Shown here: positions 1 through 64,000 of the stretch, one piece after another
Numbering within the stretch: the stretch's first letter is position 1
Layout: every line of letters begins with the position of its first letter
Source of the DNA: Escherichia coli
GTDB lineage: Bacteria > Pseudomonadota > Gammaproteobacteria > Enterobacterales > Enterobacteriaceae
Reading direction: 5' to 3' (one strand)
Assembly: GCF_050920415.1 (NCBI RefSeq)
Contig: NZ_CP169309.1
Length of the DNA: 64,000 bases
Position numbers and translations under genes: made by a program
Notes under the pieces: generated by a model
The model's input: only the letters and a program-made list of their open reading frames with translations
Databases searched by the model: none
Told to the model about the DNA's origin: nothing

Positions 1-302
1 AACACCCGGAAGTAAAAACTGTATCCTATGACAGTTATCAAAATGCCTTTATCGACCTGAAAAATGGTCGTATTGATGGGGTATTTGGTGACACAGCGGT
101 GGTTAATGAATGGCTGAAAACCAATCCACAGCTGGGCGTTGCAACAGAGAAAGTAACCGACCCGCAGTACTTCGGCACCGGTCTGGGCATCGCTGTACGT
201 CCGGATAATAAAGCCCTGCTGGAAAAACTGAATAACGCACTGGCAGCGATTAAAGCAGATGGTACGTATCAGAAAATCAATGACCAGTGGTTCCCGCAGT
301 AA
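1..302 (+). CDS. artJ: Arginine ABC transporter periplasmic binding protein, 3' portion (5' end lies before the window)
   Basis: Open frame runs from window edge to TAA at 300-302; C-terminal peptide ...KADGTYQKINDQWFPQ matches my memory of ArtJ; synteny with rlmC. Confidence 0.85.
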   Translation, partial: HPEVKTVSYDSYQNAFIDLKNGRIDGVFGDTAVVNEWLKTNPQLGVATEKVTDPQYFGTGLGIAVRPDNKALLEKLNNALAAIKADGTYQKINDQWFPQ

Positions 303-454
303 TCGGGACTGATGACAAAAGTAAGATTGCCTGATGCGCTACGCTTATCAGGCCTACATTTACCCTGCAATGCATTGATTTAGCAAGATTTTGCAGGCCG
401 GACAAGGCGCTCACGCCGCATCCGACATGAACAACGCGCACCTTATCAGCAATC

Positions 455-480
455 TGAAGCCGCAGCCGCGGCTTTTTTAT
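455..480 (+). terminator. Rho-independent terminator between convergent artJ and rlmC
   Basis: GC hairpin AAGCCGCAGCCGCGGCTT followed by TTTTTTAT. Confidence 0.5.
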
Positions 481-1604
481 TGCTTCACCAACAGTGTCAG
501 CACTTCATAGTGCGCGGTGTGCGGGAACATATCAAAAAGCTGTACCCGTTCAATACGATAACCTGACAGTTCGCGGATATCTTTGGCCATCGTTTGGGCG
601 TTACAGCTGGAGTAGATGATAAAACGCGGAGCCATCGTTGAAAGATAATCACACAGCGGTTTACCAATGCCGCGGCGCGGCGGGTTAACCAGCACCAGCT
701 CCGGCACCTCCCCCTGAGCGGTGGCAAACTGAGTGGAGTCCAGCGCCTGAAATTGTAAACGCGTTAAGCCCAGTTCAGCGGCTGACTGCTTTGCACAGGC
801 AATGGCCTCTGGCGCAATTTCGATCCCGGTTAACTGCATGTCAGGCGTCGCGCAGTGTAAACCAAAGCCCCCCACACCGCAGAACAGATCCCACATATGT
901 TTAACCGGCAGCTGTCGTACCCAGTCGCGCGCGGTGGCGTACAACTGGCTGGCGACCGCCGGATTAGTCTGGAAGAAACTTTGCGGACGGATCCACAGCG
1001 GTACGTCATTAAAACGCTCTGCCAGCGCCTGTTGTTCGGTCAGGTAGATCTCCGTCTCCCCTTCCATAATCGCCATATGTACCGGCTGAATGTTGACGGT
1101 AATAACTTTCAGCTGCGGCAGTTGTGCCTGTAACCACGGTAGCGCCTTACGCAGTTGTGCCAGCTTGGTTTCGGAACGCAGTACAAAGCGCAGCATCATG
1201 CCACCATCGCTCTGGCTTTCAGTCAGCAGAATGTATTTCAGTTCGCCACGCTTACGCGCCACATTGTAGGGGGTTAGCCCCGCACGGGCGATAAACGGTT
1301 TTAGCGCCGCAAAAACGGGCGCAAATGAGGCAGGATAAAGCGGGCAATCGCAAAGGTCTTCTGGTGTGCCGTCGCGATGCAGCATACCGAGCAGTGGTTT
1401 TTCAACGCTACCACTCACCACCATTTTGGCTTTATTACGAAACCCTTGCTCCGGGCCTGACACCGGCGCGCACCATTCCTCAACCGAAAAGTCGGCGAGC
1501 AGATTTTTAAGATCGGCGGTTTTAGCGGAGAGTTGCTCTGGAATCAGCTGCGTTATCCACTGACAGGAACGACAGCGACCCGCGTCGTAAAGTGCGCACT
1601 GCAT
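477..1604 (-). CDS. rlmC: 23S rRNA (uracil747-C5)-methyltransferase
   Basis: 375-aa ORF; N-terminal Cys cluster ([14 protein letters not shown]) and SAM-MTase motifs; recognised as RlmC/RumB. Confidence 0.93.
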
Positions 1605-1644
1605 ACATTGACCTTCACATCATCAGGGGCGACGATTATACACA

Positions 1645-2133
1645 TTATTGCAACTGGAAGAACCGCCGACTGGTCGAGGGAACGAACAGTAGCAACAGGA
1701 TGAGCATATCCGGCAACTTCTGCAGCATCAGACTATGGAAGATTTCACGTTTTGATTCACCGGGAATGCTGAACAGCTCCGGATAACCATACCCCAGCGA
1801 AGCCGCCCACAAATAACTGGCGGCCGTGATTTGTGTCAACAGATACAGCCAGCGCGCCCAGCGACGCCCTTTCACCAGTGAAAACGCACACCAGATCTCA
1901 ATGAAAACCAGCACCAGGCTGCTTAAAAAGACCAGTGTTAAACTCCAGGTTTGTACACTGCGATGAATGAACTCGCCAATACCGCGCACGCCCAGCGTAT
2001 TGAAAATCATCAGCACGTCGAGGCCACGGATCATAATAATGGCGAGCGCCGCCACCTGCACCAGCGCAGGCACATTCAGGCGAGCATGAGATGAAGATGT
2101 TTTCTTAAAAAATCCCAACGTTTCGTCTTCCAT
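1645..2133 (-). CDS. ybjO: Inner membrane protein YbjO
   Basis: 162-aa hydrophobic ORF matching recalled YbjO; synteny. Confidence 0.88.
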   Translation of the reverse strand: MEDETLGFFKKTSSSHARLNVPALVQVAALAIIMIRGLDVLMIFNTLGVRGIGEFIHRSVQTWSLTLVFLSSLVLVFIEIWCAFSLVKGRRWARWLYLLTQITAASYLWAASLGYGYPELFSIPGESKREIFHSLMLQKLPDMLILLLLFVPSTSRRFFQLQ

Positions 2134-2192
2134 GAAAACAATGCCGCGACATGCGCGGCATTATGTAGCCAGGTTGGCAAATTTTAGTGTCT

Positions 2193-3038
2193 TCAGCCAC
2201 GTCTTGCACGCTGGATGTCGCGTATCCGCTGTTTTTCTGCACGCGCCATCAGATACCAGGCGATAAATCCGACAATTCCGACCGCGCCGAGGATCAATGT
2301 TGCCAGGGCGTTGATTTCCGGATTCACCCCCATCCGCACGCTGGAGAAGACCAGCATCGGTAACGTGGTGGCTCCTGGCCCGGAAACAAAGCTGGCAATC
2401 ACCAGATCGTCGAGCGACAGAGTAAAAGCCAGTAACCAGCCAGAAATGATCGCGGGCATGATCATCGGTAGCGTAATGACGAAAAACACTTTCAGCGGCG
2501 TCGCACCGAGATCCATCGCTGCTTCTTCAATGGAACGGTCCAGCTCCCGCAGACGCGACGAAATAACGACTGCCACATAAGCCGTACAGAAAGTGACATG
2601 CGCCAGCCAGATGGTGAGCATGCCTCGCTCCGCAGGCCAGCCGATGGCATGTGCAAGTGCGACAAATAACAACAACAGCGACAAGCCCGTGATGACATCT
2701 GGCATCACCAGCGGCGCGGTGATCATAAAGGCAAAACCATTTGATCCGCGAAACCTGCCAAAGCGCACCAGCACGACCGCCGCAATCGTCCCGAGGATCG
2801 CCGCCGCCGTTGCCGCACAGGCAGCTATTGTCAGGCTTAAACCAACCGCGCTCATCATCGCGTCATCACGCAGTAATTCGCCATACCAGCGCGTTGACCA
2901 GCCCGCCCACACCGTCACCAGCTTCGAGCTGTTAAACGAATAGATAACCAGCATCAGCATTGGCGCGTAGAGAAAGGTGAAGCCCAACAGCAAAATCACA
3001 ATTCGCCAGGGCGAACGAACCACCGGTAAATTATTCAT
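2193..3038 (-). CDS. potI: Putrescine ABC transporter permease PotI
   Basis: ORF track gives 295 aa; internal start MNNLPVV gives the expected 281 aa and an ATGA overlap with the potH stop. Confidence 0.92.
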   Translation of the reverse strand: MNNLPVVRSPWRIVILLLGFTFLYAPMLMLVIYSFNSSKLVTVWAGWSTRWYGELLRDDAMMSAVGLSLTIAACAATAAAILGTIAAVVLVRFGRFRGSNGFAFMITAPLVMPDVITGLSLLLLFVALAHAIGWPAERGMLTIWLAHVTFCTAYVAVVISSRLRELDRSIEEAAMDLGATPLKVFFVITLPMIMPAIISGWLLAFTLSLDDLVIASFVSGPGATTLPMLVFSSVRMGVNPEINALATLILGAVGIVGFIAWYLMARAEKQRIRDIQRARRG

Positions 3039-3988
3039 CCGTGTTCTCCCACGCTTTTTTGCTGATGCTTGTGGAACCACATTATCGGCACAATTAGCAG
3101 CAACAACATGATGATCGCCACTGCCGAGGCCACCGGCCAGTCACGGTTGTTAAAGAACTCCTGCCACAGCACGCGTCCGATCATGATGCTATCCGGACCG
3201 CCGAGCAGCTCCGGGATTACAAACTCGCCCACAGCCGGGATAAACACCAGCATCGATCCGGCAATAATCCCGCCTTTGGTCAGCGGCACGATCACAGTAA
3301 AGAACGTTTTCAGCGGTCGTGCACCGAGATCCAGTGCCGCTTCCACCAGCGAATAATCAATACGAATCAACGCGGTATAAATCGGCAGCACCATAAACGG
3401 CACGTAGGCGTAAACAATGCCAATATAAACGGCCAGGTTGGTATGCAGAATGGTCAGCGGCTGGTCGATAACCCCCAGCCACAGCAGAAAATTATTCAGC
3501 ACGCCGTTATTTTTTAATATTCCCATCCAGGCATAAACGCGGATCAGAAACGAGGTCCACGACGGCAGGATCACCAGCAGCAATAAGATATTGCGGGTCG
3601 AAGGCTTACTGTGCGCCACCGCCCACGCCAGCGGATAGCCGATCAGTAAACAACAAATTGTCGAAATCGCCGCTACCTGTAACGACTGGAGATATGCATC
3701 GAAATAGAGCGGATCGTCAGTCAGTTGCAGGAAATTACCAAGATTGAGGGTGATGGAAAGTTGCCCGTCAGCCCACTCCATCAGTTCGGTATAAGGTGGA
3801 ATAGCGCGCGCCATCTCCGCCAGACTTATTTTAAAGACGATCAGAAATGGCAGCAGAAACAGCAAGATCAACCAGATATACGGCAACGCAATGACCAGTT
3901 TGCGCCCATGCTTCATTTGCAGCTGCGACAACCACAGCTTAAATCCGCCCGGCGGTTTCGACTGGGCAGCAGGTTCAAGTGTACTCAT
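3035..3988 (-). CDS. potH: Putrescine ABC transporter permease PotH
   Basis: 317-aa multi-TM ORF matching recalled PotH; operon context. Confidence 0.94.
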   Translation of the reverse strand: MSTLEPAAQSKPPGGFKLWLSQLQMKHGRKLVIALPYIWLILLFLLPFLIVFKISLAEMARAIPPYTELMEWADGQLSITLNLGNFLQLTDDPLYFDAYLQSLQVAAISTICCLLIGYPLAWAVAHSKPSTRNILLLLVILPSWTSFLIRVYAWMGILKNNGVLNNFLLWLGVIDQPLTILHTNLAVYIGIVYAYVPFMVLPIYTALIRIDYSLVEAALDLGARPLKTFFTVIVPLTKGGIIAGSMLVFIPAVGEFVIPELLGGPDSIMIGRVLWQEFFNNRDWPVASAVAIIMLLLLIVPIMWFHKHQQKSVGEHG

Positions 3989-3997
3989 CTTTGCTCC

Positions 3998-5131
3998 TTA
4001 AACCGTCAACACCACACAGCTGTCCACTTCCCAGCACAAACGCACTTCGTCGCCCCAGGTCGGTAACCCTTTGCGATAACGATGGGCGTTTTGTAGCTGG
4101 GCGCTAATCATCTGCCCGCTTTTTAGACGAACGTGATACACCGAAAGATCGCCGAGATAGGCAATGTGCATCACCTCCCCTACCGCGAAGTTACAACCAT
4201 TGGCGGGCGGCTCCTCGCAGAGCATGATTTTTTCCGGACGCAGCGCCACATGCACCGGCACGTTATCGACCACCGAAGCATCTACATCAACTTTCAGTGG
4301 ATGCACCAGCCCCGGCGAATAAAGCACCAGACCATCTTCCTGACGCTCTTTGAGTACACCTTCAAAGACGTTTACCGAACCGATAAATTCAGCGCTATAG
4401 CGGGTGGTCGGATGCTCGTAGATCTCTTCCGGCTCGCCAATCTGGACAAATTTCCCACGATTCATAATGGCGATACGCCCCGCCATGGTCATCGCCTCTT
4501 CCTGATCGTGGGTGACCATCACACAAGTCACACCAACGCGCTCCAGAATATCCACCACTTCAAGCTGCATCCGGTCACGCAATTTTTTATCCAGCGCGCC
4601 CATCGGCTCGTCGAGCAGTAATAGTTTTGGGCGCTTGGCAAGGCTTCGGGCCAGTGCCACACGCTGTCGCTGACCGCCGGAAAGCTGATGCGGTTTGCGT
4701 TTGGCGAACTCCTGCATATGCACCAGCCCAAGCATCTCATTGACCCGGCTGGCAATTTCTGCTTTCGGCAGCTTGTCCTGTTTCAGGCCAAAGGCGATGT
4801 TCTGCTCCACGGTCATATGCGGAAACAGCGCGTAAGACTGAAACATCATATTGATAGGGCGCAGGTAAGGCGGCACCTGTGATAAATCGACGCCATCGAG
4901 CATAATCTGCCCGGCAGAAGGTTGTTCGAAACCTGCCAGCATACGCAGCAGCGTGGACTTGCCACAGCCGGATGCGCCCAGCAGCGCGAAGATTTCGCCT
5001 TTATAGATGGTCAGGCTGACATCATCGACCGCATGCTGACCATCGTAAGATTTAGTCAGATTACGGATTTCTAATAGCGGCGTCAGCGCCTTACGGGTTT
5101 TCGCCTGGGGGCGAGGGATAGCGTCATTCAC
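3998..5131 (-). CDS. potG: Putrescine ABC transporter ATP-binding protein PotG (GTG start)
   Basis: Walker A GASGCGKST, LSGGQRQR signature; recalled 377-aa PotG begins at VNDAIPRPQ, which is GTG at 5129-5131; the 404-aa track ORF is an upstream extension. Confidence 0.92.
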   Translation of the reverse strand: MNDAIPRPQAKTRKALTPLLEIRNLTKSYDGQHAVDDVSLTIYKGEIFALLGASGCGKSTLLRMLAGFEQPSAGQIMLDGVDLSQVPPYLRPINMMFQSYALFPHMTVEQNIAFGLKQDKLPKAEIASRVNEMLGLVHMQEFAKRKPHQLSGGQRQRVALARSLAKRPKLLLLDEPMGALDKKLRDRMQLEVVDILERVGVTCVMVTHDQEEAMTMAGRIAIMNRGKFVQIGEPEEIYEHPTTRYSAEFIGSVNVFEGVLKERQEDGLVLYSPGLVHPLKVDVDASVVDNVPVHVALRPEKIMLCEEPPANGCNFAVGEVMHIAYLGDLSVYHVRLKSGQMISAQLQNAHRYRKGLPTWGDEVRLCWEVDSCVVLTV

Positions 5132-5225
5132 GGCTGCTCTCCGGCATTGAATGTGTGCAAGCGCACCCTGATGGTGCGAATTGCCGGCGGGTGTGGTGCG
5201 CCCGTCCGGCATCTACGGCTGCGGA

Positions 5226-6338
5226 TTATTTTCCGCTCTTCACTTTGGTCCACGCGCGGGTGCGCACACGGTCGATTTTCGGATCCTGCACTTTCAGAGT
5301 GAACAGCTTCGCACGGACATCCGCAGGCGGGTAAATACCGGGGTTATCACGCACTTCCGCGCTTACCAGCGGCGTAGCTTCTTTGTTCGCGTTGGCATAG
5401 AACACATGGTCAGAGATATGCGCTACGACATCCGGACGCAGCAGGTAATTCAGGAACTGATAAGCTTCGTCTTTATTTTTGGCATCCGCAGGCATGGCAA
5501 ATACATCAAAGAATGCCATCGCCCCTTCTTTCGGAATCGAGAACGAGACATTAACGCCATTCTTCGCTTCCTTCGCGCGGTTTGACGCCTGCCAGACATC
5601 GCCCGCCCAGCCAATAGCGACGCAGATATCGCCGTTTGCCAGGTCGTTAATGTATTGAGATGAATGGAAATAACGAATGTTCGGGCGCAGCTTTAACAGC
5701 AGATCGGTTGCCGGTCCGGTGTAATCATCTGCTTTAGTGCTGTTGGGATCTTTACCGAGATAATTCAGCACGGTAGCAAACACTTCTTCCGGTGCATCAA
5801 GGAAAGAGACGCCGCAGCTTTTCAGTTTTTCCAGATTTTCAGGTTTGAGGATCAAGTCCCAGCTATCGACGGGCGCGTTTTCGCCCAGCACCGCTTTAAC
5901 TTTATCGACGTTATAACCAATCCCGGTCGTCGCCCACATATAGGGCATAGCAAATTTATTGTCGGGATCGTGTTTGGCGACCAACTTCAGCAGTTCCGGG
6001 TCGAGATTCTTCCACTCCGGCAATTTGCTTTTATCCAGCGGCTGGAAAACTCCCGCAGTCAACTGGCGCTCCAGAAAGCTGGCAGATGGAACCACCAGGT
6101 CAAAGCCGGTGCTCCCTGCCATTAATTTGCCTTCCAGTACTTCGTTAGAGTCGAAAACATCGTAGACGACTTTAATACCGGTTTCTTTTTCAAAATTGGC
6201 CACCGTGTCCGGGGCGATATAATCAGACCAGTTATAAATGTGGAGTGTTTTTTGTTCAGCCGCGAGCGTGCCGACAGAGACGGCCATCAGAGCACCCGCA
6301 ACCAGACCCGATAGCCATTTTTTATTTAAGGCGGTCAT
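5226..6338 (-). CDS. potF: Putrescine-binding periplasmic protein PotF
   Basis: Internal start MTALNKKWLSG with signal peptide gives 370 aa; the track ORF has a 50-aa N-terminal extension. Confidence 0.94.
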   Translation of the reverse strand: MTALNKKWLSGLVAGALMAVSVGTLAAEQKTLHIYNWSDYIAPDTVANFEKETGIKVVYDVFDSNEVLEGKLMAGSTGFDLVVPSASFLERQLTAGVFQPLDKSKLPEWKNLDPELLKLVAKHDPDNKFAMPYMWATTGIGYNVDKVKAVLGENAPVDSWDLILKPENLEKLKSCGVSFLDAPEEVFATVLNYLGKDPNSTKADDYTGPATDLLLKLRPNIRYFHSSQYINDLANGDICVAIGWAGDVWQASNRAKEAKNGVNVSFSIPKEGAMAFFDVFAMPADAKNKDEAYQFLNYLLRPDVVAHISDHVFYANANKEATPLVSAEVRDNPGIYPPADVRAKLFTLKVQDPKIDRVRTRAWTKVKSGK

Positions 6339-6624
6339 ATCTCTTTCCTTCTGAAAGTTCGTTAACAAACGAACAAAAGTTGTCACACTGAAAGATATGC
6401 AATATTCGTGCATATTTTTTATCGGCTCGGTGTAAGAAAAGAGAACTCTCTCCCGGCCAGCACTGCTCGCTATATAAAAGCATCGCAAGAATAACTTTAG
6501 CCAGGGTTTGAGACTATAGCTCGGATTAAAAAACGGTATTTAACAAATTTTTATGCGTATTTGCTCTATGTGATAAAGCCAAATCGGCACAAGAGAAGTG
6601 AAATAATCTTTAAGAAAAGGTTAA

Positions 6625-6680
6625 AAACAGCAGATAATTTTGCAGCACGCAGTCACTGCGGCAGCGACTGCGTGCTCGAA
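6625..6680 (-). terminator. Putative terminator hairpin downstream of ybjN
   Basis: Near-perfect 16-bp inverted repeat AGCACGCAGTCACTGC / GCAGCGACTGCGTGCT at 6643-6676, followed on the minus strand by a T-rich stretch. Confidence 0.4.
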
Positions 6681-6688
6681 AGGAGTTA

Positions 6689-7165
6689 TCAGTGGAGGAA
6701 ATAGTTTTCGGTAACGTTGTTTTGCCCTTCATCGTCAGTCGGTAACAGCAGTTGATGGGCATTAGCTTCAAGAATGACCATCGAAATCTGCTCTTCGCTC
6801 TGACGCACGAACCATGCAAACTGCTCATAGGTTACGCCCTGCATAACGGATAAAGACTGGCAAACCACCAGCTTTGGCAGATTATCATCCTGCATATCAA
6901 GAAATGCTTTCACGGTCAGCGAACTGGCATTGATGGCTGATAAATCCGCCGCCAGCGGTAACACGGCTGAAGGTCGAACTTCCGCCATGGCAGAAAACAG
7001 GATCGTGTTATCGATCAGATCGATTTTGGCATCAAAGACACCGTCGAAATTCTGCATATGGGGCAGATGCAGAGCCTGACAGTTATCACATTCAAAAAAA
7101 CTCATCCCCAGGTCATCGAGCCATTGACGCAGCGTATCCAGACCAGGAACGACCAGCGATGTCAT
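6689..7165 (-). CDS. ybjN: YbjN, putative sensory transduction regulator
   Basis: Internal start MTSLVVPGLD gives 158 aa matching recalled YbjN. Confidence 0.9.
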   Translation of the reverse strand: MTSLVVPGLDTLRQWLDDLGMSFFECDNCQALHLPHMQNFDGVFDAKIDLIDNTILFSAMAEVRPSAVLPLAADLSAINASSLTVKAFLDMQDDNLPKLVVCQSLSVMQGVTYEQFAWFVRQSEEQISMVILEANAHQLLLPTDDEGQNNVTENYFLH

Positions 7166-7252
7166 AATTTTGTACAACCTCTTTCGATAAAAAGACCGGC
7201 ACAGCTTACGCAAAAAGCGCAGGCAAAACCATGATCAGTAATGTGATTGCGA

Positions 7253-8155
7253 CTAACCACCCGTTTTCAGGCAATATTCGGTCGTAGCGTGGCGTTCGAT
7301 CCAGCGGATCATTTTACCCGCGATGTCAATACCGGTGGTTTTTTCTATTCCTTCCAGCCCCGGCGACGCATTCACCTCCATCACCAATGGCCCGCGATTA
7401 GCACGCAGAATATCCACACCAGCAACGTCCAGCGCCATCGTTCGCGCGGCTTTTATCGCGATTTCACGCTCCTGTGGTGTGATACTGGCAACGCTTGCCG
7501 CGCCACCTCGATGCAAATTGGAACGAAAATCGCCCTCTTTCGCCCGCCGTTCAATCGCAGCGACCACTTCATCGCCAACAACCAGGCAGCGGATATCGCA
7601 CCCTTGCGCCTCTTTGATATATTCCTGCACCAGAATATGCGCGTTCAGACCGCGAAAGGCGTCAATCACGCTTTCCGCCGCCTGACGCGTCTCCGCCAGC
7701 ACGACACCAATTCCCTGCGTACCTTCAACCAGCTTAACCACCAGCGGCGCACCACCGACCATGTCGATTAAATCGCTGGTATCATCCGGCGAATGCGCAA
7801 TGCCCGTGACAGGCAGGTCGATGCCCTGACGCGCCAGCAGTTGCATCGAACGCAATTTGTCACGCGCCCGGGCAATGGCGACCGACTCATTGAGCGGATA
7901 GCTCCCCAGCATCTCGAACTGGCGCAGTGCCGCCGTCCCATAAAAGGTAATGGCGGTGCCAATACGCGGGATCACAGCGTCAAAATGGGGTAACTTGCGG
8001 CCTTTGTAGTGAATAGAAGACGCCGCAGGATTTATGTTCATGTAGCAAGAAAGCGGATCAAGAATTTCAACCAGGTGACCACGCTGTACAGCGGCTTCAC
8101 GCAGCCGCTTACACGAATAGAGCGTTCCATCCCGGGACAATATGGCAATTTTCAC
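7253..8155 (-). CDS. rimK: Ribosomal protein S6 glutamate ligase RimK (ATP-grasp)
   Basis: 300-aa ORF starting [10 protein letters not shown]; ATP-grasp motifs; matches recalled RimK. Confidence 0.95.
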
Positions 8156-8215
8156 CCTGCACCTCTCTGTCAGACCTGGTCAAAAGCCCGCGTATCATAC
8201 ATCGATGTGGCGGTT

Positions 8216-8938
8216 TTAGCGCGTCGCCCAACCCTGTTTGTGCAAATAATCCAGAATAAATGGGCGGCTTTCTTTAATGATTGTTCGGCGGATATGATCG
8301 CTCCAGGTATCCCTGCGATTATTGCTGCCACGGGTGAGGTAATATTCCGCCAGTTGTTCGTCATACTGCGCCAGTGCGTCTTTATCCAGCGGTTGATAGC
8401 TGTTTTCGTGCACCAAAATGGAAGCCGGTAAACGCGGCTTAAGATCTGGATTATCCGCAGGCCAGCCAAGGCACAGCCCAAACAGCGGCAGAACATGCTG
8501 CGGTAATTTCAGCAGTTCCGTCACCGCTTCAATATTATTGCGCAGGCCGCCGATATATACCCCGCCCAATCCCAGCGATTCCGCTGCGGTTAACGCATTC
8601 TGCGCCATCATTGCCGTATCAACGACACCGAGCAACAGTTGTTCCGCCAGGCCAAGTTGTGCATCCGGACAGATCTGTAAATGGCGGTTAAAGTCGGCAC
8701 AGAACACCCAAAACTCCGCCGCTTTCGCTACGTGTTTTTGCCCGCCGGTCAGCGTCACCAGTTCATCACGTAACGCTTTGTCGGTAATGCGAATAATGCT
8801 ACTGCACTGCAAAAAACTGGAACTGGACGTCGCACGGGCGCTGTTAATAATCGCCTCACGCTGCGCTTCGGAAATGGGTTCATCAGTGAAATGGCGAATG
8901 GAGCGATGGCCACAAATAAGTTCAATGGTTGGCGTCAT
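8216..8938 (-). CDS. nfsA: Oxygen-insensitive NADPH nitroreductase NfsA
   Basis: 240-aa ORF starting MTPTIELICGHRSIRHF matching recalled NfsA. Confidence 0.95.
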   Translation of the reverse strand: MTPTIELICGHRSIRHFTDEPISEAQREAIINSARATSSSSFLQCSSIIRITDKALRDELVTLTGGQKHVAKAAEFWVFCADFNRHLQICPDAQLGLAEQLLLGVVDTAMMAQNALTAAESLGLGGVYIGGLRNNIEAVTELLKLPQHVLPLFGLCLGWPADNPDLKPRLPASILVHENSYQPLDKDALAQYDEQLAEYYLTRGSNNRRDTWSDHIRRTIIKESRPFILDYLHKQGWATR

Positions 8939-9209
8939 TATCTTTTTCTCTTTCTGAACGTGAATATTGCGGTGGACGGTTCATCAGCTGTGGGGCAAGA
9001 CGTTTTGCCACCTGAAGAATAACCACCACCGCAGCGGGAAGCATGAGCAAAACACCGAGAAAAATCATCAGAATCTGCACCTCTGGCCGAGAAAATGGCT
9101 CAGGCAGCGACAGGGAGCCGCTTACCGACAGCAGCGCCACCGCCAGCAACATCATTCCGATAAATTCCAGTATCAACACGCTTTTAGGCAATTTACCGAT
9201 CGCGCGCAT
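8922..9209 (-). CDS. ybjC: Small membrane protein YbjC
   Basis: 95-aa ORF with TM segment; 17-nt overlap with nfsA start; matches recalled YbjC. Confidence 0.85.
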   Translation of the reverse strand: MRAIGKLPKSVLILEFIGMMLLAVALLSVSGSLSLPEPFSRPEVQILMIFLGVLLMLPAAVVVILQVAKRLAPQLMNRPPQYSRSEREKDNDANH

Positions 9210-9368
9210 ACGCTTCCCTCTGCAAAGTGAGCCTTCAGTCTAAAACTTTTCACTGTACTGTGTTTAACAGTTATAGCTTTTAGCAATTAATGCAACAGGT
9301 TAAACCTACTTTCAGCGAATACATTTTAGCGTGATCATTACAGGCATAAGTCTATGAGGAGAGAAACA

Positions 9369-9626
9369 ATGCAAACCGTTATTTTTGGTCGTCCGGGTTG
9401 CCCTTACTGTGTGCGCGCAAAAGATCTGGCTGAGAAGTTGAGCAATGAACGCGATGATTTTCAGTATCAGTATATAGATATTCGTGCGGAAGGGATCACT
9501 AAAGAAGATCTACAACAAAAGGCAGGTAAACCCGTAGAAACCGTGCCGCAGATTTTTGTCGATCAGCAACATATCGGCGGCTATACCGATTTTGCTGCAT
9601 GGGTGAAAGAGAATCTGGACGCCTGA
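9369..9626 (+). CDS. grxA: Glutaredoxin 1
   Basis: Start MQTVIFGRPGCPYC with CPYC active site; 85 aa; the track ORF is 5 codons longer. Confidence 0.94.
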   Translation: MQTVIFGRPGCPYCVRAKDLAEKLSNERDDFQYQYIDIRAEGITKEDLQQKAGKPVETVPQIFVDQQHIGGYTDFAAWVKENLDA

Positions 9627-9630
9627 GCGT

Positions 9631-9668
9631 CTGACAAGCCCTCGTGTTGAGGGCTTAATTAATTTTTT
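9631..9668. terminator. Bidirectional terminator between grxA and ybjM
   Basis: Hairpin AAGCCCTCGTGTTGAGGGCTT followed by AATTAATTTTTT. Confidence 0.5.
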
Positions 9669-10033
9669 CTGTGCTGTGATTTAAACAAACTGCTGATAAA
9701 TAAGAAACACAATGCCCCCAACGCACACCAGAACACCGCACTTAATAACCATGCCAGCTCTTGCCAGAATGAGCGCGTTGGTGAAAAAAACAGCCGCATT
9801 ATGAGCATCGAACAGGGTGCCGCCAGCATTGCGCCAAACAGAGGTTTCAGGACTTCTCTACGCTGTGAAAAGAAGCTGGCAACCGCTCCAGGAAGAATGA
9901 AAAACAGCAAACCAATTTCAGGATGCCCGGCAGCCCGAAAAGCGCCTTTCATGTGCGTCGCCAGAAAAAGGCACACCACAATGAAGAGGACAAAACAGCA
10001 GATTGCCCCCGCCCAACGTTGTTTATGTTTCAC
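9659..10033 (-). CDS. ybjM: Inner membrane protein YbjM
   Basis: 124-aa hydrophobic ORF; synteny and recalled sequence. Confidence 0.85.
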   Translation of the reverse strand: MKHKQRWAGAICCFVLFIVVCLFLATHMKGAFRAAGHPEIGLLFFILPGAVASFFSQRREVLKPLFGAMLAAPCSMLIMRLFFSPTRSFWQELAWLLSAVFWCALGALCFLFISSLFKSQHRKN

Positions 10034-10302
10034 TCGTTCCTCCTGACACTGCGTCTATCGAACACATTTTTCGCCAGTGTGGCGTTCAGTAAGATAAAGC
10101 CGCTTCGCATTCCATGCTAATATAGGCCAACGCAATTCATATAGCCGTTGATACCTAATGTGATTACACTAGTAAAATATATTGTTACTTTACTATCGTT
10201 TAGGTGCGCTGAATGAATCTGCGCCCTGAATTCTGGTAAAAAACATTATCGTAAATTACCATTTCTTTCAACAGCTTACTAGTAAACAAGAAGTTAGTCT
10301 CC

Positions 10303-11988
10303 GTGAATATAAACGTCGCCGAATTGTTAAATGGGAATTACATTCTGTTATTATTTGTGGTCCTCGCGCTTGGGCTATGTCTCGGAAAGTTACGACTTGG
10401 TTCGATCCAACTGGGTAATTCCATTGGCGTTTTAGTCGTATCGCTGTTATTAGGCCAACAACATTTCAGCATTAACACCGATGCGCTTAATCTTGGCTTT
10501 ATGCTGTTTATTTTCTGCGTCGGGGTCGAAGCCGGACCGAACTTTTTTTCCATTTTTTTTCGCGATGGGAAAAATTACCTAATGTTAGCACTGGTGATGG
10601 TTGGCAGTGCGCTGGTGATCGCCTTAGGGTTAGGTAAGCTGTTTGGCTGGGATATTGGCCTGACGGCCGGTATGTTAGCAGGCTCTATGACGTCAACACC
10701 GGTTTTGGTCGGTGCTGGCGATACACTGCGTCATTCCGGCATGGAAAGCAGGCAGCTCTCACTGGCACTGGATAATCTGAGCCTCGGGTATGCCTTAACC
10801 TATTTAATCGGTCTGGTGAGTTTGATTGTTGGTGCGCGTTACTTGCCGAAATTGCAGCATCAGGACTTACAGACCAGCGCCCAGCAAATCGCCCGCGAAC
10901 GTGGCCTGGACACAGATGCCAACCGTAAGGTTTATTTGCCGGTGATCCGCGCCTACCGCGTCGGCCCGGAGCTGGTGGCCTGGACCGATGGCAAAAATCT
11001 GCGTGAACTGGGTATTTATCGGCAAACCGGCTGTTACATTGAACGTATTCGGCGTAACGGGATTCTGGCAAATCCAGACGGTGATGCCGTACTACAAATG
11101 GGCGATGAAATAGCGTTGGTAGGCTATCCCGACGCCCACGCCCGACTCGATCCCAGTTTCCGTAATGGCAAAGAAGTTTTCGATCGTGACCTTCTCGACA
11201 TGCGTATCGTCACTGAAGAAGTGGTCGTTAAAAACCATAACGCTGTAGGCAAACGTCTCGCACAACTGAAGTTGACCGATCACGGTTGCTTCCTTAACCG
11301 CGTCATTCGTAGCCAGATTGAGATGCCGATTGATGACAACGTCGTGCTTAACAAAGGTGACGTTTTACAAGTCAGCGGCGATGCCCGTCGCGTAAAAACC
11401 ATCGCCGATCGCATCGGCTTTATCTCGATTCACAGCCAGGTCACTGACTTGCTGGCATTCTGCGCCTTCTTTGTTATTGGGCTGATGATCGGGATGATCA
11501 CCTTCCAGTTCAGCACATTCAGTTTCGGCATGGGGAACGCTGCCGGGTTGTTATTCGCCGGAATTATGCTGGGCTTTATGCGCGCTAACCACCCGACCTT
11601 CGGTTACATTCCGCAGGGTGCATTAAGCATGGTGAAGGAGTTCGGCTTGATGGTGTTTATGGCAGGCGTTGGTCTGAGCGCTGGTAGCGGTATTAATAAC
11701 GGCCTGGGCGCGATTGGCGGTCAGATGTTGATTGCCGGATTGATTGTCAGTCTGGTGCCAGTGGTTATCTGCTTCTTGTTCGGTGCTTATGTATTGCGAA
11801 TGAACCGCGCACTGTTGTTCGGCGCAATGATGGGCGCACGCACCTGCGCGCCGGCAATGGAGATCATCAGTGATACAGCTCGCAGTAATATCCCGGCGCT
11901 GGGCTATGCGGGCACTTACGCAATCGCCAACGTCCTGCTGACGCTGGCAGGGACACTCATCGTCATGGTATGGCCAGGATTAGGATAA
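10303..11988 (+). CDS. ybjL: Putative AAE-family transporter YbjL (GTG start)
   Basis: 561-aa [14 protein letters not shown]; duplicated membrane domains flanking TrkA-C-like regions; matches recalled YbjL. Confidence 0.93.
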
Positions 11989-12030
11989 AACTGAAGTTGC
12001 CCTGAAAATGAAATTTTTTTGCACAACCGC

Positions 12031-12060
12031 AGAACTTTTCCGCAGGGCATCAGTCTTAAT
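12031..12060 (+). promoter_or_regulatory. Sigma-E type promoter of rybB
   Basis: GAACTT (12032-12037), 16-bp spacer, TCTTA (12054-12058), about 7 nt before the RybB 5' end. Confidence 0.6.
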
Positions 12061-12064
12061 TAGT

Positions 12065-12143
12065 GCCACTGCTTTTCTTTGATGTCCCCATTTTGTGGAG
12101 CCCATCAACCCCGCCATTTTGGTTCAAGGTTGGTGGGTTTTTT
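12065..12143 (+). ncRNA. rybB: RybB small RNA (sigma-E dependent, Hfq-binding)
   Basis: GCCACTGCTTTTCTTTGATGTCCCCATTTTGTGGAGCCCATCAACCCCGCCATTTTGGTTCAAGGTTGGTGGGTTTTTT matches recalled RybB almost exactly, including the terminator hairpin and U-run; lies in the ybjL-rcdA intergenic region as in K-12. Confidence 0.85.
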
Positions 12144-12162
12144 GTTATCTAAAATTTATCTA

Positions 12163-12699
12163 CTACCCTGCAACCCTCTCAACCATCCTCAAAATCTCCT
12201 CGCGCGATAGCGGCTTACGGTCGGTGACAAAATGCAGCGTCATCCCCTCAATAAACGCATCAAGCGCGCGGGCGGTTCCGGGTTCAAACCATTGTTCGAG
12301 CGTTTGCTGACTGCGCTGCATCCAGTTTTGCATTACCGTTTTTAATAGCGGTTTTCGGCTAGCCAGCGCGTAGAGCTGGTACATCAGCTCCATGTTATCC
12401 GGCGTTGCAACCTGTGAGCTGTAGATCATATCGGTGATAGCCTGGCATGCGCCCGGAGCATCACTAACATCGCTAAAAAATGCCTGATATTGCCGGGACA
12501 TGATCTCAGTAAAACTGCTGAACGCCTCCAGCAACAACTCATCAATTCCTGAAAAATAGTAGGTCATCGACCCCAACGGTACCCCGGCAAGGGTAGCAAT
12601 TTTGCGGTGCGTAACGGCATGTATTCCGTAAAGTTTCACCGCCTCCAGCGTGGCCTGGATAATTTTTTCTCGCCGTTGCGGATCGTTAGCGCGACGCAT
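12163..12699 (-). CDS. rcdA: TetR-family transcriptional regulator RcdA (YbjK)
   Basis: Internal start [13 protein letters not shown] gives 178 aa; TetR HTH region; the track ORF is 10 codons longer. Confidence 0.9.
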
Positions 12700-12782
12700 G
12701 TCATTTCCTCTCTCTGCAATTGTGTACAAATGTACACAACCTTGCTAATGTTGTCTTCCCTCTTCTTATTTTGACGTGATCT

Positions 12783-13991
12783 ATGACCGTAAATTCTTCA
12801 CGTAATGCATTGAAACGCCGAACCTGGGCGCTGTTTATGTTCTTCTTTTTGCCGGGCCTGTTAATGGCGTCCTGGGCAACTCGTACACCTGCTATCCGCG
12901 ATATTCTTTCTGTTTCGATCGCTGAAATGGGCGGAGTCCTCTTTGGTCTGTCGATCGGTTCAATGAGCGGTATTCTCTGCTCGGCGTGGTTAGTGAAACG
13001 CTTTGGGACGCGTAATGTCATCCTGGTCACGATGTCCTGCGCATTGCTCGGGATGATGATATTAAGCCTGGCGCTCTGGCTGACATCGCCCGTGCTCTTT
13101 GCCGTTGGTCTCGGCGTCTTTGGGGCTAGTTTTGGTTCTGCAGAGGTGGCGATAAACGTTGAGGGTGCCGCCGTTGAGCGAGAAATGAATAAAACGGTTT
13201 TACCGATGATGCACGGTTTTTATAGCCTGGGCACGCTGGCAGGCGCTGGTGTCGGGATGGCACTGACGGCCTTTGGCGTTCCGGCAACGGTGCATATTTT
13301 ATTGGCGGCACTGGTAGGCATCGCGCCTATTTATATTGCTATTCAGGCAATACCTGACGGTACTGGCAAAAATGCTGCCGATGGCACGCAGCATGGCGAA
13401 AAAGGTGTACCTTTTTATCGCGATATCCAGTTGCTGCTGATTGGTGTCGTGGTTCTGGCGATGGCCTTTGCCGAAGGTTCTGCCAACGACTGGTTACCCT
13501 TATTAATGGTTGACGGTCACGGTTTTAGCCCCACTTCCGGCTCGCTGATTTATGCCGGTTTTACCCTGGGGATGACCGTTGGACGCTTCACCGGCGGTTG
13601 GTTCATCGACCGTTACAGTCGCGTTGCCGTGGTACGGACCAGTGCACTAATGGGAGCGTTGGGTATTGGGCTGATTATTTTTGTCGATAGCGCCTGGGTC
13701 GCTGGGGTCTCTGTTGTACTTTGGGGACTGGGTGCCTCGCTGGGCTTCCCACTGACCATTTCTGCCGCCAGCGATACCGGCCCCGATGCACCGACCCGCG
13801 TCAGCGTGGTAGCAACGACCGGTTATCTGGCTTTCCTCGTCGGGCCGCCGCTGCTGGGCTATCTCGGCGAACATTATGGATTACGTAGTGCAATGCTGGT
13901 TGTACTGGCGCTGGTTATTCTTGCGGCTATTGTCGCGAAAGCCGTCGCCAAACCCAATACCAAAACGCAGACGGCGATGGAGAATAGTTGA
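12783..13991 (+). CDS. ybjJ: MFS transporter YbjJ
   Basis: 402-aa 12-TM-like ORF; synteny and recalled sequence. Confidence 0.9.
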
Positions 13992-14806
13992 TGAGCATTA
14001 AATTAATTGCGGTAGACATGGATGGTACTTTCTTAAGCGATCAAAAAACCTATAACCGTGAGCGGTTTATGGCTCAGTATCAGCAGATGAAAGCACAAGG
14101 CATTCGCTTTGTGGTCGCCAGCGGGAATCAATATTATCAGTTGATCTCTTTCTTCCCTGAAATTGCTAATGAAATTGCCTTTGTGGCAGAAAACGGCGGT
14201 TGGGTTGTAAGCGAAGGCAAAGATGTTTTTAATGGCGAGCTGTCGAAGGATGCGTTTGCTACTGTGGTGGAACATTTACTGACGCGCCCAGAAGTGGAAA
14301 TTATTGCCTGCGGAAAAAATAGCGCCTATACCCTCAAAAAATATGACGATGCCATGAAAACGGTGGCGGAAATGTATTATCACCGTCTGGAATACGTCGA
14401 TAACTTTGATAATTTAGAAGATATCTTCTTTAAGTTTGGCCTGAATCTTTCCGATGAACTGATACCACAAGTGCAAAAAGCATTACATGAGACCATCGGC
14501 GATATTATGGTGCCGGTCCACACCGGCAACGGCAGCATCGATCTGATTATCCCCGGCGTACATAAAGCGAATGGCCTGCGCCAACTTCAGAAATTATGGG
14601 GAATAGACGACAGCGAAGTGGTGGTCTTCGGCGATGGTGGTAACGATATTGAGATGCTGCGTCAGGCAGGCTTTAGTTTTGCGATGGAAAATGCCGGCAG
14701 CGCGGTCGTCGCAGCGGCAAAATACCGGGCAGGCTCCAATAATCATGAAGGTGTACTGGATGTGATCGATAAAGTTCTTAAACACGAAGCGCCTTTTGAT
14801 CAATAA
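13991..14806 (+). CDS. ybjI: HAD-family (Cof-type) phosphatase YbjI
   Basis: Start [15 protein letters not shown] (DxDGT motif) overlapping the ybjJ stop; 271 aa. Confidence 0.9.
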   Translation: MSIKLIAVDMDGTFLSDQKTYNRERFMAQYQQMKAQGIRFVVASGNQYYQLISFFPEIANEIAFVAENGGWVVSEGKDVFNGELSKDAFATVVEHLLTRPEVEIIACGKNSAYTLKKYDDAMKTVAEMYYHRLEYVDNFDNLEDIFFKFGLNLSDELIPQVQKALHETIGDIMVPVHTGNGSIDLIIPGVHKANGLRQLQKLWGIDDSEVVVFGDGGNDIEMLRQAGFSFAMENAGSAVVAAAKYRAGSNNHEGVLDVIDKVLKHEAPFDQ

Positions 14807-14891
14807 AAACGGTAGCACGCCCGGCAACACAAAGCCTGAATGAAGGCTGCATAATTCGCAGAAATTAACCCGCTGCATTATTTCAGGCGAA

Positions 14892-15176
14892 ATGATTATG
14901 AGAAATTGTCTACTGTTGGGCGCGCTTTTAATGGGCTTTACTGGTGTGGCGATGGCGCAAAGTGTCACCGTCGATGTGCCGAGTGGATACAAAGTGGTTG
15001 TGGTCCCTGATTCAGTCAGCGTTCCACAAGCAGTCAGCGTCGCGACTGTGCCGCAAACCGTCTATGTGGCTCCTGCGCCAGCTCCGGCTTACCGCCCGCA
15101 TCCGTATGTTCGCCATCTTGCCAGCGTAGGTGAAGGGATGGTTATCGAACACCAGATTGATGACCATCACCATTAA
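14892..15176 (+). CDS. ybjH: Secreted small protein YbjH
   Basis: 94-aa ORF with signal peptide and C-terminal DDHHH; matches recalled YbjH. Confidence 0.85.
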   Translation: MIMRNCLLLGALLMGFTGVAMAQSVTVDVPSGYKVVVVPDSVSVPQAVSVATVPQTVYVAPAPAPAYRPHPYVRHLASVGEGMVIEHQIDDHHH

Positions 15177-15185
15177 TTTGAAAAT

Positions 15186-15218
15186 GCCTGATTGCTTTGC
15201 GCAATCAGGAATTTTTTT
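15186..15218 (+). terminator. Rho-independent terminator after ybjH (convergent with mdfA)
   Basis: Hairpin CCTGATTGCTTTGCGCAATCAGG followed by AATTTTTTT. Confidence 0.5.
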
Positions 15219-16449
15219 ACCCTTCGTGCGAATTTCCCATCTGTTTATCTTTTAAAAAGATAACCATCAGCAGCAGCCACAAAATCCCGTTGGCAAGGTT
15301 GAAGAGATTAAACAGGCCGTTGCCCCCATTCAGCCAGGCATGTTTGCTGATTTCAATACCGACGGTAAAAATAAGCATTTGCAACATTCCCATCGCCGCA
15401 GAAACCGTACCTTTACTCATATCGCTGGCAAACAGGGTCAATCGCACCAATCCCGCATTCGCCAGGCCAATACCGAAAGCATAAATACTTAACCCGGCGG
15501 TCATCCACAAATACGCGTGCGATGAGATAACCGTTGCCGCAGCAGCGACCAATAGGCCAATCATAATCGGCCAGCCGCCCATAATAATCAATGAACGTAC
15601 GGTGCGGCGCGAGGTCAGACGCGCTAGCAGCAAGTTACCCGCAATTAATGCCCCGAAAATAGGCACTTGCAGCAAGCCATATTCATAGCTACTCAACTGC
15701 TCGCCGGTAATGATGATAATCGGCGACTGGGCGATCCACGCCAGCAACGGCAGGCTAACAAATCCCAGCGCCAGTGCCCCTGCCACAAAGCGACCGTTCT
15801 TCAGCACCAGCTTATAGTCACGACCGAGTTCTTTCAGCGACAGTTTCTCGCCTATACGCGTGGCGGTTTCAGGCATGGCTCGTTGCAGACCGAAAAAGGA
15901 GATCGCTGCCAATGAGGCAAACAAGACGAACATCCCTTCCCAGGGCAGCACATGGATCCACGCCGCGCCCACCAGCGGACCAAGTAGCGGAGCAATCAGC
16001 GCCACGTTCGCCATCAGCGCGGTGATCTTGATACAAACCGCCTCTTCGAAGGACTCCTGAATTGCGGCGTAACCCACAGCGCCAATGAAACAGAGGCTTA
16101 TGCCCTGCAAGAAGCGCAACAGCGTGAATTGTTCAATGTTTTGCGCCAGTAATATCGCCAGACAAGTGATGATAAACCACACTACTCCCGCCAGCATCAC
16201 CGGACGGCGACCAATACGATCCGACAGTGGTCCCAGCAGCCACTGTAAAAACATCCCGCCCGCCAGATACGCGGTCATCGAAGTAGGAACCCAATCAATG
16301 CCCGCCTGATATTGTTCCACCACGGCCAACATACCGGGTTGAATCATATCGTTGCCGATATAGGTTGAAAATTCGTAAAGCACCAGACAGAGAGGGAAAA
16401 GTAACGCCTGACGTCCAAGCCTGGCACCGGAAGCTAATCTATTTTGCAT
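15217..16449 (-). CDS. mdfA: Multidrug efflux MFS transporter MdfA (Cmr)
   Basis: Internal start [14 protein letters not shown] gives 410 aa matching recalled MdfA. Confidence 0.94.
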
Positions 16450-16734
16450 GCAATTTCTTCGCCAATAATAATCGCGCAAAGTTTAATAAAAGCGCAGCTA
16501 ACGAGAAAGCGAATTTTGTAGCTGAAACTTCGGTTAAGCACATTCTTACATTATTGCGAGTATAGCTACGCTTTCTTTAAGTTTTATTTAACCTATGCTC
16601 GTTACAATCACCCACCGTAAACAGGGCCGCTTGAGGGAAATAAGACGATGCCGCTTTACCCAGTTTAACCTGCACTTTATTCTCAACGACTTGCCTGTAT
16701 TGGCTCCCTTTTAATCACTTTGCGTCGGGAAGTT

Positions 16735-17331
16735 ATGCTGGAAAATTTGAATCTCTCTCTATTCTCTCTTATTAACGCGACGCCAGACTCGGCTCCGTGG
16801 ATGATCTCGTTGGCGATTTTTATTGCTAAAGATTTGATTACCGTGGTGCCGCTGCTGGCCGCAGTACTTTGGTTGTGGGGGCTTACAGCACAACGGCAAC
16901 TGGTGATAAAAATCGCTATCGCGCTGGCGGTCAGCCTGTTAGTGTCCTGGACGATGGGGCATCTTTTCCCACACGACCGACCCTTTGTCGAGAATATCGG
17001 CTATAACTTCCTGCATCATGCGGCGGATGACTCATTCCCGAGCGATCATGGTACGGTAATTTTCACCTTTGCACTGGCATTTTTATGCTGGCATCGCCTG
17101 TGGTCCGGTTCCCTTTTAATGGTACTGGCTGTTGTCATTGCCTGGTCGCGCGTTTATCTTGGCGTGCACTGGCCGCTGGATATGCTCGGTGGATTGCTGG
17201 CAGGTATGATTGGCTGCCTTAGCGCTCAGATTATCTGGCAAGCGATAGGGCATAAACTCTATCAACGTCTGCAATCATGGTATCGCTTCTGTTTTGCATT
17301 ACCGATCCGCAAAGGCTGGGTGCGTGACTGA
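16735..17331 (+). CDS. ybjG: Undecaprenyl-diphosphate phosphatase YbjG (PAP2 family)
   Basis: Start MLENLNLSLFSL; PAP2 motifs PSDHG and SRVYLGVHW. Confidence 0.9.
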   Translation: MLENLNLSLFSLINATPDSAPWMISLAIFIAKDLITVVPLLAAVLWLWGLTAQRQLVIKIAIALAVSLLVSWTMGHLFPHDRPFVENIGYNFLHHAADDSFPSDHGTVIFTFALAFLCWHRLWSGSLLMVLAVVIAWSRVYLGVHWPLDMLGGLLAGMIGCLSAQIIWQAIGHKLYQRLQSWYRFCFALPIRKGWVRD

Positions 17332-17388
17332 TCTCTGCTAAAAAGTGTAGTATTGAGCGGCTCGCTTCAATAACTATTCAGAGGGATT

Positions 17389-18147
17389 ATGGAAACACGT
17401 CGCGAAGAGCGTATCGGGCAACTGCTGCAAGAATTAAAACGCAGCGATAAGTTACATCTTAAAGACGCCGCCGCCCTGCTTGGGGTTTCGGAGATGACGA
17501 TTCGTCGCGATCTGAACAACCACAGCGCCCCCGTCGTTTTGCTTGGCGGCTATATTGTTCTGGAACCGCGCAGCGCCAGCCATTACCTGTTAAGCGATCA
17601 AAAATCCCGTCTGGTAGAGGAAAAACGCCGGGCGGCAAAACTGGCTGCGACGCTGGTAGAACCCGATCAGACCCTCTTTTTTGACTGTGGCACCACCACA
17701 CCGTGGATTATTGAAGCGATTGATAATGAAATCCCTTTTACCGCCATTTGTTATTCGCTAAATACCTTTCTGGCACTGAAAGAGAAACCTCATTGCCGCG
17801 CGTTTCTTTGCGGTGGTGAATTTCACGCCAGCAACGCCATTTTCAAACCCATCGATTTTCAGCAAACGCTGAATAATTTTTGCCCGGATATCGCTTTTTA
17901 TTCCGCGGCGGGGGTGCATGTCAGTAAGGGCGCTACCTGTTTTAATCTTGAAGAGTTGCCGGTAAAACACTGGGCCATGTCGATGGCGCAAAAGCATGTG
18001 CTGGTTGTCGACCACAGTAAATTTGGCAAGGTGCGTCCGGCACGCATGGGTGACCTGAAACGCTTTGATATTGTGGTGAGCGATTGTTGCCCGGAAGATG
18101 AGTATGTGAAGTACGCGCAGACGCAGCGTATTAAGTTGATGTATTAA
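17389..18147 (+). CDS. deoR: Deoxyribose operon repressor DeoR
   Basis: 252-aa ORF METRREERIGQLLQ with HTH; matches recalled DeoR. Confidence 0.95.
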   Translation: METRREERIGQLLQELKRSDKLHLKDAAALLGVSEMTIRRDLNNHSAPVVLLGGYIVLEPRSASHYLLSDQKSRLVEEKRRAAKLAATLVEPDQTLFFDCGTTTPWIIEAIDNEIPFTAICYSLNTFLALKEKPHCRAFLCGGEFHASNAIFKPIDFQQTLNNFCPDIAFYSAAGVHVSKGATCFNLEELPVKHWAMSMAQKHVLVVDHSKFGKVRPARMGDLKRFDIVVSDCCPEDEYVKYAQTQRIKLMY

Positions 18148-18194
18148 TGATGCATAACCGGATGACGTTTCCACGCCATCCGGTTATCACAAAA

Positions 18195-19397
18195 TTATGA
18201 GAACCAGCTGCCGAACCACTGATGGAATTTCATCATCACGAAATCCCACATCCGACCAAAGAATCCACCCTCTTCCACATTTTCCATCACGATCAGCGGA
18301 CGCTGTTCAATGGATTTACCGTTAAGCTGGAAATCAATGGTGCCGACAACCTGACCTTTTTTCAGCGGTGCGGTAAGCTGCGGTTCCGTTAATGTATAAC
18401 TCGCTTTCAGGTTTTTCAGCTGCCCACGCGGTATGGTCACGGATCCCGCTTCGCCTGCCCCGAGATTCACTTCGCTCTTATCACCAAACCAGACGCGCTG
18501 AGTCACAAAGGTGGCATCAGGTTTAATTGGCGTCACGGTTTCAAAGAAGCGGAAACCCCAGGTCAATAATTTCTCAGACTCATTAAAACGGATACGGTCA
18601 GTTTTCGCCCCCAGCACTACGGAGATTAAACGCATATCGCCCTGGGTAGCCGAAGCAACCAGATTATATCCCGCGCCTGCCGTGGTTCCTGTCTTCATGC
18701 CATCAACATTCAGATTGCTGCTCCATAGCAGACGGTTACGGTTAGGCTGACGAATTTTGTTGAAGGTGAACTCTTTCTCTTTATGAATGGCGTACTCTTC
18801 TGGCACATCGTGGATCAATGCTTTACCCAGCAATGCCATATCGCGCGCGGTACTGAACTGCCCCGGCGCATCCAGACCGTGCACCGTCTGGAAGGTCGTG
18901 TTGGTCAGCCCCAGTTTTTTGGCATAACCATTCATCAAACCAATAAATGACTCCTGGCTCCCGGCAACGTAATCAGCCAGCGCAATACAGGCGTCATTAC
19001 CGGACTGGATAATCACGCCTTTGTTCAAGTCTGCCACCGAAACCTGATCGCCTGGTTTGAGGAACATTACCGACGAACCACGCAGTGCCGGGTTTCCCGT
19101 CGCCCAGGCATCTTTACCGACCGTCACCATATCGGTGAGTTTAATCTTATCGGCCTTAAGCGCCTGCCCAACCACATAGCTGGTCATGATTTTAGTCAGG
19201 CTCGCGGGGTCCAGTTTCTCATCCGCATTGCCTTCTGCCAGCACTTTACCGCTGGCGTAATCCATTAAAATCCATGCACGCGCATCCACGCTCGGCGCTT
19301 CAACGGTTTGTTCCGCCGCGAATGCCGTTGGGGCAAAAAGGAATAAAAATGCAGAACCCGCTGCAAGACCACGAAGGAGAGAGGAGTATTGCGTCAT
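18195..19397 (-). CDS. dacC: D-alanyl-D-alanine carboxypeptidase DacC (PBP6)
   Basis: Internal start [10 protein letters not shown] gives 400 aa; SxxK, SGN and KTG motifs. Confidence 0.94.
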
Positions 19398-19643
19398 AAA
19401 TGCCACCCGAGTATCCATTCAAAAAAAATACGTTATATCGCCGTATGATAAGTTCGGTGATTAATAACGCACACACAAACTTAAAGAAACCGTAAGTTGG
19501 TAAAGTTTTTAAAGTTTATGCAATATCCTGCCGCTTCGCTGCTTCTGCCGTCATTTTTTTGCCAGCTGTTGCTTAAAAGTTAACTTTACTTCACCATCAA
19601 AGTCCTGTTCAGCCTGTGGCTGCCTGTCGGAAAAGGGGTAAGT

Positions 19644-20270
19644 ATGATTACGCTGTGGGGTCGGAATAATTCAACCAACGTAAAAAAAGTATTGCTGACG
19701 CTCGAAGAACTGGAACTACCTTATGAGCAAATTCTCGCGGGCCGTGAGTTTGGGGTAAACCACGATGCTGATTTTCTGGCGATGAACCCTAACGGGCTGG
19801 TGCCGTTGTTGCGTGACGACGAAAGTGATCTCATCCTTTGGGAATCAAATGCCATTGTCCGCTATCTGGCGGCACAGTATGGGCAAAACCGCCTGTGGAT
19901 CGACTCACCGGCACGCCGTGCAGAAGCGGAAAAATGGATGGACTGGGCAAACCAGACGCTCAGTAATGCCCATCGCGGGATCCTGATGGGATTGGTCAGA
20001 ACCCCCCCCGAAGAGCGCGATCAGGCCGCCATTGATGCCAGTTGCAAAGAGTGCGACGCCCTGTTTGCCCTGCTCGATGCGGAACTGGCAAAAGTAAAAT
20101 GGTTCTCTGGCGACGAGTTTGGTGTGGGCGATATCGCCATCGCACCGTTCATCTACAATTTGTTTAATGTTGGCCTGACCTGGACACCGCGTCCAAATCT
20201 GCAACGCTGGTATCAGCAACTCACTGAACGCCCCGCAGTGCGCAAAGTGGTGATGATCCCCGTGAGCTAA
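19644..20270 (+). CDS. gstB: Glutathione S-transferase GstB (YliJ)
   Basis: 208-aa [16 protein letters not shown] matching recalled GstB. Confidence 0.93.
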
Positions 20271-21382
20271 TTGCGTGAACTAACTTTGAGTAATTCCCCA
20301 CTGGACTCGTCGGTGAGAACGTATAAATAACCGTCGGGTCCAGTGCGAACATCACGAATTCGTTGCCCTCTGTCCGTTAAAATACGGCCATCTTCTGTCA
20401 CTTCGTCGCCGTTGACGCTCATCACAATGACATCTTTATCTTTCAGAGCGCCAATAAATAATTTTTGCTGCCACTGGGGGAATTTGTCGCTGTTATAGAA
20501 GGTCATACCGCTCACGGCAGGCGAATCTTTCCAGTAAAAAACAGGTTGCTCAGTCCCGGTGACGATCTCCCCTTTCGCTTCCGGTATCTTAAATCCCGAA
20601 TAGTTGATTCCCCAGGTTGCCAGCGGCCAGCCGTAGTTTTTGCCTTTTTGCGGCATATTAATTTCATCACCACCGCGGGGGCCATGTTCATTTAGCCACA
20701 GTGCATTACTCCACGGATTCATCGCCATTCCTTGCGGGTTACGAATACCATAAGACCAGATCTCGGCGCGCGCACCGGATCTCCTGGCAAAAGGATTATC
20801 ATCCGGGATCTCGCCCTGGTCAGTAAGACGCACCAGTTTGCCCTGTAATTTATCCAGATCCTGCGCCGTCGGGCGCTGATTGTTTTCGCCCAGAGCAATA
20901 AAAAGATAACCTTTACCGTCGAATACCAGCCGCCCGCCAAAATGGTTGCCGGTAGACAGTTTTGGCATCTGGCGAAAGACGGTGCGGAAGTCGGTCACTT
21001 TTGAGAGATCATCACTTAAGCGGCCATAACCCACAGCAGTTCCGGCTTTGCCATCATCGCCAACTTCGGAATAACTTAACCAGATGCGGCGCGACTGGGC
21101 AAAATCAGGCGCTAAAACCACGTCCAGCAGACCGCCCTGCCCGTGCGCCCAAACGTCCGGCACTCCGGAAAGCGGCGCAGATAATCCTTTTCCTGCTTGC
21201 CAGTGACGCAACTCGCCGCCGCGCAGAGTGATTAACATACCGTGATTATCGGGTAAAAAGGCCAGCGCCCAAGGGTGATCGAGTTTGTCTTGCAGTACTT
21301 CGACATTTACCGTTGCAGGAGCTGCCCAGAGAGCAGAAGAAAGACAGATAAGGGGCACAAGGAAAAAGGATTGTCTCTGCAT
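20267..21382 (-). CDS. yliI: Soluble PQQ-dependent aldose sugar dehydrogenase YliI
   Basis: 371-aa ORF with signal peptide; matches recalled YliI; its stop overlaps the gstB stop on the opposite strand. Confidence 0.93.
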
Positions 21383-21454
21383 AACGCCTCCAGATTGACT
21401 CTGGCTTAAAGCGTAGTCAGTGGAGGAGATAACAAATTCATTTTTACAAAAACT

Positions 21455-21490
21455 TAAACATGAAGGGGGAGACGCTTTCTCCCCCTTAGT
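21455..21490 (-). terminator. Putative terminator downstream of bssR
   Basis: Hairpin AAGGGGGAGACGCTTTCTCCCCCTT with a T-rich tail on the minus strand. Confidence 0.45.
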
Positions 21491-21492
21491 TT

Positions 21493-21876
21493 TCAGGCCT
21501 TCTCAAGCATGGCGTGCTTCTGCAGGCTCTGGATACTCAGCGTTAAGCTCATCAGACAATTTTCAAGCTTATCGGCGTTGACGGTAATAACAGTCGGGCA
21601 ATCATGGTGCCCACTCATCAAACATACTGCGGCTGTCGCTAATGCTTCTTCAGCATGATGAAGAGCACTCCACTCTTCCTGATCCAGATGAAGATTCAAC
21701 CGCAGCGATTTATCGTGCAGTTCGCGATTCAGTTTAAAAAAGTTATCTCGTAGATGATTGCTTTCGCTGACGGACATGTATCCTTTTGCCTTCCTCAGTT
21801 GCACGTATGCAGCGAGGTCAACGCGTGCGTCGATCAACCGGTTCAGCAGATCGATTCGCTGTCTGTCAACGAACAT
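21493..21876 (-). CDS. bssR: Biofilm regulator BssR (YliH)
   Basis: Internal start MFVDRQRIDLL gives 127 aa matching recalled BssR. Confidence 0.9.
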   Translation of the reverse strand: MFVDRQRIDLLNRLIDARVDLAAYVQLRKAKGYMSVSESNHLRDNFFKLNRELHDKSLRLNLHLDQEEWSALHHAEEALATAAVCLMSGHHDCPTVITVNADKLENCLMSLTLSIQSLQKHAMLEKA

Positions 21877-22088
21877 ACTTCGATCCTCCTCTTTCCAGCC
21901 TTGTTGCAATTAAATAGTATGGCTATTTATTGAGCAAAATGCTGTCCAGGATCAATTCTTCACCCCGAATTAACAAAATTTACATTTCCTTCGCCTCCGC
22001 CAGCGAATGAGATTGCGATACAAATTTTATCCAGAACTCTGTAGAATCCCTGCCCTGACCTTTCCTGTAACTGAATATTTTTTAAGCT

Positions 22089-23414
22089 ATGAGCAAAGTA
22101 ACTCCCCAGCCGAAAATCGGCTTTGTTTCCCTTGGCTGTCCGAAAAACCTTGTCGATTCAGAGCGTATTCTCACCGAACTACGCACCGAAGGTTATGACG
22201 TGGTACCGAGCTATGACGATGCGGACATGGTGATCGTCAATACCTGCGGCTTTATTGACAGCGCGGTACAAGAATCACTGGAAGCCATTGGCGAAGCGTT
22301 GAATGAAAACGGCAAGGTCATTGTGACCGGTTGTCTGGGGGCGAAAGAAGATCAGATCCGCGAAGTCCACCCGAAAGTGCTGGAAATCACCGGGCCTCAT
22401 AGCTATGAGCAGGTTCTTGAGCACGTTCATCACTACGTACCAAAACCGAAACACAACCCGTTCCTGAGCCTGGTGCCAGAACAAGGTGTGAAACTGACGC
22501 CGCGTCATTATGCCTATCTGAAAATTTCTGAAGGCTGTAACCACCGCTGCACCTTCTGCATTATTCCGTCTATGCGCGGCGATCTGGTGAGCCGTCCGAT
22601 TGGCGAAGTGTTAAGTGAAGCGAAACGACTGGTTGATGCGGGCGTTAAAGAGATTCTGGTGATCTCGCAGGATACTTCCGCCTATGGCGTCGATGTTAAA
22701 CATCGTACTGGCTTCCACAACGGCGAGCCGGTAAAAACCAGCATGGTCAGCCTGTGTGAACAGTTATCGAAACTGGGGATCTGGACACGTCTGCACTACG
22801 TTTACCCTTATCCACACGTGGACGACGTCATCCCACTGATGGCGGAAGGCAAAATCCTGCCGTATCTGGATATCCCGTTGCAACACGCCAGCCCGCGCAT
22901 TCTCAAACTGATGAAGCGTCCGGGTTCTGTAGATCGCCAACTGGCGCGCATCAAACAGTGGCGCGAAATCTGCCCGGAACTGACCCTGCGCTCAACCTTT
23001 ATTGTCGGCTTCCCTGGCGAGACGGAAGAAGATTTCCAGATGCTACTCGATTTCCTGAAAGAAGCACGTCTGGATCGCGTTGGCTGCTTTAAGTACAGCC
23101 CGGTTGAAGGTGCAGACGCCAATGCCCTGCCTGACCAGGTTCCGGAAGAAGTGAAAGAAGAACGCTGGAACCGTTTCATGCAGCTGCAGCAGCAGATTTC
23201 CGCCGAGCGCCTGCAAGAGAAAGTGGGCCGTGAAATTCTGGTGATTATCGACGAAGTGGACGAAGAAGGCGCGATTGGTCGCAGCATGGCAGATGCACCG
23301 GAAATCGACGGTGCGGTTTATCTCAATGGTGAAACCAACGTTAAGCCGGGTGATATCCTGCGTGTGAAAGTCGAGCACGCCGATGAGTACGATTTGTGGG
23401 GTAGCCGGGTTTAA
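22089..23414 (+). CDS. rimO: Ribosomal protein S12 methylthiotransferase RimO (radical SAM)
   Basis: 441-aa ORF; radical-SAM CNHRCTFC motif; matches recalled RimO. Confidence 0.95.
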
Positions 23415-23420
23415 TTAATT

Positions 23421-23452
23421 CAGGCCGGGCAAAATCATTTGTCCGGCCTGCG
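23421..23452. terminator. Bidirectional terminator between rimO and dgcI
   Basis: Hairpin GGCCGGGCAAAATCATTTGTCCGGCC in the convergent intergenic region. Confidence 0.5.
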
Positions 23453-23460
23453 AATAAAGA

Positions 23461-24789
23461 TTACTGCCAGCTAATCTGCGCCCTGCCGTTTTTCTTACTC
23501 TTATACAGCCGCTCATCCGCCAGCATTTTCAAGCGTTCGACGGTAGTACATTCATTTGAATGCGCTACACCGATACTGGTGCTTAAATTAATGCTTCCCA
23601 CCTGGAAATGAACGATTTCTTTTAGAATCGATAGCAACTCCTCCAGCGTTCCGCCAGTATAAATCACCGCAAATTCGTCACCGCCGAAGCGGTAGACTTT
23701 ACCTTTATCTACCGGGATTTGTGATTTAAGGATTTTCACCACTTTCATCAACACTTCATCGCCCAGCAAATGACCGAAGGTGTCGTTAATGTTTTTGAAT
23801 TTATCGACATCAAAAAGACACAGATAGCCCCCTTTTTCCGGCAGGGCTTTTAAATCTTCATCAAAGGATTTTCTGCCCATTGCTTTGGTCAGGTCGTCCA
23901 GAAACGCCGAGTTATACATACTGTAGAGTTTTTTGACATCGGCAGCCGAGAAGAAAAGCCCACCGTCCAGGACGCGTTCAAAATGGTTATTAATAATGGC
24001 TTCTTTCTCCACAATGCCACGATTAATCACTCTGCGCACCAGATAAAGGCAGCTAGCACCCGATATCACTGCCACCAATGCAGCAAAGAAAATAATCAAC
24101 ATACATACCTGAAAATAAACGTCTTTTTTATACGAAAATACGTACAATCCGGTCGGCAAATAGGCGAAGTGCTCCATTGCTTCCGAAACGGTGAAGATGG
24201 CGTTTTTAGCATTATATTCATCACCGGTCACCGGTTTACCGTTCTTAAACAGAGAGAACATCAGGTTCTCGCTATCCATCGCCAGCGATTTTGACAGTAA
24301 AGAAAAACGCTCCAGACCAAGCAAAAATATCAGACTGCGATTGTGAGTTACCGGATAGAGGTAATAGACGAAGGTTTTACCGTCAAAAGAGATAAACCCT
24401 GTATTTTTGACATGTCGATACTTAACAACCTGCATAATATCTGCACAATAATTTTTCTCGAACTCCTTTACCTGAATACATTCGTCACTGGAAATCAGAT
24501 AAGGACCGACATCGTACAAATAAGAGGGTGAAACCGAGTCGGCGTAAGCTGTGCGCAAGCCAACCAACAGCTGTTCCTCCGTGGGATTTAGCGTGTTGAT
24601 GAGATCAATTGCCACGCTACGCCGATATTCAGCAATATTTGCCACCGCAAAAGCAGTATCAATAACGGACTGTTTCAGGCCATACACCCGTTCCTTTACC
24701 ATTTGAGTGTAGATCCCGCAGGCAACTGCTGAAATCATGATAAAAATCAGCAGACTGACTGTAAGTACGAACTTATTGATTCTGGACAT
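23461..24789 (-). CDS. dgcI: Diguanylate cyclase DgcI (YliF), membrane GGDEF protein
   Basis: 442-aa ORF with N-terminal TM and periplasmic domain and a C-terminal GGDEF motif (RFGGDEF). Confidence 0.9.
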
Positions 24790-24796
24790 ACGTAAA

Positions 24797-27145
24797 CTAC
24801 TCTTTTACTAATTTTCCACTTTTATCCCAGGCGGAGAATGGCATGGGTTTCTGGTACAGATACCCCTGAGCCTGAACACATCCTAATTTGATTAATTCGC
24901 GCGCAACGTCTTCGCTCTCTACGCCTTCCGCAATCACCGGGATCCGGTTATAGCGTGCCAGATCGAAAATAATGCGCACAATTTTCCCCGCAGTACCGAA
25001 AATATCGCCGGTAAATTGCGAGTCCACTTTTATACTGTCTGGATTAATTTCATAAAAACGTTTCAGGTTTGACAAACCGGTGCCAAAGTCATCAATCGAT
25101 ATCCGTACCCCTTGTTTACGCAGTTGTTCAATATTGAGATAAAAATGTTCATTAATTCGCTCGATCACAGTTTCAGTGATCTCAACACAGAGGCTGTTAG
25201 CCTTCAGGCTATTTTCTTTCATGATGGTGGTAAAACGCTCATGAAAGTGTGGTTCGTTTAACTGCCAGGGCGAAACATTAATATGCAGTAAGAAACCGTC
25301 CTTCAGCGACGCACGCTGACTAAAATGTCTGAATTCACCCATTGCCGTTTTAATAATCTGATAACCCAGCTCATTGATAAACCCGATATCTTCAGCAATG
25401 GTAATGAACTTCAGCGGTGAAATGATCCCCCGCTCCGCAGACACCCAACGGCACAACGCCTCCGCCCCCAGAATGGCGCGGGTGTTAATATCAACGATCG
25501 GTTGATAGACCAGGAATAGTTCGCCAATTTCCATTGCATGGCGAATATTACGCGCAATCCAAATATTCTCTTCTATTTCGTTGAGTTTCGCGTCATCACA
25601 GAAAATAAACTCTGAGAACATATGGTCACGGATACTGGAAATCGCCAGTTTCAGTTTTTCTGCGTAACTCCAGGCGTTTTCTCCCTTCAACGGTTCACAA
25701 ATGGCAGACTTATGGATGCGCAGATTGCGGTAGCCAAAGCTGCTGTCAAAATCGTTTATCATCGCTATTTTACGGGTAAATGTCTGTACATTTTCCCGGC
25801 ACAGAAGTAAATAGAGATCGGCATTAAATGTCACGATATCGCAGCATTGCGCATATTTCTCGGCAATTCGCTGACACAATTTCCTGACGATTTTATTGCG
25901 TTCATCAACACCAAACACCGCTTCCACGGCTTCCAGACCACACAGTTTGATGATCCCCACAGCCAGATACTGATTATTGTTGGACTCAATAATCGCCATA
26001 TTTTTAATAAAACCGCTTTCCTGATCGTAAGAGATCAGTGAGAGCAATTTATTTGACCGTTCAATTTCGGCATCTTTCATTTCCGCGATCGAATTTTTGA
26101 TGCTGATAATCTCTTTCGCATCGCCTTCGCGAATTTTCAGAGCCTCGATTTGATCCGTTGAGTCGGGCAAAAATGCCAGCGTATTAACCAGCTCGGTCAT
26201 TTCAGAAAATTGCCGACGGAACACACGAGTGGTCATTAAATAAACCACCAGCAATACGATAATAATGAAAGCAAACGGCAGATAAAAAAGTTTATCTGAT
26301 GCGTTCAATAAATTACCGCCAGGATAATAAAAATAGATTTCGAATAATGCGTTGTTTGGCACCACTGATGTTTTTTCGATATATTCAGTATCGACAGAAT
26401 CAATAATATTATAATTGCCTTCGCTATTATAAATAATCAGTTTTTCACGAGCGAGTTGATTCTTGGCAATGATCTCATGGCCTTGTTTCAAAAATAGAAC
26501 TTCATCATTAGCGCTGATTTGATCAAGATACTCGTTCAGATATCGCCAGTTTAAATCGACATGAATTTTATCCACCACTAACAAATCGTGATCTTTGCCG
26601 TTGATGCGTAGCGTAAAAGAGATACATTTTTTACCCGGACGATCAAAGCAATTGTATGCCGGATTCCAGCTGTTGTTAGAGTCATCTGAAGCCACAGACC
26701 ACGGTCGTTTCGATGGGTTAAAATCGGCAAAAATAACCCGCCCTGACTCGTCGACAAGCGGTCCATTTACTTGTTCCTGATGATAAACAGCGATTTTATC
26801 ATTTGCCCTCCGCGAAAAGAGATAATATTTATTATTATCAAGTACCAGTCCCACCGAGTCTAAAAATGGCATCATTTCCATTTTAAGGATCACAGCGCGT
26901 TGAATCTCCTCTGTATTTTTTAATAAATACAGTGAGTCCTTTAATGTCAGGGCCGAACGTTCAATATCTTTAAAGAAATAGCCAACGTTTTTCTGAATAA
27001 GTTCAAAGCGGCTATCGGCACGTTTTACCGCGCGTTCCGATACCAGTTGATAGTTAATGATGAAAAAAAGACCAATAAATGACAGCGCTGCCAATAAAAA
27101 TAAAATTATCAACCTTATTTTTATCTTTTCGTATAAACTCAGCAT
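24797..27145 (-). CDS. pdeI: c-di-GMP phosphodiesterase PdeI (YliE), membrane EAL protein
   Basis: 782-aa ORF with TM segments and a C-terminal EAL-type domain; synteny. Confidence 0.9.
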
Positions 27146-27320
27146 GTTAATACATTTAACAAAATAACTATCTGAACGCCGTGCCGCTGCAAAAATAGTC
27201 CCGCTGCGGCTTTTTAACCAAATTACCCGATTCTACAAAATCAGCAGAAAGTTACAACACTTGCTTTGGGTAATAATTTCCTGTGAGGTGATTACCCTTT
27301 CAAGCAATATTCAAACGTAA

Positions 27321-28232
27321 CTATCCTTTAATTTTCGGATCCAGCGCATCGCGTAAACCATCCCCCAGCAAATTGAACGCCAGTACGGTCAAAAAAATAG
27401 CCAGGGCCGGAAAAACAGCGACATGCGGCGCGATAACCATATCCGCTCGAGCCTCATTGAGCATCGCTCCCCACTCTGGTGTCGGCGGCTGCGCGCCGAG
27501 GCCGAGAAACGACAGGCTGGCCGCAGAGATAATCGAGGTACCAATGCGCATAGTGAAAAACACCACGATAGAAGAGACGGTCCCAGGCAGAATATGACGC
27601 AATAAAATGGTCATATCGCTGGCACCAATACTGCGTGCTGACTCAATAAAGGTTTGCTGTTTCAACACCAGCGTATTGCCGCGCACCAGTCGGGCAAACG
27701 CGGGGATGGAAAAAATGGCAACGGCGATAATCACGTTAGCGATGCCGCTTCCCAACACCGCAACAACAGCGATCGCCAGTAAAATACCCGGGAAGGCAAA
27801 CAGCACATCGCAAATGCGCATGATCAGCCGATCCCACCAGCCTTCATAATATCCCGCCAGCAAGCCCAGCAACGTCCCGATCGCCGCACCGATAAACACG
27901 GCAAACACGCCCGCCGCCAGCGAGATTTGCGCACCAACCAGGACACGACTGAAAATGTCGCGTCCCAGTGAATCGACGCCAAACCAGTGCTGCAAAGAAG
28001 GTCCGTTATTCAGATTGTCATAATCAAAATAATTTTCGGCGTCATAGGGAGCGATCCAGCGTGCAAAAATGGCCACCACAATCAATAAAATAACGAACAA
28101 TGCGGCGGTCATCGCCATATGCTGACGGCGAAATCGTCGCCAGAATTCATGCCACGGTGTACGTACCTGGTCAGGTTTAACCAATGGCATGGCGTTTAAC
28201 ACCGCCTGACGTCGCCAGTTAAATATTCGCAT
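27321..28232 (-). CDS. gsiD: Glutathione ABC transporter permease GsiD
   Basis: 303-aa permease ORF; operon with gsiABC. Confidence 0.93.
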
Positions 28233-28234
28233 CC

Positions 28235-29155
28235 TTACTTGTACCTGATAGCCGGGTTAATGGCGGCATAAAGCACATCCACCACTAAGTTGATAAGAAT
28301 AAATTCCAGCGAGAAAAGCAGAATTTCCGCCTGAATCACCGGGTAATCGCGCATTTCTACGGAGTCGACGAGTAAGCGTCCAAGTCCGGGCCAGTTGAAG
28401 ACTTTCTCCACCACAATGGAACCACCGAGTAAAAAGCCAAACTGTAAGCCCATCATGGTCACTACCGGGATCATCGCATTGCGTAACCCGTGTTTGAGGA
28501 TGACCCAGGTTTCGCTCACCCCTTTCGCCCTCGCGGTACGCATATAATCTTCGCTTAAAACGTCGACAAACGATGCGCGGGTAAAGCGCGCCATCACGGC
28601 TGCCACTGCCGCGCCGAGCGTCAGGGAGGGTAAAATGTAGTGCTGCCAACTGTCTGCACCTACGGTGGGTAACCAGCCAAGTTCAACTGAGAAAACCTGA
28701 ATCAACAGTATTCCTAACGCAAATGCCGGGAATGAAATCCCTGATACCGCGATAGTCATACTTAATCGATCCGGCCAACGGTTACGCCAGACAGCGGCGA
28801 TAATACCAGCCCCCATGCCGAACAGCACCGCCCAGGTCATACTGGTAATAGTCAACCATAGAGTAGGCATGAAGCGGCTGGCAATCTCATTGGCAACGGG
28901 ACGACGCGACACCATCGACAGGCCAAAATCGCCCTGTACGGCATTGGTGATATAGTGCCAGAACTGGTGATACAGTGGCTTATCCAACCCCAGTTGTTGA
29001 CGCACCAGCTCGATGACCTGCGCATCGGCTTCTGGTCCGGCAATCAATCGCGCTGGATCGCCGGGCAGCATATGAACAAACAAAAACACCAGCACTGAGA
29101 CAATAAACAGCGTTGGAATCAGTCCCAGTAAGCGTTTGATAACGTAATTAAGCAT
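28235..29155 (-). CDS. gsiC: Glutathione ABC transporter permease GsiC
   Basis: 306-aa permease ORF; operon context. Confidence 0.93.
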
Positions 29156-29172
29156 TCCACTCCCTGCGTTGC

Positions 29173-30711
29173 TTATTGCAAATCGGCGTCTTCAAAGCTG
29201 AAACCGGTGTCTGGCATGATCCAAAAACCAGTCAGGTTTTTACTGTGTGCCGACACCAGTTTTTCGACCACCAGCGGGATCCACGGCGACTCTTGCCAGA
29301 TAATATCCTGCGCCGCCTTATACAAGCGCGCCTTTTGCGCCGGATCGTTGGTTTTCAGCGCCTGGGCAAGCTCGTCATCCACCTGCTTATTGCTGTAAAA
29401 CGCAGTATTAAACAGCGTCGGCGGCCAGTTCTGCGAGGCGAACAGTGGCGATAGCGCCCAGTCAGCTTCACCAGTCGAGGCCGACCAGCCAGTGTAAAAC
29501 ATTCTCACGCCGCTCTCTTTCTGCCCTTTACCTTCAACTTCTGCCGCCCGCTGCCCGGCATCCATCGCCGTTACCTGGGCTTTAATCCCCACCTGCGCTA
29601 GCTGTTGCTGGGTAAATTGCAGCACTTTCTGTGCGGTACTGTGATTATGTGATGACCACAGCGTGGTACTGAAGCCGTTGGGATACCCCGCCTCTTTCAA
29701 TAGTTCACGCGCTTTCGCCGGATCGTAAGGCCACGGTTGATAACTTTGCGCGTAGGCAATACTCGGTGGCACCACACCAGTGGCAGGAACTGCATATCCC
29801 GCAAAGGCCACTTTCACCAGTGCCTGACGGTTGATGGCGTAATTCAGCGCCTCACGTACTTTTGGGTTATCGAATGGTTTCTGCGTCACGTTCATGCTGA
29901 TATAACGCTGCATAATCGACGGGCTGGCCATCAGCTCGATATTTTTGTTTTTCTCCAGTAGCGCCGCTTGTTCATAAGGGATGGGAAAAGCAAATTGCGC
30001 TTCACCGGTTTGCAGCATTGCCGCACGGGTGTTGTTATCCGCCACCGGACGCCAGGTTATGCTGTCCAGTTTGGGCAATCCTGGCTGCCAGTACCCCGCG
30101 AATTTTTTCACCTTCACAAAATCGGTCTGATTCCAGGTATCCAGTTCATACGGCCCGGTGCCAACCGGATGAAAACCAATCTCCTTGCCATATTTTTCCA
30201 GCGCTGCCGGTGAAATCATCGCGGTCGCCGGATGGGCAAGAATGTTAATAAACGCGGAGAACGGCTGTTTGAGGGTAATCTTTACCGTTGTCAGATCGAG
30301 CGCTTCCGTTTTCGCAATATTCTTATACAGGTTATAGCGTTTAAGATGATTCGCCGGATCGCTGGCCCGGTCGAGATTCGCTTTTACCGCCGCTGCGTTA
30401 AAGTCGGTGCCATCCTGGAATTTAATTCCTTCCCGCAATTTCACGGTGTAAGTGAGGCCGTCATCGGAAACGGTATAACTCTCCGCCAGCACGTTTTTCA
30501 GTTTCATCTCTTTATCGAGACCGAACAGCCCCTGGTAAAACGATTTCGCTACGGCCTGAGATAACGTGTCATTCGCATCATATGGATCGAGCGTGGTGAA
30601 GTTCGATCCTACCGCCACCACCACATCTTTGGCAGCGAATGCACAAGATGCCATCAACGCTGTCGCAATGCCCAGCGCCACTAACCCACTACGGTGTACA
30701 GCTCTTGCCAT
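29173..30711 (-). CDS. gsiB: Glutathione-binding periplasmic protein GsiB
   Basis: Internal start [26 protein letters not shown] (signal peptide) gives 512 aa; the 601-aa track ORF is an upstream extension. Confidence 0.93.
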
Positions 30712-30730
30712 TTTATTCTCCGCCTGAATG

Positions 30731-32602
30731 TTATCTACGCATGAATGCGTATTCTGATTGTGGTTGTGCGACGTAATGCCCCGGCCCGACGCATTGCAAC
30801 GAGACGGCTGCAACCTCTTCGCCACGCAGATGAATATTGCTGGGAAGATCGTCCGACAGCAGTACACGCTGCGGTCGTTGTCGGGACGGTTCAGCGACCG
30901 GAACTGCCGCCAGTAATTTACGCGTATAAGGATGCTGCGGATTTTCAAAGACCGCGCGCCGTGGACCAATTTCAACAATTTGCCCGAGATACATCACCGC
31001 CACACGATGACTAATCCGCTCTACAACGGCCATATCGTGGGAGATAAACAGATACGCAATGCCGAAATCACGCTGGAGATCGAGCAACAAGTTGATAATC
31101 TGCCCGCGAATAGAAACATCCAGCGCTGATACGGCTTCATCGGCAATAATCACTTTTGGATTCAATGCCAACGCGCGAGCAATGCAGATGCGCTGTCGCT
31201 GGCCACCGGAAAACTCATGCGGGTAACGCCACGCATGTTCAGGTAACAGACCCACGCGCTCCAGCAACCACGCAACGCGTGCAGCAGCTTCTTTACCTTG
31301 CAATAAACCGTGTACGCGCAACGGTTCGATAATCGAATCACCGATGGTCTGACGTGGGTCCAGCGAGGCGTAAGGATCCTGAAAAATAAACTGAATATCG
31401 CGGCGCAATGCCTGAAGTTTGCCGGGTGAAAGGGTATCGATTCGCTGACCGTTAAAGATAATTTCGCCGCCCTGCGATTCGACCAGGCGCAGCAACGCCC
31501 GCCCGGTAGTAGATTTACCGCTGCCAGACTCGCCCACCAGCGATAGCGTTTCGCCAGGCCAGAGATCAAAACTGACTTTCTCAACGGCATGCACTTCCCG
31601 CGTTACGCGATTCAACAAACCACTGCGCAAAGGGAAACGGGTAACCAGATTACGCACCCGTAAAACAGGTTCGCCATCCACCACCGTCTTCTGCTCGATG
31701 GGTGGTTCCTGTTTCACTGGATGTTCAAGCGATATGAGCGGGAAACGTCGGGGATAATCTCCCCCTTTCATCGCACCAAGCTGCGGGACAGCAGCTAACA
31801 GCGCACGGGTGTAAGGATGTTGTGGTGCATGAAAAATCTGTTTGACGCTACCCGTTTCCACCGCCTCGCCCTGATACATCACCAGTACCCGATCGGCAAT
31901 CTCTGCCACCACACCCATATCGTGAGTGATAAAGATAACGCCCATCGACATCTCTTTTTGCAATACTTTGATTAATTGCAGGATCTGCGCCTGAATAGTG
32001 ACATCCAGCGCGGTGGTTGGCTCATCGGCAATCAGCACCGCCGGGCGGCATGACAGTGCCATCGCAATCATCACTCGCTGGCGCATCCCGCCAGAGAGTT
32101 GATGCGGATAACGTGAAAGAATGGTTTGTGCCTCCGGAATGCGTACCTGATCCAGCATCCGCTTCGCCTCGACCATTGCTTCTTCACGACTGGCGTTTTG
32201 ATGCAGACGAATTGATTCGGCAATCTGTTCACCCACAGTAAATACCGGGTTCAGCGATGTCATCGGCTCCTGAAATATCATTGCCATATCCGCACCGCGC
32301 ACATGGCGCATTTGTGCAGCGCTCTGCTCGCTAAGTTCAATCACTTCGCGAGTGCGCCGCCGCAACAGCATTTGATCGCACTGCACTAAACCGCCCGCCT
32401 GTTCCAACAGGCGCATCAGTGCCAGCGCAGTCACTGACTTACCAGAGCCGGATTCGCCAACAATTGCCAGCGTCTCACCGCGTTGCAGGCTAAAAGAGAG
32501 ATTGCGGACCGCAGCTATTTTCTGCTGGTCCTGCCTAAAGGCAATATTCAGATTTTCAACCGCCAGCACATCACCGGCATCAAGTTCATCACTGTGTGGC
32601 AA
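30731..32602 (-). CDS. gsiA: Glutathione ABC transporter ATP-binding protein GsiA (TTG start)
   Basis: Two ABC cassettes (two Walker A GESGSGKS motifs); recalled 623-aa protein begins at [10 protein letters not shown], which is TTG at 32600-32602. Confidence 0.92.
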
Positions 32603-33554
32603 CGGTGTCCCCTTTTTCACGGTAGATACCGGTGGTTGGCGTATCGCCTGCGTAGCCCCAGGCGCGATACATTCCTTCGGTGTTAAACGGTAGCGCGACA
32701 TTCCCTTCATGGTCGATAGCGATTAAGCCACCGCTACCGCCAAGCGCAGGGAGTTTTTCCATTACTACCCGCTCGCAGGCTTCCGCGAGACTTAATCCGC
32801 CGTAATCCATTAACGCGGCGATGTCATATGCCGCCAGCGCGCGGATGAAGACTTCGCCCGTGCCGGTACATGAAACCGCCACACTGGCGTTATTGGCGTA
32901 GCATCCGGCGCCCACTAAGGGACTATCGCCAACTCGTCCGGGTAATTTATTGGTCATTCCGCCCGTGGACGTGGCTGCCGCCAGATTGCCGTCTAAATCC
33001 AACGCCACGGCACCCACGGTGCCCATTTTCTGTTTTTCATCCAGTGGCGCACCGCTATGGTCGAGGACCATTGCCCCTTCCTCGCGCGCTGCCAGGAGTT
33101 GTTCATAGCGCAAAGGCGTGGAGAAAATCTCCGGCGAGACGCGCTCCATGCCATGAGCAAATGCAAAATTTTCTGCCCCTTCGCCAATCATCATCACATA
33201 CGGGCTTTGCTCCATCACCAGCCGGGCAGCAAGAACCGGATTACGCAGATGACTCACGCCCGCCACCGCACCGGCTTTCAGGGTGTTACCATCCATCACA
33301 CAGGCGTCGAGTTCATGCGTTTCATCTCGCGTAAAGACTGCGCCAATTCCGGCGTTAAACAGTGGACACTCTTCCAGTAGACGCACCGTTTCCGTCACCA
33401 CATCCAGCGCACTTTCGCCCGCTTCCAGCATTTTCTGCCCGGTTTCAACAATGGCAGACAACGCCTCAATGTAGCGTAATTCCTGTTGCAGACTCATCTG
33501 CGCGCGGCTAATTGCACCTGCGCCGCCATGAATTGCAATGACTGCTTTGCCCAT
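32589..33554 (-). CDS. iaaA: Isoaspartyl peptidase / L-asparaginase IaaA (Ntn hydrolase)
   Basis: 321-aa [18 protein letters not shown]; matches recalled IaaA; 3' end overlaps the gsiA start. Confidence 0.93.
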
Positions 33555-33757
33555 AGTATTCGTCCATTAAGGGTGGCTCGCCACTTTTGCTATAAATATC
33601 AGAATTTTTATGAATTACTCATTCAATTTTTGAATATAGAAAGATGGATATGGCATGTAAAGGCAGGAGCCAGCGCTACGCCCGAGGTGGCATACAGTCT
33701 GTGGCGTTTTTCTGACATAATAGGCAAATTCGATTTTGCCTCCGCAGGAGTGTTTTC

Positions 33758-34993
33758 ATGGAATTTACCACCGGATTGATGTCGCTCGACACCGCGCTTA
33801 ATGAGATGCTTTCTCGCGTTACCCCACTGACCGCCCAGGAAACGCTGCCACTGGTACAGTGTTTTGGTCGTATTCTGGCGAGCGATGTCGTTTCGCCACT
33901 GGATGTCCCGGGGTTTGATAACTCCGCTATGGACGGCTACGCGGTGCGTTTAGCCGATATTGCCTCCGGGCAACCGCTGCCCATTGCCGGTAAATCCTTT
34001 GCCGGTCAGCCGTATCATGGTGAATGGCCTGCGGGCACCTGCATTCGTATTATGACCGGCGCACCGGTACCGGAAGGCTGTGAAGCTGTGGTCATGCAGG
34101 AACAGACAGAACAGACTGACGCTGGCGTGCGTTTTACCGCTGAAGTGCGTAGCGGACAAAATATTCGCCGTCGCGGTGAAGATATTTCTGCGGGTGCGGT
34201 TGTTTTTCCAGTAGGTACTCGCCTGACTACCGCAGAGCTGCCAGTAATTGCTTCACTGGGGATTGCCGAAGTTCCGGTGATTCGTAAAGTGCGTGTAGCG
34301 CTGTTTTCTACCGGTGATGAACTCCAGTTGCCAGGCCAGCCGCTGGGCGACGGCCAAATCTACGATACCAACCGTCTCGCCGTACACCTGATGTTAGAAC
34401 AGCTGGGATGCGAGGTAATCAACTTAGGGATTATCCGCGACGATCCCCATGCCCTGCGCGCCGCTTTTATTGAAGCCGATAGCCAGGCAGATGTGGTGAT
34501 CAGTTCCGGCGGTGTTTCAGTGGGTGAAGCGGATTACACCAAAACCATTCTTGAAGAGCTTGGGGAGATCGCCTTCTGGAAGCTGGCGATTAAACCAGGT
34601 AAACCGTTCGCGTTCGGTAAACTCAGCAATAGCTGGTTCTGCGGCCTGCCGGGCAACCCGGTTTCAGCAACGCTGACCTTCTATCAACTGGTACAGCCTT
34701 TGCTGGCAAAACTAAGCGGCAATACCGCCAGCGGCCTGCCCGCGCGCCAGCGTGTGCGCACGGCATCGCCTCTGAAGAAATCGCCAGGACGCCTTGATTT
34801 CCAGCGCGGCGTGCTGCAACGCAACGCCGATGGCGAACTGGAAGTGACGACCACCGGACATCAGGGTTCACATATATTTAGCTCCTTTAGCCTCGGCAAC
34901 TGCTTTATCGTACTGGAGCGCGAGCGCGGCAATGTAGAAGCGGGCGAATGGGTGGAAGTAGAACCATTTAACGCGTTGTTCGGAGGCCTGTAA
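33758..34993 (+). CDS. moeA: Molybdopterin molybdenumtransferase MoeA
   Basis: 411-aa [21 protein letters not shown] matching recalled MoeA. Confidence 0.95.
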
Positions 34994-35742
34994 TGGCAGA
35001 ACTCAGCGATCAGGAGATGCTGCGCTACAACCGGCAAATCATTCTGCGTGGTTTTGATTTTGACGGTCAGGAAGCATTAAAAGATTCTCGCGTGCTGGTC
35101 GTCGGGCTGGGTGGGCTCGGCTGCGCGGCCTCGCAATATCTGGCAAGCGCCGGTGTCGGCAACCTGACGCTGCTCGACTTCGACGCGGTTTCGCTTTCAA
35201 ATCTGCAACGCCAGACACTGCATAGTGATGCCACGGTCGGGCAACCGAAGGTGGAATCCGCCCGAGATGCACTGGCGCGGATCAATCCACATATCGCGAT
35301 TACGCCGGTAAATGCGTTGCTTGATGACGCGGAGCTTGCTGCGTTGATTGCTGAACACAATCTGGTGCTCGACTGCACGGATAACGTTGCGGTACGTAAT
35401 CAATTGAACGCTGGCTGTTTTGCCGCAAAGGTGCCGCTGGTTTCCGGGGCGGCAATTCGTATGGAAGGGCAAATCACGGTCTTCACTTATCAGGACGGCG
35501 AACCGTGCTACCGCTGCCTTAGCCGTTTGTTTGGCGAGAACGCGCTAACCTGCGTAGAAGCAGGCGTGATGGCACCGTTGATCGGGGTGATTGGTTCGTT
35601 GCAGGCAATGGAAGCGATCAAACTGCTGGCAGGTTATGGCAAACCTGCCAACGGAAAAATCGTGATGTACGATGCGATGACTTGCCAGTTTCGCGAAATG
35701 AAACTGATGCGTAATCCGGGGTGCGAGGTGTGCGGGCAGTAA
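34993..35742 (+). CDS. moeB: Molybdopterin-synthase adenylyltransferase MoeB
   Basis: 249-aa ORF; start ATG overlaps the moeA TAA; ThiF/MoeB GxGxxG and CxxC motifs. Confidence 0.95.
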   Translation: MAELSDQEMLRYNRQIILRGFDFDGQEALKDSRVLVVGLGGLGCAASQYLASAGVGNLTLLDFDAVSLSNLQRQTLHSDATVGQPKVESARDALARINPHIAITPVNALLDDAELAALIAEHNLVLDCTDNVAVRNQLNAGCFAAKVPLVSGAAIRMEGQITVFTYQDGEPCYRCLSRLFGENALTCVEAGVMAPLIGVIGSLQAMEAIKLLAGYGKPANGKIVMYDAMTCQFREMKLMRNPGCEVCGQ

Positions 35743-35749
35743 TTGCCAG

Positions 35750-35840
35750 CCCCAGGCCTGATAAGTCGCGACAAGCGTCGCATCAGGCATTTGCTCCAGA
35801 CGCCAGATGCGGCGTGAACGCCTTATCTGGCCTACGGTTC
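35750..35840. repeat. REP/BIME-type extragenic palindromes
   Basis: AGGCCTGATAAG...GCATCAGGCA and GCCAGATGCGGCGTGAACGCCTTATCTGGCCTAC between moeB and fsaA. Confidence 0.6.
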
Positions 35841-35919
35841 GGGCGCAGATTTCCAGGCGCGGCAAGCCTTGGTGCACTCCACCACTCATCAGCAATTGAT
35901 GAGGATGCAGAACGTCCTG

Positions 35920-36582
35920 TTAAATCGACGTTCTGCCAAAAGCTCCCTGCCAGTCCTGCTCAAACTTCGCCACGGCGGCATCAACTGCCGGATAGCTAAT
36001 CATCTGCTGCGCCACATCCAGTGGCAGCGTGATTGATTCACATCCTGCCAGTAAGCAATCCAGCGCCTGACGCGGGGTTTTGAAACTCGCGGCTAACACT
36101 TTCGCCTGCGGCGCATGCATTTTCAATAACTGGTGCAAATCGGTCACAGTTTGAATACCGCTACCGCCCTGAGCATCAATTCGGTTGACGTAAGGCGCAA
36201 CGTACTCCGCACCTGCCAGCGCCGACAGCAGCCCTTGTGCCGCGCCATATACCGCGGTTCCCAGCGTCGGAATACCTTCTGCTTTTAACATTTTAATAGC
36301 AGCCAGCCCCTCGGCAGTCACCGGAACTTTCACCACGATATCTGCAATAATAGAACGCAGTTGACGTGCATCATTCACCATCCCTTCGGCAGTGGTAGCC
36401 ATTACCTGGGCAAACAGACGCCCCTGACCGCCCATCGCTTCGTGAAGCTCCGGAAGTACAACGTCCAGCGGTTTTTTACCCGCGGCGATAATGCTTGGGT
36501 TAGTAGTCACACCCGCCAGCGGAAAAATACGTGACAGTGTCTTCACCGCAACAACGTCTGAAGTATCCAGATACAGTTCCAT
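35920..36582 (-). CDS. fsaA: Fructose-6-phosphate aldolase 1
   Basis: Internal start [13 protein letters not shown] gives 220 aa matching recalled FsaA. Confidence 0.93.
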
Positions 36583-36712
36583 AACCATCCTCAAAATGTA
36601 CTTTTTGTCTGAATGTAGACTATCACGGGAAAACTCTCTGAACAGTTGACGCACATCAATCTAACTTTCATTCGAAAGTATTTTAATGTTTGAACGAAAC
36701 AGAGAGGCAACT

Positions 36713-37612
36713 ATGATTTTCAATATTCAGCGCTACTCGACCCATGACGGCCCCGGTATCCGCACGGTCGTTTTTCTTAAAGGCTGTTCACTGGGCTGCC
36801 GCTGGTGTCAGAATCCGGAAAGCCGCGCCCGCACGCAGGATCTGCTGTATGACGCACGTCTGTGCCTGGAAGGCTGCGAGCTGTGCGCTAAGGCCGCGCC
36901 GGAAGCGATTGAGCGCGCGCTGAATGGTTTGCTTATTCATCGGGAAAAGTTAACCCCGGAGCATCTGACGGCGTTAACCGACTGCTGCCCGACACAGGCG
37001 TTAACCGTGTGTGGTGAAGTGAAAAGCGTTGAGGAGATCATGGCGACCGTTCTGCGCGACAAACCGTTTTACGATCGCAGCGGCGGCGGCTTAACGCTTT
37101 CCGGTGGTGAGCCGTTTATGCAGCCGGAAATGGCGATGGGGCTACTGCAAACCAGCCACGAAGCCGGTATTCATACTGCGGTAGAAACCTGTCTGCATGT
37201 GCCGTGGAAATACATCGCCCCTTCTCTGCCGTATATCGATCTGTTTCTTGCCGATTTAAAACACGTTGCCGACGTGCCGTTTAAACAGTGGACCGACGGT
37301 AACGCCGCCAGAGTGCTGGATAACCTGAAAAAACTCGCAGCGGCGGGGAAAAAAATCATCATCCGCGTGCCGTTGATTCAGGGCTTTAATGCCGATGAAA
37401 CCTCTGTGAAAGCCATTACTGATTTTGCCGCCGACGAGCTGCACGTCGGCGAAATTCATTTCCTGCCCTACCACACGCTGGGCATCAACAAATATCACTT
37501 ACTTAATCTGCCCTATGACGCCCCGGAAAAACCGCTTGATGCGCCAGAACTGCTCGACTTTGCCCTGCAGTATGCCTGCCAGAAAGGGTTAACCGCGACC
37601 TTACGAGGATAA
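36713..37612 (+). CDS. ybiY: Glycyl-radical enzyme activating protein YbiY (PflA-like radical SAM)
   Basis: Start [32 protein letters not shown]; Cys-rich ferredoxin-like insert. Confidence 0.9.
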
Positions 37613-37617
37613 CAACC

Positions 37618-40050
37618 ATGACCACACTGAAACTGGACACGCTCAGCGACCGCATTAAAGCGCACAAAAATGCGCTGGTGAATATTGTGAAACCGCCGGT
37701 CTGTACCGAGCGCGCGCAGCACTATACCGAGATGTATCAACAACATCTCGATAAGCCGATCCCGGTACGTCGCGCTCTGGCGCTGGCCCATCACCTGGCG
37801 AATCGCACTATTTGGATCAAGCACGATGAGTTGATCATCGGCAACCAGGCAAGCGAAGTTCGCGCCGCGCCGATCTTCCCGGAATATACCGTCTCCTGGA
37901 TCGAAAAAGAGATTGATGATCTGGCGGATCGTCCGGGTGCAGGTTTTGCGGTGAGCGAAGAGAACAAACGCGTTCTGCATGAAGTGTGCCCGTGGTGGCG
38001 CGGTCAGACCGTACAGGATCGCTGCTATGGCATGTTTACCGATGAGCAAAAAGGCCTGCTGGCGACCGGTATCATTAAAGCGGAAGGTAATATGACCTCC
38101 GGCGATGCGCACCTGGCGGTGAATTTCCCGCTACTGCTGGAAAAAGGGCTTGATGGTCTGCGTGAGAAAGTGGCGGAACGTCGCTCGCGCATCAATCTGA
38201 CGGTACTGGCAGATCTGCACGGCGAGCAGTTCCTGAAAGCGATTGATATCGTGCTGGTGGCGGTCAGTGAACATATTGAACGTTTCGCTGCCCTGGCGCG
38301 TGAAATGGCCGCTACCGAACCCCGCGAAAGCCGTCGCGATGAACTGCTGGCGATGGCCGAAAACTGCGACCTTATCGCCCACCAGCCGCCGCAGACTTTC
38401 TGGCAGGCGCTGCAACTGTGCTACTTCATCCAGTTGATTTTGCAGATCGAATCCAACGGACACTCGGTATCGTTTGGTCGTATGGACCAGTATCTCTACC
38501 CGTACTATCGCCGCGACGTTGAACTGAACCAGACGCTGGATCGCGAACACGCCATCGAGATGCTACATAGCTGCTGGCTGAAACTGCTGGAAGTGAACAA
38601 GATCCGCTCCGGCTCGCACTCAAAAGCCTCTGCGGGAAGTCCGCTGTATCAGAACGTCACCATTGGCGGGCAAAATCTGGTTGATGGTCAGCCGATGGAC
38701 GCGGTGAATCCACTCTCTTACGCAATCCTCGAATCCTGCGGTCGCCTGCGTTCCACTCAGCCTAACCTCAGCGTGCGCTACCACGCGGGAATGAGTAACG
38801 ATTTCCTCGATGCCTGCGTACAGGTGATCCGCTGCGGCTTCGGGATGCCGGCGTTCAACAACGACGAAATCGTCATCCCGGAATTTATTAAACTCGGTAT
38901 TGAACCGCAGGACGCTTACGACTACGCAGCGATTGGTTGTATCGAAACCGCTGTCGGCGGTAAATGGGGCTATCGCTGCACCGGCATGAGCTTTATCAAC
39001 TTCGCCCGCGTGATGCTGGCGGCGCTGGAAGGCGGTCGTGATGCCACCAGCGGCAAAGTGTTCCTGCCACAAGAAAAAGCGTTGTCAGCGGGTAACTTCA
39101 ACAACTTCGATGAAGTAATGGACGCGTGGGATACGCAAATCCGTTACTACACTCGCAAATCAATCGAAATCGAATATGTCGTCGACACCATGCTGGAAGA
39201 GAACGTGCACGATATTCTCTGCTCGGCGCTGGTGGATGACTGTATTGAGCGAGCGAAAAGCATTAAACAAGGCGGCGCGAAGTATGACTGGGTTTCTGGC
39301 CTGCAGGTCGGCATTGCTAACCTCGGCAACAGCCTGGCGGCAGTGAAGAAACTGGTGTTTGAACAGGGCGCGATTGGTCAGCAACAACTGGCTGCCGCAC
39401 TGGCGGATGACTTCGATGGCCTGACTCATGAGCAACTGCGTCAGCGGCTGATTAACGGTGCGCCGAAGTACGGCAACGACGATGATACCGTCGATACGCT
39501 GCTGGCTCGCGCTTATCAGACCTATATCGACGAACTGAAACAGTACCATAACCCACGCTACGGTCGTGGTCCGGTTGGCGGCAACTATTACGCGGGTACG
39601 TCGTCTATCTCCGCTAACGTACCGTTTGGCGCGCAGACTATGGCAACACCGGACGGGCGTAAAGCCCACACCCCGCTGGCAGAAGGCGCAAGCCCGGCTT
39701 CCGGTACTGATCATCTTGGCCCTACTGCGGTCATTGGCTCGGTGGGTAAACTGCCTACGGCAGCGATTCTCGGCGGCGTGTTGCTCAACCAGAAACTGAA
39801 TCCAGCAACACTGGAGAACGAATCTGACAAGCAGAAACTGATGATCCTGCTGCGCACCTTCTTCGAGGTGCATAAAGGCTGGCATATTCAGTACAACATC
39901 GTTTCCCGCGAAACGCTGCTGGAAGCGAAAAAACATCCGGATCAGTACCGCGATCTGGTAGTGCGTGTCGCGGGCTATTCCGCCTTCTTCACCGCGCTCT
40001 CTCCAGACGCACAGGACGATATCATCGCCCGTACTGAACATATGCTGTAA
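37618..40050 (+). CDS. ybiW: Glycyl radical enzyme YbiW (pyruvate formate-lyase homolog)
   Basis: 810-aa ORF; C-terminal glycyl radical motif RVAGYSAFF. Confidence 0.93.
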
Positions 40051-40195
40051 TCTCCTTCGCCCGGCGGCGTCGTCGCCGGGCCAAATCATTCACATCATCA
40101 ATTCCGCTCTCACTTTCATTCGAAATATAATTTGTGCTCTGCGTCACATTGTTATTACACTGTTACGGTTTCATTTTCGAGCCAGGAGCACACCT

Positions 40196-41011
40196 ATGAG
40201 CGTAAAAGTTATCGTCACAGACATGGACGGTACTTTTCTTAACGACGCCAAAACGTACAACCAACCACGTTTTATGGCGCAGTATCAGGAACTTAAAAAG
40301 CGCGGCATTGAGTTCGTTGTCGCCAGCGGTAATCAGTATTACCAGCTTATTTCGTTCTTTCCTGAGCTAAAGGATGAGATCTCTTTTGTCGCAGAAAACG
40401 GCGCATTGGTTTACGAACATGGCAAGCAGTTGTTCCACGGCGAATTAACCCGACATGAATCGCGGATTGTTATTGGCGAATTGCTAAAAGATAAGCAACT
40501 CAATTTTGTCGCCTGCGGTCTGCAAAGTGCATATGTCAGCGAAAATGCCCCCGAAGCATTTGTCGCACTGATGGCAAAACACTACCATCGCCTGAAACCT
40601 GTAAAAGATTATCAGGAGATTGACGATGTGCTGTTTAAATTTTCGCTCAACCTGCCAGATGAGCAGATCCCCTTGGTCGTCGACAAACTGCACGTTGCGC
40701 TCGACGGCATTATGAAGCCGGTTACCAGTGGTTTTGGCTTTATCGACCTGATTATTCCTGGCCTGCATAAAGCGAATGGTATTTCGCGGTTACTGAAACG
40801 CTGGGATCTGTCACCGCAAAATGTGGTAGCGATTGGCGACAGCGGTAACGATGCGGAGATGCTGAAAATGGCGCGTTATTCCTTTGCGATGGGCAATGCT
40901 GCGGAAAACATTAAACAAATCTCCCGTTACGCTACCGATGATAATAATCATCAAGGCGCGCTGAATGTGATTCAGGCGGTGCTGGATAACACCGCTCCTT
41001 TCAATAAGTAA
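40196..41011 (+). CDS. ybiV: HAD-family sugar phosphatase YbiV
   Basis: Internal start [15 protein letters not shown] gives 271 aa; the 348-aa track ORF begins in the upstream intergenic region. Confidence 0.9.
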
Positions 41012-41162
41012 CCTTTTCCCGGCCGGAGCAATCGTTCCGGCATCTCTCTTTTTTGCTCACTTTGTGCACTTACTCAAGATTTTCATCTTGCGTTAACTTA
41101 TTTTTAACTTAAAGTATCAATCATAACTATTTTTACTTTCGAACGAAAGCTGTGAGGTTGAT

Positions 41163-42422
41163 ATGACTTTTACCTATGAGACACTGCCAACAGATGCGAA
41201 AACGGCTATCCGTAAGATGAAAGCGGAGCTGCGACAACAGATCGGCGATGTACAACAGGTCTTCGATAAACTCTCTGCAAAAATCGAAGCACGTGTAGCA
41301 GAAATAGACGCCCTCAAAGGGCAAGGATTACCGGTTTGGCCGGAAGTCCCATATAGCGACGTTGCAGCAGGTACAGTGAGTGAAGCCACGCGCAATGAAA
41401 TTAAACGTCGCGGCTGTGCAGTAATTAAAGGCCATTTCCCCCGCGAACAGGCACTGGCATGGGATCGCGCAATGCTTGACTATCTTGATGCCAATCATTT
41501 TGATGATGTTTATAAAGGTCCCGGCGACAGCTTCTTTGGATCGCTGGAGGCATCTCGTCCTGAAATCTACCCTATTTACTGGTCGCAGGCACAAATGCAG
41601 GCGCGACAAAGTGACAATATGGCGGCGGTGCAATCTTTCCTTAACCGCCTGTGGAAGTCTGAAAGCAACGGCAGGCAGTGGTTTGATCCCGATATTAGCG
41701 TGATCTATCCGGACAGGATCCGCCGCCGCCCACCAGGCACGACGTCTAAAGGTCTGGGTGCACACACTGATTCTGGGGCGCTGGAACGTTGGTTATTACC
41801 CGCTTATCAGCGTGTTTTTGCCCATGTTTTCAACGGTAATGTCGACGATTACGATCCGTGGGATGCTGCATACCGTACTGATGTTGAAGAGTACACGGTG
41901 GATAACACCACAAAATGTTCGGTGTTCCGCACTTTTCAAGGCTGGACGGCGCTTTCCGATATGTTACCAGGACAGGGATTATTGCATGTGGTGCCAATCC
42001 CGGAAGCGATGGCGTATGTTTTATTGCGCCCACTGCTGGATGACGTACCGGACGATGAGTTGTGTGGGGTCGCTCCTGGCAAAGTTCTGCCCATTTCAGA
42101 GAAATGGCATCCACTACTGATTAAAGCACTCACTTCCATTCCAGCTATTACAGCGGGGGATTCCGTCTGGTGGCACTGCGACGTGATCCACTCCGTCGCA
42201 CCGGTAAATAATCAACAAGGCTGGGGGAACGTGATGTATATCCCTGCCGCGCCGATGTGTGAGAAAAACCGGGCTTATGCGCATAACGTCAGGAAAGCAC
42301 TGGAAAAAGGGGCATCACCGGGCGATTTCCCTCGAGAAGATTATGAAACAAACTGGGATGGCCGATTTACGCTGGATGATCTGAACATTCACGGTAAGCG
42401 CGCGCTGGGCATGGATGTTTGA
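41163..42422 (+). CDS. ybiU: DUF1479-family protein YbiU
   Basis: 419-aa ORF; synteny and recalled similarity. Confidence 0.88.
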   Translation: MTFTYETLPTDAKTAIRKMKAELRQQIGDVQQVFDKLSAKIEARVAEIDALKGQGLPVWPEVPYSDVAAGTVSEATRNEIKRRGCAVIKGHFPREQALAWDRAMLDYLDANHFDDVYKGPGDSFFGSLEASRPEIYPIYWSQAQMQARQSDNMAAVQSFLNRLWKSESNGRQWFDPDISVIYPDRIRRRPPGTTSKGLGAHTDSGALERWLLPAYQRVFAHVFNGNVDDYDPWDAAYRTDVEEYTVDNTTKCSVFRTFQGWTALSDMLPGQGLLHVVPIPEAMAYVLLRPLLDDVPDDELCGVAPGKVLPISEKWHPLLIKALTSIPAITAGDSVWWHCDVIHSVAPVNNQQGWGNVMYIPAAPMCEKNRAYAHNVRKALEKGASPGDFPREDYETNWDGRFTLDDLNIHGKRALGMDV

Positions 42423-42509
42423 GAGGTGATGGATTAGTAGAAGTGAATTGATGTGAGGTTAAGAAAGCAGGTTCGGTGTTGCTCAGATTGCTGACAAAGT
42501 GCGCTTTGT

Positions 42510-42615
42510 TCATGCCGGATGCGGCGTGACCGTCTTATCCGACCTACAAAATCATGCAAATTCAATATATTGCGATACACTGTCAGGCCTGATAAGCGTA
42601 GCGCATCAGGCAATT
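42510..42615. repeat. REP/BIME-type extragenic palindromes
   Basis: GCCGGATGCGGCGTGACCGTCTTATCCGACCTAC and AGGCCTGATAAGCGTAGCGCATCAGGCA between ybiU and ybiT. Confidence 0.6.
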
Positions 42616-42671
42616 TTGCATTTGTCATCAGTTTCAGTAGCCCTGGCCATATCAGGGCTACTGATAATAAC

Positions 42672-44264
42672 TTACTCGATCCCTTTACTACGCAGGTAAT
42701 CTTCGTAATTACCGCTAAAGTCGATCACGCGTTCCGGGGTGATTTCCAGAATTCGGGTCGCCAGGGAGCTTACAAACTCACGGTCGTGAGAAACAAAGAT
42801 CAGCGTGCCCTGATACAGTTCCAGCGCCATGTTCAGCGACTCAATGGATTCCATATCCAGGTGGTTGGTCGGTTCGTCCATGATCAGAATATTCGGCTTC
42901 TGCATCATTAACTTACCAAACAGCATCCGCCCTTTTTCTCCACCGGAAAGCACTTTCGCTGGCTTTTTGATGTCGTCCTGGCTGAACAGCAAACGACCGA
43001 GAATGCTGCGTACCGCCTGCTCGTCATCGCCTTCCTGCTTCCACTGACTCATCCATTCGAATACGGTCAGATCATTTTCGAACTCATATTCGTGGTCCTG
43101 GGCGTAGTAACCAATGCGCGCGTTTTCAGACCATTTTACGGTGCCGCTGTCCGGTTGCAGATCGCCCACCAGCGTTTTCAGCAGCGTTGATTTACCGACG
43201 CCGTTGGTACCCAGTACCGCCAGTTTTTCACCCACTTCCAGCAGCAGGTTGAGATTTTTAAACAGGGGACCGTTATCAAACCCTTTGGTCAGATCTTCCA
43301 CTTCCAGCGCGTTACGGAACAGTTTCTTATCCTGTTCAAAACGGATGAACGGGTTCTGACGGCTGGAGGCTTTCACCTCTTCAAGTTTGATTTTATCAAT
43401 CTGGCGTGCGCGCGAAGTTGCCTGGCGAGATTTCGAGGCGTTGGCACTAAAGCGGCTAACGAAAGATTGCAACTCAGCAATCTGCGCTTTCTTCTTGGCG
43501 TTATCAGCCAGCAGACGTTCACGCGCCTGAGTCGCCGCCGTCATGTACTCATCGTAGTTGCCCGGATAAACGCGCAGTTCACCGTAATCCAGATCCGCCA
43601 TGTGGGTACAAACCATGTTAAGGAAGTGACGGTCGTGCGAGATGATGATCATGGTGCTGTCACGCTCGTTCAGCACCTGTTCCAGCCAACGAATGGTGTC
43701 GATGTCGAGGTTGTTGGTCGGTTCGTCGAGCAGGAGAATGTCCGGATCAGCAAACAGCGCCTGCGCCAGCAGCACACGCAGCTTCCAGCCAGGAGCAACT
43801 TCACTCATCGGGCCGTAGTGCTGTTCCACTGGAATTCCCACGCCAAGCAACAGTTCACCAGCGCGAGCTTCCGCAGAGTAACCGTCCATTTCGCCGTATT
43901 TCACTTCCAGATCGGCCACTTTATAGCCGTCTTCTTCACTCATTTCCGGCAAAGCATAGATGCGGTCGCGCTCCTGCTTCACTTCCCACAACTCTTTATG
44001 CCCCATGATCACCGTATCCAGCACGGTGAACTCTTCAAAGGCAAACTGATCCTGACGCAATTTACCAATGCGCTCGTTGGGATCGAGGGAAACGTTACCC
44101 AGCGTCGGCTCTAAGTCGCCGCCAAGGATCTTCATAAAGGTGGATTTACCACTACCGTTCGCGCCAATCAGGCCGTAACGGTTGCCGCCGCCAAACTTGA
44201 CGGAAATGTTTTCAAACAACGGCTTACTGCCGAACTGCATGGTGACGTTACTGGAAACTAACAC
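42672..44264 (-). CDS. ybiT: ABC-F family ATPase YbiT
   Basis: 530-aa ORF with two ABC cassettes (GANGSGKST and GTNGVGKST) and no TM domain. Confidence 0.93.
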
Positions 44265-44482
44265 AGGCGTATCCTGAAAAGAGATATGACAAACCGCGTA
44301 TTATGCCATAAGTCTGAAAGAAGATCCCGTCCCCCGCTTAAGGTCTACACTCTTCCCAAAGGCAAAAAATGTGATTTCGTACACATCTGATTTCACTGTG
44401 AGCTGGAATGAACTTATAATGCGCTTCCAATACTCTAATATTCTCAACCCAATGGCCTGCCAGGCACAAAATCTCGCTTAAC

Positions 44483-45403
44483 ATGAATATGAAATTGAAA
44501 ACATTATTCGCAGCGGCCTTCGCTGTTGTCGGCTTTTGCAGTACCGCCTCTGCGGTAACTTATCCTCTGCCAACCGACGGGAGTCGCCTGGTTGGTCAGA
44601 ATCAGGTGATCACCATTCCTGAAGGTAACACTCAGCCGCTGGAGTATTTTGCCGCCGAGTACCAGATGGGTCTTTCCAACATGATGGAAGCTAACCCGGG
44701 TGTGGATACCTTCCTGCCGAAAGGCGGTACTGTACTGAACATTCCGCAGCAGCTGATCCTGCCGGATACCGTTCATGAAGGCATTGTCATTAACAGCGCA
44801 GAGATGCGTCTCTATTACTATCCGAAAGGCAGCAACACCGTTATCGTGCTGCCCATCGGCATTGGTCAGTTAGGCAAAGACACGCCTATCAACTGGACCA
44901 CCAAAGTTGAGCGTAAAAAAGCAGGCCCTACCTGGACGCCGACCGCCAAAATGCACGCAGAGTACCGCGCTGCGGGCGAACCGCTTCCGGCTGTCGTTCC
45001 GGCAGGTCCGGATAACCCGATGGGGCTGTATGCACTCTACATCGGTCGCCTGTACGCTATCCATGGCACCAACGCCAACTTCGGTATCGGCCTGCGTGTA
45101 AGTCATGGTTGTGTGCGTCTGCGTAACGAAGACATCAAATTCCTGTTCGAGAAAGTGCCGGTCGGTACTCGCGTACAGTTTATTGATGAGCCGGTAAAAG
45201 CGACCACCGAGCCTGACGGCAGCCGTTATATTGAAGTCCATAACCCGCTGTCTACCACCGAAGCCCAGTTTGAAGGTCAGGAAATTGTGCCAATTACCCT
45301 GACCAAGAGCGTGCAGACAGTAACTGGTCAGCCTGATGTGGATCAGGTCGTGCTGGATGAAGCGATCAAAAATCGTTCCGGGATGCCGGTTCGTCTGAAT
45401 TAA
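44483..45403 (+). CDS. ldtB: L,D-transpeptidase LdtB (YbiS)
   Basis: 306-aa ORF with signal peptide and catalytic SHGCVRL motif. Confidence 0.93.
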
Positions 45404-45421
45404 TCTTCAAAACTTAAATTA

Positions 45422-45451
45422 AAAGGCGGACTCATAATCCGCCTTTTTTAT
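45422..45451 (+). terminator. Rho-independent terminator after ldtB
   Basis: Hairpin AAAGGCGGACTCATAATCCGCCTTT followed by TTTATTT. Confidence 0.55.
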
Positions 45452-45461
45452 TTGCCAGCAC

Positions 45462-46580
45462 CTAGCTGGCCGGGAACATAACTAACAAAACGTATCCCAC
45501 CAGCGCCGCCCACAACAGCATCGGTATTGAATAGAGATGGAAACGCCACCAGATACGGCGATCGTTTGCCATCCGTAACGCAATCAAATTTGCCAGCGAT
45601 CCGGGTAATAAACCAAAGCCACCCACGTTTACCGCCCATGCCAGTAATAAAGACGGTGGCACATAATTGAGCAGCAAAATCGTGCTCGGCACGTTACTGA
45701 TCACCTGCGATAAACCAATTGCCGTTAACCATAATCCGGGTTCGGATAAATGGCTCACATTGCTCAACACGCCCTGCAAAGCTGGCAGTTGGGTCAGCAA
45801 ATGGACGTCGATAAACATCGCCATAAATACCAGCAGCAGAGTCCAGTCCACGCTGATCACCACGCGACGAGCCAGCAGCGCAAAGCCCGCCGCTACAATC
45901 ACCAGTCCCCACAGCTCTTGTTTTAACTCCAGCGCCGTCAGAAAGACGATATACAGCCCCAGACAACTCCACACCAGCCGCGGTTTCCACTCAGGTGTTT
46001 GCGCCCCCGTATGATATTGCAGCGCCTTTCCAGGGAAACAACACCAGCACAGTAGCAGGAGTGTCAGCATCATTGCGCCAGCCAGCGGTGCCATTTGGGC
46101 AATAAACCCGGCAAACGAAAGACCAGAACGACCCCAGATAAGAATATTTTGCGGGTTGCCAATCGGCGTCAGTAGCGAACCCGCATTGACTGCCAGCGCC
46201 TCAAAAATAATCAGTCGATTAACCGGGATCTCACACAGTCTTTTTAGTGTGATTGTCAGCGGAACAACAATAAACAGCGCGACATCGTTGGTCAGAAATG
46301 TTGAAAGCAACGCCGCCGCCAGCACCATAAACATTGCCAGCCGACGCTCAGTAGCAAAGCGGCGCACCATTTTGCGCCCCAGCACATCAAAATAACCGCT
46401 TAACTCCACACCTTTGGTCAGCAGCATCAGGCCACTGAGGGTGATGATAGTGTGCCAGTCGATAGCAGCAAGCCAGGATTTCGGTGCAAAGGGAACGAAA
46501 AAACTTAATCCGATGCCAACAAGAATTAATAACTGAAAAAAGCGATCGCCTTGTAGCGTGCGTAAAAAAGGCAGGCTCAT
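45462..46580 (-). CDS. ybiR: Putative anion permease YbiR (ArsB/NhaD superfamily)
   Basis: 372-aa multi-TM ORF; ATGA overlap with the mntR stop. Confidence 0.9.
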
Positions 46581-47044
46581 TTGGCACCGTGTTTCTGGGT
46601 AAACAAACGAAAGGCATCCAGCGTCTCTTCACTGACATGGTGCTCCATGCCTTCCGCGTCGCGACGAGCGATTTCCGGGCTGACGCCCAACACCAACAAG
46701 AAATTTTCGACTATCTGATGTCGCTCGCGGCTTTCCTGCGCCAGTTTCTCTCCTTCTGCCGTTAAAAACACGCCACGCCAGGGGATCATTTCAATCAGCC
46801 CCATGGTTGCCAGTCGTTTGAGCATTTTAGCCACCGTCGGTTGCGAAACGCCCAGACGAGCAGCCATGTCCACCTGACGAGCTTCCCCCACTTCCCTGAT
46901 CAAGTCAGAAATCAGCTCAACGTAATCATCAATAAGCTCGCGCCGGTGTGCCTCTCTGACCTGGCGGAACCCTTCAACGTGCTCTTCCACATTCACTAAC
47001 TGCGTCACTTTTTTTGCTGTTGGCGTACCTGCGCGACGACTCAT
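46577..47044 (-). CDS. mntR: Manganese-responsive transcriptional regulator MntR (DtxR family)
   Basis: 155-aa [25 protein letters not shown] matching recalled MntR. Confidence 0.95.
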
Positions 47045-47409
47045 TGTGCTTCCTCATTATGGTGACGCATACATAGCGTTCTCATTTCGTGCGCACATTG
47101 TAAACCAGAGTTGCGAAGGTACAAAAAATTAACGTTTTAGCAATAGCTATATAATATAGCTTTGGACCCCAATAAAAACCAAATGAAAACAATTAATTAT
47201 GAAAGAAATATCATTGTAATGTCGCAAGAATGTCGCAGAATTTTGAATTTTACATCAAACAGAAATCTTACATAAGTCGTCGAAAAGGAAAACTACCAAT
47301 ATCTTTTCGGTGTTTCCTTTCCCCAAATGGAATTTTTCCTGTTATGCTAATATTCGTTTTAAGGTGTTGATAACTAACATTACACAAAGCAATTAGAACG
47401 GATACTAAC

Positions 47410-48984
47410 ATGGCTAAAAACGCAAAAAACGAGAAACCAAAAAAGTTAGCTTATAGAATAAAAAGTATTAATATTGAAAAATTAAAAGGTATAAATAACT
47501 GCCCTATTTCCTTCCCAGCAGACAGGTCTGTAACTGCTATAATGGGAATTAATGGTTCAGGTAAATCAACAATATTGCACGCTCTATCATGTGTTTTCAA
47601 ACCCAAAGAAAAATCATCCCAAGAAAATAATAGATTTTCTGACTTCTTTACCCCTCACAATGAAAATAACTGGCAAGATAGTAAATTCTCAGTAAAATTT
47701 CGAGCGGGAGAGATAAAAAACAATGGTAATAAAGTCTTTTTTGAAGAAATAGATAATGAAGAAAAGAAAGATATTGTTTATGGCAAGGATAAAAGGTGGA
47801 AACCAGTTTACGCAAGAAGACTTGAAAGAGAATCTATATATATAGGATTACAAAATCTTGCAACGTTAGCTGACAATACAGGAGCATCAAGATACTCAGA
47901 ATATGAAAGAGTAGATATTTATGATAAAGATATAAAGAATCAAATGATATTAGCTCTGAATAAAATCTTAGATGCAGATTACAACGATTTGTTTGAATGC
48001 CGCACCATTAAGGGAAACAAAAAATTCATAGGCATGGTTAAAAACGGCATTGAGTATACAGAACATACTATGGGTGCTGGAGAAAAGAGAGTCTTTGAGA
48101 TAGTTAAAAATGTTTATAATGGAAAGTTAATGCCCAATGGTTTTCTAATCATTGATGAAATAGATGTTTTGCTACATGAAAGAGCTTTTCATGAATTAAT
48201 TAATTTTCTTATCGAAGAAAGCAAGTCTATGTGTTTTGAGGTTGTTTTCACAACACATAGAGAATCCATAATAAAGTTTAAAAATCAAATCAATATAGTA
48301 AGTATATGGAACATAGGGAATGGAATAGAGGCTTATCCCGGCGTTTCTGCGGATGCTCTTCGACAGATATCCAATGTAGAACCTGATATGGTCAATGTGT
48401 TTGTAGAAGACAACTTAGCAAAAACAGCACTAAATATTTTAGTTGAAAGTGAAGGTATGAATGAACAAGTTGATATCTCGCTTTTTGGTTCGGCTGAGAA
48501 TTCAGCTGTAATTTTGTCAGGACTTAAATTAACTGGCAAACGAATTGATACAAGCCTGGCAATTTTAGACGGTGATTACTATATTACCCTCCCTGAAAAG
48601 ACCAAAATGGTTGATAGAGTGTTATCTGGAACAGATAAAAAAGTAGAAAAAAAAGAAGTCTTATCAAGAATATTCCAATTCAATTTAGATGTGACTGACG
48701 TCAAAGGCTCTCCAGAAAAAAACCATCGTGATTGGTTTGAATCTATAGACGAAAACAATATTTCGGAAAATGATAAGACAATGTTTCTTAACCTGAAAAA
48801 ACATTCTACAAGTATTGGTGCTTTAACTGATTATCATGAATATTATCCAGAGTTAGCTCGAAGGTCAAAATTAGATAATATTGAGTACAAAGTTTTGAAT
48901 TATATTAGTAAGTATAGTAATAAATGGGATTTTTACATAAATGATATTAGAAATGAAATAAAAAAAGCAATTGCAGCGATCTAA
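47410..48984 (+). CDS. ABC-type ATPase fused to a TOPRIM-like domain; class-1 OLD-family-like nuclease, candidate anti-phage defence protein
   Basis: 524-aa ORF in AT-rich DNA. Walker A GINGSGKST (aa 46-54), signature-like MGAGEKR (221-227), Walker B FLIIDEID (245-252), H-loop TTHR (281-284), then a TOPRIM-like Glu (FVEDN, E333) and DxD (LDGDY, 387-389). Own terminator downstream. Confidence 0.6.
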   Translation: MAKNAKNEKPKKLAYRIKSINIEKLKGINNCPISFPADRSVTAIMGINGSGKSTILHALSCVFKPKEKSSQENNRFSDFFTPHNENNWQDSKFSVKFRAGEIKNNGNKVFFEEIDNEEKKDIVYGKDKRWKPVYARRLERESIYIGLQNLATLADNTGASRYSEYERVDIYDKDIKNQMILALNKILDADYNDLFECRTIKGNKKFIGMVKNGIEYTEHTMGAGEKRVFEIVKNVYNGKLMPNGFLIIDEIDVLLHERAFHELINFLIEESKSMCFEVVFTTHRESIIKFKNQINIVSIWNIGNGIEAYPGVSADALRQISNVEPDMVNVFVEDNLAKTALNILVESEGMNEQVDISLFGSAENSAVILSGLKLTGKRIDTSLAILDGDYYITLPEKTKMVDRVLSGTDKKVEKKEVLSRIFQFNLDVTDVKGSPEKNHRDWFESIDENNISENDKTMFLNLKKHSTSIGALTDYHEYYPELARRSKLDNIEYKVLNYISKYSNKWDFYINDIRNEIKKAIAAI

Positions 48985-48991
48985 ACCTCAT

Positions 48992-49021
48992 AAAAGGCGT
49001 AATTTATACGCCTTTTTTTAA
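48992..49021 (+). terminator. Rho-independent terminator after the OLD-like gene
   Basis: Hairpin AAAAGGCGTAATTTATACGCCTTTT followed by a T-run, 8 nt after the stop. Confidence 0.55.
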
Positions 49022-49181
49022 GGTTTAAATTATAGTTGCTAATTTCTACTCTTTGTTCCCTCTGTTCGTGCACGTTTCAGGTAGTAAGCTCTCCATCGAA
49101 CCATAGAGATTGAACGCTTTGATTTTTTTTTACATACTGTCTGAAGCTCATTTACTAAGTATTGATAGTCAGGATGACAAC

Positions 49182-49808
49182 ATGACCTCCTACGATGAAC
49201 TTAAAGAATGCATCCGCCTTGAAGTCATTGGCCATGACAAATCCTTTTCATGGCGTAAAGCGTTACTTCGTACCCGACGCAACCAGAAGAAGCACTTCCT
49301 GTTCTGGTGGCGTATCGCTTCATGGCTCTATGGCCAGAATAGTAAGTTCAAAAAGCGCATTGCCCGCAGAATTGAAAACCGCCTCAAGTACCTGCATAGC
49401 GTTGATATTTCGCTGTCATGCAAAATCGGCAAGGGTTTAAACATTGCTCATCTGAACGGTATTGTCATTACTGACAATTGCGTGATTGGTGATTTCGCCG
49501 ACCTGAAGCAAGGCATCACCATAGGGTTACGCACCGACAGTGCCGACGCGATGATAGTCATTGGTGATCATGTTGATATTGGCTGTAATTCGTCCATTCT
49601 GGGCGGCAAGGTTACGATCGGAAACAATGTCACCATTGGGGCGCATTCACTGGTACTTCAGAACATCCCCAGCGACACCGTTTATAAAAACAAGATCACG
49701 CCGGTGTATACATCCAAACTACCGCAGCAGGAATATCAGGAAAATCGGCCTTTTGTCACTGGCAAGGCGATAAAAGAAGCGTCCCGTTCCGCAGAAGCGG
49801 TGCTGTAA
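49182..49808 (+). CDS. Hexapeptide-repeat (left-handed beta-helix) acetyltransferase, CysE/WcaB-like
   Basis: Start MTSYDELKE preceded by AGGATG; the 232-aa track start at 49110 has no RBS. N-terminal helical region (RIASWLY...RIARRIENRLKYLHSVDI) then hexapeptide repeats IGKGLNIAH-GIVITDNCVIGD-ITIG-IVIGDHVDIG-VTIGNNVTIGAHSLVL. Confidence 0.6.
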   Translation: MTSYDELKECIRLEVIGHDKSFSWRKALLRTRRNQKKHFLFWWRIASWLYGQNSKFKKRIARRIENRLKYLHSVDISLSCKIGKGLNIAHLNGIVITDNCVIGDFADLKQGITIGLRTDSADAMIVIGDHVDIGCNSSILGGKVTIGNNVTIGAHSLVLQNIPSDTVYKNKITPVYTSKLPQQEYQENRPFVTGKAIKEASRSAEAVL

Positions 49809-50186
49809 TTTCGCTGAACAAATTTCAGTTATGAAGATTGCATAAATTTACGTGCAGCCCGCGCCAGCTCTTACAAGCGGGCTAATCTCTATAATGTCTG
49901 GCTTATCTCCCAACGATCCACGAACACCGCCTAAAATATAATTTTCCCTTTATTATCTGTGCGTTATGATTTTACACCGATCCTTAACAGATCCTCTTTA
50001 CTGAAAAAAATGAAATTTCTTTCAATCATTTCAGTTCCTGTTCTCCGCAAAGCCGCCAGTAATGGTGCGGTCTGGCGCTCTGGTTTGTAGAAAAATAAAA
50101 CTGAAAAAATTTCCAGATCCAGAAACCGCAGGCGGGTGCGGTGTAGCGCCGTTTTTGTCTGCGAAAGATTTATTTTGTCGGCGCAT

Positions 50187-50230
50187 CGCAGCGCCAGCGC
50201 AGCGCCAGCGCAGCGCCAGCGCAGCGCCAT
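50187..50230. repeat. Four tandem copies of an 11-bp unit CGCAGCGCCAG
   Basis: Direct reading: cgcagcgccag x3 then cgcagcgccat, in the non-coding gap between the acetyltransferase and the tail operon. Confidence 0.8.
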
Positions 50231-50315
50231 GCGCACGATCTTTTATGTGTGTTGCGTTGGGTTAATTTGTTGCCTGAAGTGCTGAGGGCGCGTTCTGCTG
50301 CGTCTGAGGAAGGGT

Positions 50316-50342
50316 ATGAAAAAGCCCGCATTATGCGGGCGT
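50316..50342 (-). terminator. Rho-independent terminator at the end of the tail operon
   Basis: On the minus strand, hairpin GCCCGCATAATGCGGGC followed by TTTTTC, 10 nt after the stop of the 567-aa gene. Confidence 0.5.
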
Positions 50343-50352
50343 GTTGTCATGG

Positions 50353-52056
50353 TCAGGCAATTATATTCTGGTACTTGCTCCGGGTCTGCCCTGCTTTCGT
50401 CGCCGTCTGTACGAACGCGTCAGCATTGGTTGGCGTCCCAACAGTGGGGTGTGAATGGTTCGCGCATTGCTGCGCCAGCTCTGCCAGTAAATCAATGGTA
50501 TCCAGCATCATGGTCAGGGCGTTGATACTCTCGCTGCCAATATGGACAGTTGCCCCCATGACCTGCTGACCGCCAGCGGCCACTGATTTACGCAGTGCGG
50601 CAATCTTCTCTGTCAGGCTTTCGCCAACCTCCACGGCTACAGCACCGCCCACTTTAGTGGACTGCTGTCCTGCTATGTCCGTTTCTTCGTTTCCTTCAAT
50701 ACTGGCCAGCCTGTTTCCTTTCACCGCCTGGCTATAATCACCGGCGCTTACCTGCTGGATGGCTCCGGCCAGCAGTGTGGCGGTTCCCAGTACCGTGGTT
50801 TTATCCGTGGCTTTCACCGTGGTTTCACGGCTGACCAGTTCGCGCTGTTCCGTATCGGCTTTTACGGTTCGCGCCATCGATGTTTCGCTGATGGTCTGAT
50901 CGGTCTGCCTTACCCAGTCGCCCGCCTGAGTCACCCTCTGGGATACTTCTTCCCGCTGCTGCTGCAACTGTTCACCGGGTTTAACGTCCGGCAGACTGGT
51001 GCCATCCGGTAGCGTCTGCCTGATAAAAGGTTTATCCGGTCTGCCTCCCGTGAATGCAACCTCAACCAGCGTCCCTTCTGGCGGAAACTGAAACATACCT
51101 GAATCATTCCCGGCCATTGGTACCGGCAGCGGCACCGCTGAATAAACAGGCGTCTGATTGTCCGGGTTTCCGTCTGCGTCAAGCAGCTGCACGTCCACGG
51201 CGTAACGTGGCCGGAAGGGATCGGCAAAGTTACCGCTTTTTACCGGCTCTGAATGCGCCACAACTCTGGCCATCTTTGGCAAATGAAGCCCGGATGCCAG
51301 TTCCGGGTAATGGCTTTCAATCTGCCGTTGCGCCGGTGTTTTCTGCAAAGGTTTACCCGTTGCGCGGTTTCTCGGCGTCCATGTGATCGCCATCGCGTCA
51401 TTAGTCAGGTGAACTTTAGTCACGCGTTCACCGTTCATCTCCACCCCTGGCCGCATAGTCTGGATCACTGGTAATGTCACAGAGTTACCGCCAGCAGCCC
51501 CCTGGCTGAACTCTGACGGGATTTCTACGGGGCGACCGGCAAATAATGACTTTTCTGCGCCGCCGACGTAAAGCGAACCATCAGGCAACTGGTACCAGAT
51601 GTAATCCTGGATACTGAACGCCCTTCCCAGATTGTTCAGCAACTGATAACCAGTACCGTTATGGGTAAAATGTGGGATGGGGGTATCGCTGTACTGTGCA
51701 TCAGGCACACTGACCGTGATCCCGCTGTTTTCTTCCAGCCAGCTGGCAACCTCGCGTAAAGTTGGATGTTGAAATGAGCACGGCCACATCCTTTCAAATA
51801 CACCTGCCAGCTCACGAATGAACAGACGCTGAAAACCGTTTTCAGCGGGCTGCGATCGCTCCACATACCCCGTAAACCAGCGCAAAAGCAGATCGGTATA
51901 CCCCACATCCAGCCGCACCAGTTTTCCGGTGTAATCGGTTGTTGTCTCTGCGGTGATGAAGCCCCGGCCGCAGCTGTTCAGCTCCAGTACCAGGCTGGCA
52001 TCCACCAGGTGAACTTCATCAGTTGAAAGGTAAAGGCGTTTTACTGGTTTCATCAT
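50353..52056 (-). CDS. Phage tail hub/spike-like protein (gpV/VgrG-type OB-fold candidate)
   Basis: 567-aa ORF, last gene of the tail operon; internal segment GTLVEVAFTGGRPDKPFIRQTLPDG resembles the G-x-V-x-V-x-F-x-G-D-x-D-x-P-x-I motif of gpV/gp5/VgrG spikes; Ala/Gly/Thr-rich C-terminal region. Confidence 0.4.
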   Translation of the reverse strand: MMKPVKRLYLSTDEVHLVDASLVLELNSCGRGFITAETTTDYTGKLVRLDVGYTDLLLRWFTGYVERSQPAENGFQRLFIRELAGVFERMWPCSFQHPTLREVASWLEENSGITVSVPDAQYSDTPIPHFTHNGTGYQLLNNLGRAFSIQDYIWYQLPDGSLYVGGAEKSLFAGRPVEIPSEFSQGAAGGNSVTLPVIQTMRPGVEMNGERVTKVHLTNDAMAITWTPRNRATGKPLQKTPAQRQIESHYPELASGLHLPKMARVVAHSEPVKSGNFADPFRPRYAVDVQLLDADGNPDNQTPVYSAVPLPVPMAGNDSGMFQFPPEGTLVEVAFTGGRPDKPFIRQTLPDGTSLPDVKPGEQLQQQREEVSQRVTQAGDWVRQTDQTISETSMARTVKADTEQRELVSRETTVKATDKTTVLGTATLLAGAIQQVSAGDYSQAVKGNRLASIEGNEETDIAGQQSTKVGGAVAVEVGESLTEKIAALRKSVAAGGQQVMGATVHIGSESINALTMMLDTIDLLAELAQQCANHSHPTVGTPTNADAFVQTATKAGQTRSKYQNIIA

Positions 52057-52601
52057 TAACCCAAAGCATCATTGACGGGCTTCAGCACCTTGCGTTCAAA
52101 CCACGTCAGTTTTTCTTCATCTTCTCCGGCAGACTGGCCACCGGACTGTCCCGCACTGCCGGTAGTCTGTTTTTTTGCGGTCGTCTTACCTGTTGCCCTG
52201 GCCTCTCGCTTTTCCTGCACGCTGATATGTTCCGCCAGTGTGAATGTCACCAGCCAGGCCATTTTCCCGTCCTGCTGGGGTGCATCCAGCATTCCGCTGA
52301 ACGTTGCTTCACGAAAATTAACAGCACGGGCAACTTCATGCGCCACGCGGTACTTCTGACGATTACCACTGGCATCGGTAGCACTGGCCAGCTCAAAAAT
52401 ACGCTTCAGTATTTCAGGCTGTTTAAAAGGTATTTCACCGCTGATCCGCAGTTCCTTTCCCTTTGCTCCCTGCTCTGATTTTGTTGTGGCGCTGGTCTGG
52501 CCGGACTGATCTTTATCCTGAAATTGCTGTGAAACAGTCACCCGCATGTTTTTCAGCTGGATGGCCTCGCCATTAAGCGCCAGTGTCGGGATCGAAGTCA
52601 T
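52056..52601 (-). CDS. Phage protein of unknown function within the tail operon
   Basis: 181-aa ORF translationally coupled to neighbours; no recognisable motif; Lys/Gln/Gly-rich C-terminus. Confidence 0.35.
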   Translation of the reverse strand: MTSIPTLALNGEAIQLKNMRVTVSQQFQDKDQSGQTSATTKSEQGAKGKELRISGEIPFKQPEILKRIFELASATDASGNRQKYRVAHEVARAVNFREATFSGMLDAPQQDGKMAWLVTFTLAEHISVQEKREARATGKTTAKKQTTGSAGQSGGQSAGEDEEKLTWFERKVLKPVNDALG

Positions 52602-53298
52602 GAATCATTCCCTTTATTCCATCAAGATTATCGCCAACCAGCATCATGGCAGCGGTGTAAACGGCAGACTGCTGCGGAATGTCCTTCACCAGTTCCAGTA
52701 ACGTGGTGCCGGTGTCTCCGCTGGCAGTAAAAACCCACACTCTGGCACTCTTTCCCTGTAAATCATTCAGGCCGCTGGCTACATCACTGATAAGCTGGTC
52801 ACGCAGCTGCGTGAACTCGCCCAGCTGTTTTTTCAGCCCTTCGATATCAAACCCGGCATCCGCCGCCTTTTGTGCCTGGCTGATTGCCGTAGCAGATAAA
52901 GCTGCCCTGCTGGTTGGTACAGACAGCGGAATGGACGCAGGTAACGCTGCGGCGGTTTTCGCAGGGATCTGCATCTTTTCAATAGCCAGCGCTGCGGCGG
53001 ATTGCGCCAGTCGTTTGACCTGCGTGAATGCCGGGGCGGGGAAAATCCCGACCAGGTTATTCAGGCTGGCCATAAAGTTTTCCTGTGTCTGTCCGGTGAC
53101 CATCATAATCACCACGTCCGCATTCCCCCCAGTTCCGGCCAGGCGTTCAGCAAGATAGCGAACGGCATTAACCGGGCTGAGATATGCCCCGTTCGCAGTC
53201 TGCTGTCCCAGCCCATAAATCCACGGATGCGCAGGAACGATCGAACAGTTCAGCGCAGCAACAGAATCCGTGAAGGCCAGACGTGCTTCACGCCACAT
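52573..53298 (-). CDS. Phage protein of unknown function within the tail operon
   Basis: ORF 52573-53334; start chosen at MWREARL to minimise overlap with tfa; no recognisable motif. Confidence 0.3.
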   Translation of the reverse strand: MWREARLAFTDSVAALNCSIVPAHPWIYGLGQQTANGAYLSPVNAVRYLAERLAGTGGNADVVIMMVTGQTQENFMASLNNLVGIFPAPAFTQVKRLAQSAAALAIEKMQIPAKTAAALPASIPLSVPTSRAALSATAISQAQKAADAGFDIEGLKKQLGEFTQLRDQLISDVASGLNDLQGKSARVWVFTASGDTGTTLLELVKDIPQQSAVYTAAMMLVGDNLDGIKGMIHDFDPDTGA

Positions 53299-53875
53299 TT
53301 CCAGGCACCTCCGGCCACACAATTTCCGGCGCATCTTCCGGTTGAATACGGTTCAGTAAAACGCGGTATTTTTTCCAGGCGGTAAGCAGCAGTGCTTCTT
53401 CTTCAGTCGCCATGTCTAAATCAACGGCATCCTGCAATGTGGCAATGGCGTCATTGGCCTGTTTAAGCAGTCTTTTCTTTTCGGCGTCTGCCTCGCTGAC
53501 TAATGCAATTCGCATGGCCTCCGCATCATCCACCCACGCCTTACCATTCCATTTTTGCCAGGCATTAGCCGGTGCAGACGTGGTTGTCCCTTCCGGGTAA
53601 GCGCCTGGCTCGGTGATCACCAGTTCATTACCGTTTTCTGTATCAAACACCACCTCACCACGATGATCCTCACGGGAAATCCATCTTTGCTTCTCTGAAT
53701 CAAAAATTGCCACAAACCCCGCTTTGATTACCGGTGGTTTTATTGTGGTGCAGTTAGCTGGTAGTCCGGTATGCGCAGGTATAAAAGCGTCACCCGAACC
53801 AATAAATTCATTCGTGTCGGAACGCAGGTTATAAACAGTAACTATTTGATCGGTTTCACTCATTTTAAAAGTCAT
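53288..53875 (-). CDS. Tail fiber assembly protein (Tfa family)
   Basis: 195 aa; close resemblance to recalled E. coli TfaE/TfaQ-type proteins (NEFIGSGDAFIPAHTGLPAN ... KWNGKAWV ... LLTAWKKYRVLLNRIQPEDAPEIVWPEVP). Confidence 0.8.
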   Translation of the reverse strand: MTFKMSETDQIVTVYNLRSDTNEFIGSGDAFIPAHTGLPANCTTIKPPVIKAGFVAIFDSEKQRWISREDHRGEVVFDTENGNELVITEPGAYPEGTTTSAPANAWQKWNGKAWVDDAEAMRIALVSEADAEKKRLLKQANDAIATLQDAVDLDMATEEEALLLTAWKKYRVLLNRIQPEDAPEIVWPEVPGNVA

Positions 53876-55449
53876 TATGCGAGTCTCACTATGTAGTTAA
53901 ATGCAATATTCTTAACGGTCGTTTCTGCGTTGCCCGACGCGGCGACGGTAATGGTGTGGCTATGTGCGCCAATTGCCACGGTATGAGAGTGAGCGCCAAT
54001 ACCTACGGTGTGATTATGTGCACCAATGGCTACGGTGTGCGCGTGGTTTCCCGCCGAACTGGTGGCGGCTCGCCCCTGATCGCTACGTGGTACCCCCCAG
54101 TCACTACCACCTGATTGCACGTTCCCGCCATAACCAATGGTGTGCGTATGCGCTCCCGTGGTATTTGTCGTTTTCGTGCCATAGTCAAACGTGCTCGCCG
54201 TTTTAGTACCGTAATCAAAGGACGATGTTGGTTTTGTCCCCAGATCGGTACTGGATGCACTGGCTGTGTGGTCATGAGATTTATTGCCATCATCTTCATA
54301 GGAGAGAACTGCGCGACCGTCTGGCTTTCCTTTGATTGTCTGGCGGCGCATGTCAGTAATAACACCCGATGGATACGCAGCAGCCAGCAAAGGATATGCC
54401 GCCGTATTAAAAGACTGCCCCTGCATAATTGCCCATCCAGTAGGTGGGATATCCGTTGGCCATGGAAGCGGCACACCAACCGGCAGAACATCACTGCGAC
54501 TTAAAACGGCCAGTTCACCCAGATCCAGACTTTTTCTTGCTTTTACTTTGTCGTTAACATCAGCAAGGTTTGCATCCTTACGCAAAAAATCGCTGCTGGC
54601 CTGCTGTTCTCCCAGGCTACCTTTTGGCCTTAAATCCGTGATGTTGCCATCCGCATCAATGCTGGCCACAGCAAACACATAATGCTGAACCCCGTTCTGA
54701 ACGTAATCAGCAAGATTTGCAGCCACCGTGATTTTGCTCTGCACATTCCAGACACTGGTCAGCGTCCCTGTCCAGCACACATCCAGCCAGACTTTTACCG
54801 GCTTTGTCGTTACCGTAATATTCTGATTCGCAGCCAGTGACGCACGAAGTCCAGCCACATACCCCGTGCCTTTCGTGACAAAAAACTGATTTCCGGTTTT
54901 GGCTACCAGATACCCGTTACCAAAAAACGCCGCCGCGCCATAAATATCCATATTTTCCAGGCGCTGGCGCTCATCCATTCCGGCCATACGCGCTGTAAAA
55001 TCAATCTGCCATGTTTCAGCGGGTGTATTAATCCCGGTTTCCGTTTGTGCGCCGTTGTACTCCATCAGAAACGAGCGGGTCAGCACGTTCCCCTGTTGAC
55101 CTTCTTTTGTTTTCAGTTTCTGCTGTGATGGTGCATGGACAATCATTGCCAGAGTACCGCTGGCCTTATTGAGCAGACCGATCCAGTTAAAACTGAAATC
55201 ACCCACATCTGCGCCCAGCACTACGGAATAAACCACCCCGTTTTCATTCACCACACCGGTGCGGGTAACAGATTGCCGGTGAACAATCTGTGCTGTCGGG
55301 GGCAACGCTTCATTGCGGTCAACAGGTGTATCCGGGTTTAAATCCGGCACACTGGCAAAAACAAATTCATCCAGTAGTACCGGTTCACCCGTTGCGCCCT
55401 GCTGTGCTTTCCAGTTTTCAAACGCCAGTGTGATGGCTGTCTGTGACAT
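53875..55449 (-). CDS. Side tail fiber protein
   Basis: 524 aa; C-terminal HxH repeats [49 protein letters not shown] typical of Stf-family fibers; immediately upstream of tfa. Confidence 0.8.
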
Positions 55450-55459
55450 AAAAACCTCC

Positions 55460-56053
55460 TTACAAACTCGCGCTGAATGTTGCGCTGCGGGCTTCCGTCC
55501 CTGCTAACGTCGCCGGGTAAACCACATATTCCCCCTGATCCCACCCAGCCCTGATAACCAGGCTTTCAGACGTGATCACCTCAAACTGATAACGGCGGCA
55601 TGTTCGCCCGTACTGGCGGATTATCTGGATCAGCAGCTGCGTGTTGTCTGCAATCTGGCTGTCTGTAACCCGAACCAGAATCACATCCCAGTCGATATCC
55701 GGTTGCCGTTCTAACAGCTCCACATAACCAATTCCCAGCCGTTCAAAGATATTGATAAACCCCTCTACTGAACCGGCATCCCGCGCATTCACGAAGGCAA
55801 AAGCCACGCGTTTGCGGAACAGGGTCAACGGTTCACCATCAAAGCGGGTGATATCCCGGTCATAAGCCAGCAGATTCAGTAATGCCGGTGTACACGTCAG
55901 CGGATCAAACTGGTTCATTGGCCAGGTAACCCAGCCGTAAACCTCAGCCCAGAACCGCCGCGCCGCTTTCAGCAATTTCCCCGGTTCACCTTTATTCATC
56001 CAGGAAGGCAAGACCATCCCGGCCAGCTTTTTCATGAACTCATTCATTCTCAA
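55460..56053 (-). CDS. Tail protein, YmfQ/gpI-like (DUF2313-type)
   Basis: 197 aa between the baseplate J-like gene and the fiber, as for e14 ymfQ; family assignment is from memory only. Confidence 0.55.

Positions 56054-64000: not shown

Follow-up and report, generated by a model that had tools for sequence, protein, structure and literature searches.

Evidence for a GTG start of potG in Escherichia coli downstream of a 27-codon non-coding stretch

Introduction

Both the RefSeq coding sequence and the NCBIfam equivalog NF008621 identify PotG, which is the ATP-binding subunit of the putrescine ABC importer PotFGHI. The closest described counterpart of the locus analysed here is potG of K-12 (b0855, NP_415376.4), and the two are alike in their GTG start, GGAGAG Shine-Dalgarno (SD) sequence, product of 377 amino acids, upstream potF, and potH located 9 nt downstream. 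The two PotG proteins differ at 4 of 377 amino acids (D/Y, A/V, I/M, H/Y). The potF-potG spacers are likewise nearly identical; the few substitutions in K-12 would alter residues (D/E, Q/Y) of a hypothetical N-terminal extension of PotG.

That hypothetical extension belongs to a second gene model of 404 amino acids, which is found in some older or automatic annotations. The original 1993 potFGHI paper and the early K-12 annotation are said to have carried the longer form, with a correction made later. Examples of the 404-residue model (EFJ65982.1, EFK16914.1) start at the same ATG as the open reading frame (ORF) that a program draws at our locus. The model disagrees with RefSeq and with the NCBIfam equivalog, and its 27 additional residues are translated from what is, in all likelihood, non-coding spacer.

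A more distant relative is PotA, the homologous ABC ATPase with a C-terminal regulatory domain from the PotABCD spermidine/putrescine importer (PDB 8zx1 and 8y5f). PotA is a paralogue, and the protein encoded at our locus falls below the PotA equivalog cutoff (376 versus 482 bits). There is no deposited structure of PotG itself.

Here, we examine the translation start of potG in a 64-kb window of E. coli DNA, by which we mean the whole stretch that was analysed. The GTG start is the existing reference annotation and is already known; RefSeq, the NCBIfam PotG model and the K-12 reference all have it, and our analysis brings nothing new on potG biology. Its relevance is one of annotation hygiene only, in that the longest-ORF track overcalls potG by 27 codons. 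Cloning, modelling or peptide counting from the 404-residue form would include residues from non-coding spacer.

The potG reading frame and its candidate starts

Within the 404-codon ORF on the minus strand, only three codons are candidate starts: an ATG (codon -27), the GTG (codon 0) and a second ATG (codon +63). The GTG occupies positions 5131-5129 and the upstream in-frame ATG positions 5212-5210, a separation of (5212-5131)/3 = 27 codons, and an in-frame TAG (5215-5213) stands immediately 5' of that ATG. The window's ORF listing gives a mechanical ORF of 404 amino acids (3998..5212, minus strand) with the ATG as its start. Because the listing extends each ORF to the first ATG, GTG or TTG after a stop, the 404-residue form is a product of the longest-ORF convention. 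The features of the locus are collected in Table 1.

Table 1. Features of the potF-potG region, in window coordinates.
Feature	Coordinates	Strand	Basis
potF CDS, periplasmic putrescine-binding protein; stop TAA 5228-5226	5226..6338	-	RefSeq CDS of identical strain; sequence
Stem-loop (U)GCCGGaCGGG-loop-CCCGcCGGC(A), directly 3' of potF	5182..5211	-	Predicted in MFE and centroid folds
Upstream in-frame ATG of the 404-codon ORF, judged a non-start	5210..5212	-	Without SD; hairpin-paired; AAG in E. albertii
Remaining 26 "extension" codons, very probably non-coding potF-potG spacer	5132..5209	-	Polymorphism pattern; indels between genera
NtrC-type dyad CGCACC-N5-GGTGCG	5162..5178	-	Consensus match; conserved in spacer; gSELEX on K-12 spacer
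Shine-Dalgarno GGAGAG	5137..5142	-	GGAG core ends 7 nt 5' of GTG; conserved in 24/24
GTG initiation codon of potG	5129..5131	-	Sequence; conserved GTG/TTG; annotated start in 13 E. coli records
potG CDS, 377 codons plus stop	3998..5131	-	RefSeq CDS of 100%-identical EC42405, same coordinates; NF008621 match

Translation from the GTG reads VNDAIPRPQAKTRKA..., and the GTG-initiated protein has, by direct translation of the minus strand, the N-terminus VNDAIPRPQAKTRKALTPLLEIRNL.... This is the N-terminus, VNDAIPRPQ, that an earlier sequence-only reading of this DNA had assigned to PotG. The same reading had set the start of potG at this GTG, in agreement with RefSeq, NF008621 and the 23 other species described below, and it was right both in its coordinates and in its count of 27 residues added by the ATG at 5212. 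It went astray on one point: the ATG-initiated form was said to overlap potF, and the ATG in fact comes 13 nt after the potF stop codon, where it overlaps only the stem-loop 3' of potF and not the potF coding sequence.

The two forms of the protein would differ in their N-terminal peptides, which are (f)MNDAIPRPQAK for the 377-residue form and MPDGR / TTPAGNSHHQGALAHIQCR for the 404-residue form, beginning MPDGRTTPAG.... Taken together, the evidence set out below makes it nearly certain that potG begins at the GTG, that its product has 377 amino acids and that the 27 upstream codons are non-coding spacer.

Annotation and protein family

Over the 601 bases that surround the site, the window is 100% identical to E. 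coli EC42405, and 5417 of 5426 complete E. coli genomes contain a match. RefSeq annotates potG as a gene of 1134 nt (377 aa) from this GTG in EC42405, K-12 MG1655 (NP_415376.4) and O157:H7 Sakai, and the same start is annotated in 10 further E. coli strains that were chosen across the identity range, making 13 records altogether. For the 100%-identical strain, RefSeq places potF 94 nt before potG and potH 9 nt after it, an operon context with which the ORFs of the window agree.

The protein scores 849.2 bits against the NCBIfam equivalog NF008621 (PRK11607; 377 positions), for which the cutoff is 613, and is a PotG by that measure. Residues 28-404 of the long ORF are covered by profile positions 1-377, and the model therefore begins at the GTG codon; the 27 extra residues are unmatched. 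The translation also contains the motifs of an ABC ATPase, namely Walker A (GASGCGKST), the signature (LSGGQRQR) and Walker B (LLLLDEP), and it is strongly homologous to the solved PotA and MalK ATPases. Its alignment with PotA begins at residue 39 in the numbering of the 404-residue form and residue 12 in that of the 377-residue form.

These features bear directly on the third candidate, a translation start further downstream at the in-frame ATG of codon +63 (4942-4940). The existence of the codon is all that speaks for it. A start at this position would delete the Walker A motif together with the conserved N-terminal strand of the ABC domain, and it is refuted because this domain architecture would be lost. 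Homology to the PotA structure is, moreover, already under way at residue 12, and the NDAIPRPQ segment is conserved at the protein level over 24 species with mostly third-position changes. We assign this alternative no probability.

Public protein records are divided unequally between the two longer forms. In the protein collection, the 377-residue K-12 sequence was present on at least 1000 contigs and the 404-residue K-12 form on 49. Because it recurs on those 49 contigs, the over-extension is a recurrent minority gene-call.

Initiation signals

The best duplex of the GTG's upstream region with the anti-SD sequence has an energy of -6.6 kcal/mol at a spacing of 6-7 nt, and the best available to the upstream ATG is -3.5 kcal/mol at an unusable spacing of 16 nt. 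The predicted fold has the U and G of this ATG paired at the base of the GC-rich stem 3' of potF. The wider comparison also fits SD-led initiation at a non-ATG codon: all 24 sequences have a GTG or TTG as start codon and a GGAG at 7-11 nt.

On this basis, we propose that the 30S subunit would be positioned at the GTG by the GGAG(AG) sequence 7 nt upstream, and that the product would be the 377-residue PotG ATPase, fMet-NDAIPRPQ.... The ATG and the 26 codons that follow it would then be non-coding and free of stops by chance in this and many other E. coli strains. Ribosomes presumably use this GTG alone in vivo.

A further feature was observed around the start codon. Between positions 5123 and 5151 (minus strand), a CAUUCA located 14 nt 5' of the GTG has its complement in a UGAAUG made up of the final two bases of the potG start codon and the next four. 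Judging from this complementarity, the two segments could form a weak hairpin that holds the SD in its loop. The C>U change of O157, which is also the change that creates a TAA, keeps the pairing as G.U, and a change in E. albertii breaks a pair.

Comparison across Enterobacterales

One genome per species was scanned, which yielded 23 Enterobacterales loci with a PotG that aligns from residue 1. The sequence-only reading had named an alignment of orthologues as one way to check its start, and the 23 species do place the start at this codon: it is GTG in 20 of the 23 and TTG in the other 3. In 10 of the 23, a TGA or TAA occupies codon -1, and therefore no N-terminal extension is possible in those species. 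The E. coli ATG is shared by none of the 23: E. albertii lacks it, and so do all 22 other genera. Where an upstream in-frame start exists at all, it varies between species. In E. albertii, the ATG is replaced by AAG, and there is no upstream in-frame start.

The sequence on the two sides of the start codon evolves differently. Upstream, a GGAG is present in 24 of 24 sequences at a spacing of 7, 8, 9, 10 or 11 nt, and because the indels between SD and start that separate genera are not multiples of three, the stretch before the start is non-coding. Downstream, base changes fall mainly at third positions, and NDAIPRPQ is conserved across the 24 species. The potF-potG spacer itself ranges from 94 to 267 nt in length across species.

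Variation within Escherichia coli

Polymorphism within the species was assessed in 13 E. coli strains by comparing the 81-nt extension with the first 50 codons of potG and the last 49 codons of potF. The ATG is present in all 13 strains, and the 27-codon frame is open in 11. In the two exceptions, O157:H7 Sakai and O145:H28, the frame is interrupted by a TAA at codon -6 relative to the GTG. An exact 61-nt haplotype with this TAA was found in 351 complete E. coli records of the O157:H7 and O145:H28 types, or approximately 6% of genomes. In both of the TAA-carrying records that were examined (Sakai and O145:H28 RM12761), RefSeq annotates potG as intact from the GTG.

The extension contains 13 polymorphic sites, distributed 6/2/5 over the three codon positions; 9 of its 11 variable codons are non-synonymous, one of them becoming TAA. 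In the first 50 codons of potG, by comparison, the distribution is 1/0/15 (15 of 16 at third positions) and none of 15 variable codons is non-synonymous. In the last 49 codons of potF it is 1/1/19, with 3 of 19 variable codons changing a residue. The excess of residue-changing codons in the extension is significant against potG (Fisher p = 2e-5) and against potF and potG combined (1e-5). The extension polymorphism looks non-coding, and selection clearly does not preserve the extension as protein.

These results allow the ATG to be weighed as the true and only start, in which case PotG would have 404 residues with a 27-residue N-terminal extension. Several observations lend themselves to this reading: start codons are most often ATG, no stop interrupts the frame in the window, in K-12 or in most of the strains sampled (11/13), and the longer form appears in some public annotations (the 49 contigs above). 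Against them, the ATG is without an SD and is placed in a hairpin stem; the TAA interrupts the extension in the 351 records, with potG annotated intact in the two examined; the codon is missing from E. albertii and the other genera, where ten species have a stop at -1; and the polymorphism pattern is non-coding, with both the curated model and RefSeq beginning at the GTG. Because of the in-frame stops in O157/O145 and the stops at -1 in relatives, the reading is effectively refuted, and we regard it as having next to no chance of being correct.

A milder version would keep the GTG as the main start and add a second one. In lineages with an open 27-codon frame (among them the window and K-12, with O157:H7 and O145:H28 excluded), ribosomes that terminate at the potF stop would occasionally re-initiate at the ATG and produce a minor, lineage-specific proteoform of 404 amino acids. 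Bacterial ribosomes are known to re-initiate over short distances without an SD. The position of the ATG fits such a scheme, as it follows the potF stop by 13 nt and the in-frame TAG directly, and potF is assumed to be well translated; the frame is, again, open in 11 of the 13 strains sampled. However, part of the ATG is taken up in a stable hairpin, the extension is without protein-level constraint and is broken in approximately 6% of genomes, and no longer PotG product was found in the published data searched. Dual initiation is thus very improbable, and we retain the GTG as the start of potG.

The region is also of note for its diversity. Positions 4900-5500 of the window have an identity of only 93-95% to most E. 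coli genomes, and just 16 records reach 99% or more; the 100% identical match is the bovine strain EC42405. At the 3' end of potF and the 5' end of potG, approximately 10-14% of sites are polymorphic among the 13 strains, nearly all of them synonymous. For an E. coli core locus, such allelic diversity is unusually high, and it may derive from recombination.

Experimental evidence on the start site

Published initiation data for K-12 were also consulted. INRI-seq reports an in vitro initiation peak at 894991, which is the GTG, in 2 of 5 replicates and flagged TRUE (PMC9825163, Table S2). The potG construct used there begins 30 nt 5' of the GTG and thus lacks the ATG, which it cannot test. With 2 of 5 replicates, the in vitro peak at the GTG is weak. 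The Ribo-RET column of the same Table S2 (PMC9825163) lists no in vivo peak for potG, and the gene is unmentioned in the supplements of TRAINSPOTTER N-terminomics, TetRP and riboproteogenomics (mBio 2024). In the literature searched, neither an N-terminal peptide nor an initiation-site profile of potG from in vivo work was found.

The potF-potG spacer

The 81 nt of the supposed extension account for most of the 94 nt between potF and potG, a spacer with two elements: a stem-loop adjoining potF and a DNA dyad of the NtrC type. We infer the roles of both from their sequence, conservation and setting.

Paired changes in O157 Sakai and E. albertii (C.A to A-U) preserve or extend the pairing of the stem-loop, and strong hairpins occur 3' of potF in most of the 23 other species. 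A terminator scan returned no intrinsic terminator on the minus strand after potF, and the hairpin is without a U-run. The fold of the whole spacer is not significantly more stable than those of shuffled sequences (z = -1.6; z = -0.85), and the RNA-structure reading therefore rests on the conserved local stem rather than on global energy. An Rfam scan of the potF-potG spacer gave no family at E <= 1. By analogy with other ABC operons in which the binding-protein gene comes first, the stem-loop may stabilise the potF message or attenuate read-through.

The second element is an inverted repeat that was read at first as another RNA hairpin and is now regarded, from the literature and the comparison across genera, as a probable NtrC dyad at the DNA level. 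Its sequence, at 5178-5162 on the minus strand, is CGCACCATCAGGGTGCG, and it sits inside the supposed 27-codon extension. The consensus of NtrC sites is TGCACC-N5-GGTGCA, which we take the CGCACC-N5-GGTGCG of this locus to match. It is the sole exact GCACC-N5-GGTGC in the 64-kb window. The potF-potG spacer has an exact copy in every Escherichia record compared except one, in E. albertii and at four loci of other genera, and exact or near-exact dyads in that spacer extend over Citrobacter, Leclercia, Enterobacter, Kluyvera, Mangrovibacter and a soil MAG.

Binding data are available for the K-12 spacer, where gSELEX peaks were reported for NtrC (95%) and for the RpoN holoenzyme (PMC8743547). The same study presents gel shifts on this spacer and a 6-fold increase in potG mRNA under nitrogen limitation (PMC8743547). 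In our window, no match to the sigma-54 consensus TGGCAC-N5-TTGCA was found in the potF-potG spacer with up to two mismatches, and hits across the window were no more numerous than expected by chance.

potF and its upstream region

The over-extension seen for potG has a parallel in potF. The mechanical potF ORF (5226-6488, minus strand) runs for 420 amino acids from a TTG at 6488 and is over-extended by 50 codons; RefSeq potF has 370 amino acids and starts at the ATG at 6338, with AGGAAAGAG in front of it.

Approximately 60 nt 5' of the potF start lies the sequence ATGCAC-N5-TTGCA (6398-6413, minus strand), which is conserved in K-12 and Sakai apart from differences in the N5. The sequence is similar to a sigma-54 promoter except for a TG where the GG would be, and the window-wide count of the pattern is at chance level. 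The ybjN/potF spacer is the reported site of a 100% RpoN gSELEX peak (PMC8743547).

Follow-up and report, generated by a model that had tools for sequence, protein, structure and literature searches.

An intact rybB gene with its own sigma-E promoter and intrinsic terminator between ybjL and rcdA of Escherichia coli

Identity and annotation of the rybB locus

The window, that is the whole stretch of 64,000 nucleotides analysed here, carries the gene for the small RNA RybB between ybjL and rcdA. The features of the locus are as follows.

10303-11988, + strand: ybjL, aspartate:alanine antiporter family, the upstream neighbour on the rybB strand
12005-12024, + strand: A/T-rich, UP-element-like tract upstream of the -35 element (positions -60 to -41), 80% A+T
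12031-12039, + strand: -35 element AGAACTTTT, core GAACTT at 12032-12037
12053-12058, + strand: -10 element GTCTTA
12065-12143, + strand: RybB sRNA, 79 nt, from RF00110 and the alignment to K-12 b4417
12065-12080, + strand: 5' seed GCCACUGCUUUUCUUU, RybB nt 1-16, the target-pairing end, same as in K-12
12099-12143, + strand: Rho-independent terminator, a 12-bp stem (12099-12110 with 12128-12139), loop 12111-12127 and U-run 12138-12143
12120, + strand: T (C in K-12), RybB nt 56, in the terminator loop
12133, + strand: G (A in K-12), RybB nt 69, turning the pair U41-A69 into a U41-G69 wobble
12134-12159, no strand assigned: unoccupied Felsduovirus (P2-family) attachment core, made up of 10 nt from the rybB 3' end and the 16 nt that follow, from attL/attR of strain KE47
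12163-12699, - strand: rcdA, TetR-type regulator, convergent neighbour of rybB

A scan of the entire 64-kb window with Rfam covariance models placed RF00110 at 12068-12146 (+) with 104.8 bits against a GA of 40 (E 1.7e-20). The match was full-length, covering model positions 1-79 without truncation, and sits 3 nt off the annotated RNA at 12065-12143. K-12 rybB (b4417) aligned to the latter interval over its full 79 nt with 77 identical bases (97.5%), the mismatches being window positions 12120 and 12133, and the 80 nt upstream of rybB, promoter included, were identical in the window and K-12. The curated K-12 record places b4417 at 887979-888057 on the minus strand, 79 nt between rcdA and ybjL; the order ybjL-rybB-rcdA in the window is that of K-12 with the orientation reversed, and orthology to b4417 is borne out by both sequence and position. 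The first-pass annotation had described a near-exact RybB match of 79 nt with an intrinsic terminator in the ybjL-rcdA intergenic region, and had proposed a covariance-model search and an alignment to K-12 rybB as checks. Both checks returned RybB, the flanking genes were confirmed, and the RNA extends from the G at 12065 through 12143, closing in a 12-bp GC-rich hairpin followed by six U residues. The start coordinate given by that annotation, 12031, is the A preceding GAACTT.

The rcdA stop codon lies 19 nt past the RybB 3' end. Read in the direction of rcdA, the RybB hairpin has no T-run after it, so that read-through from rcdA would be antisense to RybB.

RybB had also been put forward as the only RNA gene supportable in the window. 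This stands in so far as no tRNA or tmRNA was found in the window and the K-12 record has no further annotated ncRNA in the portion common to both, but it does not extend to naRNA4, a REP-type repeat at 35755-35832 (-) that scored 73.7 bits against an Rfam threshold of 59.5. The other Rfam matches in the window (ES036, IS009, STnc40 and UCA1) fell below threshold. Among these, ES036/CssrF matched REP-type repeats at 350-392 (-) and 42548-42590 (+) with 37.2 and 29.9 bits respectively (threshold 37.6), and IS009 matched 53334-53532 (-), between tail genes of a prophage, with 42 bits (threshold 117, E 2e-6).

The description of the gene as invisible to the ORF track was fair: the PGAP-annotated RefSeq records of E. 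coli that were sampled leave rybB without a feature despite an Rfam score of 105 bits, and the curated K-12 record alone carries the ncRNA. The 251-nt stretch around rybB was 100% identical to that of strain MFDS1022581. Among 5426 complete E. coli genomes, 5422 contained this stretch and 5418 contained rybB itself. RybB is a well-known, textbook envelope-stress sRNA of E. coli. The copy found here is complete and sits at its normal locus; the finding is sound but unremarkable, and the element is one already known, with nothing new in the finding itself. Its value is mainly that of correct annotation, automated protein-centred annotation leaving RybB out.

Promoter, terminator and seed

A collection of species-representative genomes was scanned with an exact 25-nt pattern taken from the 5' part of the RNA, which yielded at least 120 loci from Escherichia, Salmonella, Klebsiella, Enterobacter, Kluyvera, Serratia, Yersinia, Xenorhabdus, Providencia, Sodalis and others; 116 species were aligned. 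Because the search pattern was exact, the conservation of nt 3-27 is given by construction and divergent homologues lie outside the sample.

Positions 12031-12143 of the window read aGAACTTttccgcagggcatcagTCTTAattagtGCCACTGCTTTTCTTTGATGTCCCCATTTTGTGGAGCCCATCAACCCCGCCATTTTGGTTCAAGGTTGGTGGGTTTTTT. The arrangement GAACTT-N16-TCTTA that had been noted upstream of the RNA was recovered as such, with GAACTT at 12032-12037, a 16-nt spacer and TCTTA at 12054-12058, and the +1 G at 12065 follows six nt past the -10 element. The -35 element, spacer, -10 element and +1 are the same as in K-12 base for base. Against the published sigma-E consensus, GGAACTTTT at -35 and GTCAAA at -10 (PMC1804206), AGAACTTTT agrees at eight of nine positions and GTCTTA at four of six; the hexamer reaches only four of six, yet it is that of the experimentally characterised K-12 promoter. 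A simple promoter/terminator scan found no sigma-70 promoter on the + strand. The strict pattern GAACTT-N16-TCTNA had a single occurrence in the window, where shuffles predict 0.07, while 1.43 occurrences per window of the looser GAACTT-N15-17-TCNNA are expected by chance. As the loose motif alone is not significant, the evidence for a promoter comes from where the motif stands relative to +1 and from its phylogenetic footprint.

Among the matches listed, the 116 Enterobacterales species representatives conserved -33 to -27 (GAACTTT) at 97-100% and G-12, T-11, C-10 and A-7 at 100%, with T-1 and G+1 invariant, whereas the two middle positions of the -10 element varied and, around a spacer length fixed at 16, the spacer sequence and positions -45 to -35 varied freely. 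Further upstream, the A+T content at -60 to -41 averaged 77% in the 116 species versus 43-49% in the adjacent -40 to -35 and in the spacer. Sigma-E promoters, including that of rybB, have been described as carrying UP-elements (PMC3326320), and from its composition and position the tract at 12005-12024 would act as one.

The surroundings of the gene admit another reading, in which the hairpin serves ybjL alone, as its terminator or 3' UTR, with the promoter a chance motif and the short RNA a processing product of ybjL mRNA. On the strand of ybjL, rybB follows after 76 nt and no other terminator-like site intervenes. The adjacency is conserved, at a distance of 68-106 nt from the end of ybjL, in 83 species representatives among the matches listed, and a loose sigma-E motif is not rare by chance. 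A chance motif would not, however, be expected to keep its -35 and -10 elements at constant spacing to +1 in different families amid a variable spacer and variable DNA just upstream, nor to be followed by an invariant G+1 across the species alignment. In published work, rybB promoter activity is lost in an rpoE mutant and promoter fusions show strict rpoE dependence (PMC1804206), and sigma-E-dependent transcription of rybB has been demonstrated for the identical K-12 promoter and for Salmonella (PMC4102768, PMC1804206, PMC3326320). Moreover, ybjL was not detected upstream in 29 loci among the matches listed (23 + 6; by eye Xenorhabdus, Providencia and Sodalis), and there rybB persists with its promoter. 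Derivation of the RNA from ybjL is thus extremely unlikely, and rybB, being kept with its promoter where ybjL was not detected, is better regarded as an autonomous unit. On the other side of the gene, rcdA was the downstream neighbour in only 27 cases among the matches listed. The hairpin may also stop read-through from ybjL, a role that is compatible with an independent gene.

The minimum free energy (MFE) fold of RybB was -25.0 kcal/mol. Judged from the single sequence the fold was modest (z-score -2.17, with 10 of 200 shuffles folding equally well), whereas comparison between species supported the terminator. Standard pairs filled 97.4% of the cells of the stem, six of the 12 pairs showed compensatory changes on both sides, and the covariation score was reached by none of 500 shuffles; sliding the partner strand by 1-3 columns lowered pairing to 17-50%. 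The stem exists between species as CCCAUCAACC/GGUUGAUGGG, CCCGAUAGUC/GACUAUCGGG and CCCGAGCGUC/GACGCUCGGG. The hairpin of 12 bp with its U6 tail stands at the RybB 3' end, and it was missed by the simple terminator scan because its 17-nt loop exceeds the 3-8 nt limit of that scan. The terminator and U-tail of RybB are described as its Hfq-binding module (PMC6694218).

The same pattern of substitution bears on whether the region could code for a small protein. Open reading frames on the + strand, of 29, 43 and 71 aa, share sequence with the RNA; they include a 29-aa GTG frame at 12063-12152 and a 43-aa frame at 12079-12210. The GTG at 12063 precedes +1 and is not transcribed, the frame of the internal AUG reaches the terminator without a stop, and species differ by loop indels of 1, 2 and 3 nt. 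Stem substitutions occur as compensatory pairs and not as variation at third codon positions, and conservation extends to nt 1-2, which lie outside the search pattern (the invariance of nt 3-27 being by construction). A coding function is vanishingly improbable.

The 5' end of RybB is its seed (PMC6694218), and GCCACUGCUUUUCUUU begins here at +1, with G1 and C2, the positions outside the search pattern, invariant in the 116 species among the matches listed. Seed nt 1-16 were compared with -150 to +60 of ompC, ompA and ompW, the target sequences being those of K-12. Sites of the GCAGUGGC type were found in ompC (-50 to -41), ompA (+20 to +33) and ompW (+5 to +21), with duplex energies of -17.4, -17.5 and -15.5 kcal/mol respectively; shuffled seeds matched these energies in 0.8%, 0.4% and 2.2% of trials. 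The complementarity of the seed to omp mRNAs accordingly applies to the K-12 target sequences. A 4-bp helix between CCAC (nt 2-5) and GUGG (nt 31-34), suggested by the MFE fold, was rejected for lack of covariation, its A4-U32 pair being broken in 33 of 65 distinct sequences. The lack of support for a 5' helix fits a free, single-stranded seed.

Identity, promoter motifs and their conservation, terminator covariation, synteny and seed complementarity were all observed directly in this analysis. We place the probability that 12065-12143 (+) is an intact rybB gene with its own sigma-E promoter at 12031-12058 and its own intrinsic terminator at approximately 97%.

The U56/G69 allele and phage attachment sites

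Allele frequencies were counted by blastn with the 38-nt segment 12106-12143. An identical segment was present in 153 of 5420 E. coli records, 739 were one base off and 4528 were two bases off, the last being the K-12 type; 30-nt megablast probes gave lower bounds only, of 263 and 151 genomes. The combination of U56 and G69 is a minority allele (approximately 3% of complete E. coli genomes) of an otherwise near-invariant gene. Its rarity, and the fact that no other listed species representative with the CCCAUCAACC stem has G69, could be taken as signs of a decaying or altered allele in which the two bases weaken the terminator/Hfq module and leave the level or activity of RybB unlike that in K-12. 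The sequence of the terminator loop can indeed matter for some sRNAs, namely SdsR, RseX and ArrS, while such an effect is unreported for RybB (PMC11979758). G69 retains its pair as a U-G wobble and the predicted structures of the window and K-12 RNAs are alike (-25.0 versus -25.2 kcal/mol); nt 56 occupies a loop position that varies freely between species, and the seed, promoter and U-tail are untouched. An impaired allele is therefore very unlikely, and rybB is regarded as intact in this strain.

The 3' end of rybB coincides with a phage attachment site. Felsduovirus prophages have been reported to integrate in rybB, as hotspot #29 (PMC10121019), and a Fels-2-like island occupies rybB of Klebsiella (PMC4048246), so that the use of rybB as a Felsduovirus att site is already described. 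In strain KE47 an insert of approximately 35.8 kb has at both ends a repeat corresponding to window 12133/12134-12159, the final 10-11 nt of rybB plus the next 16 nt; attL is matched by window 11900-12159 and attR by window 12133-12400, and the core common to both is that of the attB in the window. The attL side of KE47 retains a complete rybB, the RNA gene remaining whole there because the integrated phage brings a replacement 3' end. With an attL junction probe at a coverage of 80% or more, at least 736 of the 5426 complete E. coli genomes gave a match. In the window the alignment with K-12 runs through the site without a break, and no prophage is therefore present at rybB.

G69 was considered as a scar of phage integration and excision because it borders the att homology and is matched by a G in the phage arm. 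This was rejected, as the base at attL is that of the bacterium (G in KE47 but A in two further records) and a crossover would find no homology to the left.

The core of the window and K-12 is GTTATCTAAAA, whereas GTTGCCTGAAA, differing at 3-4 positions, is found at occupied sites, in other Escherichia species and in many genera. Just past the terminator, outside the RNA, GTTGCCTGAAAT(T) recurs in Escherichia albertii, Kluyvera, Klebsiella, Serratia and Yersinia. The GTTATCTAAAA of the window and K-12 is a derived form, and the recurrence possibly reflects homogenisation of the att core by phages. The sequences also invite the suggestions that the rare U56/G69 allele might alter stability or termination, or that the GTTATCTAAAA core might cut Felsduovirus integration as a kind of 'att-site immunity'; that either applies is unlikely.

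Copies of rybB in records labelled as plasmids were considered as evidence of a mobile rybB and rejected, these being either mislabelled chromosomes of 4.8-5.4 Mb or circles of 36-74 kb. Five circular 'plasmids' of the latter size (NZ_CP148399.1, NZ_CP148584.1, NZ_CP019246.1, NZ_CP019257.1 and NZ_CP148327.1) join potF-ybjN-rimK-nfsA-grxA-ybjL-rybB to P2-like prophage genes at the rybB att site, and P2-like late genes directly adjoin ybjL-rybB in the plasmid-labelled records. Such circles may be aberrantly excised prophages or assembly artefacts.

A different P2-family prophage, with genes for tail fibre, baseplate J, tape measure and GpR, occupies 47161-64000 and continues beyond the window end. 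Its insertion point falls in the mntS promoter, between mntR and mntS/rybA and 2-3 nt before the annotated start of rybA. The window diverges at approximately 47160 from K-12, where rybA/mntS would follow, and from MFDS1022581, an otherwise identical strain without a prophage at 47161; through the insertion rybA/mntS is displaced beyond the window end. Among 5426 complete E. coli genomes only AHB29 has the prophage junction, at 92% identity. There the core TATAATATAGC is duplicated and the mntS -10 box (TATAAT) is rebuilt at the far junction, while the upstream promoter/operator DNA of mntS is replaced by phage DNA. At the mntR-side end of the prophage, cargo genes at 47410-49808 (+) encode a 524-aa AAA/SMC_N-type ATPase, which in Pfam also matches AAA_15 and AAA_21, and a 232-aa hexapeptide acetyltransferase. 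Such a position at a prophage end is typical of P2 accessory or anti-phage loci.

Expected function and relation to known systems

Three sigma-E-dependent sRNAs, RybB among them, switch off the synthesis of outer-membrane proteins in envelope stress. In K-12 and Salmonella, sigma-E is freed when outer-membrane proteins misfold, the rybB promoter is among the strongest of the regulon, and RybB binds Hfq and through its 5' seed represses many omp mRNAs, closing a homeostatic loop (PMC4102768, PMC6694218, PMC1804206). From this literature we infer sigma-E dependence, Hfq binding and target repression for the present strain, and as promoter, seed and terminator are intact its envelope-stress circuit is expected to be complete. 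Misfolded outer-membrane proteins would cause the anti-sigma factor RseA to let go of sigma-E (RpoE), whose holoenzyme would fire the rybB promoter. With Hfq bound to the terminator and U-tail, the free 5' end GCCACUGCUUUUCUUU would pair with sites of the GCAGUGGC type in ompC, ompA and ompW, blocking translation of these mRNAs and hastening their decay. Fewer new porins would then be loaded on the stressed envelope, with feedback on sigma-E.

As a phage target, rybB resembles the tRNA and tmRNA genes whose 3' ends serve as att sites, its last 10 nt lying within the 26-bp core 12134-12159; unlike occupied RNA-gene att sites, that of the window is empty. MicA and MicL share with RybB the dependence on sigma-E and Hfq and the lowering of abundant outer-membrane proteins (PMC4102768). 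Their sequences and loci are unrelated to RybB, MicL being cut from a 3' UTR and targeting lpp, and neither was found in the window by the Rfam scan. MicV and VrrA of Vibrio cholerae share the seed core CRCUGCUUUU with RybB and can be replaced by E. coli RybB (PMC6694218); they have no homology to it outside the seed, so that the resemblance is one of function and not of family. The closest counterpart is K-12 RybB (b4417, RF00110), with the same locus, length, promoter and seed and 77 of 79 bases in common, from which the RNA of the window differs by C56U in the loop and by the A69G wobble, and the adjoining DNA by T (C in K-12) at 12155, 12 nt downstream of the gene in the att core.

Follow-up and report, generated by a model that had tools for sequence, protein, structure and literature searches.

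The mRNA of gstB, the glutathione S-transferase gene that converges on yliI in Escherichia coli, probably ends by Rho-dependent termination antisense to yliI followed by trimming to a protective stem-loop at positions 20299–20345, with all of the signals lying within the last codons of yliI. Positions refer to the window, that is, the whole stretch of 64,000 nucleotides that was analysed (Table 1). The coding sequences of the two genes overlap at their stop codons, and this overlap is minor in itself: it is annotated in the reference genome, its class was described in 2007, and the pair has already been listed as transcriptionally overlapping. The locus rather illustrates how convergent genes packed without intergenic space carry the 3′-end signals of one gene inside the coding sequence of the other.

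Table 1. Features at the gstB–yliI junction, in window coordinates.
Feature	Position	Strand	Basis
gstB coding sequence (glutathione S-transferase GstB, 208 aa), stop TAA at 20268–20270	19644–20270	+	ORF list; RefSeq
yliI coding sequence (PQQ-dependent aldose sugar dehydrogenase YliI, 371 aa), stop TAG seen as CTA at 20267–20269	20267–21382	−	ORF list; RefSeq
CTAA, the 4-nt tail-to-tail overlap of the coding sequences, with T20268 and A20269 common to both stops	20267–20270		Direct reading
Stem-loop, 15 bp, arms 20299–20314 and 20330–20345, 15-nt loop	20299–20345	+ (gstB-sense)	Inverted repeat; RNA fold
Unstructured C-rich, G-poor tract, candidate rut region	20346–20470	+ (gstB-sense; antisense to yliI)	GC skew; fold scan
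Most significant point of the bicyclomycin-sensitive (Rho) region antisense to yliI, corresponding to K-12 879406 (−)	20718	+	Adams et al. 2021

The gstB–yliI junction

Both reading frames are real genes, as they are annotated by RefSeq in two genomes and have orthologs across dozens of genera. GstB has matches to GST-family NCBIfam models, all of them under the curated cut-offs, and YliI has a match to the glucose/sorbosone PQQ-dehydrogenase family, also under the curated cut-off. The locus was found in 5424 of the 5426 complete E. coli genomes. At the junction the window reads ccgtgagCTAAttgcgtgaa (20260–20279; ...ccgtgagCTAAttgcg... at 20260–20275). The original prediction had placed the overlap at 20267–20270 with the stops TAA for gstB and TAG for yliI, in agreement with the sequence and the ORF list. 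Its statement that the stops overlap by 3 nt was a miscount, as the stops share 2 nt (20268–20269) and the coding sequences overlap by 4 nt. The identical 4-nt overlap is annotated by RefSeq in the 100%-identical E. coli strain MFDS1022581. In K-12 MG1655, where RefSeq gives yliI at 878742..879857 (+) and gstB at 879854..880480 (−), the overlap and the tetramer CTAA are again the same. The window is reversed relative to K-12, with a gapless alignment around the junction, and K-12 coordinates are obtained as 900124 minus the window position.

The window represents an E. coli lineage that is uncommon: over 2.2 kb (19400–21600), an identity of 99% or more to it is reached by only 2 of 5424 complete genomes, the others being ∼97% identical, and its YliI differs from that of K-12 at several residues (e.g., H2Q, and IKESGV to ARRSGA). 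Two strains carry rare rearrangements of the locus. In STK78-E, the match begins only at window position 20291 and the gstB side is missing there; in ET210, the yliI region is split into two aligned pieces and carries no annotation beyond "PQQ-dependent sugar dehydrogenase".

The CTAA junction is a plain member of the class of 4-nt tail-to-tail overlaps with interlocked stops, which is common, incidental and already known. Such interlocking arises because C or T, followed by TA and then by A or G, gives a stop codon on both strands. The 4-nt sequences CTAA, TTAA, CTAG, and TTAG have been held responsible for the jump at length 4 among convergent overlaps, in a survey of 58 genomes with 1890 convergent overlaps, 1218 of them at least 5 nt long (Lillo and Krakauer, 2007, PMC2174442). 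We see no difference between the described 4-bp overlaps and the junction studied here, which has exactly one of these tetramers and joins two real, conserved, opposite-strand genes. The same survey has 58 convergent overlaps for E. coli, and its authors favoured an origin by stop-codon mutation; this model fits the gstB–yliI pair, as the length of the YliI tail differs among genera.

Stop-to-stop spacing in other species

We compared the stop-to-stop spacing over 80 gstB loci from other species (80 genomes, 69–99% identity of the gstB orthologs), in 57 of which a yliI ortholog adjoins gstB. A gap of −4, again with CTAA as the tetramer, is seen in Escherichia species, Salmonella arizonae, Citrobacter koseri, and one MAG. 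The stops adjoin directly (gap 0, e.g., TGATTA) in most Enterobacter, Lelliottia, and Trabulsiella, whereas the gap amounts to +1 to +5 in Leclercia, Klebsiella, and the C. freundii group, to +8 to +20 (+8/9 and +16 to +20) in a few other loci, and to +65 to +68 in the three species of Citrobacter with an inserted GC-rich hairpin. Hence in most Enterobacteriaceae the gap lies between −4 and +20 nt, the exact overlap varying and the tight packing being kept. The YliI tail past the conserved ...LLKVS is variable as well, from 0 to 4 residues.

From this comparison, the exact overlap reads as accidental and lineage-specific, set by the position at which the first in-frame stop happens to fall, the overlap itself being unselected. 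The non-conserved C-terminal tail of YliI would simply be read to the first in-frame stop, which in Escherichia would be the complement of the bases around the gstB TAA. The tight spacing, in turn, is ancestral in Enterobacteriaceae. As the close spacing is conserved, most Enterobacteriaceae have no room for an intergenic terminator, and in E. coli, where the stops are interlocked, the original prediction was right in noting the absence of such space.

The three exceptional Citrobacter loci (sp. NCU1, R56, and Awk 4; L011, L014, and L016, at ∼3628–3695) have a spacer of 65–68 nt with a strong hairpin, e.g., GCGGGTTGGTCTGTGAGCCACAGGCTAACCCGC, that is not followed by a U-tract. In C. amalonaticus ku-bf3 (L012) and Superficieibacter electus (L053), the stops are 1277 and 2527 nt apart, respectively, and something has been inserted between the genes.

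Transcription across the junction

Since the coding sequences overlap, a complete mRNA of either gene contains bases of its partner. Complete mRNAs ending ahead of the partner gene, the outcome named in the original prediction as contrary to it, are geometrically impossible. The claim that transcription of each gene runs into the other is borne out both by this geometry and by published overlapping transcripts: yliI–gstB is among the 165 convergent pairs with transcript overlap in half or more of 58 MG1655 RNA-seq samples (ExcludonFinder, NAR 2025, PMC12288877, Table 1). Such a listing is nearly automatic once both genes are expressed, because the coding sequences overlap.

Up to 340 nt from the junction, a consensus scan found no intrinsic terminator on either strand, nor one on the interval 20270–20718. 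We also found no T-run on either side of the stem at 20299–20345. An intrinsic (Rho-independent) terminator at the junction was therefore rejected, there being no terminator-like site on either strand and no U-run after the stem.

Published data point to Rho instead. A Rho termination region is listed at K-12 879406 (−), on the gstB-sense strand, and is classed as antisense to yliI (Adams et al., 2021, Supplementary file 2). Its Rho score is 3.76 (p = 1.4e-6), and the upstream/downstream read counts, which are low, are 86/16 in untreated cells and 190/133 with bicyclomycin (Adams et al., 2021). The corresponding window position lies ∼450 nt beyond the gstB stop, inside yliI, at a coarse resolution, as the method uses 800-nt windows. 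A simple consensus scan of the plus strand between 20270 and 20718 found no promoter-like site, which makes read-through from gstB the simplest source of the Rho-terminated antisense transcripts.

The original prediction held that this convergent arrangement allows antisense interference. In its strong form, this would be a selected excludon, in which convergent transcription and a 3′ dsRNA make the expression of gstB and yliI mutually exclusive; we consider this improbable. The pair is named in the E. coli excludome list and, like the other convergent excludons there, consists of convergent genes with overlapping transcripts; as a group, excludons overlap with RNase III targets and show near-exclusive expression in single cells (PMC12288877). 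In addition, gstB-strand transcription reaches several hundred nucleotides antisense to yliI (Adams et al., 2021). However, the gstB–yliI overlap differs in that it follows from the geometry of the coding sequences alone. Moreover, the exact overlap is not conserved among genera, the antisense transcript is curtailed by Rho, and inside gstB the yliI-sense strand carries no structure or signal under selection. In the literature, we found no pair-specific evidence of gstB–yliI interference, opposite regulation, or RNase III processing.

Antisense interference between the two genes may occur, and it would probably be limited by Rho: with Rho termination and the 3′-end signals both inside yliI, the antisense reach would be limited. 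If true, this advises caution against calling every convergent overlap regulatory interference, because Rho limits how far the antisense transcripts reach. The original reading thus stands as regards run-through into the partner gene, apart from its 3-nt count; what it had left out is that the signals for termination and for the 3′ end may sit inside the partner coding sequence, as appears to hold for gstB.

At the other end of yliI, we observed a GC-rich hairpin at 21465–21485 (GGGGGAGACGCTTTCTCCCCC), in the gap that separates the yliI start (21382) from the stop of bssR (21493), with T-rich runs next to it on both strands. In appearance it resembles a bidirectional intrinsic terminator by which bssR would be ended just upstream of yliI.

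A stem-loop inside the last codons of yliI

The stem-loop starts 28 nt beyond the gstB stop, within the yliI codons for T-G-P-D-G...T-D-E-S-S, a highly conserved YliI motif. On the gstB-sense strand it folds with ∼−27 to −30 kcal/mol, and folding of the two strands gave −24 and −27 kcal/mol. The bases following the stem are CGAACATCACGAATTC, with no U-tract.

In order to separate RNA structure from protein conservation, we used a null model in which the peptide is fixed and synonymous codons are resampled. Under this model, none of the 180 windows across both genes deviated as strongly as the hairpin window (z = −4.1), which also had the lowest MFE. Among orthologs, synonymous recoding gave ∼−11 to −13 kcal/mol, compared with the observed −20 to −33 kcal/mol. 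On the gstB-sense strand, z ranged from −2.4 to −5.6 in Escherichia, Salmonella, most Citrobacter, Klebsiella, Trabulsiella, and Pseudescherichia. In Enterobacter, Lelliottia, Leclercia, Silvania, Huaxiibacter, and Superficieibacter, z was ∼0, and the hairpin is absent despite an equally tight junction. A sliding scan of the yliI 3′ region in the 33 hairpin-bearing species, a group set by genus post hoc, after the fold energies had been seen, produced a single sharp peak at 20291–20350 (mean MFE −23.9, mean z −3.4).

The alignment of the hairpin-bearing genera agrees with the fold, as 90.8% of its cells are standard-paired in the stem register, versus at most 50% in any slid register. Double-sided changes in the stem numbered 14, versus 4.5 in shuffles, none of 500 shuffles reaching 14, and slid registers had none. 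The alternative forms of the stem are CACTGG/CCAGTG in E. coli, CGTCGG/CCGACG in Citrobacter, Trabulsiella, and others, and CGTTGG/CCAACG in Klebsiella, and these compensatory changes alter YliI residues in step (T...S, V...D, and V...N, respectively). The covariation is limited to three adjacent pairs and, judging by the alignment, probably reflects two to three events. RNAalifold restricted to the hairpin-bearing genera recovered the stem.

It could be argued that the hairpin has no function and is a by-product of the conserved propeller motif, which starts with R followed by 16 residues, and of inherited codon choice, termination being diffuse and unprogrammed. The stem arms indeed encode a nearly invariant peptide, and 11 of the 15 stem pairs have no double-sided change. 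Twenty-four Enterobacter-type species share the gene layout but lack the hairpin, RNAalifold did not recover the stem from all 60 ortholog sequences, and a search of 19400–21600 yielded no Rfam match at E ≤ 1. Still, the recoding experiment, in which the peptide is fixed, does not reproduce the observed energies, and no other of the 180 windows is as extreme. Common descent by itself would hardly account for a hairpin kept by Klebsiella as well as Escherichia, given that synonymous divergence is expected to be near saturation at 74–77% YliI identity. Furthermore, the amino acid changes in the arms are exactly complementary as nucleotides, and the hairpin decays in two of the three Citrobacter that have gained an intergenic one. 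Overall, we regard a functionless hairpin as rather unlikely, and prefer to read it as part of the gstB 3′ end.

Several other candidate signals were discarded. The excess of G·U wobbles, which might have indicated the functional strand, shrinks from 55 vs. 22 to 24 vs. 22 once one codon-forced U·G pair is removed. A second structured window at 20474–20536 (+), with the MFE of −21.4 and z of −3.5 here, has z of ∼−0.1 to −0.2 in the hairpin-bearing genera, and is ascribed to chance or is lineage-specific. A mirror-image yliI hairpin inside the gstB 3′ end was rejected, as no excess structure is seen there in the Escherichia-type group (z from −0.1 to −0.7), with a weak signal in the Enterobacter-type group. 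In the Enterobacter-type species, we found no clear substitute hairpin, the weak signal at the equivalents of 20435–20542 having z of −1.2 to −1.5.

The predicted gstB 3′ end

The stem is followed by a tract that is rich in C and poor in G. In the window, the GC skew is −0.22 to −0.32 at 20325–20474, and across orthologs it reaches −0.35 to −0.38. The tract contains 35–37% C and 15–16% G, the strongest skew in the 600 nt scanned, in both the hairpin-bearing and the Enterobacter-type species. In the 33 hairpin-bearing species, positions 20351–20470 are also unusually unstructured (mean MFE −6 to −10 kcal/mol, z from +0.7 to +1.0). The composition may be a by-product of YliI amino acids and codons.

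This arrangement resembles one described for Rho-dependent transcripts, whose steady-state 3′ ends lie just past protective stem-loops that lack U-tracts and have the rut site directly downstream (Dar and Sorek, 2018, PMC6061677). The gstB element shares with it a stable U-tract-less stem-loop soon after the stop codon, an unstructured C-rich tract next to it, and published bicyclomycin-sensitive read-through on the same strand (Adams et al., 2021). It differs in that it lies wholly inside the coding sequence of a convergent gene and shares its bases with YliI codons, and in that the 3′ end is predicted here.

By analogy, the tract after the stem-loop would serve as a Rho loading site, and the gstB transcript would be terminated by Rho within a few hundred nucleotides downstream. 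The 3′-to-5′ exonucleases would then trim it back to the stem-loop, leaving the mature end of the gstB mRNA at ∼20346–20350, and the stem-loop would shield the mRNA from further decay. We infer that the transcripts ended by Rho originate from the gstB promoter, and that the hairpin both marks the 3′ end and stabilises the mRNA. The placement of these signals on the antisense strand of the last yliI codons would be explained by the lack of room for an intergenic terminator in most Enterobacteriaceae. The Term-seq tables of Adams et al. (2021) contain no 3′ end within K-12 8796xx–8801xx, which could be explained by low expression.

Termination-related hairpins inside partner genes have precedents, as intrinsic terminators lie inside the partner coding sequence in 23 of 116 E. 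coli genes with such convergent overlaps (Lillo and Krakauer, 2007, PMC2174442). The gstB stem is likewise located in the partner coding sequence, but lacks a U-tract on both strands, and no terminator near the junction came out of the consensus scan. The embedded stem-loop probably adds a new case to a known type of 3′-end element, notable for sharing its bases with a conserved protein motif.

One might also take the stem-loop for a bidirectional terminator of the collision type (Ju et al., 2019; Wang et al., 2022), which would set the place where RNA polymerases collide head-on and would terminate both transcripts independently of Rho. The genes are convergent, and the U-tract-less stem can fold on both strands. 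However, on the yliI strand the stem lies 29–78 nt upstream of the stop, and ending there would yield a non-stop yliI mRNA. Besides, the gstB-strand read-through is bicyclomycin-sensitive, whereas the class is described as Rho-independent. This makes a collision-type terminator highly improbable at this locus.

Possible dual coding in the yliI 3′ end

If the stem-loop does protect the gstB mRNA, the last 25 codons of yliI could be dual-coding, with a conserved strand of the YliI propeller encoded in one direction and the stabilising 3′ stem-loop of the gstB mRNA in the other. RNA pairing would then have steered substitutions in YliI, and this constraint would have been released in the three Citrobacter with an intergenic hairpin. 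We give this extended interpretation an even chance. Under it, the joint changes of T...S, V...D, and V...N follow from their codons being reverse complements of each other (ACT/AGT, GTC/GAC, and GTT/AAC, respectively). In the three spacer-bearing Citrobacter, the hairpin inside the coding sequence is weakened, with the group mean z of ∼0, one of the three still having −2.1. If true, the stem-loop embedded in yliI would offer a clean and testable instance of protein evolution being constrained by an antisense RNA structure.

The search for orthologs yielded two further observations. Eight loci of Halomonas/Vreelandella (L051, L062, L069, L071, L072, L074, L078, and L079) encode GstB homologs that are 70–73% identical to that of E. 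coli, as close as those of Klebsiella, and have no adjoining yliI; these Halomonadaceae homologs may result from horizontal transfer. Finally, contig NODE_2 of "Chryseobacterium sp. 18061" (L077) carries a gstB–yliI junction of the Enterobacteriaceae type, with 72% and 79% identity, the gap of +3, and the hairpin present, and is probably from a contaminated or mislabelled assembly.

Follow-up and report, generated by a model that had tools for sequence, protein, structure and literature searches.

Gene pairs that overlap within bacterial operons and are translationally coupled typically meet in an ATGA or TAATG motif, with overlaps of 4 or 1 nt. In such pairs both genes lie on the same strand, the Shine–Dalgarno (SD) sequence and the start codon of the downstream gene are contained in the coding sequence of the upstream gene, whose stop codon falls a few nucleotides past the downstream start. 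The iaaA/gsiA junction of Escherichia coli is like them in these respects, but it is unlike them in that the overlap measures 14 nt instead of 1 or 4, the start codon is TTG, and the coupling is only putative.

The closest described locus is gsiA of E. coli K-12 (b0829, formerly yliA; U00096.3/NC_000913.3, RefSeq PGAP). The locus analysed here shares with it the gene, the TTG start, the length of 623 aa, the 14-nt overlap with iaaA (b0828) and the gene order iaaA-gsiABCD. The K-12 start has been placed at 867520 in NC_000913.3, which is the identical codon (PMC9825163 Table S2). GsiA of the window, that is, of the whole stretch of 64,000 nt of E. coli DNA that was analysed, differs from the K-12 protein in a few residues (e.g., D11 vs N11 and R23 vs M23), and the start site is unchanged. 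The codon for residue 23 (32534-32536, minus strand) is AGG (Arg) in the window and in its 100%-identical relative; elsewhere it is ATG (Met) in K-12, O145 and most other E. coli, and Citrobacter has Glu, Ser or Ala at this residue. One passage of PMC10355420 describes the gsi genes, in passing, as operonic with iaaA, and another cites, as its ref. 43, the import of glutathione by K-12 YliABCD. The TTG start of gsiA and its 14-nt overlap with iaaA are already known, since they are standard database annotation and the K-12 ribosome profiling has been published. The pair belongs to the general class of operon neighbours that overlap on one strand, with an overlap of less usual length and a TTG start, and this arrangement opens no new question.

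Both iaaA and gsiA lie on the minus strand, which the initial annotation had left out. The features of the locus are the following.

30731..32602, minus strand: gsiA coding sequence from TTG, 623 aa, glutathione ABC transporter ATP-binding protein with two ABC ATPase domains (NF007613; annotation).
32600..32602, minus strand: gsiA start codon TTG, read as fMet (sequence; RefSeq annotation of L001, a genome identical around the site; TTG/GTG invariant in 27 enterobacterial sequences; TetRP peak at the homologous K-12 codon).
32609..32614, minus strand: SD sequence AAGGGG, inside iaaA codons E-K-G (best anti-SD duplex of the in-frame candidates; conserved in four genera).
32589..32602, minus strand: 14-nt iaaA/gsiA overlap, gsiA codons 1-5 over iaaA codons V-A-T-Q-stop (open reading frames, sequence and RefSeq annotation of L001; all 14 columns invariant in 21 distinct sequences).
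32589..33554, minus strand: iaaA, isoaspartyl/beta-aspartyl peptidase, 321 aa (open reading frame; RefSeq annotation of L001).
32603..32710, minus strand: 36-codon upstream extension of the mechanical open reading frame, judged to lie outside gsiA (no usable SD; iaaA-frame substitutions; stops in relatives).
32567..32569, minus strand: GTG at gsiA codon 12, the former 2006 K-12 start, since abandoned (TetRP about 0; weak SD).
27321..30711, minus strand: the rest of the operon, gsiB 30711..29173, gsiC 29155..28235 and gsiD 28232..27321 (transferred from the L001 annotation; ends of the open reading frames agree with the window).
33633..33661, minus strand: candidate promoter of the operon, a sigma-70-like match (TTTACA-17-TATATT) some 80 nt ahead of the iaaA ATG (consensus scan only; 1 match vs 1.1 expected by chance).

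The iaaA frame ends in ...GAA AAA GGG GAC ACC GTT GCC ACA CAG TGA, and the gsiA frame reads ...AAG GGG ACA CCG TTG CCA CAC AGT GAT GAA CTT GAT GCC GGT across its start. The initial annotation had placed this start at a TTG at 32600-32602, followed by PHSDELDAG, and had described a 14-nt overlap with iaaA and a 659-aa open reading frame that begins 36 codons upstream, inside iaaA. Coordinates and reading are borne out on the minus strand: the TTG lies at 32602..32600, the iaaA stop codon TGA occupies 32591..32589, and the overlap spans 32589..32602. The longest open reading frame in the gsiA frame runs from an ATG at 32710 to 30731, the TTG encoding its residue L37. As ATG codons at -36 and -33 and a GTG at -6 also occur in the 36-codon extension, a lone in-frame TTG has little meaning, and it is the SD sequence, the conservation and the published profiling that set this codon apart from the other in-frame candidates. 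The longest open reading frame overcalls the start of gsiB as well, where the mechanical frame at 29173-30978 (minus strand) gives 601 aa from a TTG at 30978 inside gsiA, and the annotated gene starts at 30711 and encodes 512 aa.

Over 601 nt around the site, the window matches E. coli MFDS1022581 (L001) at 100% identity and nearly all other genomes at 95-99%. Of 5426 complete E. coli genomes, 5425 contain the region, and 5131 of these share one identical 57-nt segment at the junction; both of the variants inspected keep TTG. The RefSeq/PGAP annotation of L001 places iaaA at 5347..6312 and gsiA at 6299..8170 (1872 nt, 623 aa), which overlap by 14 nt, and the same gsiA start is annotated in two further E. 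coli genomes. NF007613, the NCBIfam equivalog model for GsiA, scores 1371.5 bits against a cutoff of 1077 and is aligned over its whole length (1-623 of 623) with residues 37-659 in the long open reading frame, the NCBIfam model and the RefSeq calls being mutually dependent evidence. The protein harbors Opp/Dpp-type tandem ABC ATPase domains, as the DppD/F, OppD/F and NikD/E models each match twice, at residues ~48-313 and ~345-627. In the E. coli ExPEC strain NZ_CM172609.1 (L002:2799-4893) gsiA is represented by a 510-aa coding sequence plus a pseudogene fragment, due to a frameshift or an assembly error. In E. coli strain 23CRST011 (L050:90-103), one of the two junction variants inspected, the iaaA codon CAG is changed to TAG, so that IaaA has 320 aa and the overlap 11 nt, with a synonymous CAC to CAT change (His) in gsiA.

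The model proposed here, in which we have high confidence, is that the TTG at 32602..32600 (minus strand) is the start of gsiA, with its SD sequence within the end of iaaA, a 14-nt overlap, a single iaaA-gsiABCD mRNA and probable coupling. The position of the start, the SD sequence and the overlap are established; RefSeq, NF007613, the SD sequence, the relatives and TetRP in K-12 all support the TTG proposed by the initial annotation. Initiation at this codon would give the 623-aa ATP-binding subunit of the GsiABCD glutathione importer, beginning with fMet-Pro-His-Ser-Asp-Glu-Leu-Asp, and AAGGGG with its 6-nt spacer, inside the last iaaA codons, would serve as the gsiA ribosome-binding site. 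The 36-codon extension would be a +1 reading of the iaaA 3' end that by chance contains no stop codon.

Ribosome-binding signals were compared by pairing the 20 nt upstream of every in-frame ATG, GTG, TTG, CTG and ATH with the 3' end of 16S rRNA, from the frame-opening stop (32725) to 28 codons beyond the TTG. The TTG at 32602 has the strongest duplex of the in-frame candidates, of -7.8 kcal/mol, formed by AAGGGG at 32614..32609 and separated from the codon by the 6-nt spacer ACACCG (32603..32608); it is a non-ATG start with an SD sequence in the range of 5-9 nt. The other in-frame ATG and GTG candidates reach -1.5 to -4.8 kcal/mol. Among them, the ATG at 32710 (-36) has -1.5 kcal/mol with a 16-nt spacer, which is unusable, the ATG at 32701 (-33) is abutted by AAGGGA with a spacer of 0, and the GTG codons at -6 and +11 have -3.0 kcal/mol each, the latter with a spacer of 2 nt. 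Folding of 141 nt around the start predicts a hairpin that encloses both the SD sequence and the TTG, with an ordinary energy (z = -1.32). This hairpin was considered as evidence of coupling and set aside, on account of that z-score and because its pairing partners are not conserved in Citrobacter.

Published start-site data are available for the homologous codon in K-12. The tetracycline-based profiling (TetRP) of Nakahigashi et al. 2016 lists yliA (gsiA) as entry 8, where a new initiation site, a TTG, is given 33 nt ahead of the start annotated in 2006; the signal of tetracycline-arrested ribosomes in three samples was 46.3, 140.5 and 70.6 at the TTG vs 0, 0 and 2.98 at the old GTG (PMC4909307 Table S2). 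This site agrees with the 2014 annotation (PMC4909307). In INRI-seq, by contrast, the annotated gsiA start had 0 ribosome-protected reads in each of five in-vitro replicates, with the synthetic transcript at 151 CPM, and the starts of gsiB, gsiC and gsiD were detected in vitro (PMC9825163 Tables S2 and S4); according to the same INRI-seq table, the gsiA start was also undetected by Ribo-RET in vivo. The annotated iaaA start of K-12 is likewise undetected by INRI-seq in vitro and by Ribo-RET in vivo, and an in-frame ATT 15 nt inside iaaA is given as a putative new translation initiation site (TIS) (PMC9825163 Table S2). No GsiA N-terminal peptide figures among the TRAINSPOTTER N-terminomics entries listed, where the IaaA N-terminal peptide is present, and gsiA has no entry in the BMC Biology TIS paper. 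A different gsiA start is indicated by none of these K-12 datasets, one positive profiling set and two non-detections.

The initial annotation had called the overlap consistent with an iaaA-gsiABCD operon, and this wording has the right strength. The genes lie on one strand, no gap exceeds 19 nt (-14, 19, 17 and 2 nt between iaaA, gsiA, gsiB, gsiC and gsiD in the RefSeq annotation of L001), and the only promoter-like site found by the consensus scan is located upstream of iaaA. This match is weak evidence alone, since its number does not exceed that expected by chance. The region that contains it is conserved in Salmonella arizonae, where it lies directly in front of gsiA. No terminator-like site was found on the minus strand at the iaaA/gsiA junction by the scan. 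Thus gsiA would be read, together with iaaA, from a single iaaA-gsiABCD mRNA.

For the comparison across Enterobacteriaceae, a degenerate DNA pattern (DELD, 30 nt, NIAF) was searched in one genome per species and returned 47 loci, 24 of which are enterobacterial gsiA: Escherichia albertii, E. whittamii, two further Escherichia species, about 16 Citrobacter, two Enterobacter and two Salmonella subspecies. Because DELD and NIAF are both required, the sample is confined to orthologues whose N-terminus is conserved, and it includes neither Klebsiella nor S. enterica subsp. enterica. The remaining matches were some 20 chance ones in unrelated phyla, which were discarded, and one E. coli-like contaminant contig. 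That contig (NZ_VLXZ01000061.1, L047, 'Alkalicoccobacillus porphyridii', 411 nt, coverage 1.1) carries an E. coli K-12-like junction and is almost certainly contamination of a Bacillaceae assembly. By eye, the junction of a metagenome-assembled genome (MAG) labelled uncultured Raoultella sp. (L039) is like that of Citrobacter braakii, which suggests that the genome was mis-binned or carries the wrong label. The 24 loci plus L001, L002 and the window make up 27 junction sequences.

The orthologue alignment, named by the initial annotation as a check, upholds the start: all 27 junctions have TTG or GTG at the homologous codon, TTG in all Escherichia and Citrobacter and GTG in Enterobacter and Salmonella. 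In the four genera the SD sequence is kept as AAGGGG, AAGGAG, TAAGGAG or TAAGGGGG, at the same distance within 1 nt, and PHSDELD continues in all 27, though PHS lay outside the search pattern. The Enterobacter and Salmonella genes share with the window this homologous SD sequence, its spacing, the position of the start codon and PHSDELD, and differ from it in their GTG, in a TAA inside the SD sequence and in zero overlap, where the window has TTG and 14 nt. In these two genera the junction reads GAA TAA GG, the iaaA stop lying within the gsiA SD sequence; in Escherichia and Citrobacter it reads GAA AAA GG and IaaA is 8 residues longer (KGDTVATQ). In Enterobacter (L011:1040-1100, L031) iaaA ends in GIYRE-TAA, 11 nt ahead of the GTG start of gsiA. 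The position of the stop and the identity of the start codon co-vary perfectly in the 27 sequences, which may reflect one or two events only. This contrast between genera, TAA with GTG vs AAA with TTG, may not have been described before.

In S. enterica subsp. arizonae and diarizonae (L029:7163-7400, L045) a deletion of about 930 nt has removed iaaA from ~12 nt ahead of its ATG to near codon 310. It joins the intergenic and promoter region between moeA and iaaA to the 11 codons that remain at the iaaA 3' end (DTPGTGIYRE-stop), and with these codons come the gsiA SD sequence TAAGGAG and the GTG start; as a result of this deletion, gsiA stands directly behind the iaaA promoter. The 3' remnant of iaaA was located from the junction sequences, as global alignment with the window misplaced it. 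Since S. Typhimurium is reported to have ybiK (iaaA), the loss in arizonae and diarizonae looks lineage-specific.

It is less settled whether the overlap has a role in translation. The iaaA stop overlaps the gsiA start region on the same strand (32589..32602), and ribosomes that translate iaaA and terminate on it would probably help to load the weak gsiA TTG; translational coupling of gsiA to iaaA stands at roughly an even chance. The strongest alternative, a serious one that falls somewhat short of an even chance itself, accepts the TTG but proposes that it has an ordinary, independent ribosome-binding site, and that the overlap plays no part in coupling. The SD sequence is indeed good by itself, the homologous site in Salmonella arizonae and diarizonae must work without translation of the deleted iaaA, Enterobacter has no overlap, and the local RNA structure is not significant. 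Against it, the isolated K-12 fragment from -30 to ~+120 gave no reads in any of the in-vitro replicates that detected gsiB, gsiC and gsiD, and the native mRNA was positive by TetRP in vivo (PMC9825163, PMC4909307). Moreover, the lineages that do not overlap have the stronger GTG, and Salmonella also the stronger SD sequence TAAGGAG, a hint that the TTG form depends on assistance. A tentative, rather doubtful extension of coupling would make the overlap a derived state of Escherichia and Citrobacter, in which a TAA to AAA change lengthened IaaA by 8 residues along with a GTG to TTG change, making GsiA synthesis depend on iaaA translation through termination and reinitiation 11-14 nt backwards. 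If true, this derived coupling would account for both the silence of the isolated site in vitro and its use in vivo.

A different start codon altogether has been annotated in the past. If gsiA began at the GTG at 32569..32567, 11 codons downstream, the protein would have 612 aa and the TTG would be merely a codon of the iaaA 3' region. GTG is commoner than TTG as a start codon, this one encodes a Val conserved in all orthologues, and it was the curated start in U00096.2 (2006 K-12). Its SD sequence is poor (-3.0 kcal/mol, 2-nt spacer), TetRP gave about 0 there vs 46-140 at the TTG (PMC4909307), and the current K-12 and RefSeq annotations have shifted the start to the TTG. In addition, the codons that it would leave untranslated are conserved as protein in four genera: codons 2-8 (PHSDELD) vary only synonymously (CCA/CCG, AGT/AGC, GAT/GAC, GAA/GAG, CTT/CTG), also where nothing overlaps them, and they are therefore translated in the gsiA frame. 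A start at this GTG is very improbable.

The TTG is also favoured by what lies upstream of it. Among the 21 distinct Escherichia and Citrobacter sequences of the TTG type, no variation occurs in the SD core, in the base that precedes the TTG, in the TTG itself or at any of the 14 overlap positions. The two T bases of this start codon form positions 2-3 of an iaaA Val codon, GTT in all 21, whose neighbouring codons vary, some with amino-acid changes. In the 108 nt upstream there are 37 variable columns, 31 of them at iaaA third positions, which are second positions of the gsiA frame; as peptide, this stretch is 97% identical on average in the iaaA frame, while the extension in the gsiA frame is conserved at 63% (42% at the lowest), at a DNA identity of 86%. 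In Enterobacter the gsiA frame is closed by a TGA 6 codons upstream of the GTG, with no start codon between them but only ATA, and in Salmonella arizonae and diarizonae, where iaaA is absent, it is closed 16 codons upstream. By sequence, then, no codon other than the homologous one could be the start in these two genera and still leave the conserved N-terminus intact. The start at the upstream ATG at 32710..32708, or at the second ATG at 32701, which would give 659 or 656 aa with an extension in the +1 frame of iaaA, is thereby largely refuted and most unlikely: its frame is open and begins with ATG, 17 of the 21 distinct sequences have the ATG at -36, and TetRP, in the part of PMC4909307 that defines its scope, sought new starts at ≤60 nt from annotated ones, so that extra initiation at -108 lies outside its formal reach, but neither ATG has a usable SD sequence, E. 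albertii, E. whittamii, C. braakii and one MAG lack the one at -36, both are by-products of conserved iaaA codons (CAT GAA, AAT GTC), the extension shows the poor conservation and the stops just described, and the GsiA family model begins at residue 37.

The start at the TTG fixes the N-terminus of GsiA, to which a mechanical longest-frame call adds 36 spurious residues and from which the 2006 K-12 annotation had dropped 11 real ones. As the gsiA SD sequence and start codon lie within the last ~26 nt of iaaA (32589..32614), clean iaaA deletions must spare this segment, and the natural iaaA deletion of Salmonella leaves exactly the region with the gsiA SD sequence and start.

Follow-up and report, generated by a model that had tools for sequence, protein, structure and literature searches.

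A 64,000-nucleotide stretch of Escherichia coli DNA, here called the window, passes from chromosome into a phage tail operon, and between the two lie two genes that run opposite to the tail genes. To which side does this DNA belong, and what might its genes do for their carrier? We consider it very likely that positions 47161-50352 are the accessory (moron) slot of an integrated ESSI-2/HP1-type Quadragintavirus, holding two independent cassettes, the first of which we propose encodes an ATPase-TOPRIM defence protein.

The left border is set by the following features:

46577-47044: mntR
47146..47160, no strand: attL core, the 15-bp palindrome GCTATATAATATAGC, in the mntR-mntS intergenic region
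47218..47241, plus strand: direct repeats AATGTCGCA(A/G) (TRF: period 11 x 2.3 copies)

The sequence-only reading had ended the core chromosome at 47045. Flank matches in 5,421 of 5,426 complete E. coli genomes reach position 47160 (megablast; end at query position 761), and by this identity the real end is 47160. A four-way alignment of the window, the attL and attR of E. coli AHB29 and an empty K-12-like site put the chromosome/prophage breakpoint at 47160/47161, with the common core next to it. The prophage lies within the operator of the mntS promoter, which manganese regulates, a position of interest for host regulation. The AATGTCGCA(A/G) repeats probably serve the integrase as arm-type sites within attP. 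Repeats of ATGTCGCA also adjoin attR beside the integrase gene in AHB29, and the attL-side sequence up to 47237 is kept in SC434 despite different cargo.

Window positions 50353-64000 were 96.3-96.9% identical, at 100% coverage, to ESSI2_ev129, ev015 and ev040 (for ESSI2_ev129, 96.9% over 13.6 kb of tail module); the ESSI2_ev phages are temperate coliphages from infant-gut viromes (PMC6969025). Nucleotide identity and synteny agree, the gene order being that of the Quadragintavirus type phages across the tail half that the window holds. By these comparisons the prophage is a Quadragintavirus (Peduoviridae), an HP1/ESSI-2-type temperate phage integrated beside mntR. The whole prophage is visible in AHB29, with int beside mntS and an estimated ~31.8 kb between the att cores; the records of ESSI-2, ev129 and P2 measure 28.8-33.6 kb. 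From AHB29 and ev129 we infer that the prophage is also complete here, the window ending inside it. Genomes of this phage type run from cos through tail genes, head genes, replication, cI, int, attP and cargo back to cos, so that integration at mntR/mntS leaves the cargo between attL and the cos/tail end. This is where it lies, between attL with its arm repeats (47146-47241) and a conserved block on the tail side:

49985..50182, no strand: conserved non-coding block, right border of the variable slot, probable cos region
50128..50146, no strand: probable cos core GCAGGCGGGTGCGGTGTAG
50187..50235, no strand: 11-bp tandem repeat CGCAGCGCCAG x4.4 (TRF score 89), between cos and the tail-operon terminator
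50314..50340, minus strand: tail-operon intrinsic terminator (terminator scan: 7-bp stem, 6 GC, then TTTTT)
50353..52056, minus strand: last tail gene, a 567-aa baseplate/spike protein homologous to HP1 orf35, the anchor of the slot

The spike protein is 40% identical to HP1 orf35 over its full length (E = 2e-154), and its counterpart in ESSI2_ev129 (96.9% DNA identity) is labelled a baseplate protein. The block at 49985..50182 was the sole part of 47161-50317 common to every relative examined, regardless of cargo or integration site. Within it, sequence comparison marks 50128..50146 as probably the cos site of the phage. The linear record of Cronobacter phage ESSI-2 begins and ends with the 15-mer GCGGGTGCGGTGTAG, a 15-nt terminal redundancy that comes from one deposited record and could be an assembly artefact. 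The first 11 related prophages examined all have the 15-mer unchanged, as do 71 of 80 IMG/VR loci; eight of the remaining nine contigs stop short of the motif position, and L028 gave no match in 1.2 kb past the spike gene even when two substitutions were allowed. All 19 nucleotides of the core were invariant across 66 distinct sequences, and its position agrees with that in HP1, where cos lies 192 bp after orf35.

Both the 11-bp repeat and the tail-operon terminator had been noticed from the sequence alone and are real. The minus-strand hairpin (50340-50324, followed by the T-run) is conserved in relatives. At least three tandem units of CGCAGCGCCAG occur only in the window among 108 related sequences, the relatives having at most one, and the array looks like a private slippage expansion, incidental and with no sign of function.

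The non-coding DNA of the locus, put earlier at about 900 bp and called AT-rich, totals ~1.1 kb, of which 116 bp are chromosome; only the first two of its three pieces (47045-47409 and 48985-49181, 31-35% GC) are AT-rich, the third (49809-50352) having 47% GC. In the slot it consists of attL, probable integrase arm sites, two terminators and the probable cos region, and is not filler.

Presence of the cargo follows the prophage. In 5,420 of the 5,421 flank-matching complete E. coli genomes both genes are absent and the match stops at 47160; the sole genome with both (AHB29, 1/5,421) also has the prophage. We did not find both genes, with host-like composition, at a site lacking the tail operon, the pattern that would speak against a prophage slot.

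The two plus-strand open reading frames opposite the tail genes stood up as read, at 47410-48984 (524 aa) and 49110/49182-49808. The first belongs to these features:

47242..49017, plus strand: ATPase-TOPRIM cassette (upstream region, gene and terminator), 31% GC
47410..48984, plus strand: 524-aa single polypeptide, ABC ATPase (residues ~15-300) and TOPRIM/helical domain (~325-524)
48992..49019, plus strand: intrinsic terminator of the ATPase gene, stem GGCGTA / TACGCC with flanking A-run and T-run, read by eye

With 31.5% GC (GC3 25%), the ATPase gene is the GC-poorest part of the 64 kb (z = -6.1 when compared with every 1575-bp window outside the island), and our best explanation takes its 31% GC cassette to be recently acquired. 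In a prophage of the Enterobacter cloacae complex that likewise occupies the mntR site, 47001-49017 recurs as one block, 76% identical and without the acetyltransferase gene. That copy has an equivalent hairpin at the position of the ATPase-gene terminator, which is absent from the consensus scan's list.

Sequence and structure model together make the product of this gene an ABC ATPase-TOPRIM protein, probably anti-phage, and a distant member of the HEC-04/IbfA group. The best of 72 PADLOC matches was HEC-04 (E = 3.1e-33, 113 bits), aligning residues 9-410 with positions 17-394 of the 494-position profile; ATPase-Toprim_I-B matched at E = 1.3e-20. Because the HEC-04 model gives the window protein 113 bits, an IbfA-type protein 142 and canonical HEC-04 678, membership is distant. 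The protein is 32% identical to a plasmid IbfA-type protein over residues 17-426 and 24-25% identical to canonical HEC-04, and with similarity this low (113 bits included) its target range, and even its substrate, may differ. Its ATPase motifs are intact: GINGSGKST (Walker A, K52), MGAGE (signature, E225), IIDEID (Walker B, D249/E250) and TTHR (H-loop, H283). So is the TOPRIM metal site, comprising the glutamate E333 and the DxD pair D387/D389; all these residues are invariant in 63 homologues.

Pfam returned SMC_N (best), AAA_15 and AAA_23. An AF2 model reached pLDDT 87 for the 524-aa protein and 90 for the TOPRIM domain alone. Foldseek matched the full protein to Rad50 (best), OLD and PtuA; for the Rad50, SMC and PtuA heads, the E values lay between 1e-11 and 1e-9. 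The top two matches of the TOPRIM domain were 6nk8; as a sequence-profile search of this domain against the PDB found nothing, that match is at fold level only.

The leading SMC_N and Rad50 matches would also fit a protein with no defence role, either an SMC/RecF/Rad50-like factor for DNA maintenance or repair or a selfish addiction module, and the authors who described IbfA speculate on different roles for distant homologues (PMC12111858). We judge this unlikely: the protein lacks coiled-coil arms, its TOPRIM nuclease domain is of OLD/AriB type, and its distribution is patchy and horizontally transferred. Elsewhere the same slot holds AbiU, AbiJ, Dazbog, ShosTA and canonical HEC-04, and a 52%-identical homologue lies in a Klebsiella island alongside PIN/MazE, a toxin-antitoxin pair, and a KAP NTPase. 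The gene has other neighbours in each of the three settings (window, Enterobacter prophage, Klebsiella island), and no partner gene is conserved.

For HEC-04, protection against T4 and T5 depends on its Walker A lysine and E/D/D site (bioRxiv 10.1101/2024.01.29.577857), and IbfA has an abortive-infection phenotype (PMC12111858). By analogy with these relatives, a lysogen would, we assume, express the ATPase-TOPRIM protein. Its ATPase part would sense an infecting phage and license the TOPRIM nuclease, which would damage nucleic acid so that infection aborts, and the resident prophage would thereby be shielded from competitor phages. On the anti-phage reading, the cassette probably gives the lysogen a new barrier to infection by other phages.

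The second cassette comprises the following:

49168-49985: cassette 2, phage-like GC
49182..49808, plus strand: 208-aa left-handed beta-helix (hexapeptide) acetyltransferase, annotated 'serine O-acetyltransferase'
49856..49883, plus strand: GC-rich hairpin AGCCCGC ... GCGGGCT without T-run, 3' of the acetyltransferase gene, read from the sequence

The reading frame gives 232 aa from 49110 or 208 aa from 49182, the ATG used in RefSeq. Its product belongs to phrog_2154 (E = 1.4e-55), matched Hexapep alone in Pfam and had no PADLOC match. We rejected a true CysE: the protein lacks the N-terminal SATase helical domain and falls under the curated NCBIfam cut-offs for EpsC, CysE and WcaB alike (TIGR01172, 82 bits against 210.65; NF008349, 61 against 397), and alignment to CysE in the PDB is limited to the beta-helix part, from CysE residue ~105-150. 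The deposited record of ESSI2_ev129 encodes the acetyltransferase between int/attP and the spike gene. It is the most frequent slot cargo among the E. coli relatives examined, occurring as three allele types with 44-48% mutual identity, and by alignment the hairpin is kept in relatives that carry it. As a guess by analogy, the enzyme would acetylate a sugar or other small acceptor in a lysogenic-conversion or exclusion function, a proposal made because an Acyl_transf_3 protein fills the same slot in sister phages. The Pfam family Acyl_transf_3 includes membrane O-antigen acetylases such as Oac/OafA. The lysogen may thus carry altered surface or metabolite acetylation.

A distinct composition, which the sequence-only reading gave to the whole island, holds for the first cassette only: the acetyltransferase gene has 47.7% GC (GC3 56%), and 18% of same-size windows are equally low or lower. 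Its idea that each gene has its own signals survives in part. The ATPase gene has its terminator, whereas the acetyltransferase hairpin lacks a T-run and no promoter was found; a consensus scan gave no more promoter matches than in shuffled sequences, and none on the plus strand upstream of either gene.

By these comparisons the ATPase and acetyltransferase genes are separate cassettes. They are adjacent on one strand and occur together in both genomes with the exact island, the window and AHB29, which would suit a single two-component system in which the acetyltransferase acted as modifier, antitoxin or effector of the ATPase-nuclease. Such a system is nevertheless very improbable, since each gene stands alone at the same slot elsewhere (the ATPase in Enterobacter, the acetyltransferase in ev129, EH09, 1919D3 and LH13-b), their GC contrasts (31.5% versus 47.7%), a terminator separates them, and HEC-04 and IbfA act as single genes (bioRxiv 10.1101/2024.01.29.577857; PMC12111858).

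That the island is instead a chromosomal insertion unrelated to the prophage, such as what is left of an earlier element that used this att site and merely abuts the phage, is scarcely credible: elements commonly integrate in tandem at one att site and the ATPase cassette resembles neither phage nor host in composition, but there is a single att core (47146-47160), directly followed by arm-type repeats that also flank attR, no second att copy lies between cargo and tail genes, the acetyltransferase is inside the deposited ev129 genome, the AHB29 prophage is of ordinary length, and the cargo is flanked on its tail side by the probable cos, so that attL x attR excision must take the cargo along.

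As part of the phage, the slot is also variable, as the sequence-only reading had supposed when it spoke of a moron or defence hotspot at a prophage end: its cargo alternates both in E. coli relatives and in viral contigs. The relatives carry the three acetyltransferase alleles, the Acyl_transf_3 protein, a GHKL-ATPase + STAS + PIN trio, two different PIN proteins or several sets of hypothetical proteins. Among 52 related viral-contig loci (IMG/VR), the first cargo already falls into 38 families (clusters), several without any defence-model match. When 17 slot-cargo representatives were scanned, 10 matched PADLOC models (nine system/component types): AbiU, DzbA, HEC-04 (678 bits), ShosA, ShosT, RT, PDC-S64, PDC-S15, AbiJ and MTase_II. 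The viral contigs thus hold a type II methylase in addition to the AbiU, AbiJ, Dazbog, ShosTA and canonical HEC-04 systems.

A bolder reading, to which we give an even chance, is that the cos-attP interval of HP1/ESSI-2-type Peduoviridae is a third, hitherto undescribed cos-adjacent defence hotspot, with an architecture unlike those of P2 and P4, whose uncharacterised residents are new anti-phage functions. It would take in Quadragintavirus, Seongnamvirus and relatives in Escherichia, Enterobacter, Citrobacter and Salmonella. If true, the new functions would include the ATPase-TOPRIM clade, the phrog_2154 acetyltransferase, the GHKL-ATPase + STAS + PIN trio, two large PIN proteins and a 411-aa protein. 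Prophage hotspots are a productive source of new anti-phage systems, and this slot should be easy to mine because its borders are sharp, namely the attP arm and the 19-nt invariant cos core.

Among known proteins, HEC-04 (Hma-embedded candidate 4; Payne et al., bioRxiv 10.1101/2024.01.29.577857) and IbfA, from the IncI1 plasmids R64/pUA1135 (PMC12111858), come closest to the first gene product. Like them, it is one polypeptide of ~490-525 aa on a mobile element, with an N-terminal ABC-type ATPase bearing the Walker A lysine (K62 in HEC-04) and a C-terminal TOPRIM with Glu + DxD (E319/D375/D377 in HEC-04). It differs in forming a distinct clade, in a C-terminal helical part of ~100 residues that aligns poorly, and in its carrier, a prophage rather than the Hma system (HEC-04) or a plasmid (IbfA). 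We rejected membership of the OLD family, PARIS or Gabija GajA: Old (2.5e-11) and AriA (2.2e-11) match the N-terminal P-loop region alone, as does GajA (E values of the three models 1e-10 to 1e-11), AriB and AriAB were not among the best 25 of 72 PADLOC matches, and Pfam gave no Toprim or DUF4435. Insert architecture and size also differ from those of OLD, PARIS (AriA/AriB) and GajA, and there is no partner gene.

The acetyltransferase resembles serotype-converting enzymes of Oac/OafA type in being phage-borne at a prophage end, and the Acyl_transf_3 protein in the same slot of sister prophages adds to this likeness; unlike Oac/OafA, it is a soluble 208-aa hexapeptide-repeat enzyme and no membrane acyltransferase. 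Its beta-helix region can be aligned with CysE and WcaB (hexapeptide group WcaB, WbbJ, CysE), although it lacks the CysE N-terminal domain and lies below all NCBIfam cut-offs.

The slot itself is comparable to the P2 old/tin and P4 hotspots (Rousset et al. 2022, PMC9122126). All are variable slots adjoining cos (here a probable one) in a Peduoviridae genome, hold anti-phage systems that are mostly small or of a single gene and whose transcription is independent of the phage late genes, and exchange numerous alternative cargos, known defence systems included, among close relatives. The P2 slot lies between replication gene A and portal gene Q, whereas here it lies between attP/int and the last tail gene. 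As in HP1, cos comes after the last tail gene; the slot fills the space between cos and attP/int, an interval that in HP1 is ~250 bp long and geneless. Cos-adjacency recurs in a phage whose cos is placed unlike that of P2, which supports genome ends as generally favoured positions for accessory genes. We found no description of an HP1/ESSI-2-type cos-attP slot in the literature searched, and the arrangement seems to be of a known kind, previously undescribed in this phage group.

The open reading frame (ORF) listing bore out the two plus-strand genes that the sequence-only reading had placed between mntR and the minus-strand tail genes, and the 11-bp tandem repeat and tail-operon terminator that it had named were recovered by TRF and by a terminator scan. 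The interval and its borders are laid out as follows.

46577-47044, minus strand: mntR (ORF listing; NCBIfam PRK11050, 269 bits)
47045-47160: chromosomal mntR-mntS region
47161-47409: arm repeats and putative promoter stretch of the ATPase gene
47410-48984, plus strand: gene 1, the ATPase gene, 524 aa (ORF listing)
48985-49181: ATPase terminator and a spacer exclusive to the window and the E. coli isolate AHB29
49110-49808, plus strand: ORF of gene 2, the acetyltransferase gene (ORF listing); the RefSeq start is the ATG at 49182, giving 208 aa
49809-50352: conserved hairpin, putative cos block, 11-bp repeat and tail terminator
50187-50235: 11-bp tandem repeat, 4.4 copies (TRF)
50340-50324, minus strand: terminator hairpin (terminator scan)
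50353-52056, minus strand: spike gene, 567 aa (ORF listing), with further tail genes beyond

The interval had also been described as compositionally distinct, which proved true for one cassette only. At 31.5% GC, the ATPase gene marks the low point of the 64 kb (z = -6.1 against all 1575-bp windows outside the island), but the acetyltransferase gene is ordinary at 47.7%, with 18% of equal-size windows as low or lower. GC content at third codon positions (GC3) is 25% and 56%, respectively. For comparison, GC content is 50.3% in the flanking chromosome, 53.1% in the tail genes and 47.4% in the last intergenic piece. The second-lowest GC stretch of the window (25000-27500, 39%) was rejected as another island: it corresponds to pdeI/dgcI, core genes that 5,425 of 5,426 E. 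coli genomes carry. A consensus promoter scan returned no more sites than were found in shuffled sequences, and none that was usable upstream of either gene.

Comparison with other genomes placed the island within a prophage. With 46400-50600 as a megablast query against 5,426 complete E. coli genomes, the flank was matched in 5,421, and all but one of these matches stop at query position 761, corresponding to window position 47160; beyond this point, K-12-like genomes continue with mntS and then opgE. The sole full-length match was AHB29, at 95% identity across the island. This isolate has the same two genes together with a complete P2-family prophage, whose cI and int lie at the end, directly beside mntS. 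Core chromosome thus runs to 47160 rather than ending at 47045, and among these genomes the cargo pair occurs only where the prophage does. Aligning the window with both AHB29 junctions and one empty site revealed a palindromic core present twice, as GCTATATAATATAGC at attL (window 47146-47160) and as GCTTTATAATATAGC at attR, and direct repeats of ATGTCGCA just inside both prophage ends (47218-47241 in the window, by alignment and TRF), which we infer to be integrase arm sites. Because the core is duplicated and the repeats lie inside both ends, the island is inside the prophage, directly beside attL.

The integration palindrome GCTATATAATATAGC itself sits upstream of mntS, flanked by TAGCAATAGCTA and ATAGCCTGTGCTAT, two inverted repeats that resemble MntR boxes (window 47100-47175; AHB29 locus L003, 15380-15670). 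After integration, mntS retains only the right-hand repeat, with phage DNA upstream; lysogens might regulate mntS differently in response to manganese.

The phage belongs to a described group. Window positions 50353-64000 are 96.3-96.9% identical over their full length to Escherichia phages ESSI2_ev129 (ev129), ev015 and ev040 (Peduoviridae, Quadragintavirus), and the same tail module is 76% identical to that of Cronobacter phage ESSI-2. The ev phages are temperate coliphages from infant-gut viromes and are reportedly rare in E. coli genomes (PMC6969025); we found the tail module in 52 of the 5,426 complete genomes. The ev129 record runs int, 'serine acetyltransferase', small ORF, baseplate/spike gene, so the acetyltransferase lies inside a deposited phage genome record. 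Several related prophages are decayed (L007 14640-15868 in E. coli I3, L022 in E89, L011 and L023), through IS1 or IS100 insertion, tail-capsid fusions created by large internal deletions, or truncated spike genes; they keep the cargo slot and the conserved block.

BLAST of 47000-50400 against nine relatives showed that everything from about 47240 to about 49985 is replaceable, with 49985-50182 and the terminator at about 50318-50345 common to all nine. Among the relatives that share this block are prophages integrated elsewhere, next to raiA near ssrA and next to ybjL. An Rfam scan of 46500-50800 (E <= 1) gave only chance-level matches that fell far short of gathering scores, so the block does not correspond to a known RNA. 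At least three tandem copies of the 11-bp unit occur in the window alone among 108 related sequences, so we regard the repeat as incidental. Its role as a phase-variation tract in a 110-aa ORF of the relatives was rejected, as the window lacks that ORF and the repeat falls in non-coding sequence. The ORF belongs to a second, smaller optional insertion of about 430 bp, which many relatives carry between the putative cos and the spike gene (L001 18949-19281 in AHB29, L005, L006 and 12 IMG/VR loci) and which is absent from the window. Its 110-aa product (WP_000787654.1) has a signal-peptide-like N terminus and no NCBIfam match.

The conserved block probably contains the phage cos site. The linear ESSI-2 record starts with GCGGGTGCGGTGTAG and carries the same 15 nucleotides at its end. 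This redundancy could be an assembly artefact. The 15-mer occurs without mismatch in all 11 related prophages examined and in 71 of the 80 loci obtained by scanning IMG/VR with the spike protein (the spike proteins of these 80 loci being 76-99% identical to that of the window), and its position fits that in phage HP1, where cos comes after orf35. Eight of the nine IMG/VR loci lacking the 15-mer are on contigs that end before its position; the ninth, L028, extends 1.2 kb past the spike gene and has no match even with two substitutions allowed. A 19-nucleotide sequence, GCAGGCGGGTGCGGTGTAG (window 50128-50146), shows no variation among 66 distinct sequences. In the annotated record of HP1, cosL occupies positions 1-9 and attP 251-694, with int at 698; at its other end, orf33-orf34-orf35 stop 192 bp before the right terminus. 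The 567-aa spike protein is homologous to HP1 orf35 over its full length (40% identity, E = 2e-154), and about 206 bp separate its stop codon from the 15-mer. P2 cosL, GGCGAGGCGGGGAAAGCAC, bears a loose resemblance to the window sequence, agreeing by our own count at 11 of 19 positions. Given the ESSI-2 termini, the conservation of the 15-mer and 19-mer and the HP1 orf35-cos position, we consider it likely that 50128-50146 is the cos core; if it is, the cargo slot would be the cos-attP interval.

The occupants of the slot vary widely, also among complete E. coli genomes.

Slot content in complete E. coli genomes
ATPase + acetyltransferase
Acetyltransferase alone, three allele types
Acyl_transf_3 protein
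HATPase_c + STAS + PIN
470-aa PIN protein + hypothetical protein
Three hypothetical proteins + DUF6338 protein
411-aa protein
372-aa PIN protein
Two small hypothetical proteins

Across the IMG/VR loci, a first cargo ORF beyond the putative cos was found in 52 of 80, falling into 38 protein clusters. PADLOC models were matched by 10 of the 17 slot-cargo representatives scanned (AbiU, DzbA, HEC-04, ShosA, ShosT, RT, PDC-S64, PDC-S15, AbiJ and type II methylase); PADLOC and NCBIfam gave no matches for the cargo of eight E. coli relatives. The varied cargo and the PADLOC matches lend good support to the proposal of a variable moron or defence hotspot at a prophage end. One occupant, in E. coli JNE25-001 (L008 3943-5802), encodes a GHKL-type ATPase (Pfam HATPase_c) with STAS-like and PIN-domain proteins (RefSeq names). 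The trio, which had no PADLOC or NCBIfam match, looks like a partner-switching module linked to a nuclease and is a candidate defence system.

The two genes in the window are independent of each other. In a prophage of the Enterobacter cloacae complex, likewise integrated at the mntR site, the ATPase gene is present (85% protein identity) and the acetyltransferase is missing; its DNA resembles that of the window from attL to 49017, just beyond the ATPase terminator, and again at the conserved block. Conversely, ev129, EH09, 1919D3 and LH13-b have the acetyltransferase without the ATPase. A 52% homologue of the ATPase lies in a Klebsiella island together with PIN/MazE and a KAP NTPase.

The ATPase protein best matched the PADLOC model HEC-04 (3.1e-33, residues 9-410), followed by ATPase-Toprim_I-B (1.3e-20, residues 19-464); Old, AriA, GajA and PtuA matched the P-loop region alone, and the Pfam matches were SMC_N, AAA_15 and AAA_23. 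Searching PDB with the sequence gave only P-loop matches, and a profile of the C-terminal domain found none among PDB sequences, so the TOPRIM assignment required fold comparison. The AF2 model (pLDDT 87) matched Rad50, SMC and PtuA heads as well as the full-length OLD nuclease from Thermus. K52, the MGAGE signature, D249/E250, H283, E333 and D387-G-D389 are invariant in an alignment of 63 homologues. HEC-04, an ABC ATPase fused to TOPRIM, protects E. coli from T4, T5 and other coliphages and requires the Walker A lysine and an E/D/D metal site (bioRxiv 10.1101/2024.01.29.577857). Residues 17-426 are 32% identical to a 518-aa protein encoded beside proQ on plasmid pVE-T9_2, which served here instead of pUA1135 (MW590592); this gene fits the published description of ibfA (PMC12111858). 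A neighbouring 523-aa ABC protein, considered as a paralogue, is unrelated. IbfA reduces both burst size and plating efficiency, and does so without lysis, an abortive-type phenotype (PMC12111858). Against the HEC-04 model, the window protein scores 113 bits, the IbfA-type protein 142 and a canonical HEC-04 from a sister phage 678; as the window protein is also only 24-25% identical to the latter, it represents a distant clade with HEC-04 architecture. In sister phages (L032, ORF 930-2402 beyond the putative cos; L073; L070), this slot holds canonical HEC-04 (678 bits), so two ATPase-TOPRIM clades, 24-25% identical, alternate at one locus. Its close relatives, at 78-99% identity, come from Escherichia, the Enterobacter cloacae complex, Kosakonia and Cronobacter, and a clade at 50-53% identity is frequent in Klebsiella, Salmonella, Proteus and Yersinia. 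Some more distant homologues (P0080, P0089, P0090, P0097, P0112 and P0115; about 810-830 aa) carry an N-terminal C5 DNA methylase domain (PF00145), a fusion that hints at a link to modification-dependent or restriction-like systems. By analogy with HEC-04 and IbfA, the gene 1 product is probably a single-gene abortive-infection nuclease.

The gene 2 product contains a hexapeptide repeat and matches phrog_2154 (1.4e-55), a PHROG family without assigned function; PADLOC gave no match. Its alignment to CysE structures is confined to the beta-helix part, and it falls below every curated NCBIfam cut-off for EpsC, CysE and WcaB; it is therefore not a true CysE. The three allele types in the slot of E. 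coli relatives are 44-48% mutually identical, with recombined 3' ends. In L004 and L005, the 5' two-thirds of the gene diverge from the window (45-48% protein identity) and the 3' end, from about 49617 to 49808, shows about 88-89% DNA identity, indicating recombination inside the gene. At the raiA/ssrA site, the slot of sister prophages holds an Acyl_transf_3 protein in place of the acetyltransferase, from a Pfam family that includes membrane O-antigen acetylases. On account of these features and of the Acyl_transf_3 protein in sister slots, we propose that the acetyltransferase might act in conversion or exclusion through acetylation.

The feature is thus real and its earlier interpretation correct: a prophage accessory slot with a probable nuclease and an acetyltransferase moron. 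Our literature search found no description of a cos-attP slot, which does not prove that none exists. Cos-adjacent hotspots have been shown in P2-like phages and P4 satellites (Rousset et al., PMC9122126). In P2, the hotspot occupies the stretch between genes A and Q, whereas the slot described here would adjoin the putative cos in a different genome layout; the HP1 cos-attP interval spans about 250 bp and holds no gene. The feature belongs to known kinds, HEC-04/IbfA-type proteins and cos-adjacent Peduoviridae hotspots, and involves no new principle; the value lies in a cleanly delimited slot with many uncharacterised residents.

Follow-up and report, generated by a model that had tools for sequence, protein, structure and literature searches.

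Absence of mntS beside mntR in an Escherichia coli chromosome very probably reflects displacement at the left junction of a P2-like prophage

Does the absence of mntS from the neighborhood of mntR in this Escherichia coli chromosome mean that the gene has been lost? In the window (the whole 64,000-nucleotide stretch of DNA that was analyzed), the 365 bp upstream of mntR lead straight into a foreign ATPase gene, as an earlier note on this DNA had described, and the ATPase reading frame is absent from this place in 5420 of the 5421 complete genomes that match the locus. The same note had observed that mntS is not at its expected place beside mntR, and our searches bear this out, with no tblastn match to MntS in any frame or on either strand of the 64-kb window (the best hit, at E = 0.9, is located elsewhere) and no blastn match to the 340-nt K-12 rybA/mntS transcript. 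MntS itself (Pfam PF26599) is encoded by a 42-aa ORF, MNEFKRCMRVFSHSPFKVRLMLLSMLCDMVNNKPQQDKPSDK, which is absent from the window, while an identical copy is present at the right-hand attachment junction (attR) of related prophages. The 365 bp had also been described as AT-rich, and they measure 33.2% G+C, compared to 50.7% for the window as a whole. As set out below, mntS is missing beside mntR because a prophage integrated into the mntS promoter: positions 47045–47409 are very probably the left junction (attL) of a P2-like prophage of ~32.3 kb, with mntS displaced by ~32 kb and not deleted.

The native arrangement is the same in DSM498 and in K-12 MG1655, where ybiR and mntR lie on one strand and mntS and opgE on the opposite strand; 185 bp separate the start of mntS from that of mntR, and the two genes are transcribed divergently. 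The rybA RNA that carries mntS is annotated in the RefSeq record of K-12 at 852725..853064 (complement), its 5' end preceding the mntS ATG by 67 nt. The K-12 layout given in the earlier note was thus right about the short distance between the two genes, but not about the orientation of mntS, which is opposite to that of mntR. Because mntS is divergent from mntR, the by-eye search for an MntS peptide had been made on the wrong strand, although its outcome holds, as neither strand encodes such a peptide. The coordinates of the features considered here are collected in Table 1.

Table 1. Features at and around the mntR-proximal junction, in window coordinates.
Feature	Position	Strand	Basis or remark
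ybiR	45462–46580	-	3' of mntR
mntR CDS, 155 aa	46577..47044	-	ORF list; the matching stretch is annotated mntR in all E. coli genomes
Native rest of the mntR–mntS spacer, 116 of 185 bp	47045..47160	.	Identical to K-12; alignments to DSM498, K-12 and other loci
CATACATAGCG	47068..47078	.	24–34 bp upstream of the mntR ATG; native K-12 sequence
Candidate mntR -10, TACAAT	47097..47102	-	Consensus-level guess; in conserved block; scan below threshold here
MntR-box-like palindrome TTAGCAATAGCTAT (box 1)	47137..47150	+	13/14 to ATAGC-N4-GCTAT; native, mntR side
att core TATAATATAGC, 11 bp, perfect	47150..47160	+	attL/attB/attR alignment
Phage attachment-site arm, 249 bp, 30.9% G+C	47161..47409	+	Same sequence (100%) in independent lysogens; extends to the ATPase start codon
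Two direct AATGTCGC repeats, 11 bp apart	47218–47225, 47229–47236	+	Presumed arm-type integrase sites
ABC/OLD-type ATPase, 524 aa; cargo, candidate anti-phage defence	47410..48984	+	PADLOC, Pfam
Hexapeptide-repeat (serine) acetyltransferase; cargo	49182..49808	+	Also adjoins int/attP in ESSI2_ev129
Peduoviridae (P2-like) baseplate, tail fibre, tape measure, lysis, sheath and tail-completion genes	50353..64000	-	Prophage extends past the right end of the window

The alignment of the mntR upstream region with K-12 that had been suggested for finding the breakpoint was run, and places it at 47160|47161. In a megablast survey of positions 46577–47409 against 5,426 complete E. coli genomes, homology ends at 47160 in all but one of the 5,421 that match, and the best complete-genome match across the junction has 95.3% identity. 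In the alignment, the shared sequence runs up to ...TTTTAGCAATAGCTATATAATATAGC, after which the window goes on with TTTGGACCCCAATAAAAACC... and the native locus with CTGTGCTATATCTGTATG..., reaching the mntS ATG 70 bp past the break position. As homology stops at 47160, 116 of the 365 bp are therefore native and 249 bp are foreign. The corresponding empty site is found in strain MFDS1022581, the backbone of which is 100.0% identical to the window at positions 1–25000 and 42400–47160, and which has an uninterrupted spacer at the break position, followed by mntS, opgE and ompX. Thus, the chromosome of the window is that of this lineage with an insertion at a single position.

The core TATAATATAGC that ends at the break is found at both attL and attR in AHB29, the one complete E. 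coli genome to carry the same ATPase here, and also in prophages at least 99.98% identical to that of the window. It can be extended to 15 bp, GCT[A/T]TATAATATAGC from position 47146, with one mismatch, the mismatched base being the chromosomal A at attL and the phage T at attR, which places the crossover inside the 11 bp. The two direct repeats on the arm that follows the core have their counterpart on the other arm of the prophage, where a tandem pair of AATGTCGC with equal spacing lies within int, close to its 3' end (at 12344–12364 in locus L003, and at attR in loci L019–L024). The 8-mer alone is not rarer in the window than expected by chance (5 found against 3.5 expected), and it is from their paired arrangement in the sequence that we presume these repeats to be arm-type sites bound by the integrase. 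Together with the core, this layout marks the AT-rich 249 bp as a phage attachment arm and not as decayed chromosome.

In the integration event that we propose, a tyrosine integrase would recombine the 11-bp TATAATATAGC of the phage with the identical chromosomal core in the divergent mntR–mntS spacer, and the core would be duplicated, giving attL on the mntR side and attR on the mntS side. At attL, the native region would be kept up to -3 of the mntS start, and would be followed by the phage arm and the cargo genes; at attR, phage DNA with the integrase would be followed by a regenerated -10, the complete palindrome described below, the start site, and intact mntS. The far-end junction predicted for the genome of the window would accordingly read from the 346-aa integrase through ...GATGCTTTATAATATAGCCTGTGCTATAT... 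into mntS. The integrase and attP region gives weak partial matches to the phage collection searched, with a best nucleotide match of 82% over 11% of int, which sets this integrase apart from those of named phages. The exact reconstructed attP is absent from viral and metagenome contig collections, an absence which does not imply that the prophage is inactive.

Relatives of the prophage show its far end directly. In AHB29, the related prophage of ~32 kb ends with CI and a 346-aa integrase, followed by intact mntS, opgE and ompX. The integrase of the relatives has the domains Int_N and Phage_integrase, and its gene is separated by 168 bp from mntS, which lies downstream in the same orientation; in AHB29, L011 and L019–L024 the far end runs from the integrase through ...GATGCTT-TATAATATAGC-CTGTGCTATAT... 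into an intact 42-aa MntS. Among the complete genomes, the mntR–mntS spacer is unsplit in 5392 of 5421, and the other 29 all have the junction between the integrase arm and mntS together with an annotated mntS, so that every occupied complete genome keeps the gene.

Further lysogens were obtained from exact-protein look-ups of the ATPase in other assemblies, which placed the identical protein on at least 23 contigs, each time with 365 bp between its gene and mntR. None of the compared loci from these look-ups matches both the backbone and the phage of the window. Compared to the window, L005, L007 and L009 show 100% identity in the phage arm and the ATPase and 99.98–99.99% in the tail region, while the adjoining chromosome is 96.4% identical, which argues that the same phage integrated independently at the same base in different lineages. 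A related prophage occupies the same base in L006, where the backbone is 83% identical. Positions 53364–64000 of the window are 99.99% identical to L015, which is in turn 99.99–100% identical to L019, L021 and L022, and the latter three continue through capsid, terminase and replication genes, CII, CI, a KAP-family NTPase and the integrase until they reach attR, beyond which the encoded 42-aa MntS is the same as in K-12. The length of the insert is 32,281 bp, as given by the L005 and L019 ranges on one contig (JAEOES010000021.1), and mntS is intact at the far end in all listed contigs whose prophage is at least 99.98% identical.

Since the window ends inside the prophage, we infer the state of mntS in this genome from these relatives: the gene is probably intact, and its ATG would lie near a window-equivalent position of 79.5 kb, ~15.5 kb past the right edge. 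Of the two outcomes that the earlier note had considered, displacement is the one that stands, with foreign DNA starting at 47161 and separating mntR from an mntS that lies at the far end in relatives. Deletion, on the other hand, does not agree with the intact gene that follows the far end of the prophage in 29 of the 29 occupied complete E. coli genomes. An intact mntS beside the other end of the element is also what the note itself had held would refute its reading, and it is found in these 29 genomes as well as next to the near-identical prophages.

It would nevertheless be conceivable that mntS was lost or damaged in this particular genome, through the insertion or a later rearrangement, leaving a strain without MntS and with altered manganese handling. 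The gene is nowhere in the 64-kb window, and the decayed prophages with internal deletions at this site (L011, L012, 160-11H1 and PSJ-16) illustrate that rearrangements occur. We consider such a loss very improbable, however, as the 29 complete genomes with an annotated mntS at attR include decayed prophages, the gene is kept at the 6 listed contig places of the near-identical prophage and at 18 similar ones, and the prophage of the window, over the stretch that can be traced, is collinear with intact ones at 99.99% identity. An assembly chimera, or a non-phage island that arrived by transposition or homologous recombination, would account for the abrupt change in G+C at the junction, with nothing else specific pointing to it. 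The same junction, with the same spacing between mntR and the ATPase gene, recurs in at least 10 independent assemblies or metagenome contigs among the at least 23, there are no IS or transposon ends, and the structure comprises a core repeat, an integrase, repeats on the arms and the full set of P2-like genes, leaving this explanation with next to no probability. The locus is a standard P2-like prophage junction, produced by ordinary lysogeny.

In terms of its affiliation, the structural genes of the prophage resemble those of Quadragintavirus/ESSI-2-like phages, and its lysogeny module (CI, CII, Fil and integrase) is 186-like. The structural genes of the family are contiguous in the window, with Baseplate J, tape measure, sheath (DUF2586), gpR and HP1-type ORFs, and in related prophages the capsid, terminase and portal genes come next, beyond the window. 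Positions 47161–64000 match the Escherichia phages ESSI2_ev129, ev015 and ev040 (Quadragintavirus) at 96–97% over 82% of the length (96.9% for ESSI2_ev129), and the Cronobacter phage ESSI-2 (Seongnamvirus) at 76%; these phages belong to the Peduoviridae. The likeness to these phages resides in the tail, baseplate and lysis module and, in the case of ESSI2_ev129, extends to the serine acetyltransferase next to int/attP. In contrast, their integrase is a different one, and the matches begin ~2.8–3.2 kb into the 47161–64000 segment, without the stretch that holds the ATPase cargo; correspondingly, nothing in the phage collection searched matches the first ~3 kb of the insert, where the cargo genes lie.

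The ATPase matches the PADLOC profiles HEC-04 (E = 3e-33) and ATPase-Toprim_I-B (E = 1e-20), on the basis of which we assign it to the OLD/ABC-type ATPases, and also the Pfam families SMC_N, AAA_15 and AAA_21. The acetyltransferase, conserved next to int/attP in ESSI2_ev129, is also seen in several decayed prophages at this site. Between it and a 567-aa gene of the baseplate region, positions 50184–50238 hold a non-coding tandem repeat of an 11-nt unit, CAGCGCAGCGC, in ~4–5 copies. In other prophages at the site, the interval from attL to the baseplate gene holds other cargo, which may point in either direction (L027, 3553–4317; L028, 3503–5362; L029, 3575–5311), and the alternatives found at the mntR–mntS site comprise a reverse-transcriptase-domain protein, a trio of ATP-binding, STAS-like and PIN proteins, an AIPR protein, and a DUF6338 protein. 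The att-proximal cargo slot thus looks like a variable hotspot of candidate defence genes. A second accessory gene is present at the other att-proximal end, where L019 encodes, between CI and int (5573–7357), a 594-aa KAP-family P-loop NTPase that matches the PADLOC candidate PDC-S49 at E = 1e-128, and that is absent from the AHB29 prophage. Large internal deletions are found in the L011, L012, L027 and PSJ-16 prophages, both junctions and mntS being kept in each, and the remnants include, for example, the ATPase and acetyltransferase genes joined to early genes, or just ~3 kb between attL and attR.

P2 integrates at its loc sites. More broadly, P2-like prophages have been described at 13 sites in E. 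coli, with sRNA genes among the targets (Bobay et al. 2013, PMC3603311). The element at mntR–mntS shares with P2/186-type Peduoviridae integration a short core that is common to phage and chromosome and duplicated at both ends, an integrase gene that lies against one of the junctions and reads in the same direction as the CI repressor, direct repeats in tandem on each arm, a slot beside the att site in which the cargo varies, and P2-like tail, baseplate, capsid and terminase genes. It differs in an integrase/att specificity unlike that of the phages in the collection, for which the best match is the partial one given above, and in the rarity of its site: the mntR–mntS spacer, which is not named as a P2-like attachment site in the searchable literature, is occupied in just 29 of the 5421 complete E. 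coli genomes, and is yet a recurrent P2-like integrase site that has been used in more than one chromosomal lineage. The integrase/att pair may be unrecorded.

The attachment core coincides with part of the mntS promoter. In K-12, rybA is annotated to begin at the G three nt past the core, which means that the TATAAT inside the core (47150–47155) is correctly placed as the -10 of the mntS promoter, and the remaining core is the left half-site, ATAGC (47156–47160), of an ATAGC-CTGT-GCTAT palindrome (ATAGCCTGTGCTAT) that spans the mntS start. This palindrome agrees at 14 of 18 non-spacer positions with the MntR box of mntH, AAACATAGCAAAGGCTATGTTT (a box verified in K-12), and on the strength of this likeness and of the RefSeq rybA coordinates we regard it as MntR-box-like and as the putative MntR operator. 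That Mn-MntR represses mntS is established (Waters et al. 2011, as cited in PMC4361602 and PMC9806134). That the insertion cuts the regulatory region of mntS is borne out by a core that consists of the -10 and the left half of the start-site palindrome; the window keeps this left half, while the right half lies at the far end of the prophage in relatives.

A further palindrome of this kind, box 1, lies between the -35 and -10 regions, and is weaker than that at the start site; matches to ATAGC-N4-GCTAT with 1 mismatch, of which TTAGCAATAGCTAT is one, number 5 in the window against 1.6 expected. The attL junction keeps the -35 region, box 1, the -10 and the left half of the start-site palindrome, now facing the phage arm. 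In the relatives, attR again has a -10, a full palindrome, a start site and a leader in front of mntS, with phage DNA upstream of about -14. A consensus scan around the junction gave 2 promoter-like matches against 1.8 expected, with no convincing promoter or terminator, and between 47161 and the ATPase start the scan found no terminator-like site and no strong promoter on the + strand. Rfam has no match in 47045–47409.

On the mntR side, the 116 bp upstream of the gene are intact and include whatever promoter drives mntR, as well as the upstream half of the mntS promoter. In the divergent L006 locus, the block at 47095–47160 is almost invariant, while 47046–47094 has diverged, and the candidate mntR -10 of Table 1 falls in the conserved block. 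The suggestion that the insertion had changed the promoter driving mntR–ybiR is not supported, as these 116 bp are untouched, including the block conserved in L006. The earlier note had further pointed to CATACATAGCG as resembling an MntR-box half-site. This element is present, and a lone 7-nt stretch of it, ACATAGC, matches one half of the mntH box, but it has no partner, as the corresponding position reads TCATT (2 of 5 matching), and it is not recovered as ATAGC-N4-GCTAT at up to 1 mismatch in a pattern search of the window. In addition, it is replaced by CGTTAACAGCA in L006, and ACATAGC is no commoner in the window than expected by chance (6 found against 7.8 expected). As a single half-site from which no box is recovered, and which is not conserved in L006, CATACATAGCG is not regarded as an MntR operator. 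The likeness of this locus to the MntR regulon, as represented by the mntH box, thus lies in the native palindrome over the mntS start site, whereas the window retains the left half of that palindrome, and CATACATAGCG is a separate, unpaired half-site.

Prophages located within or beside host genes can act as regulatory switches in what is termed active lysogeny, as in the case of the Listeria comK prophage. The element considered here is similar in that it lies between mntS and part of its promoter, but differs in that mntS, with its -10, operator-like palindrome and start site restored by the core, is not obviously disconnected; as for reversible excision, no attP form was found in the viral or metagenome contig collections. 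A regulatory role of the insertion would be compatible with displacement of mntS by lysogeny. In such a scenario, mntS would acquire a phage -35 region and read-through from the co-oriented CI–int operon, and the orphan promoter copy at attL would face the cargo on the + strand, so that either the manganese control of mntS is altered or a host promoter drives the cargo. The composition of the core (the -10 hexamer and the left half-site) fits this possibility, as do the phage DNA upstream of -14 at attR, the short distance and shared orientation of int and mntS, the placement of the ATPase and acetyltransferase genes both on the + strand, and the lack of a terminator-like site or strong + strand promoter between 47161 and the ATPase start. 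We consider it unlikely all the same, since the -10, palindrome, start site and leader of mntS are regenerated at attR, as would be expected of a phage that minimizes damage to its target, and the native -35 is weak (TTAACG, with a 15-bp spacer), meaning that its replacement may matter little. Moreover, the orientation of the cargo is not conserved, the reverse-transcriptase gene of strain 160-11H1 pointing towards mntR, and promoter capture by the cargo was therefore rejected as a general design.

A more specific and rather doubtful version of this idea would take the phage attachment core to be the -10 and MntR operator of the mntS promoter, with lysogeny making two half-native, Mn-repressed promoter copies. 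The attL copy, with the native -35 and box 1 and without the start-site operator, could then drive the ATPase-Toprim defence gene and the acetyltransferase, while the attR copy would give mntS a phage upstream region and possibly CI–int read-through. If this were true, MntS levels, and hence MntP-mediated manganese export, would be shifted in lysogens.

Returning to lysogeny with displacement of mntS as the preferred reading, the apparent loss of a manganese-homeostasis gene is here an effect of where the window ends within an ordinary lysogen, and there is therefore no change of gene content to infer. As the core falls on the -10 and putative operator of the mntS promoter, comparison of lysogens with an empty-site strain of the same lineage, such as MFDS1022581, would offer a clean natural test of the effect of a prophage on a metal-responsive small-protein gene.

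On the chromosomal side of the junction, the ybiT–ldtB–ybiR–mntR segment (42672–47160) is ~96–97% identical to most E. coli and 100% identical to MFDS1022581, and looks like a divergent allele block or a recombination patch beside the att site. Gene content nearby also varies, with ybiU present in the window and absent in AHB29, and a LacI–MFS–GH31 island beside ybiT in L006 and L010. Finally, two Rfam matches in the window pass the gathering threshold, namely the RybB sRNA at 12068–12146 (+ strand, 104.8 bits) and naRNA4 at 35755–35832 (- strand, 73.7 bits), both of which are ordinary chromosomal features that are unrelated to the prophage junction.

Follow-up and report, generated by a model that had tools for sequence, protein, structure and literature searches.

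The two 11-bp units that form a tandem direct repeat at 47218-47241 of the analysed Escherichia coli DNA (the whole stretch of 64,000 nucleotides, hereafter the window) very probably represent the int-distal arm-type Int-binding sites in the att site of a P2/186-family (Eganvirus-like) prophage. As judged by sequence comparison, the repeat is located 59 nt inside the int-distal end of such a prophage, which is integrated in the mntS promoter beside mntR. The assignment as arm-type sites is based on the position at the junction, the partner pair at the other prophage end, the correspondence with phage 186, the invariance of the repeat despite turnover of the neighbouring cargo genes, and the co-variation with Int. 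A repeat of this kind is an expected and ordinary part of a prophage, and is new only in its heptamer, TGTCGCA, which differs from that of 186. The two predicted sites are as follows.

47218..47228, + strand: predicted arm-type site 1, AATGTCGCAAG, with the invariant heptamer TGTCGCA at 47220-47226 (alignments A1 and A2)
47229..47239, + strand: predicted arm-type site 2, AATGTCGCAGA, with the invariant heptamer TGTCGCA at 47231-47237, 11 bp past site 1 (alignments A1 and A2)

As read from the window, 47218-47241 is composed of AATGTCGCAAG, AATGTCGCAGA, and a terminal AT. The exact 9-mer AATGTCGCA is situated at 47218-47226 and 47229-47237, the only two occurrences found in the 64 kb by pattern search, and Tandem Repeats Finder assigns to 47218-47241 a period of 11, 2.3 copies, and 92% matches; hence, the unit is 11 bp and not 12 bp. 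The first-pass annotation had rightly described two adjacent near-identical units, but its 12-mers overlap by one base. Its placement of the repeat about 170 bp upstream of the ATPase start in AT-rich DNA agrees with the distance of 169 bp to the ATG of the ATPase ORF (47410) and with a local GC content of approximately 32-35%. For the exact pattern TGTCGCA-N4-TGTCGCA, the window yields one occurrence where 0.01 would be expected, and any match was obtained in only 1 of 100 shuffles. When two mismatches are allowed, the count within the window is not significant (0.68 expected), so the case against chance rests on the comparison between loci. A general repeat search of the window did not list the 9-mer pair, the two copies probably being too short and too close.

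An RNA explanation of the repeat was rejected, since no Rfam match exists at 46900-47500 (elsewhere in the window only sub-threshold chance matches occur) and the predicted fold of the 47163-47415 transcript is no better than that of shuffled sequences (z = 0.08). Coding by a small ORF of 46 aa (47230-47370), the start of which lies inside unit 2, was likewise rejected; the ORF is kept in the related element of strain AHB29, but its region is replaced in all other loci compared while the heptamers stay, and coding therefore cannot explain the conservation. A scan for consensus promoters and terminators gave nothing convincing at the repeat.

The repeat lies in host-prophage junction DNA, the landmarks of which are listed below.

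46577..47044, - strand: mntR, the host gene flanking the prophage (Pfam Fe_dep_repr domains; annotated as mntR in all E. coli matches)
47145..47161: palindrome AGCTATAT-A-ATATAGCT, host attB and att core (inverted-repeat search; K-12 attB; comparison of both prophage ends)
47162..47217: spacer between the att core and the arm pair, conserved in length but not in sequence

The left part of the window belongs to the E. coli core genome (ybiT, ldtB, ybiR, and mntR), and homology to 5,421 of the 5,426 complete E. coli genomes ends at 47160-47163, just past the palindrome and TATAATATAGC. The latter (47150-47160) is the stretch common to both prophage ends. Inside the palindrome, which we take to be the MntR operator, TATAAT at 47150-47155 constitutes the -10 element of the mntS/rybA promoter; in K-12, the palindrome is followed by mntS, and TATAAT ends 8 nt before the start of the rybA/mntS transcript according to the rybA coordinates. 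In the window, the palindrome is followed instead by an island of 31% GC with the ATPase gene, then by an acetyltransferase-like gene and by tail and baseplate genes of the P2/186 family. The first heptamer starts at 47220 and so belongs to the host-prophage junction, inside the range of about 50-150 bp from the att core where arm-type sites are expected. The first-pass annotation had placed the repeat in a junction region and suspected a protein-binding site there, and both points are borne out.

The whole element can be read in two relatives, 1919D3 and AHB29, where a P2/186-type prophage of 29-32 kb is inserted between mntR and mntS; its int adjoins mntS, and its CI, CII, Fil, and Apl-position genes are of the 186 type. 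Of five short fragments of the MntS peptide, none matched the window, and mntS is located past the far end of the prophage in the relatives. This prophage end is rare, being present in about 22 of the 5,426 complete E. coli genomes, and a literature search combining mntS, prophage, and integrase returned nothing relevant.

Beyond the arm pair, the prophage end carries the following genes.

47410..48984, + strand: ATPase cargo gene, 524 aa, ABC/OLD-type AAA ATPase (Pfam SMC_N/AAA_15/AAA_21)
49182..49808, + strand: serine O-acetyltransferase-like gene (hexapeptide repeat), the first gene at the phage end that recurs in some other such prophage loci
50353..64000, - strand: tail, baseplate, and tail-fibre genes of the P2/186-family prophage (Pfam HP1_ORF34, Phage_tail_fib, and Gp5_C; prophage maps of relatives)

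The prophage runs past the end of the window, and int lies outside it. In the PADLOC comparison, the ATPase matches HEC-04 best (3e-33), followed by ATPase-Toprim_I-B (1e-20). According to the GC profile, the gene is contained in a low-GC island at 47050-49100 (roughly 31% GC), and this cargo occurs in only 1 of the 5,426 complete E. coli genomes. Directly past the ATPase stop (48985-49020), a hairpin GGCGTA-ATTTA-TACGCC followed by T7, absent from the output of the consensus scan, looks like an intrinsic terminator and appears to mark the right edge of the low-GC cargo. In addition, an 11-bp GC-rich unit, CGCAGCGCCAG, is present in 4.4 tandem copies at 50187-50235 (Tandem Repeats Finder score 89), in the intergenic region between the acetyltransferase-like gene and the gene for a spike-like tail protein of 567 aa, where the only Rfam overlaps are below threshold.

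The stretch from the far arm pair to the first conserved phage gene (47240-49180) constitutes a small cargo hotspot, also seen in L002, L132, L136, L138, and L139. Seven different contents, several of them defence-like (ATPase with HEC-04 as best match, retron-type reverse transcriptase, and ATPase with STAS and PIN), were counted among nine loci. The sequence of the spacer between core and arm changes along with the cargo.

The repeat has a known counterpart in phage 186, whose record (NC_001317) annotates predicted Int arm-type sequences with the consensus YAYCGCCAYTY, three to the left and two to the right of attP. On the int side, the direct repeats GAATGGCGATA, AAGTGGCGGTA, and GAAATGGCGAA follow each other with an 11-bp period and precede the Apl and IHF sites and the tRNA-Ile core, and on the far side GAGTGGCGATA and GAATGGCGGTG, together with one inverted copy, are situated past the core and the terminator of the lysogenic operon. 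The layout of EtG, MHG75, BIS20, and ENT90 is the same, and their int-side repeats overlap the C-terminal codons of Int. The pair in the window matches the far-arm pair of 186 in period, copy number, orientation, and side.

A second, co-oriented pair is found at the int end of the relatives. In both 1919D3 (L005, 43 kb) and AHB29 (L133, 39 kb), each end of the prophage bears one copy of the tandem motif, both on the same strand, and there is no third copy; the far-side copy is separated from the core by 61-62 nt, and the int-side copy, TGTCGCAAAAATGTCGCG, is embedded in the last codons of int at a distance of about 96 nt from the core. PSJ-16 (L137) possesses the same arrangement, so that co-oriented pairs on both arms are present in L005, L133, and L137, all of them relatives, the int end being outside the window. 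The first-pass annotation had suggested looking for the motif elsewhere in the element, and this search thus yielded the partner pair in the relatives and, within the 64 kb, no further copy of the 9-mer.

The motif extends to more distant phages. A scan of viral contigs for TGTCGCAANNNTGTCGC returned at least 120 matching loci, and among the matches listed most are unrelated chance matches. Also among the matches listed, in at least 15 loci, diverged 186-like int genes have the pair at their 3' end, with Apl-like repeats next and the tRNA-Ile 3' end or the mntS promoter behind these, and at least seven or eight loci carry it directly after the terminator behind the tRNA-Ile core, which corresponds to the far-arm position of 186. 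In the viral contigs of these int-end and tRNA-Ile contexts, the flanks are strongly diverged and the heptamers are exact.

Two further observations were made in the viral contigs. At least 14 gut-phage contigs among the matches listed (for example L125, L009, L031, L040, and L061) form an unrelated group with TGTCGCA at 11-bp spacing; a tRNA-like core is flanked by the heptamer, with two copies on one flank and four on the opposite one (L125, reverse strand, 6144-6410), and the repeats adjoin an opposite-strand ORF of 366 aa, a putative integrase. In L017, L100 (around 7950-8130), L101, and L118, a single tRNA-Ile core is flanked by arm repeats of two classes, and each such core probably marks where tandem or decayed prophages meet at a shared attB.

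The integrase provides an additional line of evidence. The Int of this prophage type is 62% identical to the 186 Int over its length. Its Pfam domains start at residue 61 and its sequence matches in the PDB (HP1 and P2 integrases) at residue 54 or later, and residues 1-55 are predicted to fold into three strands and a helix, for which the structural evidence is moderate. A fold of this kind is presumably that of the arm-binding domains of the lambda and Tn916 integrases, and the N-terminal domain of lambda Int resembles AP2/ERF domains. The cognate enzyme is accordingly a heterobivalent tyrosine integrase with a separate N-terminal domain, predicted to bind the arm sites.

Within this domain, five residues of strand 2 track the arm repeat. 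All 15 of the integrases associated with a TGTCGCA arm possess the strand-2 sequence W(I/V/C)ADFY; the six with a TGGCG arm (186, EtG, MHG75, BIS20, ENT90, and PhiECO1 of E. coli HS) all possess W(I/L)(C/S)E(L/C)Y; and both of those with a TGGCAGC arm, (A)ATGGCAGC in tandem (L100 around 7950-8130), possess WQAQVF, these counts being drawn from phylogenetically related sequences, so that the events are not independent. The relationship correctly predicted the arms of the S.Kent phage, whose Int is 76% identical, belongs to the ADFY class, and is followed by an extra ORF: approximately 790 bp downstream of int there is a TGTCGCAAAAGTGTCGC pair, with Apl-like repeats and the tRNA core immediately behind it. 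Conservation through the C-terminal codons of Int was rejected as an explanation, since the far-arm copy is non-coding and the int-side pair of S.Kent lies 790 bp past int; the motif therefore follows the att arm and not these codons. PhiECO1 (PMC3448106) was considered as the present element and rejected, being located between rcdA and ybjL and having TGGCG arms. On a speculative reading of low probability, competition between related phages for one attB might have driven the three arm classes (TGGCG, TGTCGCA, and TGGCAGC) apart, so that each phage would be insulated from the others.

The occupation of the repeats by another protein, namely an Apl/Cox-type excisionase, CI at a flanking operator, or IHF, rather than by Int, is highly unlikely in light of these data. 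The att site of 186 also contains Apl and IHF sites, CI possesses distal sites, and the repeats are assigned to Int by comparison and not by footprints, all of which would allow such a reading. However, 186 has its Apl sites only on the int-proximal arm, where they separate the arm repeats from the core, and their sequence is different; here, the Apl position is taken by distinct repeats with a period of about 10 bp (ATACTGCC/ATACTCAC/ATATTAAC), while the TGTCGCA pairs occupy the Int-annotated positions on both arms and co-vary with the N-terminal strand of Int.

The arm-site assignment is further strengthened by the comparison of nine int-distal junctions (the window, AHB29, 160-11H1, 1919D3, PSJ-16, SC477, 20KM0223N, JNE25-001, and Citrobacter amalonaticus). 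The window and AHB29 carry the ATPase as cargo, and 1919D3 and PSJ-16 carry none; 160-11H1 contains a tRNA-like remnant and a retron-type reverse transcriptase, SC477 three small ORFs, 20KM0223N a DprA-like set, JNE25-001 an ATPase, STAS, and PIN set, and C. amalonaticus three other ORFs. Of these nine junctions, with six cargo sets or none, eight contain TGTCGCAA-N3-TGTCGCA unaltered, and the motif does not travel with a particular cargo or regulator. The first-pass annotation had made its own proposal depend on conservation in homologous islands, and such conservation is evident in these eight junctions of the same prophage type. In a five-sequence alignment of distinct junctions, no block but the heptamer pair is invariant once the att core is set aside. 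In seven of eight loci, the first heptamer is 61-63 nt away from GCTATATAATATA, and in 20KM0223N 103 nt; the sequence between them is not conserved. A search of genome contigs for the core-to-arm pattern found a single species representative, Citrobacter amalonaticus. As far as can be read from these alignments, the repeat is kept exact while the surrounding DNA is replaced, and is functionally constrained.

The exception is JNE25-001 (L139, reverse strand, about 90 nt from the core; L140, 1400-1440), in which the far pair is degenerate (TTGTCTCAAAAGAGTCTCA) and the int-side pair is intact. Its Int likewise looks intact and is identical to that of 1919D3 at 333 of 347 aligned positions (stop included), and this prophage may be unable to excise, given the decayed far pair. 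Meanwhile, the prophages of PSJ-16 and 160-11H1 are visibly degraded. PSJ-16 (L137) is a deleted remnant with only about 4 kb from mntR to mntS, and both of its arm pairs are exact. 160-11H1 (L002, 4320-4510 and 5913-5935) contains three arm pairs, the third of which has decayed to TGTCGG, and between the first two lies a 148-bp segment with homology to the attP core of 186 (tRNA-Ile 3' end and terminator of the lysogenic operon). The sequence of this segment suggests that the mntS-integrating lineage derives from, or has recombined with, tRNA-Ile-integrating relatives.

A relic or a chance duplication, produced by replication slippage or left as the scar of an AT-rich cargo insertion and devoid of present function, is slightly less probable still. 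The exact pattern is expected only 0.01 times per window, both heptamers are invariant in eight loci with diverged or replaced flanks and are held at 61-63 nt from the core in seven of them, and slippage would not account for the further copies at the opposite end of the prophage and in other phage genera. These points outweigh the non-significant two-mismatch statistic within the window, the decay of the far pair in one relative (JNE25-001), and the degradation of several such prophages (PSJ-16 and 160-11H1), on which a relic could be argued. An insertion-junction remnant had been the second suggestion of the first-pass annotation, and its first half holds, since the repeat is at the junction and matches the 186 arm sites; the pair is nevertheless not a scar, having been kept exact while its flanks were replaced.

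The least probable explanation is the other suggestion made there, an operator through which a repressor or activator, bound to the tandem repeat, would control the ATPase promoter: direct repeats in tandem, spaced by one helical turn, are a common form of protein-binding site, the pair is 170 bp upstream of the ATPase start, and arm sites can double as operators, as reported for KplE1 IntS (PMC2951348), but the motif is exact before unrelated cargo and where cargo is absent, recurs at the int end about 30 kb away and in tRNA-integrating relatives, and is accompanied by no regulator gene beside the ATPase cargo, and no sigma-70-like site on the + strand overlaps it (the consensus scan gave no + strand promoter-like site at 47200-47410 and one weak - strand match, this being a crude scan whose match count in the region equals the shuffle expectation).

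Under the arm-site assignment, a mechanism can be proposed from the paradigm of 186, P2, and lambda. The small N-terminal domain of Int would bind the two TGTCGCA heptamers, which are one helical turn apart and on the same face of the DNA, and simultaneously the core-binding and catalytic domains of the same protomers would bind the core TATAATATAGC, 59 nt away, thereby bridging arm and core. The intasome would be formed by the far pair, the co-oriented int-proximal pair, and bending by IHF, as well as by Apl on the other arm. Such an intasome would carry out integration and also excision from this junction, which would be one of the two excision partners. Both the physical binding of Int and the requirement of the pair for recombination are what we infer from the same paradigm.

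The position of the insertion has consequences for the host promoter. After integration (attB at 47145-47165), the intact mntS promoter stays beside mntR and points across the arm pair to the ATPase gene, and the consensus scan detected no terminator between the two. The mntS gene, now downstream of int, keeps only the -10 element, with phage DNA upstream of it (L004, 3560-3590; L005, 29110-29140). With a host promoter left pointing into the prophage and mntS left with a -10 element only, lysogeny may therefore alter the regulation of mntS, and may also put the cargo under manganese control. Since the host promoter points across the arm pair towards the cargo, the precedent of KplE1, in which the IntS arm sites are reported to double as the operator of intS (PMC2951348), becomes relevant. 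The arm pair might by analogy double as a roadblock or operator, such that expression of the cargo would depend on manganese (through MntR) and on occupancy by Int, although the likelihood of this additional role is small.

Recognising the repeat as an att arm prevents its mis-annotation as a cargo operator, and the pair marks the exact inner boundary of a small and rare cargo hotspot beside the far arm of the mntS-promoter prophage. Furthermore, a TGTCGCA arm-site class is hereby defined within the 186-type integrases, for which no description was found in the papers searched, and the three-way correspondence between five strand-2 residues of Int and the arm heptamer provides a testable specificity code for the engineering of integrases.

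Compared with 186, the present system possesses an orthologous integrase, and 11-bp direct repeats with one orientation throughout both arms, the int-side repeats being located at or behind the int terminus and the far pair behind the core; the tRNA-integrating TGTCGCA phages also share the placement of the terminator with 186. There are, however, differences. The recognition sequence is TGTCGCA here and TGGCG(R)T in 186, and the strand-2 residues of Int are correspondingly ADF here and CEL in 186. A third, inverted far-arm site was not seen here. The core is the mntS promoter and MntR operator, whereas 186 utilizes the 3' end of tRNA-Ile (ileY), and the far arm lies about 60 nt from the core with no terminator in between, compared with about 100 nt in 186.

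In the case of P2, the arm sites have reportedly been tested biochemically. They are direct repeats with the consensus tgTGGaCa, bound via the N-terminal domain, and P2-type and 186-type integrases differ in their arm-repeat consensi, as stated in PMC3448106. The integrase here belongs to the same family, its N-terminal domain would likewise act as the reader, and the type of Int and the repeat consensus are paired in the manner described there (PMC3448106), but the repeat sequence is another one, and the C/Cox module of P2 is represented here by CI/Apl/CII. In KplE1, the arm sites are reported to overlap the int promoter (PMC2951348), whereas the pair here is located 170 bp upstream of a cargo gene. 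Lambda (P1, P2, and P'1-P'3) has arm sites with no detectable sequence relationship to the present ones, and their number and layout differ. Nevertheless, the heterobivalent logic is the same, with the N-terminal domain on the arm repeats and the C-terminal domains on the core; in both systems, neighbouring arm sites are about one helical turn apart, and the predicted fold of the N-terminal domain is of the same type, three strands and a helix.
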